64,000 nt of DNA from Laetmonice hystrix. Its lineage: Eukaryota. Below, one piece after another: positions 1-64,000 of this stretch. The DNA is taken from NCBI GenBank assembly GCA_965235115.1, contig OZ249436.1, positions 6,574,001 through 6,638,000 on the forward strand. Direction: 5' to 3'. The notes under the pieces were generated by a model, which did no database searches, was not told where the DNA came from, and saw nothing but the letters and a program-made list of their open reading frames with translations. Each line of letters opens with the position of its first letter. Position 1 is the first letter of the stretch. The position numbers and the translations under genes were made by a program.

Positions 1-290
1 TTTTCTCAATTCGCCATCAAAGTGTTAGCGAGGCTTTGAAATTAGTGCGTTGAAGAAAGCACAGGTCCGTGAACAGAGTGTCACAATTACCTTCCTCCGG
101 TACTTGTGTCGTTGCACCAGTCCACCCAGCTACGCCAACACATGTACTCGTCAGACGGGGAAAGCTGTGAAGATCAGAAACCGCAGAAAGAAAAAATTAC
201 ATTAAATCATTTGGAAAATGAGGTTCTACCTATTATCTGTAAGAATAACAGCATGTTGGGGGAAGAGATGTCATATTGCTGCCTTTCATT

Positions 291-472
291 TTGAAACCCC
301 CAGACTGTACCTCAGAACTGGGGTCACTGCATTGAAACCCCCAGACTGTACCTCAGAACTGGGGTCACTGCATTGAAACCCCCAGACTGTACCTCAGAAC
401 TGGGGTCACTGCATTGAATCCCCCAGACTGTACCTCAGTAAGGTAACTGTAACTGGGGTCACTGCATTGAAA
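291..472. repeat. 41-bp minisatellite, ~4 copies
   Basis: Unit ttgaaacccccagactgtacctcagaactggggtcactgca repeated; the last copy carries a small insertion. Confidence 0.9.
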
Positions 473-695
473 GCTGTTATTGGAGGAAAATTGAAATATG
501 TGGCAGAGAAACAATGCAGCACTCCTCCAGGTGCAGATGTCATTTGAGCTGACCTCACATGGAGTATTCCATTCGGGGTAAGCACCGCTGTACAATGAGC
601 AATCTGCCGTAGCTGGGAGGGGGTACAGGGTTGGTGTCACCTGCCTCATTGTTTACTGTTCCATTGTGTGACAGGATACCTCCCCCCGTATGGTC

Positions 696-817
696 GGAGG
701 AGGAAGAGGAAGGGGGAGAGGAAGGAACCTCCTCCTCCTCCTCCTCCCCTCCTCCTCCCTTTCCTCCTCCATCTCCTCCCCCCATTCCTCCTCCTCCTCC
801 TCCTCCTCCTCCTCCTC
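696..817. repeat. GGA-rich purine tract followed by (CCT)n pyrimidine tract
   Basis: Low-complexity sequence; it explains the poly-P, poly-G and poly-R ORFs at 555-861. Confidence 0.85.
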
Positions 818-2192
818 CGGCACAGCTGTAAAGTGTAATTGCTAACGACACCTTCAGTCATCGGTCCGTCAGGAAGGCAGTGTCCCAGATTTGAATCTTC
901 TCTTGGTCTTATTCAGATAGGTAATGGGTCGCCCTGCCTCTAATCTCCTCCCGTAATTCTTGGAAGTATTACAGGGAGAATAACCCAACGAGAAATTGAG
1001 GTAAAATTGCCTGAAATCTCACAATGCGACGATAACAAGTTGCAACTTAATTGTGAGTATTTTAATCGTCCAGTAATTTATTTAACGTTTAGGAATGATG
1101 TCAGACAAGCAAGCAAGCTCAATCCACACAAACATAGTTGGATACTTGTAAACAGGTTAAACCTTTCCCATGAAAGTTCCATCCAGGCAAGACTAGAAAG
1201 CATAGTACAGAAGATGTACAAGATCCTCAGGCTGTCATTAAAACAACCTTGGTAAGAAGTCGTTTTGATTGCACTAACAATAGTCTCAGACTCAGTGGCC
1301 GTCAGCGTCCGCAGCCAAATTAAAACAGTTCAACCTTCCCCAATAGGTTTGATATTTTGGTTTTCTCCGATGTTTTCCGTCATAAAACTATTTGTTCGTG
1401 TATTATATCTTGATTGAACAGAACTTGTTAATGTATATTGCCCAGTTAACTTGATGTCAGTTCCGCTTAGTTTGTTAACTCTTTGTCCTTGTTGTATATC
1501 TAGTGCTAGAACCGGATTTGGAACAAAAGAATATCATTAATTCTTGAATGAACAAAGCTGTGTGTTATATAGGGCTTACGGTTGGGAGATTGGGTACGTC
1601 AAAACCGTCAGCTTGTTTCAGAGCTCAGGGTGGAAAAAAACAAAGAACGCATTGAGTTGGTATTAAGAATCATGTTGAACGTCAGGCCTTGTCACCTCCG
1701 CAGCTGAAATAGATGGTTTTGTGGGAATTCGTTCCATTATTCAACACAGCTTGTTGGAAGAATGTTGTATTCTGTTATCAAGTAGAACTCGTCCATCGTG
1801 ACAGCTATGACAACCTGCGCTTAAACAAAATTTAACTTGAAAACTAGGGCGTGAAATAATAATGATGACATGTCTATCAATATAATAGGATATTCTCCTG
1901 CTTACGAATTAAAAGTATGCGTTATACAATATATAAAAACGATCATTAAAACATGGATGCGTGACTAGAAGAAATACCCATGCACAAATTTAAGAAAAGT
2001 TCGCAAAAAATGCGCGGAAATACATCTTCACGAAGATAACCCAATCCACCACAGTAATCTCGAAATCTCTATGTAGACCACTACTACGTTACAGTGCGCG
2101 ATTCAACGAGAATTGCGGTTTGCAGGCCCAAACTGGCGACAGCCAAATTCCGGTTCCGGTCATTTAACATTGGTAGGCCCATTGAAAAAACG

Positions 2193-2546
2193 TTCTCTCC
2201 CGCTCCGTCTCCGGGCCTCAGCAATCTGTGAGATAGTGTGACGTCTCCGGGCCTCAGCAATCTGTGAGATAGTGTGACGTCTGCAGACTACATGCTAGGG
2301 ATTCTCTCCCGCTCCGTCTCCGGGCCTCAGCAATCTGTGAGATAGTGTGACGTCTGCAGACTACATGCTAGGGATTCTCTCCCGCTCCGTCTCCGGGCCT
2401 CAGCAATCTGTGAGATAGTGTGACGTCTCCGGGCCTCAGCAATCTGTGACGTCTGCAGACTACATGCTAGGGATTCTCTCTCCCGCTCCGTCTCCGGGCC
2501 TCAGCAATCTGTGAGATAGTGTGACGTCTGCAGACCACATGCTAGG
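2193..2546. repeat. ~73-bp minisatellite with internal ~36-bp sub-duplications
   Basis: ttctctcccgctccgtctccgggcctcagcaatctgtgagatagtgtgacgtctgcagactacatgctaggga repeated ~4 times. Confidence 0.9.
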
Positions 2547-3849
2547 AAACCTTTGAATGGCACGTTATATTTCATTGTAATAAAATAAGTCCGCAAAGTC
2601 ATTTTCAATCATTGATGTAAATGTAAATTACGATCCCTTCCTTAGAGGCACTCCTTTTTAGAAAGCATCAACGTTAGAGCTAAAAAGACTTGATCACAAA
2701 TAAATGAAATGTAATAATGTCACCACTGAATCAGGTGACAGCGTGATTTATAAAAAAATAAACTTTATTTCAGGCTGGAAATGGCACGGAAGGGATTGAG
2801 ATAATCGGTACATGCTGCGGCAACTTGTCAAGGGATTCCAACAGGACAGGAGTTGGGGGAAATCCCTTAGACATTAACGAGGGGATCAATTCCAGCAATT
2901 TCTGCTTTAACCGCGCAGAAATCATGTTTGCAGAGAAATTCAGAAAGACAGTCATGACATTATGGCCAGAATTCGTATAAGCCAGGCTATTTCTCTATGT
3001 CTTGATTTTGAGCCTGGAAGATAGAAAGCCCCCTGTTAAAGCGCTCATTATGGATAGAGACATCAACGTAATGGCAGTGAAAACCTAACGGCCCAATTTA
3101 TAGAGAGATCCTCACCATAAGGAATGCCCTTCCCTCAGAAATCTTGCGTTAAGTAGAAGCTGTTGCAAGTCATGGGATAGGGACGTTGGCATTGAGTCCT
3201 GCCATTTTTAGCTGCAGATATATAGCGTCTGACATTGATCAGCATGTTTTGATACTCTGCTATCAGTTTTAATAACGTGAAGACCGTTGTAATTATGTAC
3301 GTTCATGTTATTACTGATTATCTCTACCAGGGACCTGTCATATTGTCAGTAGGTCGTATGAATGAGTAGATATAGCAAATATTTTACAACAAACTGAGTA
3401 CTGAAGGTTGAAGCATTTTGAGGTTCTGAGAACAGATATTGGGAGAACACTGTCAAGGCAGAAATATATCGCCCGGGGCACTGGTTCACGATATGCTTTT
3501 GCAATCTAAAGCAATCCTCTTCAAGACAATTTTCTATTTTCTACTCCAATGGCCAAGCCAGGGGTATAGTTTGATAGATATGCAATCAGGTACAAAATAT
3601 CCATCAACGCAAACGTTTGGATTATCAGAAACCTATATCCAAAAATTGCATATCCAGTTCAGTATCCAGATATCCAGAAGTATAACGATTAATCTATGCA
3701 TTGAATTATATTATTAGCAGTACTCCTGGTATGGTCCGCGTGACACCAAGAATCCAACCAACGTGTCCACTGGCGGTAACAACCTTGATGAGGGAAACTG
3801 GAAGAGTCCGAGAGATATCAGAAATAAGTTCACAGAATGAGAGACATGA

Positions 3850-4400
3850 AAGGCGGAGACGGTTTTCTGAAATTTCTTTGACATCAATAAGAATTCAATA
3901 CATGAGGTCACCAGGTCAGCACTCTGAGACAGTGGCTGCCCTGGGTGTGTTCTTAAAACTGGTGCCATTCTAACCTTGATACAACACTCAAACCTTGTGA
4001 GGTGTGACCTCGAATGCCTCCCAGGCCCGACCTGTATATCACACACTTGTAAATTGCATGTGTTGATGAGTAGCAGAAATCTGTCAGTTGTAATGATAGC
4101 TTTCAACTGCAGGCTTACATTGACCTATGTGATATTGGGGCCAAGCAAGCACACAAATCATTTCCTATCAGAGACAGCTGCCATCAACAAGATTGTCATA
4201 AATGTATGTGGACAATGGTGATGTGGGCAACACTTGCAAGGAGTCAGCGCAATGCTGACCTCTGATATGGAAAATCAAAATGGATCAGTCTATGCCTCAA
4301 AAGTGGTTGTTCAGCACGAATCCATCCTTACAAATGGAAACTGCTGAGCTATGGGAATGGATCGAGTCCTTGCATTAGAAAACACGGCCATGCTCGAGTA
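3850..4400 (+). mobile_element. Probable highly decayed RTE-clade LINE ORF remnant (post-RT region)
   Basis: Fragments in shifting frames (NSIHEVTR, ISHTCKLHVLMSSRNLSVVMIAFNCRLTLT, YQRQL, KWL) occur in the order of the RTE motifs SIDxEIxxRI / LSxKTKLRxYxSxVLSVLLYGxETWTL / FHQRCLR / RWLGH; recognised by eye only. Confidence 0.35.
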
Positions 4401-7400
4401 TGTACAAGGGAATAGCCTGGAATGTATTCCAGAAATATATGTTTTTCTGTATGACTTCACAGAGAAAATAAAAAGATTTAGATCATACATACGTCATTGT
4501 CTCGGTCTAATATAAGACTGCCCTTGTTTACTTATATTATTGCGTGACATAGAACGTTTTTAACGTCAGTAAAGATAAAGGGCGGATCACGGGAAGGCCA
4601 GAAGGGCATGTTAGGATGTGTTGTAACTTTTGTTGTACTGTAGTAACGTGAGAGACAACATGAAGGGAGTTCTAAATCTATGATGCCCGTTTTGTGTGCA
4701 TTCGACAACAACAAATTTCATAAATAGAATCTCCTTTCAGAGAAATTATGTTTTGTGGCCTTTATCTGGTCCGCTCATTACGTTTGGTGATTTAGTACTC
4801 AAATAATCCTCAGGTCTTGTTGCTGAAACTGCATCCGTGCCTCATTTATGTAAATGGTCTCCTTAAAAGTAATGTTTTTATGTCTGGATGCTGGTGTTGG
4901 GAATTCTCGACAACTCTTGCAGGTTTAGAGGCTTAGAGTTTCTCACCCAGTTGGTTTATTTACCAAATTACGGTACACGTCATGTTGTACTTACAGCCAT
5001 CCAATTTGCAGACGGCCTGTTTAAGTCTTACCCGGATAAGTGTTTAATTAAATGATTACGTATGAATCCAAGTTGTATATTAGAACCTTCAATTACGTAT
5101 CTCTGTCATAGTGAGGATATATAATTATTATTACATGACAGATTCACGCTCAGCCACCTCTGGTTGCCTCCAGAGGGAGCTGTTTCCACGTTTGCAGCCG
5201 GTTCCAGCCTGTCACTCAGCTCCTGTTTGTTACAATTCCAGTGTATTCTGATTGGGATTCTGACGACCAAAGTTACCAAAGGTGACCCAACTGACCCGTG
5301 ACCTGCTCCGTAGAAATGACGCAAGGCAACCCACAAGATTAAGGGGAGAACCCATCATTATGTCGGACGGTATAGGCCGATTCGACAGGATTAGCAGTTG
5401 GTTGATGTTGAAGGAAGCGTAGTTTTTTCTTCCCGATTTTGTCATTTACATACAGGTCGTGTGCTGTCCAATGTCGTCACTCGAATCTCCCAATAGAAGA
5501 CCAGCTGCAAACCGTAGATGTCATTTAATAGACCGTGAGGCCTTGAGACTGTATGCGCAGCAAAATAATTGTAAGACTTTATTGGCCCAATCAATCTGCG
5601 ACCCGATTCTCTCCAGGGACTGACCCGACAGTCACTCCTGACGCTCCATTGTTAGACCATCCTCCGTGACACAGCTAGAATTGGCTATAGAGGCTCAACC
5701 GGCGCTCATCACCATGGAAATACTCTTGGGTTGAGACGTTTAAATCTCTCTGAACAGTTATGACGCAAGGAAACTTTGCAAACTTTGCAAAAAGAAAGGA
5801 CAATTTCAGTGCAGTTTGAAATCGCTTTACCATTGAAGGGAGTTGTGCGTGACGTATTCGTCTGATAATATGCTTATCTTCAAGTTATTAAGTCAGCTTT
5901 CTGCTCAATAATTGTGGCGTCTAGTGGCAATCCCTGGCGTATGGACGCAATATTGTAATATTGTTTCTAGACTGCTAGCAATACTTTACACAGGAGTTCT
6001 GAAAGGCTCCATAAATGAAGTTGCGTGCTTTAATGGCCCATATCGCTTGATTATGCATGCAGAAGGTCTTGCTATATTTAACCGCGGATTCTACAAAATA
6101 GAGTTCATGGGAATAATGCAGTCAGTGCAGTTATTGCGTTCCCTTACCGTGCCATATGTGATAGAATTGCCAACCCCGCCTCCTGCCCTGGGCTATACGT
6201 GCTCTCAGACCTATATCGCATCATCCCGTTCTGTCGTCAAACTATGAATCAGTAAATATTTGATATGAACTCGTTGACAAAAGTAAACCACCGCCTGAAA
6301 CTCGAGTCATTGCCCTCTGTGACCCCGCAGGGCTAATTAAAATGAGAATAGCTACAGAGGGGGATTATGACATCGTTTGATGTAGGTAAAATAAATGCAG
6401 ATTTCATTATAGTATAGCCAGGAGGGATGCGGTGTTGAGGTTCTTATTACATCAAGAAGCAGATTGAAATACGGTAATTTCAGTCGTAGCTGAACTTTCT
6501 CTGAGCGCTATTGTGTTAACGGTTTTAGGTTTTGTTTGTTTTTTGTGTGTTTGTGCACAGACGAACAAAGATATTGTCTTATTAACGGTGCTGGAATTCT
6601 TTTGTCTCAGACGAATGAACATCGGTTATCAGTAGGATTACAAGATAAAACGCTGAAATTGTATCTCCGTGATGTTGATGGAATCAAATTCAGATTTAAA
6701 TTGGAATTTGTTGCTATGGCAATTCAGGCGTGGACGAGTGGGCGGGCGGGCGTGTTTACTGTCATAAAGAGCTTCAAGTCGGCTTTGTTTACAGAAAGCT
6801 TCGCGTCTTATCGAAAACAATATTATTTTCAACTTATTATTATACATAATTATTCATAAATCTGAGCATGAAGTATACCTTAGTAGATGGTATATCTTTT
6901 ATAGATAGTTTGGTGCATGCTTTATAACTTTAATATATTATCGTTATTTTTTTAGCGTAAAATGGTCATTTATATAGGCAGCGTTCTTTGGTAACAGCTG
7001 ATTGAAGAAACTTTTGATCTTTTCTCAGAGAACATTAGACAAAGATCGCATCATAAATATAATACTTGAGTGGCAATTTCTCTGCCATTTTCTATTCGAG
7101 ATGTGTTTATTATTATGAGAAGCGTTGTTGAATGGGTTTCTCTGAAGTTATTACTAGAAGCACTTAAGTAAAGCAGATGGCGACTGCAACACACAGGTTT
7201 ATGAGGGCCAAGAAATCTATTTATAGGACACTTACAGAGATTTGTGCTTTCCGCGATAGCACATGCGCATAGGGTAATGTGCATCTTTATTTAGGACTCT
7301 CCAGTAAACATCCCTGAGATCGCCTTTCTGGTAGAAAACAAAATCATTTTCCTTGATGATGTGCTACTGTAGGTGATGAATCACGTTTGTCGGGTGTCAG

Positions 7401-10400
7401 TCTCAGCCGGTACTTTAGAAACGAGACTGGGGCACGGGGTAGAGAATAGAGGCGTAACGAGAACAAAAGGGAAGGAAAGAGCTCCATGAAAGGGAGAAAA
7501 TGATGAATACCAGTTCAAGAGCGAATCGATCGGGACGGGTTAAGGAGGAGGAGCCCGTTTTCTCATCATCACCAAGATGAGCTTAGCTAAAGACAGTGGT
7601 TTAGTGGTCAGAGAAACGGAACTTGGAGACTGTCGCGTAGCATATCCTGAGGTAGATCGTACGTGATAGCATCTCCAAGTTTGTAATTACTAGTCAGATC
7701 TAAATATCAAACCCTATTTCTACCCCAGAACCTAACCCAAACTAATCCCTGTCTCCGCATACATCGTACCTCTAACCCCTGCCCTACCCGCTAACCCCAA
7801 CCGTACGGACACCTCCCCCACCCCCTTTATCCACCGCTGTGATCCCTGTGCTTCCTGAGATAATACGGGTGTCTGATGTCTCGTGTATTTTATGTCCTAC
7901 ACAGCTCATTCTTTAGCACAGGTTCCAAAATCGTTAGCTACCAACCTTAAATGAATACTGAACATGCTGAAAAGATCTGCGCCCTCCTCTCTAACTGGAT
8001 CATGTACCACTAACTTTCTAAATTACTCTAATAAACATTCATTCATCACTTCTAAACATCTGTGTGAAAAAGCGGCCATTGACATAAGAGATTAATATAG
8101 TCCATAATCTTGCAATAGCAGAGAATATGTCTTGATTAATTTCTCCCTGAGATAAGTCCATAATGTAACCACTTCAGTGAGCAGATCGCTACAAGGCGAG
8201 CGAGTTGGCGAAGCCACCGTTGTGCATGGCTAGGAATGCTGGGGAAACACGGAGAAGCCAGAACTGTGGCCTCCTCCTATTTGCATAAAAGACATTTATG
8301 ACACTATAAATTTTATCCTCCGTTCGACTCGAGGAGTGATTGGATATTATGCATGCGAGTAGAAGGTTACAAACTCCCATGCAACCATTCATGATATGCT
8401 TCTTGGGATGCAAATAGTGGACGGTTAGCAATGAGGGCCGCATCGGTCGGTCCTCGTTCGCTGCCCTTAAAGGGGGAGGCGGCATGCACGTTGAGATGTC
8501 GTGGCCCTCCTTGGTATTCTCCCGTGCTGCTCCAGCCCGGCGGAGCCATCTATAAAGGATGTAGCCAGCCCCCAGGAGAAGTGATTGATGGAGGTTTTAT
8601 AGGAGATGCATTTATAGTCTTCCTCTGCCGTGGGTTCTCTAAAACGGCTCTTCTATTACATGATGTTTGGTAGTCTAACCCTGAGCCGTAATTCTCCCCT
8701 GTCTCTGACAGCTACACTGGACGATTCACTAAGACATGACTGACTGCGCTGCTAGGGGAAGTGTGAGGTGCCACTTCAGTGAGCGGAACACTGAGCTTCC
8801 TGGCAACTACAAATGATCACCTTTACTGGTCCCATGGCCGTCGTAGAGAGAACCATTTCTTTAACCACTGCAGTATGCGGTAAAACCTGGCAGTCAAGGT
8901 AGCCTTCACCAGATAAAGACCTCATGCCCATCGTGAACCCCGACTGATAGAATATATTTACATAATTCTGGCATGCATCCGGTGCACATTTCAATGAAGA
9001 CTGACCATCCGAAAGTAAAATTCTCTCATGATAAGGACCTTGAATATTGTCTTCTCATGCAAGGATCGATCGTTAACGCAATGGACAGAGTAGGTTAAGA
9101 GCGACAAGATTTATCTCACGTACATACTTTTATCTCTATACTTCGGGTCGAGTTAGAGCTAGAACATTATTCAAGATATCTAAGGTTTCGGACATTGTGA
9201 TGTATGTATAATGTTAATTTATGTCATTTTTGGATATAAGAATTTTGTCATCATGACTTCCTTCACTTAGAAGCGAATAAAGGCACAAACGTCAAACTGT
9301 GTACCATTTTAAAAAATATGACTTAGTAATTATAAAGAGCATTATGGGTAGCATGCGTGATTATAATACCCCACCCACTTTGTTAGTGAACCAAGATATA
9401 CTGGTCAGTTTTGCTGCAATCCATGCAAATGCTAATGTCTACTAATCATGATGGATGGTCGTCGTGGCACTTAAATCTAAGTGAATTTGAGTCATCGGCT
9501 GTGTCTCTCAAAGTCACCGGAGGCTGAGCGCTCATTTGTGCTACACTAAATTACGGCGTGTTCATGGTAGCGATGGCCCCCGGCTTACAGAGATGGAAGC
9601 AAGGATCTGAAAGATACAATTGTTATTGGGGCATAAATGTCTGCCATAAGGCTGTTTTATCGGCGTCTATCGAAGAACTTCAGTATATTTCCAACTTATG
9701 ACCTCATATATTAAGGCTATAAATGCTTGGCTGTTGGATAACGTTTGGATAGCTTTGGGAAGGACTATTTTTCTGGACAGTAATGATGCTTTACGTCAAG
9801 AGAAGTCGCCAAGTTTTTGTATTATATCCGTCATATATAACACTGCGCATATATTCAAATAACTAGCATAGGTACTGCTAGTCGGAGTAAGGAATAAAAG
9901 TTACGAGGAAATGTTTCGATGAGTGAGGTGGTCTTTAATGTTATCATGTTCTAATTATAAGATAGATTAAGATCAATGTGCCTACATAATAAGGTGATCG
10001 TTTCGTAAATCAGTTAAATGAATTGTGGACTCGGGTCAAACTCTGGGTGTAAACTGAGGGATGATAAGTGCCCGTCCGCGCCACTCCCACGGACCTGGCC
10101 ATTAAATCCAGACTCGGTGTTGGTGAAAAGGTTGATGAAAGGCCAAGCGGCAAAGAGAGGAAAGCAGGTCGTATAACAGATTACTGCCCGCTGTTATATA
10201 TGAGGTGCCATCCAATATTGTGAGCGTGGCACGTCCAGGGTTATGATGGGTTAGTGGGAACCACAGCCGACATATTGATCCAAACAGGATGAGATGCTCG
10301 CAGCTACTAGAAATCTTCCAGTCGTACAGTTCTTCTGTTTGACAGAACTGTTGGGGAAATATGAAACATGACGTCCAGGCCTTACTTTAGGCTGTAGACT

Positions 10401-11779
10401 GCAGGCGAATCCAATTCCGGGCACATCTTTCATTGCTAAGAATTAGAACCTTATTGAGTTCCGCAGTCGTCGTTCTTGATGAATTTCTGAAGGCTTGAAG
10501 GAGATTATTATGAAATACAAACATCTCTAGAGTGGTAAAAAAAGGTTCACGTAAATTGTTGTCAGAGGACAAAGGCAGACATGCAGCCGTCCTCGAGAGA
10601 TTGGATGGAATCTATAATGAATCCGTTATGTGAATGGCATGGACATTGTAAACGTCCCCATAGCAATAGAAATCTTACATTCATTAAGGCTGGCCTTAGC
10701 AAGCGGCCGACGTAAGGAGATACCAAGTCGGTAAAACCACTGATCCATCCTTTACCTCCAATCAACTAATGATGAAACTGTAAGGTGGAAAATAACGCCG
10801 GCCCAGCAAAATCAGTGGCACACTATAGGACCGGGTGTGAATTATATATAAACCATTGTTCTACAGAGAATATCACCAACGTCACAAAACAAATTGAATT
10901 CTCAGAACTCATTACCGCGAGCTGTTTAGTAAAGGTTCATACAGAAGTACTTAACAAAGGAAGACAACTACAGTGTTTTTTAGATGACAAAGTTCGCATT
11001 GGAACACAATGAAAGAGGAAACTTAGATAAAAGCGATGATTAGAACAATGGTTGTAGCGACTTTTGTTTTCTTCGTTAAAAGGCAGTTGTTATTCCAAGT
11101 CGAGTTCCAGCAGGGTACGGGAGGCAGGTGGGGACGGTGGTGCTCTCTACCTCCGTGGTACCAGATCACAGCGCCCTGTCCGGCAGGTTGCCCCAGTCTA
11201 TAGATATCGCCCACCAGTCCCAGTGGCCTCATTCAGTGGCAGGTCCCTCGCCCACCTCCTCCCGTCTCTAGGGGACTGAAATGGCCAGGGTATCCTCTCG
11301 GCTTGTTTTAACTGGTTGGCCAGACTGTAGCCCATTCAATACCTGGTGGTGGTTGTGGTAGTCGGAGCAGCTGGACGGTGGAAGCTGTTACAGCGTGTGT
11401 AAGCACAGCCACAACCTTCAACCCTCCCGTTCTAATTGGATGTGTTACTTGGAGCAGGCATGCACAGAGACACAGGCACAAACATAGTAAGGAGACAGTC
11501 TAGTGAAAAATAATTTACCAACTGTTTCATTTTTGTGGGTGTTCTGGTTACTACCTCATGATATTTAGATTTACGCAGTTCAATGAAATTCGACTATCCG
11601 GACAGTTCCCAAATTTGGTTATTTTTTTTTTAATTATTCATGGAAGAATTCCTTTGTCAGTCAGTGTAGAGTAATACCTGAGATAGAAGGTTGTCAACAT
11701 ACTTGTCGCTTATATCCGTGCTTCAAACAGTTTCTCTACACCCTCCTTGCCTCACCTGCTTGTTCTAACATAACGGCAT

Positions 11780-12121
11780 GGTTGAGACAGCCAAGTTTGG
11801 TTGAGACCGCCAAGTTTGGTTGAGACAGCCGAGTTTGGTTGAGACAGCCAAGTTTGGTTGAGACCGCCAAGTTTGGTTGAGACAGCCAAGTTTTGTTGAG
11901 ACCGCCAAGTTTGGTTGAGACAGCCAAGTTTAGTTGAGACAGCCAAGTTTGGTTGAGACCGACAAGTTTGGTTGAGACAGCCAGGTTTGGTTGAGACAGC
12001 CAAGTTTAGTTGAGATAGCCAAGTTTGGTTGAGACAGCCAAGTTTAGTTGAGACAGCCAAGTTTGGTTGAGACAGCCAAGTTTAGTTGAGATAGCCAAGT
12101 TTGGTTGAGACAGCCAAGTTT
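11780..12121. repeat. 19-bp minisatellite, ~18 copies
   Basis: Unit ggttgagacagccaagttt. Confidence 0.95.
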
Positions 12122-13337
12122 GTCCTGTGCCTTTCATTGAATTCTCTCACATCGTAATGTTGGTTGCCCTCAGTGTAGGCCCAGCAGCTGAGCTCCCTGC
12201 CTTGGCAGCTTTCGCTGGTTGACTGGGATCTTCTGAGTACACTTTCAGTTCACTGTCGAGAAGGGATAATATTCTTATTAAGACAGAGACATTTAATCTG
12301 TGAGTGCAGAAATAGCTTTAAACTCGCGTTCTAACAAATGGGAAATTTTGTAATTTCTTTAGATTCAGTATAATTAAATGAGTTAATGAACTGAAGTACC
12401 TCACAGCTACCTTTTTAAGAACAACTCAGATCCAAGGAATTGGACAAAGCGGAAAGAAAATAAGTAAAAACCAACATTACCCCGCTGTGAAAATTGATTA
12501 CAATGAGAGCGCCATTGATTTTCCTGGTTGAGTATCAACTCTTGAGAACCGAGTCTGATCAGTGAACATAAATACAAGGAAAGCTCCAATACAATCTCGG
12601 AAATGTATTTGTTTGATACGACGATCTATACATAAATCTTGAATCCATATAAATCTTATGACAAATTATATCCGGACATCATTGACAGACTTAAGTGCTA
12701 ATGTTTCTAAGCTCCTAATTGATAGACTTAATGCAGACAGAGACTGAGGACTTCGACCTATTCCATCAGGCAGGACAGTAGTAAACTGTATACGGTGAAT
12801 ATTGATGCTTAGGATTAACTCGGTCAATGCTGGGGCTTTTGTTTGACTGGTAACCACCTCCTCCACCTCGAGGGGGAGAAAACAGAAAACACCAGCATGA
12901 CACACTTTGCTCAATCCGGCACATATAAAGCCAACCGTTTCTTCTGATCTTGCTCAAGATAGCTGAGCCTGAGGCTTAAGTGGCTGTGATGTTTTATTCG
13001 CGGTGTTTCTGCCATCGGAGATGAGGAACAGTCCATTGGTTCACACGCTTCCTCTGACAGGCTGACCTTTGGCTGTCAGGGAACGTGTGCTTAGTATGGC
13101 ATGGGCCGTAGAGGACACCCGGAACGGGAGGTCAGCTTCTTAACACGGGGATCCTTGGTAGTGAGTTACAGGAAATAGTCTGTGGATAGGTGGGAGCATC
13201 CTCAGGATAGGCGGGAGCATATTCTAGATGGGTGGGAGCATGCTTAGATAGATGAGAGTATCCTCATGGATAGGCAGAGTGGTTACAATATTCGTGCTCT
13301 TCTTATTGCGGACCTTGGTTATCCTGGCCATAGGGTG

Positions 13338-14104
13338 CCTTATGGCACAACCTTCTCGACGTGTTGTACGAGTCAATGTGGTCCTGATGGCACAACCTTC
13401 TCGACGTGTTGTACGAGTCAATGTGGTCCTGATGGCACAACCTTCTCGACGTGTTGTACGAGTCAATGTGGTCCTTATGGCACAACCTTCTCGACGTGTT
13501 GTACGAGTCAATGTGGTCCTTATGGCACAACCTTCTCGATGTGTTGTACGAGTCAGTGTGGTCCTTATGGCACAACCTTCTCGACGTGTTGTACGAGTCA
13601 ATGTGGTCCTCATGGCACAACCTTCTCGACGTGTTGTACGAGTCAGTGTGGTCCTTATGGCACAACCTTCTCGACGTGTTGTACGAGTCAATGTGGTCCT
13701 TATGGCACAACCTTCTCGACGCGTTGTACGAGTCAATGTGGTCCTTATGGCACAACCTTCTCGACGTGTTGTACGAGTCAATGTGGTCCTTATGGCACAA
13801 CCTTCTCGACCTGTTGTACGAGTCAGTGTGGTCCTTATGGCACAACCTTCTCGACGTGTTGTACGAGTCAATGTGGTCCTCATGGCACAACCTTCTCGAC
13901 GTGTTGTACGAGTCAGTGTGGTCCTTATGGCACAACCTTCTCGACGTGTTGTACGAGTCAATGTGGTCCTTATGGCACAACCTTCTCGACGCGTTGTACG
14001 AGTCAATGTGGTCCTTATGGCACAACCTTCTCGACGTGTTGTACGGGTCAATGTGGTCCTTATGGCACAACCTTCTCGACGTGTTGTACGAGTCAGTGTG
14101 GTCC
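13338..14104. repeat. 45-bp minisatellite, ~17 copies
   Basis: Unit ccttatggcacaaccttctcgacgtgttgtacgagtcaatgtggt; stop-free in five frames, giving ORFs with 15-aa periodicity. Confidence 0.95.
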
Positions 14105-14458
14105 AAGCGAAGATGGAGAAATATAACCCTTTTCCTCATTAAACTTCAAGGTCGAGGTAGTTTTGCTGGTCACAGTTGGTGTTTGAAACATTGAGCTCCT
14201 GTTTCCTTGTCACAAGGCCTCGGTGTTTAGGATTCTGTCGTCAGTGTTTAAATAAACACACTGTTTCATTGAGAGGCCACGTTTTGACAGTGTTACGGGG
14301 ATGTAGAGCCTTCCTATGTGGCAAGCAATTAGGTCTTGTGGGTGTGGAGTTGGCTTTAAAAGTGTGAGCGACAATCTGACGTTCATGTCAAATGACGTGG
14401 AGGACTGTCAGCAGCCAGGAGAAAGACATTGAAAGGCCGTCTTTGAGGAGACAAGAAC

Positions 14459-14777
14459 CGTAGGCGTAGGAAGCTCTTTTTGTTTGGGGGGGGGGCTGAA
14501 GGTTGAAGCGAATGTCTAATAATAAATGGTACCCGAAATTACAATAATACTAACAGGTCCTAAATTTTGTTTTTTTCCCTGTGTATTTCGATGATGAAAA
14601 TGAAATTATATTGTTTGTTATTTGCCTAGAATTGTGCTTTCTTGGTCGAGGCGGGTTAATTCCAAGCCGGCGATAATTGAATATTCCCAACTACGATAGG
14701 GCTGAAACACACTTCAGCCCCCCCTTTACATTGGGGGGGGGGGGGCTGACCCCCTGCCCCCGGTTCCTACGCCCATG
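14459..14777. mobile_element. Short MITE (non-autonomous DNA transposon)
   Basis: Imperfect terminal inverted repeats cgtaggcgtaggaa ... ttcctacgcccatg, internal G/C runs, flanked on both sides by agaac. Confidence 0.65.
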
Positions 14778-17700
14778 AGAACAGGTTGCCGTCAACTATA
14801 GGTGTGCGTCAAGCTGGCCACGCGTTGTGTTGATTTCGGAAAGGAGATGCAATTTCAGTGATTTCAGTAGGTGGTGTGCGTCGTTGGTATCCGTTCTCAC
14901 GGACATTATGTGCCCATTCTATCATTTTGTGTTCTTATAAAGCGTTTATGAAAATCATCCTGTCTTCTTAATTGTCATTCTGGTCATATTGATGATTTGT
15001 GATGTCACGTGACAGATTGCCCTGCTCGAAGCATGGTTTCCTGAGCAATACAAATTGCCTGATTGCTCTTCTCATTGTGTTTGTGCACTAATGGTGCGGC
15101 AGTTGATCATTCAGTGATCAGATTGAGAGGGTAGTTTAAGGAGGTGATTTATGATGTGTTAATGTGCAGGCCCGTCCGGTGGCTCTACCGCCCAGCTTCC
15201 AATAGATCCGTGTGTGAAAACCTAGTTACAATATGACATCCAGTCAGATGTCTGTCATTTATTAATGGATTCTTACGGTTACAAGTTGGCAGATAGAATC
15301 TGATCAGGGCTTCATTACTGAGAGATAATGACAGGAAAGTGTGAAAAATGGGATTTTCAGTGCCTAGTTTTATATATATGACAACCTCACTGACATGGTG
15401 AATAATTGCGTCATTGGCTGAACAGTAAATTACATTTTAAAATTGGAGATGAAAACTTAGCAGTGTAATCCTGTCTGATATGACACACGACATCTAGAGC
15501 TTCTCAGAGTTACCAGAATCAGGACAACGTTTTTAGGGTAAATAGTAGGCCTAATATATCGATCTTGACCGCCAACTTCCACTTTCCCTGTTACTGAGAA
15601 GCGCCATTACTTGGTTAACCCAGGACTTGTGGAAAGTGTGCTGTCAGCAATATTCCTCTCAAATAACACCCATAAATGTCACATATCGGAAGGTCACTAG
15701 ACGTGCAGGGGTGAGTTAAAACATCTCAAACAGGCCCAGGGGATTCGACGGAAGATGGAGTTCATATACGACACCAGTGATGTTACGGCTGCTACCAAAT
15801 GGATGCAGTAATCGTGAGGCGCCATCTGAGATCTAAACGTCATCACTCAGCAACCCCCCCTAATACCTGAGCTGTCAGTGGCCCATTGTAATCCGACGGC
15901 AGCCATTCAGGGCACACACTTGGAATCTCTGTCTACATTAAAGTGCAATCTGGTGAGCAGTTACCAAGTCAGTCATGCAGCCAGGCCAGGCGGCTGGCCA
16001 GCCAGCACCAACTCTACATTAGTCAGGCCTACATCTGGACGTGCTAGATGTTCGAATCAAGTACCAAGCATTCCTTGTTTTGGGTAATTTTAAACGATCA
16101 ACATGGCGGTCCCATAGCTCAGGCTGACTATCGGGTAATCCGTCAGGACGGGAAATTGTCGATCTGTTTAATGATTATCACAACCACCTGAACCTAATGG
16201 ATGTATGTTTGAAATCTAAAGTGGATGAATAAATCCAAATTACGGTCAGTTTGAAGAGAACTATAGTTTATATATCCATGACACATGTTGACCCCACTGC
16301 AAATTATGTCCTGGTGATTAATTTCGCTATTTTTGGACCAATTTCAGAGATTTCATTTGATCGTGAACTGCTGTCTTTTCGTTTGAATCTCTTAGCAACT
16401 TTCAGGTTTCTTGTAACATCGACCGGGGTTTGTCGTAGAGGATTAAGATAATCCGTTGGGTCTTACAGAGTTCATCTAATCGATGCCACAGTTGTGCTCA
16501 CAGAAGAATTAGATAAAAGCGAAGGGCCACAAAATGTAGGTTAGCAATTCTGGTGCGTTGGCTGAAGTGAACAACCCGACGCGAAACGCAACCCGTCCGA
16601 CTTCACCACAAACCCGATCAGCCCTGTCCCAGCAAGATACGGCGTCTTTCTCACGCATCTCGGATCCCAGAAAATTGAGATAACAGACTGGTCCAATCAC
16701 GTCAGATATGAAACACATCCCATCCAATTCCCTTTGAGTGTTAACTTATTGGAATGTGTCACTCTGATTCCCAAGGGGGAGTGCAAGAAGGAATGCTTGC
16801 CCTGCTCTTCCTGCTGGCAGAATATTTTTGTCACTGCGTATCTCAGTGGTACTAGCGACAGAGTACTTTAATACCGTGGTTCTGTCTCCTTGTGTTTTGT
16901 TCCAATGACGATGACGTTATAGTTTGGTGTAGGACCTGTAGTGTCATATGCACCGCCTACACGTTGTAGGCCTCTAGGCAACTGTTTGCCAGGATGAATT
17001 GGACGGTATTATTATTTATTATAAATTGACCTTTACCAGAAAATGCGTAGCTCGTTCGCAAAATGCATGAAGAGGGAAAGAAGGCACATGAGTTAGCTTT
17101 TTCTCTGCGTTGACTAAAACGAGTGAGTCTCACTCGAGGTCATTAATTTTGCCCCACTTCCGGACAGCAGTTATCCGACAGGTGGCGCTGCAGCGGTAGC
17201 TACCACCAGCTGGCGCCAACTGTTCCAAGAAACCAGAATAGGCTACCTGCCAATTCTAATAAATCCCATTATTTCCACAATTTTATATTTATATCGTGGT
17301 TAGACCTATTTATAGTTGATAGCTCGATTTGGTCAGTGCAACATTGGTGCGATTATCTGCAGCTGTCGTTGAGTTCAGTGGAAACGAAACAGAGACACGT
17401 TGCTATCGTTTGTTGGCGTGGAGGTCGCCTCCGTGGTTTTGTGGCCGGTTATAATATCCAATCATCCATAAAGACAATAGATCCAAATGATGACCTGGCA
17501 GCCATTATAGAGACAGCCCAATACGACCACCTGTTGTTGGAGAGGGTCGACCGAGGGCAGGTATATCTGGATTTGGGAAATCTAATGAATCCTGAGGGTT
17601 GGTTTGACCTGTGGTCTGCTCCCCCTCCCCTGCCCCCAGGGGTGGACCTCGAGATGATCTATGGCCGCCTGGCCCACACAGAGATGGCCTCTCCAGGGGC

Positions 17701-18750
17701 CCGGTGTCAGTGCGGTCATACCAGACCCACAACCTATGATGACAAGAGTCCGTCACATAAACCCAAGGGTCCTTAAACACGTCGGCCATAATCTATCAGG
17801 TAAATTAAAGAGATACGTCGCTTGTATTGACTCTGTACTCCAAGCACGGCATTCTCCTCTCGACCCGGCTGTGGCCTTAGGAAGGAACTATATTTAGTAT
17901 TGGTGATATAACGGGGTTATTATAATGGAGGGAATACTTTCTTTACTTCATTACTCGGGGGTGTACTCTATGGGGTGATCGATATTATAGTGATTGCTGA
18001 TTAAAACTAGATGGCCGGTATGAAAGATACTCACATACGGAAAAAGGTCATTGTTAATATCAGGACTTATACAACCTGAAGGTCTTAACTATGACAGTTT
18101 TTGTACAGGTAAGAAAAGATTAGTATACCTTACGAATCATGAGAAATAAAACGTACACAGAAGAAGGGGATGCAGGGCGTATTCTTACAAAGTATTAGTT
18201 AAAATATTGTAACGAGATCATCTTGACTTGTTGCGCACTGGTACCATTATTTGTGGTAGCGAATACTTGGCTGACAGTATGCAGAGCGCCAGGCTTACAG
18301 CAGCACAGATCCAAGTACGGAACCGCTCAAAACGACGGTAGCTGGACGTATCGTTGGTCGGGTTTTACCGATTGCATGGAGTGACCAGTGAGGGACGGTG
18401 GTCGTTCCGTCTGGCCGCTTTATTGTGATGTATTAGGTCATTTAGGGAACGTTCAGTCCAATGGTCACTGTTGCAGGTGGGTAGACCTGACAGAAAATAA
18501 TTGAAATCAGGCCAGCCTTTATTGGACTAATGCTCTGCCAAGATTTCTCCACGGTAAACTGTAGGCGTAGGCCGTGTTGTGTACATACGGCTGTATGTGG
18601 CCGTGGCGACAGGGCAATGTTCCGCTTGCCTATGAAAGCTCCGGCCATAACAACCTCATGCATAGGTAATGGAGCCCGAACAGCTGGGTGGTTATGCCGC
18701 TGGGGGTCGTTATTTATAACATGTCATCAAAGTGAAGATATATAGTACAC

Positions 18751-18766
18751 TAGCGCCCCCTGGCGG
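18751..18766 (-). promoter_or_regulatory. CTCF-like motif
   Basis: Reverse complement ccgccagggggcgcta matches the bilaterian CTCF core consensus; binding not shown. Confidence 0.45.
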
Positions 18767-20526
18767 GGTCCACTGGGAGCTGTACGGAGATCCCGGTCAG
18801 CTCAAGCCCCAGGTATACCTGTACAGATTCAGGGTACGGTCTGCGAGGTCCACTAGGAGCTGTACGGAGATCCGGGTCAGCTCAAGCCCCAGGTATACCT
18901 GTACAGATTCAGGGTACAGTCTGCGAGGTCTACTGGGAGCTGTACGGAGATCCCGGTCAGCTCAAGCCCCATGTATACCTGTACAGATTCAGGGTACAGT
19001 CTGCGAGGTCCAGTGGGAGCTGTACGGAGATCCCGGTCAGCTCAAGCCCCAGGTATACCTGTGTAGATTCAGGGTACAGTCTGCGAGGTCCACTGGGAGC
19101 TGTACGGAGATCCCGGTCAGCTCAAGCCCCAGGTATACCTGTCCATATTCAGGGTACAGTCTGCGAGGTCCAGTGGGAGATGTACGGAGATCCCGGTCAG
19201 CTCAAGCCCCAGGTATACCTGTACAGATTCAGGGTACAGTCTGCGAGGTCCACTGGGAGCTGTACGTAGATCCCGGTCAGCTCAAGCCCCAGGTATACCT
19301 GTACAGATTCAGGGTACAGTCTGCGAGGCGTCCACTGGGAGCTGTACGGAGATCCCGGTCAGCTCAAGCCCCAGGTATACCTGTACAGATTCAGGGTACA
19401 GTCTGCGAGGCGTCCACTGGGAGCTGTACGGAGATCCCGGTCAGCTCAAGCCCCAGGTATACCTGTACAGATTCAGGGTACAGTCTGCGAGGTCCACTGG
19501 GAGCTGTACGGAGATCCCGGTCAGCTCAAGCCCCATGTATACCTGTACAGATTCAGGGTACAGTCTGCGAGGTCCACTGGGAGCTGTACGGAGATCCCGG
19601 TCAGCTCAAGCCCCATGTATACCTGTACAGATTCAGGGTACAGTCTGCGAGGTCCACTGGGAGCTGTACGTAGATCCCGGTCAGCTCAAGCCCCAGGTAT
19701 ACCTGTACAGATTCAGGGTACAGTCTGCGAGGCGTCCACTGGGAGCTGTACGGAGATCCCGGTCAGCTCAAGCCCCAGGTATACCTGTACAGATTCAGGG
19801 TACAGTCTGCGAGGTCCACTGGGAGCTGTACGGAGATCCCGGTCAGCTCAAGCCCCAGGTATACCTGTACAGATTCAGGGTACAGTCTGCGAGGTCCATG
19901 TACGGAGATCCCGGTCAGCTCAAGCCCCAGGTATACCTGTACAGATTCAGGGTACAGTCTGCGAGGTCCACTGGGAGCTGTACGGAGATCCGGGTCAGCT
20001 CAAGCCCCAGGTATACCTGTACAGATTCAGGGTACAGTCTGCGAGGTCCACTGGGAGCTGTACGGAGATCCCGGTCAGCTCAAGCCCCATGTATACCTGT
20101 ACAGATTCAGGGTACAGTCTGCGAGGTCCACTGGGAGCTGTACGGAGATCCCGGTCAGCTCAAGCCCCAGGTATACCTGTACAGATTCAGGGTACAGTCT
20201 GCGAGGTCCACTGGGAGATGTACGGAGATCCCGGTCAGCTCAAGCCCCAGGTATACCTGTACAGATTCAGGGTACAGTCTGCGAGGTCCACTGGGAGCTG
20301 TACGGAGATCCCAGTCAGCTCAAGCCCCAGGTATACCTGTACAGATTCAGGGTACAGTCTGCGAGGTCCACTGGGAGCTGTACGGAGATCCCGGTCAGCT
20401 CAAGCCCCAGGTATACCTGTACAGATTCAGGGTACAGTCTGCGAGGTCCACTGGGAGCTGTACGGAGATCCCGGTCAGCTCAAGCCCCAGGTATACCTGT
20501 GCAGATTCAGGGTACAGTCTGCGAGG
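18767..20526. repeat. 80-bp minisatellite, ~22 copies
   Basis: Unit ggtccactgggagctgtacggagatcccggtcagctcaagccccaggtatacctgtacagattcagggtacagtctgcga; explains ORFs 18732-20565. Confidence 0.95.
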
Positions 20527-21123
20527 AACGAACCTATAACAGCTCTCGTTGCTACACCTGCATAATATAACTACTCGGAGGGTGCAGTGGTTAGTGTCTG
20601 CTGCATGGGTGCTGCTTGTCAGATGATAAAAGTCTGGTTTCTAGACCGGACCAGCCGTGGTACACCAGCAGCAACTGATCGCCTAGGGCAACGTGTCTGG
20701 GGTTCCTGGATCGGTGAACATCCTGGGCCTTGACTGGCACAATCAGCATTTTCACATCTGGTTGTGTTGTTGAAACAACCCCAGTGACGTACAGATTCCC
20801 CAAAGGTTTTTTTTATTACCGGCAGGGTCCATGCATCAATACGTTAGCCCTACTGCTGGCATCCGCCAGAATTCCCTGTACGGTGTGCCACACCGAATCA
20901 CGCGCCATTTTGCGTAGTAGCTTACAGGAAGCTAAGAACGCAAACGTTGAATCCTGCATGGCAATGAACAACCTGGGGCCTGGAGACTAGGGAATTAAAG
21001 TAAAAAACAAAACAAAAAACAAAAATCTATGATAAATATTGTGGTAGACCATTAAGAGTATGACGTATCCATCTGAACTCATGTAGTGCCTCGTGTTTCG
21101 ATGTTTCCTTTCGAATTTCAAAT

Positions 21124-21281
21124 AATACGTGCCCTTTCATATTCCGACGCGCAAATGGTATATTGAAATTGTTTCTGCAAACAATAACCCCATGTGTCAC
21201 CAAATACGTGCCCTTCCATATTCCGACGCGCAAGTGTTATATTGAAATTCTTTCTGCAAGCAAGAACCCTAGCTGTCACCA
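21124..21281. repeat. Two-copy 79-bp diverged tandem duplication
   Basis: aatacgtgccctt.catattccgacgcgcaa...tgtcacca starting at 21124 and 21203. Confidence 0.85.
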
Positions 21282-22384
21282 TTTTTAGCTATAGTAGACT
21301 CTATTAGCGGAAATAGATTTTAAATATTGTCATGAGAGATATTGCCTTTAATGGTGGCCAGACCTGCCTTCTGCATCTCTGGCTCCATATACCATGGTGA
21401 ACGCCAAGCACGGATGGCGTTTTTATGGCTAACCAAGCCTTCACCCAGGCTCGTAATGTCCCAAGTATTTGCTCTCCTCATCCTAACATAAAAATCTCAG
21501 CCTTGTTAGTCGAGATTGAGAATCTAAAAGAATGCAGAGATCAGGTAGGTACCATCAAGACTGGGATAATGAAGCCTTAAAACCGCCTTCCTCAGCCACC
21601 GGCAGTCACTTGTGAATTCCGCCTATTTGTGTTTCTGCACATTTTGCTGTCATTAAAATAATGTTTCATTTGTTGCGCATGCCGACTGGTGCTGTTGGAA
21701 ACCCGTCGGGAGAGTACTGAAAGCAAGAAATGGCAGCTCATGTGCCACTTCCTTACGTTTGTTCACAATTTTAAATTTGAGTATTTCCATCCGACAGAAC
21801 GGGAATGTCAGAGGGGTTTAATGCCTGGCGTACCTGCGTCGTTAACATGTTGTATGAACTGTTTTGTCACAGTACCTGATTCATTCCGTATGTTTTTCCG
21901 TATTTATTCCGTATCAGCCATGTTTCATGAGTAAGCGATACGAGAACTAGGTTTGTTTTCTTGCACAGCATAATGTACGATACTGGAATAGACCTATGTA
22001 TGCTGACGTATCCGAGAAGATATCCTAGGCCTGCCGCTAAGTTTGCCTTTGTTGTTTTCCATGACGTATGTAAATGATGAGAAGAGCGCGTGTTTGCCGT
22101 TTGTCAGTCAGTCGGTCGGTCGGTCAGGCAGTCAGACCTCGATGACATCTACCCCTGTAGGGACCACTCTGGGGCCCCGAGGTCCCCACTCACCTATCAC
22201 ACACATGAAGTCCACGTGGACCTTGTGAAATCTTCATCTCTTCATCTCTTCGCTTGCAAAGGAGAGTTGTCATCATATTTGTCAGGTTGTCAGTATTTAA
22301 ACATTATATCGGTGACTCCTGTCAATTAATCTCTCCATGTTTTCTTACGTTTTTTATTTGTGTCTCTGTGTATGACAGGATCTA

Positions 22385-25300
22385 GGGCTGTTAATGTCGG
22401 TTCGGTCTGTCCCAGGTGTCCTGGTATAGGTCAATGGTGAGGTGTTGTGTGCGCGCAGTATCCCGGCAGAGAGCTCCTGGTGTGGGTGGGGTTGTTAATG
22501 TGGGTGCAGTCTGTCCAGGGAGAGAGCTCCTGGTGTGGGTGGGGTTGTTAATGTGGGTGCAGTCTGTCCAGGGAGAGAGCGCTGGGTGTGGGTGGGGTTG
22601 TTAATGTGGGTGCAGTCTGTCCCAGGAGAGAGCTCTTGGTGTAGGTGGGGTTGTTAATGTGGCTGCAGTCTGTCCCGGGAGAGAGCGCTGGGTGTGGGTG
22701 GGGTTGTTAATGTGGGTGCAGTCTGCCCCGGGAGACAGCTCTTGGTGTGGGTGGGGTTGTTAACGTGGGTGCAGTCTGTCCCGGGAGAGAGCTCTTGGTG
22801 TGGGTGGGGTTGTTAATGTGGGTGCAGTCTGTCCAGGGAGAGAGCTCTTGGTGTGGGTGGGGTTGTTAATGTGGGTGCAGTCTGTCCCGGGAGACAGCTC
22901 TTGGTGTGGGTGGGGTTGTTTATGTGGGTGCAGTCTGTCCCGGCAGAGAGCTCCTGGTGTGGGTGGGGTTGTTAATGTGGGTGCAGTCTGTCCCGGCAGA
23001 GAGCTCCTGGTGTGGGTGGGGTTGTTAATGTGGGTGCAGTCTGTCCCGGGAGAGAGCTCCTGGTGTAGGTGGGGTTGTTAATGGTGCAGTCTGTCCCGGG
23101 AGAGAGCTCCTGGTGTAGGTGGGGTTGTTAATGTGGGTGCAGTCTGCCCCGGGAGAGAGCTCTTGGTGTGGGTGGGGTTGTTAATGTGGGTGCAGTCTGT
23201 CCCGGGAGAGAGCTCCTGGTGTGGGTGGGGTTGTTAATGTTGGTGCAGTCTGTCCCGGGAGAGAGCTTTTGGTGTGGGTGGGGTTGTTAATGTGGGTGCA
23301 GTCTGTCCCGGGAGAGAGCTTTTGGTGTGGGTGGGGTTGTTAATGTGGGTGCAGTCTGTCCCGGGAGAGAGCTCCTGGTGTAGGTGGGGTTGTTAATGTG
23401 GGTGCAGTCTGCCCCGGGAGAGAGCTTTTGGTGTGGGTGGGGTTATTAATGTGGGTGCAGTCTGTCCCGGGAGAGAGCTCTTGGTGTGGGTGGGGTTGTT
23501 AATGTGGGTGCAGTCTGTCCAGGGAGAGAGCTCTTGGTGTGGGTGGGGTTGTTAATGTGGGTGCAGTCTGCCCCGGGAGAGAGCTCTTGGTGTGGGTGGG
23601 GTTGTTAATGTGGGTGCAGTCTGTCCCGGGAGAGAGCTCCTGGTGTGGGTGGGGTTGTTAATGTGGGTGCAGTCTGTCCCGGGAGAGAGCTCTTGGTGTG
23701 GGTGGGGTTGTTAATGTGGGTGCAGTCTGTCCCGGGAGAGAGCTCTTGGTGTGGGTGGGGTTGTTAACGTGGGTGCATTATGTCCCGGGAGAGAGCTCCT
23801 GGTGTGGGTGGGGTTGTTAATGTGGGTGCAGTCTGTCCCGGGAGAGAGCTCTGGGTGTGGATGGGGCTGTTAATGTGGGTGCAGTCTGTCCCGGGAGAGA
23901 GCTCCTGGTGTGGGTGGGGTTGTTAACGTGGGTGCAGTCTGCCCCGGGAGAGAGCTCCTGGTGTGGGTGGGGTTGTTAATGTGGGTGCAGTCTGTCCCGG
24001 GAGAGAGCTTTTGGTGTGGGTGGGGTTGTTAATGTAGGTGCAGTCTGCCCCGGGAGAGAGCTCCTGGTGTGGGTGGGGTTGTTAATGTGGGTGCAGTCTG
24101 TCCCGGGAGAGAGCTCCTGGTGTGGGTGGGGTTGTTAACGTGGGTGCAGTCTGTCCCGGGAGAGAGCTCTTGGTGTGGGTGGGGTTGTTAATGTGGGTGC
24201 AGTCTGTCCCGGGAGGGAGCGCTGGGTGTGGGTGGGGTTGTTAACGTGGGTGCAGTCTGTCCCGGGAGAGAGAGCTCCTGGTGTGGGTGGGGTTGTTAAT
24301 GTGGGTGCAGTCTGTCCCGGGAGAGAGCTCTTGGTGTGGGTGGGGTTGTTAACGTGGGTGCATTATGTCCCGGGAGAGAGCTCCTGGTGTGGGTGGGGTT
24401 GTTAATGTGGGTGCAGTCTGTCCCGGGAGAGAGCTCTGGGTGTGGATGGGGCTGTTAATGTGGGTGCAGTCTGTCCCGGGAGAGAGCTCCTGGTGTGGGT
24501 GGGGTTGTTAACGTGGGTGCAGTCTGTCCCGGGAGAGAGCTCTTGGTGTGGGTGGGGTTGTTAATGTGGGTGCAGTCTGTCCCGGGAGAGAGCTTTTGGT
24601 GTGGGTGGGGTTGTTAATGTGGGTGCAGTCTGTCCCGGGAGAGAGCTCTTGGTGTGGGTGGGGTTGTTAATGTGGGTGCAGTCTGTCCCGGGAGAGAGCT
24701 CTGGGTGTGGGTGGGGTTGTTAATGTGGGTGCAGTCTGTCCCGGGAGAGAGCTCTTGGTGTGGGTGGGGTTGTTAATGTGGGTGCAGTCTGCCCCGGGAG
24801 AGAGCTCCTGGTGTGGGTGGGGTTGTTAACGTGGGTGCAGTCTGTCCCGGGAGAGAGCTCTTGGTGTGGGTGGGGTTGTTAATGTGGGTGCAGTCTGTCC
24901 CGGGAGAGAGCGCTGGGTGTAGGTGGGGTTGTTAATGTGGGTGCAGTCTGTCCCGGGAGAGAGCTCCTGGTGTGGGTGGGGTTGTTAATGTGGGTGCAGT
25001 CTGTCCCGGGAGAGAGCTCCTGGTGTGGGTGGGGTTGTTAATGTGGGTGCAGTCTGTCCCGGGAGAGAGCTCCTGGTGTGGGTGGGGTTGTTAACGTGGG
25101 TGCAGTCTGTCCCGGGAGAGAGCTCTTGGTGTGGGTGGGGTTGTTAATGTGGGTGCAGTCTGTCCCGGGAGAGAGCGCTGGGTGTGGGTGGGGTTGTTAA
25201 TGTGGGTGCAGTCTGTCCCGGGAGAGAGCTCCTGGTGTGGGTGGGGTTGTTAATGTGGGTGCAGTCTGTCCCGGGAGAGAGCTCCTGGTGTGGGTGGGGT

Positions 25301-25736
25301 TGTTAATGTGGGTGCAGTCTGTCCAGGGAGAAAGCTCCTGGTGTGGGTGGGGTTGTTAATGTGGGTGCAGTCTGTCCCGGGAGAGAGCTCTTGGTGTGGG
25401 TGGGGTTGTTAATGTGGGTGCAGTCTGTCCAGGGAGAGAGCTCTTGGTGTGGGTGGGGTTGTTAATGTGGGTGCAGTCTGTCCCAGGAGAGAGCTCTTGG
25501 TGTAGGTGGGGTTGTTAATGTGGGTGCAGTCTGTCCCGGGAGAGAGCGCTGGGTGTGGGTGGGGTTGTTAATGTGGGTGCAGTCTGCCCCGGGGGAGAGC
25601 TCCTGGTGTGGGTGGGGTTGTTAATGTGGGTGCAGTCTGTCCCGGGAGAGAGCGCTGGGTGTAGGGTTGTTAATGTGGGTGCAGTCTGTCCCGGGAGAGA
25701 GCGCTGGGTGTAGGTGGGGTTGTTAACGTGGGTGTT
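22385..25736. repeat. 53-bp G-rich minisatellite, ~62 copies
   Basis: Unit ggtgtgggtggggttgttaatgtgggtgcagtctgtcccgggagagagctcct. Confidence 0.95.
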
Positions 25737-26035
25737 AAGTCAGTGCACCGTTTTAGATCGGAAAGGGGGAGGAGTGGAGGGTGACGGACCGTATATTGGA
25801 GGGGAGCCGGGTGGTGGTGCAGTGTGATAGATTTGTCTGTACTGACCGGGTTGCCGTCTGAAGGTGTCCACTCATTCCTATGTGATAGATATTCCTGCCT
25901 TGCCTGGGGTCCTGAGGTGCACGGCGGTGTCGCTATGATCTATACACTACATTAGATGTGGCCATCCATCTTCATGCTCTGTGGATTTATGATATTGTAG
26001 AACGTTTCACTGCCATAGATCTTTAGTTGCTTGGT

Positions 26036-26066
<31 letters not shown>

Positions 26067-26395
26067 TTGGTCAAGTAATCTCCAGCTCGATGCCATACAT
26101 ATAGTGTATTACTTTGATCAGAAATGAAGACATACTCACTTGTATCCACGTTCATTTAAAGGACGATTTCATGCCTGATGGCTCTAAAACTGCTGCCTCT
26201 GAGCACAAATGTTTATTTCGGTGGCAATTAGAAACTGTAGCTGTACTTAGAAACTGTATTTGTATCTCGCTGATAGACCCAAGCGATATTAAGCACATGT
26301 GTGTCTATAATGCTCATGGTATAATGCTCACACGTTTCCAAATTATTCAATTGTCAGGACTGATAACATATTGCTGATGTTGGGGGGGGGGGGCA

Positions 26396-26657
26396 GGTGG
26401 GTATTTGGGGTTTTACGCCTTGCAACAGCCAGGGTCATATCACGGCGGTGAAGATGAGATGAAAGTCAGTTTTTCTTGGTGGAGGAAACCGGAGTACCCG
26501 GAGGAAACCACCGACCTTCGGGAAGGAACTGACTGACAAACCTTTCACACATGCAGCCCAGGCCGGGAATCGAACCCGGGTCGCAGCGGTGTGAGGCGAT
26601 GGTCCTAGGTGTCATGATGGAGCCGACACCTTAGACCACTCGGCCACCCGAGGCCCC
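26396..26657 (-). mobile_element. Full-length tRNA-derived SINE with V-SINE-like core
   Basis: Minus strand: A box tggccgagtgg, B box ggttcgattcc, core gtggtttcctccgggtactccggtttcctcc, tail ...gcgtaaaaccccaaatac; both sides flanked by ggggggggggca (likely TSD). Confidence 0.85.
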
Positions 26658-26667
26658 GGGGGGGGGG

Positions 26668-27112
26668 CACACTCCACTATTGAGGGTTGGGGTTAGGGGG
26701 AGCCCAGACTCCACTATTGAGGGTTGGTGTTAGAGGGGGAGCCCACACTCCACTATTGAGGGTTGGTGTTAGAGGGGGAGCCCACACTCCACTTTTGAGG
26801 GTTGGTGTTAGGGTGAGCCCACACTCCACTATTGAGGGCTGATGTTGGTGGGGGAAGTCCACACTCCACTATTAGAGACTGATGTTGGTGGTTGGAAGTC
26901 CACACTCCACTATTGAGGACTGATGTTGGTGGGGGAAGTCCACACTCCACTATTGAGGGCTGATGTTGGTGGGGCAAGTCCACACTCCACTATTGAGGGC
27001 TGATGTTGGTGGGGGAAGTCCACACGCCACGATTGAGGACTGATGTTGGTGGGGGAAGTCCACACTCCACTATTGAAGGCTGATGTTGGTGGGGTAAGTC
27101 CACACTCCACTA
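26668..27112. repeat. ~40-bp minisatellite, ~11 copies
   Basis: Unit cacactccactattgagggctgatgttggtgggggaagtc. Confidence 0.9.
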
Positions 27113-29417
27113 ATGCCTTCTCTTTTCGTTCAGCTGACTCAGCGTTCTCTGTGTTGTCCTCTCACACGTAGCTGTAATCGGACCCGCACGTCTCGACAAC
27201 CTTTTTTCTCCCTCTAATTATCCACCGACGTTTTCACTCTTCTACCTTAAAGACGGCGGTGCTAAATTACCAGTAGACATGTTTAGAACATAAAAGGAAT
27301 TAATCAATGAAAAATAAAGAAAGAGGAAGGTGTGGTTTAATAGGTACATGTGTATATATTGGTAAAGAGGGAAGCCGCCTTCTCATCGGAGAGTGATATC
27401 TGTGAAACGTCAATATTTAAATATATCTATCATCCTCAAAGGCTGTCAGAGATTATTGTTCATTCTACAGAATGGTGCAAAGTCATTCTATATTTGATCA
27501 TATTTGAGCATATTTCAAAGTGTAAAGCTAGATAAGACTTCCCTATGCAATAAAAAAATGTATGTATACTGCACTGCACAGATTTACTTGGAAATCGACT
27601 TGCAAATTGCTCCAGCTAAATGTGTTCCTGGAATATTTCAACAAAGACGCCCTACTCGGCAGGACCCATTTCAGTTTTTTCATTTATATAATATGCCTGT
27701 GGCTACCAATGGGCAGGATGCGAGTGAGTCTTCGATCTTCCACCCAGAGTTGTCGAAAAGCCATTGTGATCGTCTGAGAGAACTACACATTAGCTATCAA
27801 TCAAACGGTCCGTATGCACTCATGACAAAGGCTGGAGAAACCTCTACAGAGACTCACACACAAAGTATGGGTTGACATTTCTGGCTGAAGGCCACGGGAA
27901 GCTACAGTGGGGGGACTGGGGCTATTTTGGTCCTTATCTGTGGGTCACAAAAAGGTCACTCCACCCACGTGGGAGTGATGTGGAGAATCTGTGGGGCTAT
28001 GTAAGGGCTTCTGTGCGAACAATGCTGGCGAAGTGGGGTTCTGAGACAATGAAGGGGGAGGTGGATAAACATATGGAATTGGGATGTGGAAAGTTCTGTG
28101 TACAATACATGCACAGTCTACAATAGAGGAGGGGCATGAGGCCCGCTGCATCTCCTGTTGTCAACGAATTGTGAGGTCCGTGCTTCCAGTACCAGATAAG
28201 AGTGTAATTGAGGCAGGGACGGTACGAGACGATGAATATGGCTGCACCTTCTACTGTAAGGCAGAGGAGCACTGGACTGGTAGGAGTGGCGGGACTTGGA
28301 TTAGATGAACCCCATAGGTTTGCAATGTTTGCTGAGGACTGCTCGTTGATTGTGGCTGTACCTCTTTTACTACATCGAGTTGGATATTCTCGCCCTGATC
28401 ATAGGAGAGTCTCGGTAATCTCATAACGTCTCGGAACAGACCGAGAATATCGTCACGTGTTAGCTCATCATACAATACCCACCAATCAGCGGACACGTCA
28501 TCAGTGCTACCATCAGCAACCCACAACTCTACCTCGTGCCAGGGTGAAGCAGCACGTTATTGCTCCATACTCGCTCTGGTTGCTCAATGCCGGTGCTCTA
28601 ATATAGAAAGTGGACGGCAATCAGCTCCTATTTTCTTCCGGACATCAAACAGAACCAGGCGGGTGAATCTGTCTTTAAAAAACGGTGATAACCCTCCAGG
28701 GATAAGAATAGCTAATCCGTGCTGGAGGAAAGTTACTGGAAGAAGAAGATTCCCTGCGGGTTGTAAGAACGCATGAAGGCAGCGAGGGCAGGTGGAGAGA
28801 CTTGCACACAGGCAAGCCAGGCTATCAATGAATCATTAAACAGATGTACTTGAACAAACTGTTCAAATGCCGCCCACGATAAGAGGAAGGCACAGGAAAT
28901 TATACATCAAACATGGTGGACATGTTATACAAATAAGATTTCCAGAAACTGTGCGGATTTAGATCACCTGTCACCAAAGGCACATTACATTCATTGTAGA
29001 AAAATCGCTGGTAAGAAAAATGTGGCCGGTGATAGATTTGGGAAGGTGTTTCAATGCTGCACTACAACACCTAGTTTTCATAATGTTATGAATTCTGTTA
29101 AAATATCGTTTAAAAACGCACCTTCATTTGTATTCTTTCTGATAACGTCGAGATGGATGATTTCCATATCTCATAAGGATTGACTTCATGCTTGTATTTA
29201 TAAATAACTCTACCAAGAAAGTGTTGTTAGTTGACAGGTTATGAACAGTTATGATTTGGATTTTGTCCTGTGTTTTGTAATATTAAAGTTATTGTTTCCG
29301 TACAAAGTATTGATGCTTGTATTTGATAAATCTAGCAGTCGTGCATACATGTACTTTTGGATAGAGTATCCATTGAGACATGTTTTGTAAAAGTTCTGAA
29401 ATAAAGAAACACTTGAT

Positions 29418-30057
29418 CACTAGAGTCCCGTGTCCTGCAGTATGTGGAGTACAGTTCCGAGTGACTAGAGTCCCGTGTCCTGCAGTATGTGGAGTGCAGT
29501 TCCGAGTGACTAGAGTCCCGTGTCCAGCAGTATGTGGAGTGCAGTTCCGAGCGACTAGAGTCCCGTGTCCTGCAGTATGTGGAGTGCAGTTCCGAGTGAC
29601 TAGAGTCCCGTGTCCAGCAGTATGTGGAGTAGAGTTCCGAGTGACTAGAGTCCCGTGTCCTGCACTAAGTGGATTGTGGAGTGCAGTTCCGAGTGACTAG
29701 AGTCCCGTGTCCTGCAGTATGTGGAGTAGAGTTCCGAGTGACTAGAGTCCCGTGTCCTGCAGTATGTGGAGTGCAGTTCCGAGTGACTAGAGTCCCGTGT
29801 CCAGCAGTATGTGGAGTGCAGTTCCGAGTGACTAGAGTCCCGTGTCCTGCAGTATGTGGAGTAGAGTTCCGAGTGACTAGAGTCCCGTGTCCTGCAGTAT
29901 GTGGAGTGCAGTTCCGAGTGACTAGAGTCCCGTGTTCTGAAGTATGTGGAGTGCAGTTCCGAGTGACTAGAGTCCCGTGTCCTGCAGTATGTGGAGTGCA
30001 GTTCCGAGTGACTAGAGTCCCGTGTCCTGCAGTATGTGGAGTACAGTTCCGAGTGAC
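29418..30057. repeat. 45-bp minisatellite, ~14 copies
   Basis: Unit tgactagagtcccgtgtcctgcagtatgtggagtgcagttccgag; one unit interrupted near 29664. Confidence 0.95.
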
Positions 30058-33000
30058 CTCAACAGTTTGTACAGTCAAACTCTGCCGTCCTGAATACAAG
30101 ATGACACATCTCGGCTGACCACAAAACACAGATCATTTACTCGCTGCGCACAGGGCCAGAGCATTGCTTGTTTTTGGTGCTTCACTGGGGTTAAGTCCAC
30201 TTTTCACTTGCCTTGGCAGCTCGCAGAATTCAAATACAACAAATTAGATTTCCTTGTCCAATTCCATTATCCTGTTAGCAAGCAGATGCAGGCCATCGCA
30301 TAAATAATATGATTTGTAGTCATTTTTGATGATCTTGACTGGGCTTTAAGATGCAGGTCTGTGATGGAATCAGCAAGAGAATACAAATCAGGGTAGCATA
30401 CAGTCCACAAGGCTGGAAGGCAGGCACTGCCTGCACTGCCTCCACTGATTCACCCTCACTTGTCCTGTATGAAGAACTACCAGGAACAGCTTGTAGTGCC
30501 AAGTAAACCGACACTAAACGTGTACTGCCGAGCTTCACGAAATCATGTGAAAATTCTCAGGAAGTTATAGAACGGACGAGGTTAACGTTAATATGCAGTT
30601 AATGAAGATGCAGAATCACCGCTGTACTTTATAAGGAGATTAATTTGGTTAATTGGGTCTAATTAATCAAAACTGTTGGGAGAAATATCTTAATGTACCT
30701 GATTAATGGGTGCAGCTTCTGATATATTAATATTGATATTCCTGCCAAGGTCTTGAATTTGTCATTTCCTTTTCTTTTCGATGCGTAGTGAATACATGTA
30801 CTTGCGTGAGATGACCAGTTCGTTTGACTGGTTTTATAATAGAACGATACGTAAATATGTACCTCCCTCAATGTTGGTCCTATAGTGTGTATTGGTGTTT
30901 GTCAAGTTTATTTGATATCCTTTACTGGACCATGATTTAAATAGCCTGAGCGGGAATTTGTATGGACGAGGCGGAGAGTAAGATCCGATGTTTGCGTAGG
31001 TGGTGTTTGATGTCATGGCGGCCTTTCACGACGTCCACTGAATCAAACAGGGAGTTCTTCCTCGGATCTGGCTTTGTGAGCGCAACCTTATCTTCATGGT
31101 TCACTGAACATGCTCCCCGGCCAATTGATGGGGACTTGTTGTCAACCAGCCAAGTAGGCCCGACTGTCATGGTCACGTAACTGGTTTGAATGTAAACCTG
31201 ACCGATTGCCTGTAACTCATTCGTCCAAGGTTCTAATGAACAAAATGAAGAAACCTGGAGATGAATGCCTGGTGACCTGTACATGTAGTTCTTTAATTTC
31301 TGGTCGCGGATTTGTGCCTCATACGTATCGTACCTGTAGTGGTAAACGTGCGGGGTTACGTAATGAGTGTGATAATATACCGTATAGATACCTCCTCCGA
31401 TACAACCTTTGGAATCAGTAACTCAGCTTATTCATTGTGAAAGAAAAATAAAAGTTTGTCGCAAAACAATCTGAGATTAGTTATAAACGATATGACAGCA
31501 TTCTGAGGAAAGATAATACAAAGAAAACGAGTTGGCCAAAGTTATTCCATTTATAGTCGGGGATTCGATCCGTTTCCTGCAGCGATTGCTGATCTGTTTT
31601 ATGGGTCCCCAAAGTAAGCGGAGCCACACGAGGTGGACTGTCCGGGACAGATAACGGGCCCGTGTCGCTGAGCGCACACGGAGACCACCTCAGTGGACCT
31701 ACCACATACTGTTAGCACTAGGTGTCCACCAGCCTCAAGTGGTCACAATTAATGCTGGCTGCCAGCGCCAGCCGTAAAACATCCGGCAGATCCGGCGGTA
31801 ATCCGGCGCGAACCGAGCCTCGAGTTACGATAACATCACCAGAATGTGGACGCAAGAGGCGAATTTATCGGGACATGCATCACGCCACGGGTGAAAAATT
31901 ACCGGGGGTGGAAGGGGGCCGGGGGGGGGGGTGCTTTCATCGCTCTGGTCTACCCAACGTGTGCTGACACCTTCAATCTCTGACCCTAGCACGTGTAGGT
32001 CCCTCTGAATGGATTCTAAAGATAGAGAGACCGGCACACCAAAGAACAAGAAAAAAAGGGGGGCACACGTCGTCCTTCACAGGATTCTGGAAATGGGAGA
32101 AAAAGAAAGAGAGAAAATGATAGGACTAGGCGCCCAGACCCCTTGAATTGTGAGTGCTTTCTGGGTATTAAGGATCTGACTGATCTTTTAATAGGTTCAT
32201 TAACCATTCGCCTCTCCAGGGTAGTTAGTAGACGGGTTCTAGGAGACGCTATCATTAGGTGTTCGTTTTTACTCCCAGCACCGACACATATCATTCTGTA
32301 CGCGGTCAGATTCATCGCTAGGGGGCGCTCTATGATAATGGACGGCAGGTGCGTCGTCTGCGCGTCTATCATAAATCTAGCTTTGTTGTCCTCATACGGA
32401 GAGACTGAATAAAGGGAAGTTGGCAACCCAGTAGATTCAATCTCAGTTGGTCGCTTTGAGATTTTATAACCTTACATCATTATGCAGCGTACACATAGGA
32501 ATGGAAATGAAGGTATTTTTATTTATTTTTTTAAACAATGCTTTACCATGGATTAGGTATTGTTAGGATACATATCATACATACACCTTACATGTGACAT
32601 ATTAATGCGCATATAACCTAGCCGTGTAGTATGAGGGGGAGTTATTGCATATCAGTATGCATATAACCTGCTTGAGGAAGGATATAAAACCAAATGGTGA
32701 TAGATGACGTATTATAGGTGTTATATATAGCAGGTCTTGCACCCTGATATATCATGACATATGTAATAGTACGGGGGGCATTTAATACAGAGGACGCACC
32801 CCCCCCCCCCCCCCACCTACTCACACAAATAATAAATCAGTCAATGTCACCCGTAATAGGCGGATACAGGATGATTGTATCACAGAGTAATTGTTGGCGA
32901 GTGTGGAATGGGTCGGCCTATCGTGGGAGTGATGTCGACTGTTATTATGTGAAGGGTAGCAACACCATGACAAAAACTTATGGTAAAATCTATTTTAGGT

Positions 33001-33240
33001 GTACGCACTGATACGACCTCAGTCGGACCAGTTTTAGGCTGTGTAATATCTCTCTTTCTCCCCCCCCCCCTCTCTCTCTCTCCCTCTCTATCTCCCTCTC
33101 TCTCTGTAATGGTCTCCTAGTATGTTGTTGTAAGTAGTATGTAAAAATGGGGCGTTTCTTCAGGCTTCTCGCGTGACGTATGATATTTGCTACAGTATAT
33201 AGGCAAGACATGTAAGGCTCGAGTTTTAGCTGGTAGTTAA

Positions 33241-33746
33241 AGTGGCACCCCAGATTTCTCAAACACTTACCTTTGAACCCCAGGGACACCATGTTAAAGC
33301 GACAGTCTCGTCCGTTAGACCATGCTCGCAGCCACCTAGTGGCCTATTTGATAACTACGACCATCCTATGCTTTAGCCTAGGAACTGACGTCTATAAATA
33401 ACACTTCGACCGTTAGGATGGCCAGCCTATCGCACAATGCTGAAGGACGAGACGTCGCTTTAAAATTTTCAGGTTTAATGGAATGGAAAAATATGTCTCC
33501 GCTGTCCTGGCTTCCACTATGATTCCGCTGCCATATTTGGACAGAGACCCCACTCCATGATCTATAAATAGATTACCGCTAGCTCCCAGCCCGCGCTGGC
33601 TTCAGAAAATAACGGACGGGCCGAACGTTAACTCGGGACCCTAACATAACTCCATTTTTACCTTTCGCTTATTGCTCGGACCTGAAATTTTAACATAGCG
33701 TCTCTCGGGTTCAAAGGTAAGTATTTGAGGAATTTGGGGTGTCACT
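33241..33746. mobile_element. Non-autonomous TTAA-inserting DNA transposon (Kolobok-type termini)
   Basis: TTAA at 33237-33240 and 33747-33750; ~60-bp imperfect TIRs agtggcaccccagatttctcaaacacttacctttgaaccc... / ...gggttcaaaggtaagtatttgaggaatttggggtgtcact; purine-purine terminus. Confidence 0.8.
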
Positions 33747-33774
33747 TTAACAGTTTAATCTATAACAGAGACAG

Positions 33775-34443
33775 CATGGTGTAGCTAGATCTATTTATGT
33801 ATGTTTTATTTTGTGTAGGAGATATGGTGGATGGTAATGTTTCAATAACTGAGGCAGCAAGGTGTAGGTAGATCTGTATGTTATATTTTGTGCAGGAGAT
33901 ATGGTTGATGGTGATGTTTCAATAGCAGAGGCAGCAAGGTGTAGGTAGATCTGTATGTTATATTTTGTGCAGGAGATATGGTGGATGGTAATGTTTCAAT
34001 AACTGAGGCAGAATGGTGTAGGTAGATCTGTATGCTATATTTTGTGTAGGAGGTATGGTGGATGGTAATGTTTCAATAACTGAGGCAGCATGGTGTAGGT
34101 AGATCTGTATGTTGTGTAGGAGATATGGGGATGTTTCAATAGTAGAGGCAGAATGGTGTAGGTAGATCTGTATGTTATATTTTGTGTAGGAGATATGGTG
34201 GATGGTGATGTTTCAATAGCAGAGGCAGAATGGTGTAGGTAGATCTGTGTGCTATATTTTGTGTAGGAGATATGGTGGATGGTGATGTTTCAATAGCAGA
34301 GGCAGCAAGGTGTAGGTAGATCTGTATGTTATATTTTGTGTAGGAGATATGGTGGATGGTGATGTTTCAATAGCAGAGGCAGAATGGTGTAGGTAGATCT
34401 GTGTGTTATATTTTGTGTAGGAGATATGGTTGATGGTTATGTT
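33775..34443. repeat. 77-bp minisatellite, ~9 copies
   Basis: Unit tagatctgtatgttatattttgtgtaggagatatggtggatggtgatgtttcaatagcagaggcagaatggtgtagg; ends just before a splice acceptor. Confidence 0.9.
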
Positions 34444-34459
34444 TACGTTGCCTTTCCAG

Positions 34460-34519
34460 GCAAGGACAACAATAGTGACGGCTCGGACTGGTATTACAGT
34501 GTGGACGATTCCTACAGTG
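34460..34519 (+). CDS. Internal coding exon (phase 1-1) of a putative single-pass membrane protein: KDNNSDGSDWYYSVDDSYS
   Basis: cctttccag acceptor, gtgagc donor, 60 bp open; final G joins AT at 44925 to give Asp and continues the acidic/Tyr-rich composition. Confidence 0.6.
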
Positions 34520-34669
34520 GTGAGCATGTTACAGTGTCAGTCTGGTCTGTCCTCATGTACTGACCTGCATGCCTTTATCAAATAGATACATACGTGTCAT
34601 ACTGTACCATTCAACAGATATAGTTCACGAGGAAGTTTTTGTATCTGTGCAGGATCACATTCCGTACAC

Positions 34670-35068
34670 CAGTGTCGGTTCGTTGTGGTACTAGAATCGC
34701 GGAAATATCTAGTCTCAACATTAGCGTTGTATTCATTTCACTACCTTGTGGAAAAGCTAGCACTGGGGGGTCCAGGGGGCCGCCCCCTAAATTTTCCTTT
34801 TTTTCCCTTTTATGAAGATGCATTATTCAGACCCTGAAACCAGGATTCCAACAAAATTCTTTAAAAAGGCCTCCTATACTGTACGTAGTACATCAGGCCC
34901 AGGGCCTCCTCAGTCGTCCAGCAGCAAGAGAACTCTGGGCTATGCAGCATTGAAATAGACCAAAAGGGGGCCAAAATCGCCACAATCACAATTAAATCAG
35001 AGCCGGGCGTAGCGAAGGTAAATTATTTTTTAGGTGCCCCCCTTATCAAAATCCTGGCTCCTCCACTG
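34670..35068. mobile_element. Decayed MITE with CAGTG...CACTG ends
   Basis: cagtgtcgg at left, ggctcctccactg at right, internal ggggggtccagggggccgccccc; no clear TSD. Confidence 0.4.
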
Positions 35069-35397
35069 ACTAGACATGTACTTCTAGTGTAAGGAGCCGT
35101 ATAAAAATGTACACAGCCATGATGTTTTTTGTAGAAAACACATCGTTCAGAGACAGAGAGTGTTATTTATTAAATATTTTGACGCTCTGGTGTTGTTTTG
35201 TGAAGGGAGATATGTCAGTACGGATAATGGATCCATATACGTCGTAGTTGTTGATGCGTTCTTTGTGTCTGTTGGGTGCAGTTATTTGTGTGTTCAATAT
35301 ACCTTCTCCTTAGGTTTTATATGTCGTACACATTACAGTGGGGATTGTGTGGGAAGAGGGGTAGCTTTCATTCATTCATTCATTCATTCATATATTT

Positions 35398-35428
<31 letters not shown>

Positions 35429-38400
35429 TTTCCTCTATAAAACTTGAGAGTGAATGCATCATCATTTTTATTTATAATCCCTCTTATTTTAATTATTAAT
35501 ACTGAATTTACGTAGTTGTTTTTACAACACTGCATTCTATAGTTAGCCGTGAGTAAGTTATATAAGACTGCTGCAGTGAGTTGCAGCAGTCGTTTGCCAG
35601 AAAGGAGAGTTAAATTACATGGTAGTGTTCCGATGATTGGCCTGCCACAAGAGAAACTGCCCAATTTCCTGCTTGAAATGTGTTTCCGATTGATGGGAGC
35701 ATTAGAGGATCTAATGTTGATTTCAGTGCGCTGAGACCCTCCGGGCTTTTTACGGCATGAAATTTTTACTTCCACACAAATTACTGTATCGGCAGAGAAA
35801 TCGTGGAAACATTGTTACGTATACTCAAGCAACAGAACTACGTCTACATGTGATCGAAACGAAGGTTCCTCCTAACTCAAATATAGTCTTTTTGGTTAGG
35901 TCGGGAGGATTCAGAGTGAAAAATTGGTTGTGTTATGATTTCTATGTGTGGTATTAGGAAATTTACCACACGTCGTGGCTCTTTAGTGAAAGGATGGATC
36001 TGTTGGATTGATATTCAGCACTGCTCCCTGAAGAATGCAACAAAGGGTATAGGGCGGGAAATTGGGGGCTCAAGGAGGTCTCCCGTGAGAACCTGACCCA
36101 TGCAAATGACACATTAAAGGGTTGGCAGGTGGGTCGAGACCGGCTTAGCACCTTGATGAATGGGGCCTGTCAGTCTTTGAGCATGGCCGGACCTCCACAC
36201 GTGGCCTCTATAGTATAGAGGCACTCACTCTTCCAGCCTCTTTGTTGTCAGTCTTATTCAACATTAACGTTTAAACACCTGTCTATAATGACCTGTCCAT
36301 GCGCGCCGAGTGGGACGCTGCCAAAGTTGTATTACTGATCCCTTGCTATGTTCCGCTCTCATTACTTTCTCGTCGATCAATTTCAGAAGTCTCTAATGTG
36401 CGATACACAAATATAATGCAACATGCTCACCGTCCAATTTAGTGTATTATAATATTTCAAAAGCGGCTGTCTAGAGGGTCTAGAGACTGATTGAGTGTCT
36501 AAAAACGACACCATGTAAGAGTGAGGATGCTGAGGTGCATTTGGTGGGCATATATATGTATATGATTGTATGTATGAGTGTTACGTGTTGAGAGAGGGTT
36601 CAAACTCCAAGTAACCCGACGTCACATTTCGTATTGATTATCCCGAAACTATATGCACGTAGACGAGCCAGCCGCGTCAGACTTTTCTTCAAACCTTGTG
36701 AAGATTTTTGCAGATTATGCATCGCCTACATACCTACTCAATCATGGCAGGCAGCGCGGCTAATATTTATCATCCAATTAAAACTCAACATCCATCACTC
36801 GGGATCCGTGTTATAAAAACTAGATCCCTGCTAGAGTTGGCGGCGGCGGCGGCGGCAGCGACGGCACTGAGTTCGATATGTGGATCGAGACACCTCACTG
36901 ATATAGGATCCCTGACCGATCTCTGCCATCAATCTGCCCCGCCCCACCCAGCTGTCCCAACTCACCACCAGACGGCGTGTTGTTTCGAGCTGTTGATTGC
37001 CCGTATCATCATAACGTCCTCCACTCCCGGCCGTGTCATGATCCATCACGTGTCGAAACGTTATGAATAAACTGCAATGTACGAACACATGAATTTAGAT
37101 TGGTATGGTCGATCTATACTGGTGTGATCCCGCACTCCTAGGTCCACTATGGTTTCACACTTGCATACTCTCAAACACTAGGGCAGGGATGGACCTTGGC
37201 CTGTCACGAAAAGCTCTTACGTTGTGCATGTGGGCATGTTCGCCACCAACAGATAGGCCTAATGTGGGACACATTGTGTCAACCTGAACTACGTAAAACT
37301 GAAGGCAGTAATGCGAGATTTTATTCGGTTTATACAGAGCGGGTTCTCTAATCCCCTACGGTTACATGCGCCATTAGGGACAGTTAGTGGCTCACTCCTG
37401 ACTGTGGACAGACCATTTCCCTGCTGTTACTTGTGCCATGAGATGTCAAATATGATCAGCTGAGGGAGCTTGGAAGGGCAGTGCAGGGAGACCTAACCAG
37501 GAAGAGAAAGTCACCCTTTCTGATACTTTAATGGGATCAGAGATCAATCTACTTTGGGACAAGCCATCCCTCGTGAAGTATTATGTAGCCATTGTTTTAA
37601 TTAGCCGCCGCTATAGTAATTATGTGAGCCTATTACATAATTATTCTAAGGTATGACCCTTCGTTACGTTTGCTACGTGTCTGTCGTTCTCAATTCAAAC
37701 GCAGGGAAAGCGACTGCTGGAAGCTAAGTGTACATTCACGCCAGTCAGGAGAGTTAAATTATAAATTATTAAAGCGAAGGAAGTGGATTCTGATCAGCGT
37801 TTTAAAATCCCGCCTACATTAATGGACTACCAATGATATACCGTGTCCAGAATACAACAAACACAGCTGTGACGCCGAGTCCGAAAGGTGTGTGTTTCCT
37901 TGAGTACCCTTGACTCAGGCTTGTTTTAATTAGGGTAACAGCAGCTTTAAGAGGGAAGCGGTAAATCACACCATTGGGCATGACCTAAATAATTTAGTGC
38001 CCAGCCAGGTGGCCATGGACCAAGGAGGGCTTTAAAGTGCAATTTACTCGCTAATATATCCAATTTAAGGTGGCAGACTAGCTTTCACGGGGCTCCATAC
38101 AACATCTTCAAGGCGTGAATTACTGACGAATGGCTCCGTATTGAGTTTATCTTTATTAACATTACTTAAATCTCTGTGCCGCCATGGAACCAGTGGCATG
38201 AGGTGTACTCAGCTGATTCAGCAGTAAAACTCGATTAAACGAGTAAACAGGGAGGGCGTGGCGGGGAGAGCTTAGTCTACATGGCTGCCCTTTGTACGCC
38301 CAGCCACTAAGTCAGGCTCGATGCGTGTTCGTCTAATCCTATAAACACCTGCTCGAACCTCCCGGATCTCGCAAAATCTCGTGCCACCCAAACCGAGGCA

Positions 38401-39212
38401 AACTACTCCGGCACAAGTGTACACAGGCGTTCTAGCTCAGCCCCCGGGGACCGCTTCTTTGTCTTGGAGTATTTGGCCCTTTCCTCAAAGAAGAGATTGT
38501 ACTTTTCGGTGACTGTAGCTTTTGGTGGCGGTAGGGACGATTGAGTGATGGTTGCCAGGTGTTTTGGCCACTGCTATGTGCGGAAGAAGCCCACATTCTG
38601 CACCTGGGCTCTGGAGACCATCTGAGGCTTGTAAATGGAAACCACGTAAACATACGCGGCTCTCGGAAGAACCATGAGTTCCGTGGAATCTCGATAAATG
38701 TTTCAATACAATTAGCCAATTCGCTTCCTCTCTCGCAGGGCTACAAGTGTACACTACTTCTCAAACCTTTCAAGTGTTTTTGAGGATGCATTAGTGAACC
38801 CCCAAAGTAGCCGACATTTGCTGTATATTGCATGTAGTGAAGATGTCTACAGTTGGTACAAGTAGGAGTTTATCACGTTCTATCTGATGGGAAGAGTGCC
38901 TTGTTTGAGAACTGACAAAATGTCAGCTGGCGAGCACTAGTACTGCACCCGGTACATTAACAACAACACTGGTTCATGGCAGATTACAACTCCACCCAAG
39001 CAGTGGCAGTTAATTTTGTCACCGTATAGATAGGCAAGCTGTGTAAACCCGGTGTGAGACCGGCAGCGTTCGTCTCCGACAGAATCTCCCTCATTACGGG
39101 AGTCGGGGGGTCACTGTGTAGATGGATGTCCTCACTGAGGGTGAGGAAGATGGATGAGGGAAGGGTTATGGAGACCTGCGGGTTGGTGTCGTGAAGGATG
39201 ATGGTGTCCTGC

Positions 39213-40715
39213 AGCCATGATATAATGTCCCACAGCCACGATATAATGTCCCACAGACACGATATACTGTCCCGGTGCCATGATAATACTGTCTCACAGC
39301 CATGATATATGGTCTCAATGCCATGATATACCGTCTCACAGCCATGATACACTGTCTCACGGCCATGATATACCGTCTCACAGCCATGATACACTGTCTC
39401 ACGGCCATGATATACTGTCTCACGGCCATGATATACTGTCCCAGTGCCATGATATACTGTCTCACGGCCATGATATACTGTCTCACGGCCATGATATACT
39501 CTCCCACGGCCATGATATACTCTCCCACAGCCATGATATACTGTCTCACAGCCATGATATACTGTCTCACGGCCATGATATAGTGTCTTACGGCCATGAT
39601 ATACTCTCCCACAGCCATGATATACTGTCTCACGGCCATGATATATACTGTCCCACGGCCATGATATACTCTCCCACAGCCATGATATACTGTCTCACGG
39701 CCATGATATACTGTCTCACGGCCATGATATACTGTCTCACGGCCATGATGTACTGTCTCACGGCCATGATGTACTGTCTCACGGCCATGATATAGTGTCT
39801 CACGGCCATGATATAGTGTCTTACGGCCATGATATACTGTCTCACGGCCATGATATACTCTCCCAATGCCATGATATACTGTCTCACGGCCATGATATAC
39901 TGTCTCACGGCCATGATATAGTGTCTTACGGCCATGATATACTCTACCACGGCCATGATATACTGTCTCACAGCCATGATATACTCTCCCAATGCCATGA
40001 TATACTGTCTCACGGCCATGATATACTGTCTCACGGCCATGATATACTGTCTCACGGCCATGATATACTGTCTCACGGCCATGATATACTCTCACAATGC
40101 CATGATATACTGTCTCACGGCCATGATATACTCTCCCAGTGCCATGATATACTGTCTCACGGCCATGATATATGGTCCCAATGCCATGATATACTGTCTC
40201 ACGGCCATGATATACTGTCCCAATGCCATGATATACTGTCTCACGGCCATGATATACTGTCCCAATGCCATGATATACTGTCTCACGGTCATGATATACT
40301 GTCCCAATGCCATGATATACTGTCTCACGGCCATGATATACTGTCTCACGGCCATGATATACTGTCTCACGGCCATGATATACTCTCCCAATGCCATGAT
40401 ATACTGTCTCACGGCCATGATATACTGTCTCACGGCCATGATATACTGTCTCACGGCCATGATATACTGTCTCACGGCCATGATACACTCTCTCAACGCC
40501 ATGATATACGGTCTCACTGCCATGATATACTGTCTCACGGCCATGATATACTGTCTCACGGCCATGATATACTGTCTCACGGCCATGATATATGGTCCCA
40601 ATGCCATGATATACTCTCCCAATGCCATGATATACCGTCTCACGGCCATGATATACTGTCCTAATGCCATGATACACTATCTCACAGCCATGATATAATG
40701 TACTACGGCCATGAT
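39213..40715. repeat. 21-bp minisatellite, ~70 copies
   Basis: Unit gccatgatatactgtctcacg; explains all ORFs 38984-40698. Confidence 0.95.
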
Positions 40716-41345
40716 AATATTATACTCCCCTACGGCACGCGGTACGTTCAGTTCAAGCCCCGCTTGGATTTCCTCACATGGAAACCTAGACCGATTTATA
40801 AACTGGAGGAACTTCTGCATTTTCTTGGAAGAGGGGGGTGTTGTTAACGGATTTAGTCTTCACATCCCTTTAATCAATTAATCCGTATAAGTTGCATACA
40901 ATATGAAGATATATCAACGTCTTTGATATAGATCGGACGGTAAGATATGTGCACAACACTTGACCCAATAGTTCTCAACGTGTTTTCCAGTAATGGGTTT
41001 TTGTCGTGTTCGAGTCTCGTTGAGCCAAACTGATGTCATTGTTTGTCTGTTTATCTGGCCAGCAACGCTCATATTGTTTACTTTGGACCAAACGCACTTC
41101 TTTTCACACTCTCCTTTGCCTTCACAGATGCCTTCGTCAACAGAAAGAGATTTAAGAGGCATCTGGGAGTTAAAAAAAGCAGACCCCCACCCCACCACAC
41201 CCGCCATAGAAACTCTATTGAAATTCTCTTCCGTTTTTCTTCTGCTTTCTCTTTTAATTTTCTTTTGAAAAATAATTTGCCTCATGTTCTTAGTCTGTGG
41301 CCCTCTCTCCATCTTGCTCAAACATAATATTTGTATACCTGATAC

Positions 41346-41650
41346 CATTATCAGGGTTTATATTACGTGTATTCTGGCCAGTATTAATACCATGACATCA
41401 GACGGGGTCTACCATTATCAGAGTTTATTACATGGCCGGTATTAATGTAGTTGTATTGTGAGTCCACCTTGAGCCAACAATTCGTTAGGTTGGGTCGGCC
41501 CATTATCAGGGTTTATATTACGTGTATTATGACCAGTATTAATACCATGACATCAGACGGGGTCTACCATTATCAGAGTTTATTACGTGTATGGCCGGTA
41601 TTAAGCTGTATTGTGAGTCCACCTTGAGCCAACAATTCGTTAGGTTAGGT
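41346..41650. repeat. Two-copy ~155-bp tandem duplication
   Basis: cattatcagggtttatattacgtgtatt...caacaattcgttaggtt starting at 41346 and 41501. Confidence 0.9.
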
Positions 41651-42417
41651 TGGGCTCCCGGAAACAATGCCAACCCAATTATCCTCTCCTCTCCAGGCTC
41701 AAGTCATTCTAAGGCGCCTCTAGGGTGTGGGACAGGAGCCCCCGCATTCAGCCCAACCCCCAACCCCCAATGTTACCCTTAATGAGAGGGTTGCGTGTGT
41801 AGCGTTAGGGGCCTGCTGCCAGGAACGCCGTCCGAACCTTCAATCGGCGGGCAGCGTCTTGCCAAACCGAACGGTGGTCAAGTGTTCCTGGCACGGCCTC
41901 AGAAACCATAATTGACCGTATTACTAGATCTACACATGACTGAGGGGAAAACAGATGCTGACTACACGGAAATATTCTCAGTGCAGCTGTGTGCAACTGA
42001 GGACTTGCACGTAAGAAATAACAGGAAATTGTGACGTTTAAAGACGTCAATGGTATCAAAACACAATTAACAAAGTGCATTGTTTTCCCGGCCTGAACCA
42101 AATATAGGAACGACAAACAAACCATTGGCAGCCTACAGTATAACAAAGGATACATTGTCCTAATCATGTTCATTCCATGAATGAGAAATATATTAATCTA
42201 CTTTATTGAATAAGAATTTCAGATTTCTTATTGTTAGGTCTGTGTCAAAAAATACAGGGGATTTATACATTTATGTACCCTTCTAAAATTGTACGGATAG
42301 TACCATGCCGTTCATTGTAGAAGTAACGGGGGGGGGGGGGGCGGATGACGGTGTGTCATGGGATGACGATTCACCGTTCTCGGAAATATAAGTGATGACA
42401 GTATAGTGAAAGCGGTA

Positions 42418-43231
42418 CAGGAAGTAGATCTGGTACCCTGGACGTACTGTGCGGGAAGTAGATCTGGTACTCTGGACGTACTGTGCAGGAAATAGATCTG
42501 GTACCCTGGAAGTAGATCTGGTACCCTGGACGTACTGTGCAGGAAGTAGATCTGGTACCCTGGACGTACTGTGCAGGAAGTAGATCTGGTACCCTGGACG
42601 TACTGTGCAGGAAGTAGATCTGGTACCCTGGACGATACTGTGCAGGAAGTAGATCTGGTACCCTGGAAGTAGATCTGGTACCCTGGACGATACTGTGCAG
42701 GAAGTAGATCTGGTACCCTGGAAGTAGATCTGGTACCCTGGACGTACTGTGCAGGAAGTAGATCTGGTACCCTGGACGTACTGTGCAGGAAGTAGATCTG
42801 GTACCCTGGAAGTAGATCTGGTACCCTGGACGTACTGTGCAGGAAGTAGATCTGGTACCCTGGACGTACTGTGCAGGAAGTAGATCTGGTACCCTGGAAG
42901 TAGATCTGGTACCCTGGACGTACTGTGCAGGAAGTAGATCTGGTACCCTGGACGTACTGTGCAGGAAATAGATCTGGTACCCTGGAAGTAGATCTGGTAC
43001 CCTGGACGTACTGTGCAGGAAGTAGATCTGGTACCCTGGACGTACTGTGCAGGAAGTAGATCTGGTACCCTGGACGTACTGTGCAGGAAGTAGATCTGGT
43101 ACCCTGGACGTACTGTGCAGGAAGTAGATCTGGTACCCTGGAAGTAGATCTGGTACCCTGGACGTACTGTGCAGGAAGTAGATCTGGTACCCTGGAAGTA
43201 GATCTGGTACCCTGGACGTACTGTGCAGGAA
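42418..43231. repeat. Composite minisatellite of 34-bp and 20-bp units
   Basis: caggaagtagatctggtaccctggacgtactgtg interspersed with its 20-bp subunit gaagtagatctggtaccctg. Confidence 0.95.
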
Positions 43232-43611
43232 GATCACACGAGAACTGTGCGCTCCCCGCTATGATTAATGACAGACCTGATGACATATCACACGCAGTTC
43301 ATTATGGTCATCAATTAATGATGGTTGGATCAACACTATCCGACCAGCCTCATCCAGTCCAAACAGGAGACCGCCCGATATATGCGAATGCATATCAAAG
43401 AGGCCGTGAGGTTGTCGATGGTGGTGGGAATAATAACACGTGTGGACTGGAGGCGCTGCAGTGTGGATTACAACCGGGTAGCGTGCACAAATTACATCAG
43501 CATATAACCGGCATATATTGTAGTTGTTGGTGTCTGAGAGATGACAATCGTACACGGACCGAGGGGCAGCATCTCTGTCCTAGACCCCATCGACTCAAGG
43601 TGATGCACTAC

Positions 43612-44678
43612 TGGTCTGTTGATGTTATGAGACTCAGAGTGCCTGGTCTCTGAGGTCTGCTGATGTTATGAGACTCAGAGTGCCTGGTCCCTGAGGTCTG
43701 CTGATGTTATGAGACAGCGTGCCTGGTCTCTGAGGTCTGTTGATGTTATGAGATCCAGAGTGCCTGGTCTCTGAGGTCTGTTGATGTTATGAGACTCAAG
43801 AGTGCCTGGTCCCTGAGGTCTGCTGATGTTATAAGACTCAGAGTGCCTGGTCTCTGAGGTCTGCTGATGTTATGAGACTCAGAGTGCCTGGTCTCCGAGG
43901 TCTGTTGATGTTATGAGACTCAGAGTGCCTGGTCTCCGAGGTCTGTTGATGTTATGAGACTCAGAGTGTCTGGTCCCTGAGGTCTGTTGATGTTATGAGA
44001 CTCAGAGTGCCTGGTCCCTGAGGTCTGTTAATGCTATGAGACTCAGAGTGCCTGGTCCCTGAGGTCTGTTGATGTTATGAGACTCAGAGTGCCTGGTCTC
44101 TGAGGTCTGTTGATGTTATGAGACTCAGAGTGCCTGGTCTCTGAGGTCTGTTGATGTTATGAGACTCAGAGTGCCTGGTCTCTGAGGTCTGTTGATGTTA
44201 TGAGACTCAGAGTGCCTGGTCCCTGAGGTCTGTTGATGTTATGAGATCCAGAGTGTCTGGTCCCTGAGGTCTGTTGATGTTATGAAACTCAGAGTGCCTG
44301 GTCCCTGAGGTCTGCTGATGTTATGAGACAGCGTGCCTGGTCTCTGAGGTCTGTTGATGTTATGAGATCCAGAGTGCCTGGTCTCTGAGGTCTGTTGATG
44401 TTATGAGACTCAAGAGTGCCTGGTCCCTGAGGTCTGCTGATGTTATGAGACTCAGAGTGCCTGGTCTCTGAGGTCTGATGTTATGAGACTCAGAGTGCCT
44501 GGTCTCCGAGGTCTGATGTTATGAGACTCAGAGTGCCTGGTCTCTGAGGTCTGTTGATGTTATGAGACTCAGAGTGCCTGGTCCCTGAGGTCTGTTGATG
44601 TTATGAGACTCAGATTGCCTGGTCTCTGAGGTCTGCTGTTGTTATGAGACTCAGAGTGCCTGGTCTCCGAGGTCTGAC
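43612..44678. repeat. 41-bp minisatellite, ~26 copies
   Basis: Unit ggtctgttgatgttatgagactcagagtgcctggtctctga. Confidence 0.95.
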
Positions 44679-44924
44679 CTTATAAATATGCTGGTCAGAT
44701 CGAGATTATTTAAGCCGAATCATCAATGTCAAATGGTGCTGCATACAATAAATATCTTATGAAGGGTTTTATCTTTAATCATGGACTTTTTTCTCAGGCT
44801 GCTGGAGTACAGTTAAAGTCGTATCTCCTCACTGTCACAATCATAGGGACCTGTTATACGGTCTGTAGGAGTTAATTAATCGGCCCATATTTGATTTGTT
44901 GACTTTTCTGTCTATTTCTCACAG

Positions 44925-45032
44925 ATTCAGATTACGAGTACGAGGATGATGAAGACGACAGCGTCCAGCCGGATGGAGATAACTATTATCGCGGTGCCAA
45001 AATTAGCGATGATGAGTGGATCAAACAAAGAA
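44925..45032 (+). CDS. Internal coding exon (phase 1-1): DSDYEYEDDEDDSVQPDGDNYYRGAKISDDEWIKQR
   Basis: Polypyrimidine tract with ctcacag acceptor, gtaagt donor, 108 bp open, in phase with the next exon. Confidence 0.78.
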
Positions 45033-45104
45033 GTAAGTAATAATGATGTGATGTTGAATGTCTGGTTCAATAATTAGGGACAGATTTTGTTTTTAACCCC
45101 AAAA

Positions 45105-45330
45105 TAACAGATTTGCCTCATATCTCGAAAATGGTACAAGATAACACAATAGTTACTATAGTATTGACAGATAGGAAATCATATATGAACTTGTATATAT
45201 GACGCCATTTTCCATGACCTTGAGTGACCTTGATAGGTCAATCAAAGTCGTGCATATTTTCAATGGCCTTGATCTCTAAAACAGTTGAAGATAACGACAT
45301 AATTTTGTATGAAGCATTACACAATGATCA
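45105..45330. mobile_element. Fragment of an unclassified interspersed repeat in an intron
   Basis: Motifs catatctcgaaaatgg, gataggaaatcatatatg and atgaccttgagtgaccttg resemble non-autonomous repeats common in marine invertebrates; ends not defined. Confidence 0.35.
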
Positions 45331-45486
45331 GGAACAGTCCACGGATGACGCAGATCAAACATATTTGTTATGTTATTCAAAATGGCCGCTTGTTGGTCGC
45401 CTTGGATGTAGACAAATTTAGAGCAATAACTCAGACAAAACAATCTCAATGTATTTTTTATAAGCAATGATTGTTCTCGTCTCCAG

Positions 45487-45588
45487 GTCAGATGGACATG
45501 AACGAACTCAGCAACCATCCTGGCCAGGAAATGTTCGTCGGGCCCCACAGTTTTGAGGCCGAGTTTGGTCCCATCTCTGAAGTCCGAA
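45487..45588 (+). CDS. Internal coding exon (phase 1-1): SQMDMNELSNHPGQEMFVGPHSFEAEFGPISEVR
   Basis: ttctcgtctccag acceptor, gtaagt donor, 102 bp open, phase-compatible on both sides. Confidence 0.78.
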
Positions 45589-45629
45589 GTAAGTTCTGCA
45601 TAATTGTTTGAGTCTGTTTATGTGAAACT

Positions 45630-45955
45630 AGTACTGATACAGGTTGGCCGATAGATGGCGTTAGTAGTACTGCCGTATGGGTACATGTTGGCCGATAGAT
45701 GGCGTTAGTAGTACTGCCGTATGGCTACAGGTTGGCCGATAGATAGCGTTAGTAGTACTGCCGTATGGCTACAGGTTGGCCGATAGATAGCGTTAGTAGT
45801 ACTGCCGTATGGATACAGGTTGGCCGATAGATGGCGTTAGTAGTGCTGCCGTATGGCTACATGTTGGCCGATAGATAGCGTTAGTAGTGCTGCCGTATGG
45901 CTACAGGTTGGCCGATAGATGGCGTTAGTAGTACTGCTATGTATGGCTACAGGTT
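45630..45955. repeat. 44-bp intronic minisatellite, ~7 copies
   Basis: Unit tagtagtactgccgtatggctacaggttggccgatagatggcgt. Confidence 0.9.
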
Positions 45956-46149
45956 ACCCTTGGATGGATTGTTTGCTCATAATGCACTTTGTAACATGTT
46001 GAAGGTCATGTGTTGCTATGGTGACCAGACGTTCGATATATTTTAGAGCTCAGGTTTTTTTTAATGTACTGCCCCAAGAAACGCCTCAGGTCTGTAGACC
46101 GTGTGTAGCCTATAGCTATTGACTGACTGGGTTTGCCGCCATCTTCCAG

Positions 46150-46292
46150 GTGAAACGATGGAGATGCACCAGCCTTTTGTGCCCCAGTCTTCCCATGATG
46201 CATCTCTGAGCATTCTCGTCTTCTACACCTGGATCGGTATCGTCACCATCATGGTCATCGGGGCATTCATAGCACTGAAACACCGCCACCGG
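46150..46292 (+). CDS. Coding exon (phase 1-0) with transmembrane helix: SETMEMHQPFVPQSSHDASLSILVFYTWIGIVTIMVIGAFIALKHRHR
   Basis: catcttccag acceptor, gtgagg donor; ~23 hydrophobic residues followed by the basic stop-transfer KHRHR. Confidence 0.78.
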
Positions 46293-46314
46293 GTGAGGAC
46301 TTTACCACAGTCAT

Positions 46315-46770
46315 AACCCACACCCACACCCCACCCCACACAACCCCACCTCAACCCACACCGCACTCTACACCCACACAACCCCACCTCAACCCACACC
46401 ATCATGGTCATCGGGGCATTCATAGCACTGAAACACCGCCACCGGGTGAGGACTTTACCACAGTCATAACCCACACCCACACCTTACACCCACATAACCC
46501 CACCTCAACCCACACCCACCACAACCCACACCTACACCACACAACCCCACCTCAACCCACACCCACCCACATCACAACACACAACACCATTCCCACCACA
46601 ACCCACACCCACACCCACACCGTACACCCACACCCAATCCACACTACACCCCCACTCCCAACCCAACCCGCACCCAGACCACAACACCCACCATAATCAC
46701 CACCCCACCCCACCATAACCTCATCCCACCAACACCCCAACACAACCCCCACCACATCCGCCACCCCGAA
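46315..46770. repeat. C/A-rich low-complexity tract containing a partial duplicate of the TM exon
   Basis: (ACCCAC)-like repeats; 46397-46482 copies the segment starting at 46244. Confidence 0.85.
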
Positions 46771-47029
46771 CACGACCTCTCCTTCAGCATTTCAAATTTC
46801 ATATTAAGACAATAGGAAATTCTCTGGATTTAGTCTGATTTTTATTTTAATTTCCCTTAGGCAGCCTGGGACTGAATGTGCCTTCATATAATTTTGTAAT
46901 GCAATGGACATTTTTTGGTATTGGAAAGGAAGTAAGATTAAAGTTGATTGACATATATAGGCTATATTTATTGAATGGGTTGCAAACAAGTCCCGTCGTA
47001 TAGGCTATATGTCGTTATGTCTAACGTAG

Positions 47030-47095
47030 GAGAGATATACCACCTCTCTCTGCGTCACAGAGCGTTTCACATTTTCTTCGCTTCATGAGGTTTAA
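47030..47095 (+). CDS. Candidate terminal exon (short cytoplasmic tail ERYTTSLCVTERFTFSSLHEV*)
   Basis: Phase-0 compatible with the TM exon after a ctaacgtag acceptor; polypyrimidine tract weak, alternative AG at 47060. Confidence 0.25.
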   Translation, partial: ERYTTSLCVTERFTFSSLHEV

Positions 47096-47223
47096 CAACT
47101 ACTGCTTGAACTTCTCCTCGTCCCAGACTTATATCTTATTTAAACCCCCTCACGTAGATTACATTCGTGGAGAGGCATGTCGTAAAATATACAATCATAT
47201 CTTTCCGACTGCTGTCGTTATCC

Positions 47224-47992
47224 ATTAAACAGTGATGGGGACGTCCAGCACAGAAATATCCGTCCGATTATATATCCTTTCGACTGCAGTAGTAGATCTA
47301 TATATTAAACAGTGATGGGGACGTCCAGCACAGAAATATCCGTCCGATTATATCCTTTCGACTGCAGTAGTAGATCTATATATTAAACAGTGATGGGGAC
47401 GTCCAGCACAGAAATATCCGTCCGATTATATCCTTTCGACTGCAGTAGTATACATTAAACAGTGATGGGGACCTTCAGCACAGAAATATCCGCCCGATTA
47501 TATATCCTTTCGACTGCAGTAGTGGATCTATACATTAAACAGTGATGGGGACCTCCAGCACAGAAATATCCGCCCGATTATATATCCTTTCGACTGCAGT
47601 AGTATACATTATAAAATAGTCCAGTATACAGTTTACGGGACGAAGAAAAGCGATAATGAACGAGGCGAAGCCGAGTCCATTATCGCTTTTTGGAGTCCCG
47701 TAAACTGTAGCCTATAGTGGACGGGCTGCCATCCAACATTTGCTATATAGCCTACATCCATTCTGTGCTATCGTCAATTTGCTCTAAGCCTATATTACAT
47801 ATTCCTGCCATTCTCTGTGCGACGTTGCTTCTACTTTGACGTCGTTTCTATGGTTTCCAGAGCGAACCGTCCCATATCGTTTTTTCGGGACGGTCACGTG
47901 GTACAAACGGGCCAATCAGATTGCTTAGCTGCGCCAGGTGTATAATATTAAACAGTGATGGGAACGTCCAACACGAAAATATCCGTCCGATA
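47224..47992. repeat. ~72-82-bp minisatellite, ~5.5 copies, interrupted by an insertion
   Basis: attaaacagtgatggggacgtccagcacagaaatatccgtccgattatatcctttcgactgcagtagt...; the array resumes at 47947. Confidence 0.9.
47608..47946. mobile_element. Non-autonomous Crypton-like element
   Basis: Interrupts a repeat unit at tacatt|aaacag; ends attata...tataat; no TIRs; ~100-bp subterminal hairpin 47619-47722 with loop gaggcgaagccga. Confidence 0.55.
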
Positions 47993-50900
47993 TGAAATAA
48001 TCTTTTTTTTTACATATACAACTTTTCTTCAAAAATTGCGAAAACAGAGTTTATAATAATATAGCCAAAAAAAGGCTAAAGAGAACCTTCATGTTAAATT
48101 GTAGGAAGTTTAATGGTTTCCTGGTAGATTCCGAAGGAGACGTTATGAAACGTTTAGAAATCATTAAACGACGAAGGTGGACATATTCTGCACATAATCT
48201 ATCAGCCTGCCATTATTTCTCGCTTTGCCAGACATCTCAATCTAGTCGAGCATGCGCTATTTAATATAGTTCGTCTCATAGTTTCAAGCATGGATTCTTC
48301 ATTGCTTCATGTTGCTAGACTGCGCTGTTCACCTCTTGCCGGGTCCTTATGCTTGTCTCTACTCGTTGTTTTATATTTCCTCAGATTGCCAACTACGTTT
48401 GGGATGCTCGCACCGGCTATCGGAAAAAGGGCACTGTGTGCGCTACTGAGGAAGGTCGCAATCTGCTCACAACCGTCATGTGATCGGGGCGCCACCTGTT
48501 GTCTGCCGCGCATAACCAGCCCTGTTACTAAGTCTTACTCAGTGTCCATTGTGCGTCCATCCTAGCCAGCTCAGTGTGACATGTGAGGGACATTGTGCCA
48601 TGTGTGTTGCAGATCGTGGCGTGTACACAGTACTGCCGAGCGGCCGGGTACAGTCGTCGGCGGGTCTCAGCCACGCGTACAGTCATGGCCACTCGCTTTG
48701 CCATGGAGGAGGGCCTAAATCTGCTGACTCATCAACATGTCTGAGCTGTCTTCGAGTTGGTGTGTATCTCAACCGCCAGAGGGCGTGGCGACGTGACCTG
48801 CCCCCATGCGGCCGCCCGCAGCATTAGCTTTCCTTCCTGATCCGGAACGTAGTCCAATGGCCGGTGGGGACAAAGGCGGAGTTTCCAGGCCCTCGAGTTG
48901 GCATCTTCAACCGTGCCTGTTCGCAGAATGTTGTTGCAGAGAACGTGACAAGTACCATGAACCTTAGGATGGGGACTCTGAGAGCCATCTGTAGTAGGCT
49001 ACACAGGAGTAGAGCTACGCCTACTCATTACCAACTAGTCCAAAAATAGTCCAAATGTCGGTTTGAAAGTGCAAGAAAGTGCAAAATGGTTTTAACTAGA
49101 CTTGGATTTCAAAACTGCTCAAGTTAAAGTCACTAATAGCTGTTTCCAAGCTTTTTTTTCAAACATGTGACAAGTTAAATTACTGTCAAGGTGACTTTCA
49201 CCACCACACCATCAGTGGTCACAGTCAGATAATAATTAACGCGTGGGTAAAACAATTAACAGGTAAATATGTAAATATGATATGTGAAATTCATTAGAGA
49301 AACCTCATTCCGCCAAAACCTTTGTTCTTTGTAGTGTATCTAGAACGAATGGGGCTTTCAGTAGTTTCCATCTTGTCAATTTAGATCTAGAGTATGAAAT
49401 ATCCTCTTCTTTGAACGCTAGAATAAAGGTTTCCTTATTAGAATAGGTATTTTCTTTTGGGGCTGACATTAAAAGTTGTTCTTCATGTATGCTAAGAGAA
49501 AATAAAGATCGCCCACGTAAACTCAGATTATTATACCAAGCGCTTCTTTGGTTTCAGACAGATGTATCACAGCTGTGTAGGTCCATATACACGAATGACT
49601 AATCGTTGTCTTCCACGGGAATCCTAACTTCTAGAAATGTTAATGAGTTGTAGTTTAGGGGCTTGGAAGGCATCAGTTGATGGTGTGGGATGATGTGTGA
49701 AGGTGACCTTGACAGAGATAGTACCCAGCCCCGCCCAGTGTGGGCTAATCATATCAGTCTAATTGTTTACCTTGAGAAAACATTACAGTAAGCCTTTGTC
49801 GGGATACCGTAGGCTTAGGAATGACAAGAAAAGTGCCTCAGTATCCAAACATTGAAATGAGTACCCCTGCTGCCGCCTATCGGGTGGTAATATTAACAGA
49901 TACATGTACTGACTCTTTGGTAGCGGTGTGGTGTTGGTTTAGGGGCGCCATCTACCGGGGAACAGTTGACCTGCTGAGTCACACAAAATACGATTTGCGT
50001 TTCCACAATAGGGGGCCTACGTTTTCTATCTTTAGGTAAAGTGACAAAATGGACATATTCGTGAACTCAGGCTGTAAATAAAACTATTCAAGCAGATTAT
50101 TTATAATGCTAGGTATAATGTTTCCTCCCTAAACCTTCCGTAATAAAAGATCTGGTGATGTTTGACCGATCATGATTCACTCTAACGTTGTCAGAGTCTT
50201 GCTGGAAGAGCGTCTAATACAAATTTATATTACTAGGTTATCTGGAATTAGGTAAGAATCCAAGAAAGAAAAGGTACTGGGTTTTCTGCGAACTCTATAA
50301 GGTTATGATCCTAACCATAACTCGGCCATGTGTTTGAAGCACATATCCGGGAAGGTAGGCCTATAGCCTATAATGACATGTAGGGCTATTCATCAAATTC
50401 AGATCTAAGACAGTTCATGATGAGGTATCCAGGGCCTCGTCGGCTCATCGTGTGGCATATCTGCTCAGAGTACGGTCGCCGCGTAGATCTCTTCCCATTT
50501 AAGGCATAAATAAAGGGTTGTTTAAAGCAACACAGTGTATTCGATCATCTCATCCGAAATGTCCTTGAGAAATAACGAGGTGTCGGCACTATATTTATGT
50601 AATCTCTACAAGTGTAGACAAATGTGCTAGTGTACTAGAATGTACAGGCGCTTCGACCTTTCTGCCAGAAAACGACGGGGGAAAGATATATTATTGCTAG
50701 ATAACTTTGATCATGTCTGAACCAAGCATGACGTGAACGGTGTATATTCTGGTAACAACACTAACAGAAGGTCGTTCAAGTTTAACTCAGCCACAGAATA
50801 CATGTCCCTACATTTGTATAACAATGTTCATTGGTTGTATGTCAATCTCAATATGTGCCAATTACTGCCCTGTTTTACCACTTGTGACGGGGGTCAGCCC

Positions 50901-51432
50901 TTCTATATAATTACATGGAAGAGGGCGTCTATAACAGTCTTGATACATGTTAACCCATAACAAAGAAATACAAACAGTCCCTATATACTTCCTTCCAGGT
51001 TTTATGCTTTTATGACCGGTATGCCAATTTTGTAATCGTAGAAAACCTTTGATACGAAACTATCGTCACATACAAATACATGGATATTTAAGCGCATGTA
51101 TGACTGTATGTGTACAACTACAAGTTGCCTATATTAAACAGGCCACCACGCCATGTTCTTTTCTACGTTCTCATGTCGATATCTGTATAAATAATGGCCT
51201 AGTTCGCAGAATTGATATGTATGGCCTGTAGATTTTATTGTAAATTGACGACAGTGCTCCTAGCACATCCTCGGATGACCGCCAGTAGTAGATGACATGA
51301 TCAGGATCAGGAGTCATTGGCAGGCAAACGTAGGAATCGTGACTCTCACTGGCTCCTGGCTCAGAACTCGCATTTTATATACTACTACCACCAGAATGGT
51401 GATGATAACGTCGTATAATGGTGAACAACATA

Positions 51433-52214
51433 GTCCGTGTTAAGACAACGTCTGCCATGGTCCGTGTTAAGACAAGGTCTGCCATGGTCCGTGTTAAGAC
51501 AAGGTCTGCCATGGTCCGTGTTAAGACAAGATCTGCCATGGTCCGTGTTAAGACAAGATCTGCCATGGTCCGTGTTAAAACAAGATCTGCATGGTCCGTG
51601 TTAAGACAAGGTCTGCCATGGTCCGTGTTAAGACAAGATCTGCCATGGTCCGTGTTAAAACAAGATCTGCATGGTCCGTGTTAAGACAAGGTCTGCCATG
51701 GTCCGTGATAAGACAAGATCTGCCATGGTCCGTGTTAAAACAAGATCTGCATGGTCCGTGTTAAGACAAGGTCTGCCATGGTCCGTGTTAAGACAAGGTC
51801 TGCCATGGTCCGTGTTAAGACAAGATCTGCCATGGTCCGTGTTAAGACAAGGTCTGCCATGGTCCGTGTTAAGACCAGGTCGGCCATGGTCCGTGTTAAG
51901 ACAACGTCTGCCATGGTCCGTGTTAAGGCAAGGTCTGCCATGGTCCGTGTTAAGACAAGGTCTGCCATGGTCCGTGTTAAGACAAGGTCTGCCATGGTCC
52001 GTGTTAAGACGAGGTCTGCCATGGTCCGTGTTAAGACAAGGTCTGCCATGGTACGTGTTAAGACAACGTCTGCCATGGTCCATGAATGTCTGCCATGGTG
52101 CGTGTTAAGACAACGTCTGCCATGGTCCGTGAAGGTCTGCCATGGTGCGTGTTAAGACAACGTCTGCCATGGTCCGTGTTAAGGCAACGTCTGCCATGGT
52201 CCGTGTTAAGACAA
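51433..52214. repeat. 27-bp minisatellite, ~29 copies
   Basis: Unit ccatggtccgtgttaagacaaggtctg. Confidence 0.95.
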
Positions 52215-52836
52215 GTTTGAACAGTATTGTGTTCTCTCAGTCTGCCATGGTCTACAGTTTTAGGAACCTGTAGTATCCAGGTTCATTCGGTCATGGCTAT
52301 GTCTCTAAGGATGGTAGTGACATTCCTGTACGGGGTGTATGTAAATATTTCTACTTAGTGAAGAATGTATGAGGACGTTATACTTGGTTTGCACAATTAA
52401 AAGCACCCAGATCGCCAAACTATAATAATATGACAACCCGTATACTAAAGTATGCTATTTATGTTGACACGATTGCCATTTTCCGGGTAGTTCGTCAAAA
52501 CTATAGGCCTATAGCCACTATTAACTATTAAATCTTCTATAGCGTGTGGACTTCGTGAACTGTGTAATGTCAACGTATATATCTCCGTGTTAATGTTATA
52601 TTTACGTGGGTATTTTTGCAACTTAGGTGCTAGTGTGAACTTGCTGCGTGTACAGAAGCATTGGCCAGGAGACACTATGTACATAGGTGTGAGTATATAC
52701 TAATATTGCCTGTCAATGATACAGTATTGAGTCACCGACTGACCACGGATCCCGGAGCGAGAGGCGGGTTCGGGTCGTCACGTCAGGTTACTGCTGCACC
52801 ACGTCATGTTGTAACACCCACCAGTAGAACTCTAAC

Positions 52837-52970
52837 CCTCTATCTCTGTTTGTCTTTCTTTCTTTCTGTCTCTCTGTCTGTCTGTCTCTCTGTATGTCTG
52901 TCTCTCTGTATGTCTCTTTCTCCCTGTCTGTCTCCCTGTCTCTCTGTCTCTCTGTATGTCTGTCTCCCTG

Positions 52971-53009
<39 letters not shown>

Positions 53010-53175
53010 GTCTCTTTCTCCCTGTATGTCTCTCTGTCGATCTGTCTCTCTGTTTCTGTCTCTGTCTCTCTCTCTGTCTCCCTCCCCCCTCCCTCCCTCC
53101 CTCTCTCTCTCTCCCTCTCTCCCTCTCTCTCTCTCTCTGTCTCTCTCTGTCTCTCTCTATCTCTCTCTCTCTCTG
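52837..53175. repeat. (TC)n/(TCTG)n microsatellite tract
   Basis: Low complexity; explains the SL-rich and RE-rich ORFs 52661-53299. Confidence 0.95.
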
Positions 53176-54807
53176 CACCCCTCGGAAGTCATCTCACTCC
53201 CGCCCTAGGCACTCTGTAAACAAATTCTTTACAACAAAGCGCCAACTCCGATTTTGTCTCAGAACGGTTTCTTCTTGGGTGTATTTCTTCCTGTCATAGA
53301 TTTCCCTAAAATTTTATATTCAAAATATAAACTTGTAAACTTGTAATATAAAGTTATCCGTATTCAATTATTCACTTGCCGAACTTTTGGACAAAGTATT
53401 CATTAGGTACTCGTGCGACAAAAGTTCCTATTTGCACATGGTTGCAATCATTTCAGGGTTCTTGAAATAAAATCAATGTTTTAGCAGTGTGTACAAGTAC
53501 TATGCGACCTGTGTTAATGACTATACAACCCTTGGCCATCGTTAGTACACCTGATATTCCTGTCTACCATTATATACATGCCAGTCTGTCCTTGGCCAAA
53601 CTATAGGATGCACCTCGTCCGATGTTGGTTTGTATACTCCCAGTACTATAGACAGCTATGGTGTCGACGGGGGTATAGTTGTATCGTTTTTTACATCTTG
53701 GAAAGTAGAGAAGAATGGATTAGGAAAAATTAAACTATAAGCTCCGGTCTCCAACAATCGACATAATGGACTTTGATAAGGTTACACCGTTCCGCAGAAA
53801 GACATTCTGATCGAGCTTAGAACCAAGAGTAGATAGAACCAAAGGTAGACCATATGTCCTCTGACCCGAACATAGCACTTCATGGCTTTTAATAGAAGCG
53901 GAGGCCTCTGTAAAGTTCTGTAAATATAATGGTTACTGGTCAAAGCCTCTTCCCTCTTCTGCAATAAAAGAAACAGAAATGTTTACAAATCTTTTGGTGT
54001 CAGTCTTGTTTCACTTTACACAATATTCTATAGCTCTACATGCTGGTAGGGGATTGGTAAACTCTACACGTCTGGTAAGTCCGAATGTATTATTAAAACA
54101 TTGCGCTTGGTATCATTATTTAGATTCACTTCAGTCAGACTCAGGTTGCAGCTCCCCCCCCCCTCTGGATCAGGCCCTGTTGTAGCTGTATGCCGCTAGG
54201 TGGGGGGGGGGGGGGTTGTCGCTTGTCGGCACGCGGTGGTGAGATCGTCGATCCAAGACTGACCCTACGTGACTCCGGTTTCTTCCCAGCGATGAACATT
54301 ACAATTAAATCTATACATGTATGTGGGTGGCGGGAGGGTGCCGGGCAGGTCTTGTTTTCACACAAGGCGGCGCCACCAGTCTGCGCTCTTCTCATCTCAG
54401 GGGCCTATAATAAGTATAGGCCTACGCATAATTGTTGAGTATGATATTATGAGGATAACATGAAGATCAAGAAGCTCACTTTCCTTTACCCTAATTAGAA
54501 TGTATACATTTGGCACGCTTTGAGAATTTTTGTTGGTAGTATAACTTAGGGTCCCTTACAGAAAAATGAAAGTCACATCTTAAGTTGAAGGATTTATATC
54601 TGTCTGGACGCAGAGAATAATATGAAAGATGGCCGACCGGCCGGGAATTGATGACATCGTTACTGAACAAATTCCAGCAAAGCCCAATTATCGTGAATAT
54701 AGAAGGTGCACAAAAATACTCTTGATGCATGTAAAAAGTATAATTACTATATAACTCCCCGGGACTGGTTCAGAGGCATGCAAAGAAAGAACACGTATTA
54801 CAGGATG

Positions 54808-56058
54808 TATGTATAGGTTAGTCAACGGTTACGAGGGTGGACGCATGAAATAACCGATTCGAGCCGCAGCGAGAATCGGTTATTTCATGCGTCCACTCCC
54901 GAGTATAAGTTGACTAACTTATATACACCCCTGAGGAACACCATTGTAGCATCAACAATTTTTTTCTCGATAAAATAAGGCACTTTTTGTGGCTGTCCTA
55001 TGAAACCGTGCATGCAGTGCATGCAGGGTTATATAGGACACGGGCCGAGTCCTCATTGACTTCAACCATGAACCCAACCCATGGGACGGTTCATGCCTGT
55101 CGCTGTTCACCTTCGAACCTGTTGGCAGGATTATTTTTAGAGCTCAGGATCAGTCGCAGAGTTGGCCCAGTTTCGACTGAACCAACTGAACCGTGTCATT
55201 TCATACGCGAGTTCATTCTAATCTGCACCAGTACAACAGCAGTCATGGACGACTCAGACGTGTCTGACACTGACATACTGCTCCACACCCAGATCATAGA
55301 AAGCTCGCAGCTTTCGGCCACCATTTCCAACCATGAAGAAGGCCTAAATTCTTCTAGTGACGAAGACATTCTGTCTGCAACACAGGCAATTGAAAATGCT
55401 GAGGGTGCCAAGAATATCAGAAATCCTGAATAGTATTGAGGTGTCTGCCCCGAAGAAGCCATGCACAGTGACTCTAGGTAGCATGGAGGAAGATTCTAGG
55501 ACTGACCGCCCTACTACCAATAGTCTGCCCAGCCATAACGTTCCGGATTTTCTCCATAGAGCAACCTTCACAAACTGTAGTTTCCTTTCATCAATAAATA
55601 AAATCAGAAATAAATGAATAAATGTGGAATAAACATGAATAAATGTGGACCCCTCCAAAAATGTTCCTATCAAAGGCTACTTCTTCTCGATGTCCAATAT
55701 GACCCCTATCTATCAACCTATGACAGTCATTTGGGAGCCAGGAATAACAAAAAGCTATCCTATACTATGAAACTCTATATGACTCCATAAACAGTTACAT
55801 ATATTCGTATAAAAACTGAACATTTTTTGGGTGGGGGTGGTGACAATTTTCGGGACCCCCCCCCCCCCCCAGGAGTTAATTGTTGCGGCCGAGCGGTAGC
55901 GAGGATCTGTTATATTCGAAACCCCCTACCCTAAAAACTAGAGGGAACCGAGAATCTTTAGGGTAGGGGGATGAGAAATTTTCGAAAACCCGAGAGGTGA
56001 TATCGAATGAAACCCGAGTGTAGCGAGGGTTTAGTCGATATCAACACGAGGGACTGAA
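54808..56058 (+). mobile_element. Internally deleted Crypton-like (tyrosine recombinase transposon) element
   Basis: Left hairpin 54808-54927 with a perfect 24-bp inner stem; right hairpin ~55990-56052 with loop cgagtgtagcga; residual ORF pieces MDDSDVSDTDILLHTQIIE..DEDILSATQAIE (from 55245) and ISEILN..FLHRATFTNCSF (to 55617) resemble N- and C-termini of DUF3504-type Crypton proteins; absent from the homologous sites near 59107 and 63674. Confidence 0.55.
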
Positions 56059-56059
56059 A

Positions 56060-56207
56060 CGCCATGACATAGTGGTTAGAGCACTCGACTTCCACGCCAG
56101 CAACCCGCGTTCGCTTCCCGTGGTGACCAGTTTACCTGGGCTGGTTACATGGGAGCAGTCGCAGGCATGGTTTCACTGATATAACCGGCTCCGTGGGGTT
56201 TATCTGG
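56060..56207 (+). mobile_element. 3'-truncated tRNA-derived SINE
   Basis: tRNA-like head (tagtggttagagc ... gacttccac ... gttcgcttccc) followed by non-tRNA body ending at gtggggtttatctgg, which resembles the start of a V-like core. Confidence 0.6.
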
Positions 56208-56248
56208 ATATAATATTAGCAAGATCGATTCTTTTGTGATGTTGTGGG

Positions 56249-56264
56249 GGTCCTGAGAAGGACC
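56249..56264 (-). terminator. Histone mRNA 3' stem-loop (copy 1)
   Basis: GGTCCT-TCTC-AGGACC followed by CCCA and purine-rich AAAAGAA, ~30 bp after the H2B stop. Confidence 0.9.
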
Positions 56265-56293
56265 ATTAGTTTCGTTTCGTAGATTGAGCCTCT

Positions 56294-56661
56294 TCACTTG
56301 GAGCTGGTGTATTTGGTGACGGCCTTGGTGCTTTAACTGACGGCGTGCTTGGCCAGCTCACCGGGGAGAAGCAGACGGACGGCCATCTGGATATCCCGGC
56401 TGGTGATGGTAGAGCGGCGGTTGTAGTGGGCCAGACGTGGAGCCTCGGCTCGAAGATGTCGTTCACAAACGAGTTTATGATAGACATGGCCTTGCTGGAG
56501 ATACCCGAGTCTGGGTGGACCTGCTTCAACACCTTGTAGATCTAGATGTAGATGGAGTAGGGGCCCCTCCTCCTCTTCTTGCGCTTCTTGTCGCCCGTGC
56601 GGACGGCGTTGGCCTTGCTAGCGGCCTTCTTAGCTCCCTTCGACGCTGGTTTTGGCGGCAT
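56294..56661 (-). pseudogene. H2B: Histone H2B pseudogene (copy 1)
   Basis: [80 protein letters not shown]; 6-bp duplication with TAG, 10-bp deletion after DIFE, GAA>TAA nonsense; 368 bp total. Confidence 0.97.
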
Positions 56662-56918
56662 GATGACTAAGATGCCAGCCGGTGCGTTTTCTTTATATAT
56701 GGAGTCGTATGCAAATTAGCAGCGAGTTCATACTGAAAGGAGCCATGCATGGTTCATCCGCCTTCCGTTGGTGGCGCCACCGTACAGTGCTGCGGTTCGA
56801 CCCATGTTTGAACTCGCTCATTCGCTTGCATATAAACGCGGAGAACACCGGCCTCGCCATTGTGCTAGACATTGTGCTAGACAGATATTTTGCTAACACA
56901 CCCATCCAAACAATCATC
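56662..56918. promoter_or_regulatory. Divergent H2B/H2A-type promoter (copy 1)
   Basis: Minus strand: TATATAAA 56692-56699 and octamer ATTTGCAT 56709-56716; plus strand: TATAAA 56831-56836 and a leader ending aacaatcatc; inverted TGAACTCGCT pair at 56721-56730 and 56809-56818. Confidence 0.75.
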
Positions 56919-57385
56919 AAGTTGTCCGATGGAGGATTACAAGTGGCGTCCATTAGAGAAAGGCTTAAAACCAAGAGAATTAAAATAGCATTATCCCTAA
57001 TCTTGGTAGAAGGAACTGACAAATTCTATATTGGTCGAGAACTTAGATATGAGCGGAATGAGTTAAGTAGTAACTTGAGTCCACATAGTGAAATAAAACC
57101 TAGTTTTTTGAGGAAAGCGATAGAAGATTGGTTTTATTTTCGTTCTGCATTTCCAAGTGTTAAAATTATTGACGACTTAAGCGTTTTAAATCATTCCCTG
57201 GCCAGTACAAGCATAAATTTGTGCGCACTGAACAAGGTAGCAATGGCATTCATAGGAAGAATTTCAAGTTGGCACACACACTCAGCTTCTCAAAGCAGAC
57301 AGAAACGTGGAGATGTTGGTATAAAACCGGCTATTTCTGTACACAATTGGCTGGAAGTGTACGAAAGTATATATTCTCTGAAAGC
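56919..57385 (+). mobile_element. L1/Tx1-clade LINE ORF2 fragment, post-RT region (copy 1)
   Basis: KLSDGGLQVASIRERLKTKRIK..FYIGRELR..LSSNLSPHSEIKPSFLRKAI..NWLEVYESIYS resembles the GGLxV..K / YWIGxxLR / SNxxPHSxxxPxFY / WxxVWxxI motif series of L1/Tx1 ORF2; recognised by eye. Confidence 0.62.
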
Positions 57386-57650
57386 TCTATTAGTTCTCTA
57401 TCAGATGAGACCAGGAAATCACATATTTATGCATTTAGTTTCATTTTATTTGACCTTGAGTTGCTGAAAGTCTGAAAATAGGCAATTGTACATGGTTCAA
57501 AATTATCACCCATATACGCCACCCGTGTGACAGACAGTGCACTTTGAAGCGCTGCTAGGGACACGGACGGGGCACCAGAGGTTTAATGAAATATACCACT
57601 AGGACGGCGACATGTTTGAGTGTTTCAATAAATGTCAGGCCAATCAAAAA

Positions 57651-57835
57651 CGTGCGGGCGGCGTTGGCCTTGCTAGCGGCCTTCTTAGCTCCCTTCGATG
57701 CTGGTTTTGGCGGCATGATGACTAAGGGGCCAGCCGGTGCGTTTTCTTTATATATGGAGTCGTATGCAAATTAGCAGCGAGTTCATACTGAAAGGAGCCA
57801 TGCATAGTTCATCCGCGTTCCGTTGGTGGCGCCAC
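57651..57835 (-). pseudogene. H2B: 5' fragment of H2B (first ~22 codons) plus promoter, unit 1
   Basis: Duplicate of ~56596-56780 including ATG (57716), TATA and octamer. Confidence 0.9.
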
Positions 57836-59161
57836 ATATTATACCCCGTCGCCGTGCCTGCTAGGGAGCATGTTTGGCGCTGCAGTCGCTTGACAGGCTG
57901 CCGCCGTCACGTGTGATGCCAAGGCCAATCAGCAGCCATGTATGAACTCGCCGTTTCAGAAATCTAAGCTACTTGCTGGTTACCGGCCCATTTGACCAGC
58001 AAGATGGCGTCGGTCGTCATAACCCTAGATTTCATCATTTTCAGTAATATCTTATAATAGAAATTATTTACAATAACAATTTATGGATAGTCGTTGCACT
58101 TTTAGTCCCGCAGACAACATATCCAAATCCAAGGTTTGGGTTGTGGCTACAAAATGCTTATATCTTATCATAAATAAGGTGGTTCGCGCGGGACACCACT
58201 CTGGAGGTCCAGCGCCACCTCGATACTATATAAAGCCCGCACTACCACTGGTAATATGTAGTGAACGGTCACGTCTGAAAGTATCGCTTAGATAGACTCG
58301 GGTCTGTCTCCCATGAACTGGCTGATGGGTCGGAAGGAGCTTGCATGGGTCCACGTTCGGTCGTAGTCTGGCAACACGTGCTGATGGTCAAACACTGACA
58401 GTATGATGAGTCGCTTAGTGTCCACTTGGAGGCGGGAGGGTGCAAGCCTGAGAAAAGTGCGACATGACTCTTCTAAAGGGATGTAGCAATACAACCCGTT
58501 CCCCGTCAGTGGGTCGATCTGTGGCATAGTTCCGTATGGCGGCTACCATTGGGTTATCACGTGTTGTATCAGACGCCAGATCTTCGAACGGTAGGATGAA
58601 CGAATCTAGTCGACTAAGACCAAGTTCACTTTTTTTAAATAATTCACCTCTCATACTTTTTTTAATCACTCATATAATTGACAAGTGATGCCGAGGTCAG
58701 CCTAATAAAGCAGATGGTGCTTTAAGACAGGACGTTGTTTCACTGAAAGGTGTCTGTCTTTGACCGAGTCGGTCGTAAGGCACGTCAGCTGAACGCCCCC
58801 CCCCCCCATCGCCACCACCTCATGGCGGCCCACCCAAGGTTAATTAAAATTCCTCCATCATCTGAAAATCAAAAACGCTACCGTTCTCCGTTTTGTGCAA
58901 GGCTCGTGACGACCGACCAGGATTGATTATGAGAAGTGTGTGGTTGTGAATGTTTTAAGTTGTGAACGTGATGTTCCAATGTTGGCAGGTATCAGATATT
59001 CTCAAACATACAGTGTACTCAAAATGTCAGATACCATGTATAGTTTAAGGTTTCCTTCGATATAAGACGGTTATAGACGTATGCAAGGAAAGAACACGTA
59101 TTACAGTATATAAAATATGGATATAATATTAGCAAGATCGATTCTTTTGTGATGTTGTGGG

Positions 59162-59177
59162 GGTCCTGAGAAGGACC
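59162..59177 (-). terminator. Histone mRNA 3' stem-loop (copy 2)
   Basis: Identical to copy 1. Confidence 0.9.
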
Positions 59178-59206
59178 ATTAGTTTCGTTTCGTAGATTCA
59201 GCCTCT

Positions 59207-59574
<368 letters not shown>

Positions 59575-59831
59575 GGTGACTAAGATGCCAGCCGGTGCGT
59601 TTTCTTTATATATGGAGTCGTATGCAAATTAGCAGCGAGTTCATACTGAAAGGAGCCATGCATGGTTCATCCGCGATCCGTTGGTGGCGCCACCGTACAG
59701 TGCTGCGGTTCGACCCATGTTTGAACTCGCTCATTCGCTTGCATATAAACGCGGAGAACACCGGCCTCGCCATTGTGCTAGACATTGTGCTAGACAGATA
59801 TTTTGCTAACACACCCATCCAAACAATCATC
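59575..59831. promoter_or_regulatory. Divergent H2B/H2A-type promoter (copy 2)
   Basis: Same octamer, TATA boxes and TGAACTCGCT pair as copy 1. Confidence 0.75.
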
Positions 59832-60298
59832 AAGTTGTCCGATGGAGGATTACAAGTGGCGTCCATTAGAGAAAGGCGTAAAACCAAGAGAATTAAAATA
59901 GCATTATCCCTAATCTTGGGAGAAGGAACTGACAAATTGTATATTGGTCGAGAACTTAGATATGAGCGGAATGAGTTAAGTAGTAACTTGAGTCCTCATA
60001 GTGAAATAAAACCTAGTTTTTTGAGGAAAGCGATAGAAGATTGGTTTTATTTTCGTTCTGCATTTCCAAGTGTTAAAATTATTGACGACTTAAGCGTTTT
60101 AAATCATTCCCTGGCCAGTACAAGCATAAATTTGTGCGCACTGAAGAAGGTAGCAATGGCATTCATAGGAAAAATTTCAAGTTGGCACACACACTCAGCT
60201 TCTCAAAGTAGACAGAAACGTGGAGATGTTGGTATAAAACCGGCTATTTCTGTACACAATTGGCTGGAAGTGTACGAAAGTATATATTCTCTGAAAGC
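59832..60298 (+). mobile_element. L1/Tx1-clade LINE ORF2 fragment (copy 2)
   Basis: Near-identical to 56919-57385 with the same 5' junction. Confidence 0.62.
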
Positions 60299-60564
60299 TC
60301 TATTAGTTCTCTATCAGATGAGACCAGAAAATCACAGATTTATGCATTTCGTTTCATTTTATTTGACCTTGAGGCGCTGAAAGTCTGAAAATAGGCAATT
60401 GTACATGGTTCAAAATTATCACCCATATATCGCCACCCGTGTGACAGACAGTGTACTTTGAAGCGCTGCTAGGGACACGGACGGGGCACCAGAGGTTTAA
60501 TGAAATATACCACTAGGACGGCGACATGTTTGAGTGTTTCAATAAATGTCAGGCCAATCAGAAA

Positions 60565-60749
60565 CGTGCGGACGGCGTTGGCCTTGCTAGCGGCCTTCTT
60601 ATCTCCCTTCGACGCTGGTTTTGGCGGCATGATGACTAAGGTGCCAGCCGGTGCGTTTTCTTTATATATGGAATCGTATGCAAATTAGCAGCGAGTTCAT
60701 ATTGAAAGGAGCCATGCATAGTTCATCCGCGTTCCGTTGGTGGCGCCAC
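60565..60749 (-). pseudogene. H2B: 5' fragment of H2B plus promoter, unit 2
   Basis: Copy of 57651-57835. Confidence 0.9.
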
Positions 60750-61673
60750 ATATTATACCCCGACGCCGTGCCTGCTAGGGAGCATGTTTGGCGCTGCAGT
60801 CGCTTGGCAGGCTGCCGCCGTCACGTGTGATGCCAAGGCCAATCAGCAGCCATGTATGAACTCGCCGTTTCAGAAATCTAAGCTACTTGCTAGTTACCGG
60901 CCCATTTGACCAGCAAGATGGCGTCGGTCGTCATAACCCTAGATTTCATCATTTTCATTAATATCTTATAATAGAAATTATTTACAATAACAATTTATGG
61001 ATAGTCGTTGCACTTTTAGTCCCGCAGACAACATATCCAAATCCAAGCTTTGGGTTGTGGCTACAAAATGCTTATATCTTATCATAAATAAGGTGGTTCG
61101 CGCGGGACACCACTCTGGAGGTCCAGCGCCACCTCGATACTATATAAAGCCCGCACTACCACTGGTAATATGTAGTGAACGGTCACGTCTGAAAGTATCG
61201 CTTAGATAGACTCGGGTCTGTCTCCCATGAACTGGCTGATGGGTCGGAAGGAGCTTGCATGGGTCCACGTTCGGTCGTAGCCTGGCAACACGTGCTGATG
61301 GTCAAACACTGACAGTATGATGAGTCGCTTAGTGTCCACTTGGAGGCGGGAGGGTGCAAGCCTGAGAAAAGTGCGACATGACTCTTCTAAAGGGATGTAG
61401 CAATACAACCCGTTCCCCGTCAGTGGGTCGATCTGTGGCATAGTTCCGTATGGCGGCTACCATTGGGTTATCACGTGTTGTATCAGACGCCAGATCTTCG
61501 AACGGTAGGATGAACGAATCTAGTCGACTAAGACCAAGTTCACTTTTTTTTAGGTTAATTAAAATTCCTCCATCATCTGAAATTCAACAAACGCTACCGT
61601 TCTCCGTTTTGTGCAAGGCTCGTGACGACCGACCAGGATTGATTATGAGAAGTGTGTGGTTGTGAATGTTTTA

Positions 61674-63520
61674 GGGTCATTCCATGTCAAATCGACCAAT
61701 TTTGGAAAATCTTCCCGGGGGACCATCTTCGATTTCTTTCAAATTTGGCATGCAGTTAGACCTGTGTATTTGCAGTACAATCCTAAAATTCTGCTCCAAA
61801 ATACCCAACGGTCTCCGAGTTACACCCCGATAAGCGAGGGTGGGGGTACCCCTGAACAAAGCACGTTTAATTCTGAGCCATTTTTAGAGGGCTATCATTC
61901 AGAAACTGTAAGAGCTGGCAACTTGTATTTTTTCCCACTGAAACTTCAATATGGAGAGACCAGGAAAAAGCAATAACATTTTATTTCTTTGCTTATTCCT
62001 TGGAACACCATGCCCCCCAAAATTGAAAAAAACAGATCGGAGAAAAAAAAGTTCAATATTCAAACATTTTTCATGCGAAGGTTATTTCTTGTAACTTCTT
62101 GATTTTTGGGGATTTGATTTATGGCTATATGAGGTGCATGTAGACACCAAAATAATCTTCCAAAAATAGACACAGGTGGCGCCACTAGTGGCCAAAGTTG
62201 GCCGATCGCTAAATATGACCCATTTTGAGAGGCCATTTTACCTATGTGGCCAAGGTGGAAGAGCGTTGGGATATTTTTTCCTTGATAGTGCACATTTTTG
62301 CCATTAACAAAACCTAAGTCCCTAATCCCTTCCATACTTCCTTCCCTGTCAAATAATTTTTCAAATAATATCCATTTGAGTAAAGTTCACGCTGTGATGG
62401 GATATGAGGTACGTTGTTTTTATATCATAAAATTTTTATTATTTGCCAAAGAATTTTTGAAAGTGGTAAATATCCTAAACTGTTGGTCTTTTGTAGATTT
62501 TTGTCTTTAAATTAATTAGTTAATTAATTAATTATAAATAAATTTATAAATTTATTTTAATTAATTAATTAAATTAATTAATTAAATTATTGATTTAATA
62601 ACTTAAAATCATAAAATATAATAATATAAGATAAAATATAAAAATAAATTATAAATTTATTTTACAATTAATTAATTACTTTAATAATTAATTTAAATAC
62701 AAAAATCTTCAAAAGACCAACAGTTTAAGCTATTTACCACTTTCAAGAATTCTGTGGCAAATAATAAAAATTTTATGATATAAAAACAATGTACCTTGTA
62801 TCTCGTCACAGCGTGAACTTTACTAAAATGGATATTATTTGAAAAACTATTTGACAGGGAAGGAAGTATGGAAGGGATTAGGGACTTAGTTTTCTTTAAT
62901 GTCCAAAATGTGCTTTATCAAGGAAAAAATATCACAATGCTCTTCCACCTTGGCAACATAGGCAAAATGGCCCCTCAAAATGGGTCATATTTAGCGATCG
63001 GCCAACTTTGACCACTAGTGGCGCCACCTGTGTCTATTTTTAGAAGATTATTTTGGTGTTTGCATGCACTTCATATAACCATAAATCAAATCCCCAAAGA
63101 TCAAGAAGTTACAAGAAGGAACTTTTGCATGAAAAATGTTTGAATATTGAATTTTTTTTTCTCCGATGTGTTTTTTTCTATTTTGGGGGGCATGGTGCTC
63201 CAAGGAATAAGCAGAGAATTAAAATGTTATTACTTTTTCCTGGTCTCTACATATTAAAGTTTCAGTGGGCAGAAATACAAGTTGCCAGCTCTTATAATTT
63301 CTGAATGGCAGCCCTCTAAAAACGGCTCAGAAAAAGAAGCGTTTTTTTCAGGGGTACCCCCACCCAAACTCATGGGGGTATAACATGGGAACCGTTGGGA
63401 ATTTGGAAGAAAAATTTCAGAAATGTACTTCAGATATATAGATCTAACTACATGCCAAATAAGAAAAAAATTGGAGATGGTCACCCGGGAGCCACTGGTC
63501 GATTTGACATGGAATGACCC
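61674..63520. mobile_element. 1847-bp palindromic non-autonomous DNA transposon (Sola-like)
   Basis: Ends gggtcattccatgtcaaatcgacca / tggtcgatttgacatggaatgaccc; ~830-bp imperfect inverted arms around an AT-rich centre; TTTA duplicated at 61670-61673 and 63521-63524; empty site visible near 58953. Confidence 0.85.
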
Positions 63521-63728
63521 TTTAAGCTGTGAACGTGATGTCCCAATGCTGGCCGGTATCAGATATTCTCAAACATACAGTGTACTCAAAATGTCAGATA
63601 CCATGTATAGTTTAAGGTTTTGTTCGATATAAGACGGTTATAGACGTATGCAAGGAAAGAACACGTATTACAGTATATAAAATATGGATATAATATTAGC
63701 AAGATCGATTCTTTTCTGATGTTGTGGG

Positions 63729-63744
63729 GGTCCTGAGAAGGACC
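63729..63744 (-). terminator. Histone mRNA 3' stem-loop (copy 3)
   Basis: Identical to copies 1 and 2. Confidence 0.9.
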
Positions 63745-63773
63745 ATTAGTTTCGTTTCGTAGATTGAGCCTCT

Positions 63774-64000
63774 TCACTTGGAGCTGGTGTACTTGGTGAC
63801 GGCCTTGGTGCTTTAACTGACGGCGTGCTTAGCCAGCTCACCGGGGAGGAGCAGACGGACGGCCATCTGGATATCCCGGCTGGTGATGGTAGAGCGGCGG
63901 TTGTAGTGGGCCAGACGTGGAGCCTCGGCTCGAAGATGTCGTTCACAAACGAGTTTATGATAGACATGGCCTTGCTGTAGATACCCGAGTCTGGGTGGAC
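63774..64000 (-). pseudogene. H2B: Histone H2B pseudogene (copy 3, cut by window edge)
   Basis: Shares the 10-bp deletion and the TAA nonsense with the other copies. Confidence 0.95.

Follow-up and report, generated by a model that had tools for sequence, protein, structure and literature searches.

The window analyzed here is a stretch of 64,000 nucleotides of Laetmonice hystrix DNA, from contig C1 of an animal assembly of 627 Mb. Its right-hand part holds pieces of histone genes, among them a divergent H2B/H2A promoter whose H2A side runs into a retrotransposon fragment instead of H2A. The features are as follows.

54415 to 54815, minus strand: H2B downstream flank from the histone cluster, with an A-run at H2B +539, where an old 3' end of the same Tx1 family lies in 16 other loci
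56202 to 56661, minus strand: H2B pseudogene and 3' flank, with its ATG at 56661
56632 to 56642, minus strand: empty target site of the Tx1 family, H2B +20 to +30 (the 11 bp that are doubled at filled sites)
56662 to 56918, no strand assigned: H2B/H2A divergent promoter and H2A leader
56919 to 57183, plus strand: internal Tx1 ORF2 piece, about residues 858 to 950 of a 1152-amino-acid frame (4457 to 4736 of the full-length element L084), joined at the H2A start
57177 to 57650, no strand assigned: repeated block, not part of the Tx1 element
57651 to 57835, minus strand: second, cut H2B 5' end with promoter to -128
57840 to 57993, minus strand: H4 promoter piece (to the TATA box) fused upstream of the H2B promoter
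59115 to 61550, no strand assigned: second copy of the unit 56202 to 58636 (98%), with the junction at 59832 and the Tx1 piece at 59834 to 60096
63682 to 64000, no strand assigned: start of a third local unit copy; the third and fourth copies run on past the window

The TATAAA that the initial annotation placed divergent from H2B is present at 56831 to 56836, and the leader ends at 56918, 257 bp from the H2B ATG (about 260 bp in that annotation). That this leader belongs to H2A, as had been proposed, is borne out by the intact genes. Of 33 candidates in a search for the H2A C-terminal family, 23 were matches, and in 21 of these 23 genomic H2A loci the promoter and leader match the window up to 56922 with 82 to 87% identity. 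The 21 loci form arrays on C4 and C20, with H2B divergent in 20 of them, and in all five loci read at the start (L061 to L063, L075, and L076) the H2A ATG follows the leader, so that position 56919 corresponds to the A with which the missing H2A ATG would begin. The H2B next to the junction is a pseudogene, with a stop at codon 40 and a frameshift further on. The sequence beyond the leader had been described as an L1/Tx1-like ORF2 segment from 56919 to 57385. This holds for 56919 to 57183, which match the full-length L1/Tx1 element L084 (81% identity between 56921 to 57183 and L084 4459 to 4736, in the post-RT region of ORF2, with one 20-nt gap), and fails for 57184 to 57385, which belong to another repeated block. 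The Tx1 piece was recognized solely via its full-length parent in the genome; a Pfam search with the window's 182-amino-acid frame gave no family, and comparing the fragment with longer proteins at the protein level gave no match. The block at 57177 to 57650 had no Pfam match in the five frames tried, and its 57184 to 57385 side had no long open frame among the 150 matches listed; in other loci (L043 and L045) there is a separate upstream part of about 250 bp more.

As had been seen initially, the junction recurs at 59832 in a 98% duplicate, and two further copies lie just right of the window. The claim that the junctions are duplicates of one event stands as to the single event and falls short as to the number, which is not two but at least 107, counted as genomic occurrences of the joint motif (pattern with up to 2 mismatches; 0 for the reversed control). 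These occurrences are spread over at least 8 contigs, a single array on C3 accounting for 69 of the first 100 listed, and the break point is the same in 24 of 25 junction rows, some of which are the same place twice. Because the junction is one old event that was copied, it gives no evidence of H2A targeting. The junction is real yet ordinary when taken alone; it is a pointer to a young L1/Tx1 family.

A first look at the genome gave 739 candidates for the leader and 778 for the Tx1 fragment, 40 of each being scored. The repeat that contains them in the window (54415 to 64000) and elsewhere (L005 to L060) is found genome-wide, often in tandem arrays, and consists of H2B, the H2B/H2A promoter, the H4 promoter piece, and the H2B 3' flank in scrambled order, with H2A coding sequence absent. 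Neither termini nor a transposase of this histone-derived repeat were found, and its boundaries are ragged, in the loci examined. Several other sequences accompany the repeat in the window. An insert of about 1.4 kb (54816 to 56200) lies in the first unit between H2B flank pieces and opens with a short inverted repeat (54847 to 54895), and between units 2 and 3 the repeat is interrupted by a foldback- or MITE-like insert of 1.8 kb with long inverted arms and an AT-rich center (61675 to 63500). The repeat cluster is preceded by a 27-bp minisatellite and by a (CT)n-rich tract (51375 to 52155 and 52634 to 53299).

Long-frame relatives of the window fragment were obtained by a protein search of the genome. 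L084, on C5, is a full-length element of 6.05 kb, with a 117-nt leader, ORF1, ORF2, a 3' UTR with short tandem repeats, and a poly(A). Its ORF2 is a 1152-residue stop-to-stop frame that contains the Pfam families Exo_endo_phos, RVT_1, and zf-RVT, and thus the N-terminal AP-like endonuclease, reverse transcriptase, and C-terminal zinc-binding region that are hallmarks of the L1 group. The other hallmarks are present as well: a poly(A) tail, target-site duplications (11 bp at L084, 77 bp at L123/L085, and about 10 bp at L133/L112), and 5'-truncated copies, with truncation points at L084 3831 and 5161. The best solved relative is LINE-1 ORF2p, with an E value of 1e-76 versus 1e-22 for R2, and the best protein relative of ORF2 is unnamed and 33% identical. 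An ORF1 with CCHC zinc knuckles is a feature of the Tx1 clade. The L084 ORF1 sequence has two CX2CX4HX4C (CCHC) knuckles; zf-CCHC was matched with an E value of 0.02, short of the cut-off, and is found in the Atlas look-alikes of ORF1. The parent family is young, with frames intact in some copies.

L084 lies within H2B in the sense orientation, with H2B +1 to +30 on its 5' side and H2B from +20 onward after the poly(A), 11 bp being duplicated. A search with the 5' end gave four candidates, and all four of these full-length 5' ends directly follow H2B +30. In three of the four full-length copies the poly(A) ends at H2B +20, hence the 11-bp duplication, and one event has its 5' end at +30 and its 3' end at +64 of H2B. 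A fifth match to the pattern of poly(A) plus site, on C2, was rejected as a chance match. For the 3' ends, 40 of 46 candidates were scored and 36 ends were read, comprising 34 listed ends, L084, and L005, with four tandem copies left out. The 36 ends collapse to 19 events: 16 share one old joint at H2B +539 (antisense), and two more pairs are duplicates. In seven events the 3' end joins H2B at +20 to +26, and with the +30/+64 event eight of the 19 are at the H2B site. Eleven events are in H2B coding sequence, the three off-site ones at about +13, +75, and +272 (the last being L090, at G000:C18:6115703, and a possible second site); five contact other portions of the histone-derived repeat, and three (L094, L112, and L117) have no histone link at the ends read. 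Of the six youngest copies (at least 97% at the 3' end), five lie at the site. These proportions, 11 of 19 in H2B coding sequence and 8 of 19 at one site, exceed the criterion of more than 20% of flanks for a target-specific Tx1 family that is given in the available part of PMC4494074. Since eight events lie outside H2B coding sequence, this is a preference and not strict specificity. The initial annotation had proposed 3' ends joining H2A as the test of targeting. None of the 36 ends joins H2A, and seven independent events join H2B +20 to +26 instead, so the suggestion that the family may target histone clusters survives in the preference for histone sequence, with H2B and not H2A as the target. 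No 3' end among the 36 joins U2.

All eight site insertions lie in H2B pseudo-copies, and none was found in the 20 intact assembled H2B genes, where about 0.5 would be expected (P of zero, 0.58, computed with 22 genes). The true target might accordingly be a dispersed histone-derived repeat, in a mobile or heterochromatic compartment, with the real H2B genes unused, much as Tx1-Mar uses a transposon. The 5' flanks, where read far enough, show the repeat's fusion of H4 promoter and H2B promoter, and several off-site insertions fall elsewhere within that repeat (L085, L110, and the +539 joint), which fits such a reading. We nevertheless judge it unlikely. The site is coding sequence and is identical in the intact H2B genes; 335 target-like 31-mers are present across the 627 Mb, and the pseudo-copies outnumber intact genes by about 15 to 1, so that absence from the clusters is to be expected; and relatives in other organisms, described below, adjoin histone starts.

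The insertions at the site are independent of one another. The element bodies are 99 to 100% identical to L084, and the flanks of the full-length copies are 84 to 92% (5') and 89 to 94% (3') alike among themselves. The copies lie on four chromosomes and their poly(A) tails differ. The copy 5'-truncated at L084 5161 has H2B to +25 on its left side, and in the C13 copy both duplication halves carry one and the same private T. A point on the other side is that the halves are not fully identical, with 2 mismatches in 33 positions over three copies. Finding 7 of 19 events at the site by chance has a probability of about 1e-37, or about 1e-18 given landing within the histone-derived unit, with a 5-nt window assumed. 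Three of the seven are older events with rearranged 5' sides (L091, L005, and L092/L093), and for these only the 3' ends count. H2B flanks that move with the unit, or duplication or gene conversion that spread one insertion, could in principle imitate such a pattern with no targeting at all: the four full-length copies share an identical 5' junction, and this genome does amplify such joints, the one in the window to at least 107 copies and the +539 joint to 16. Flanks that diverge by 6 to 16%, against bodies that differ by at most 1%, largely refute this explanation, and the differing tails and 5' truncation points and the target variant common to both duplication halves also speak against it; we consider it very unlikely indeed. 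At L005:767-1467 and at L128/L091 the flanks are repeated H2B of 150 to 190 bp (+24 to +171 and +21 to +208), which are either long duplications or tandem-unit deletion joints.

The window junction itself can be read in two ways. An older subfamily may have made a 5'-truncated insertion at the H2A start, with later loss of its 3' end and of the H2A body, in which case H2A would also be targeted. The break lies inside H2A +1 to +4, in sense and in frame; an ATG is at the joint in 3 of the first 100 listed copies; H2A +16 to +22 has AAGGGAG in common with the H2B site; and two relatives, L157 and L159, adjoin H2A or H4 starts. Against this, the junction is a single event, the 36 3' ends supply no counterpart at H2A, no copy among those read extends beyond L084 4736, and deletion joints between histone and internal Tx1 sequence are common in the repeat (L125 and L128). 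In addition, the old 3' end at H2B +539 is oriented the same way and is of similar age, so that one insertion deleting most of the cluster unit fits equally well. We therefore hold an insertion at H2A to be doubtful and regard the joint in the window as probably a deletion joint or an insertion accompanied by deletion. For the latter, a single event that took the H2A, H3, and H4 coding sequence out of a unit could have the +539 end as its far side; no locus examined links the window joint and the +539 end. On either form of this preferred reading, a single old rearrangement would have placed the Tx1 piece next to the H2A leader, and the joint was then amplified within the scrambled repeat.

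In light of these results, we think it likely that a young Tx1 family inserts with a sequence preference, and in sense, into H2B (+20/+30, with an 11-bp duplication) and that the window holds a fossil piece of it, multiplied in a scrambled histone repeat. LINEs insert by target-primed reverse transcription, with the target set by the endonuclease (PMC4494074 and PMC8869645, in the portions accessible to us). For the H2B family, the AP-like endonuclease would presumably nick near H2B +20; both this nick site and the preference of the enzyme are inferred from the 3' joints together with established LINE biology. A minor insertion mode may operate at A-runs. The hundreds of H2B pseudo-copies would offer harmless landing sites, and the same site sequence is present in the real genes. 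The element may also be transcribed from the upstream H2B promoter, a weaker proposition that is suggested by the short leader, the position of all full-length copies in sense below the promoter, a frame stop, and a 14-nt leader tag. The frame that begins at the H2B ATG is 11 codons long and, in all four full-length copies, meets a stop two codons inside the element, before ORF1. The tag was seen in one truncated copy inserted elsewhere, in which 14 nt of the H2B 5' leader (-17 on), foreign to the element body, stand at the 5' joint, the kind of trace expected if the enzyme switched templates to the head of a chimeric RNA. Read contigs span the 5' junction, all from one sample that is possibly the assembly's own and so not independent. 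There was no RNA among the sequencing runs listed as containing the element, the three listed being one sample.

One of the intact histone units contains a second Tx1 element. The unit on C4 is 7.4 kb long and has H2B, H2A, H3, and H4 together with U2 snRNA and 5S rRNA genes, with no H1 frame seen, and the unit on C20 also has a 5S gene. The U2 and 5S genes in histone units are at L139:1628-1819, L067:2817-2935, and L076:2847-2965. L235/L236 (G000:C4:36617400-36623830) is a Keno-type Tx1 of about 6.4 kb with a long tail, apparently full length from the ends and samples read, and it splits the U2 gene within an intact histone unit, its 5' joint being at U2 +28 and its 3' joint at about +36. The H2B family and this local element have 33 to 63% amino acid identity over three short samples. 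The Keno-type element in the U2 site is a separate family from the Tx1 at the H2B site. The two long gaps in the intact histone arrays were considered as places where the H2B-site family might be hidden and were rejected; the C4 gap is the Keno-type element in U2, and samples from the C20 gap (L228 and L229, G000:C20:7175400-7177220) include the L1-like ORF2 of another, unrelated family. The H2B family and a U2-targeting relative lie side by side in the same repeat unit, which allows the switching of targets to be studied in a single genome.

Relatives from other organisms were taken from metagenome contigs, as the best 80 of 507 related loci. Two of the 80, for which the contigs contain 5' ends only and therefore one junction apiece, open immediately past a histone start, in the sense orientation. 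L159 (L159:56-100) has ten H2A codons (to H2A about +30), a stop two codons on, and ORF1 at 501; L157 (L157:20-135) has a TATA box, a leader, five H4/H2A codons (+15), an immediate stop, and ORF1 at 189. A shuffled control gave 0.23 such five-codon matches over the whole set and both strands. The two loci came from blastn and short-motif scans; tblastn with whole histones against the 80 loci returned nothing. An Rfam scan of 20 loci found U2 sequence in five and U5 in two. Other metagenome relatives (L160, L187, L145, L166, L176, and L197) adjoin U5, U1-like, or (TC)n sequence, the U1 and (TC)n labels having been given by eye. A reverse transcriptase tree (LG+G4, 31 of about 190 rows), in which families placed by their flanks served as stand-ins for named Tx1 sequences, grouped the query and L157 with three U2-flanked elements (83/92, unstarred). 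This U2 group is inside a wider group with U5-flanked elements (86/92, unstarred), apart from other L1s, and L159 is separate. A single clade of histone-flanked elements (query, L157, and L159) was rejected, with a p-AU of 6e-5. We think it quite possible, if less than probable, that Tx1 elements from Keno-like ancestors more than once, and across several lineages of animals, took replication-dependent histone genes as their targets (H2B at +30, H2A at about +30 in L159, and H4/H2A at +15 in L157), inserting in sense past the start codon and borrowing the promoter with its S-phase and early-embryo timing, with a stop 0 to 2 codons in so that ORF1 is readable. The embedded U2 and 5S genes may have eased the switch.

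Single insertions in histone genes are familiar from the Drosophila element 297 in the H3 TATA box and from sea-urchin TU elements in an H2B orphon. Judged from sequence, the family described here is a target-specific Tx1 with a protein-coding target and a clear preference for one H2B site. A histone-targeting Tx1 was not found in full-text searches of the literature; subscription papers, Repbase Reports, and supplements, which were outside the scope of that search, may describe one. The targets listed for site-specific non-LTR elements (PMC8869645 and PMC4494074, available text) are genes for rRNA, tRNA, spliced leaders, and snRNAs, together with microsatellites, telomeres, and other transposons; protein-coding genes do not appear in those lists, and histone genes are not named as targets in the accessible parts of PMC4494074, PMC8869645, and PMC6136364. 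The histone retrocopies treated in PMC11727581, of which a portion was available, are a different matter. A young family with a defined 11-bp H2B site would extend the strategy of a safe multicopy target to histone genes, would provide a candidate AP endonuclease with a new specificity, and would point to a possible route for the multiplication of histone pseudogenes.

Among the closest known systems is Keno, a U2 snRNA-specific member of the Tx1 clade that inserts at about nucleotide 37 (PMC4494074 and PMC6136364, in part). Like Keno, the H2B family is a two-ORF element of the L1 group with an AP endonuclease and a poly(A), and its one site is close to the 5' end of a Pol II gene that is present in many copies. 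Unlike Keno, its target is protein coding (H2B codons 7 to 10) and not U2, and its specificity is looser, with 8 of 19 events at the site. Tx1L of Xenopus and the crocodilian Tx1-Mar target DNA transposons (PMC4494074, same part). With these the H2B family has in common a preferred site within an abundant repeat and a place above the 20% threshold, but here the abundant repeat is assembled from pieces of histone genes, and the site itself is histone coding sequence that functional genes also have. R2, specific to 28S rRNA genes, is cotranscribed with its target according to the text available from PMC4494074, and the H2B family may similarly rely on the promoter of its target gene, although R2 has one ORF and a restriction-like endonuclease, and cotranscription of the H2B family is suggested by one 14-nt tag.
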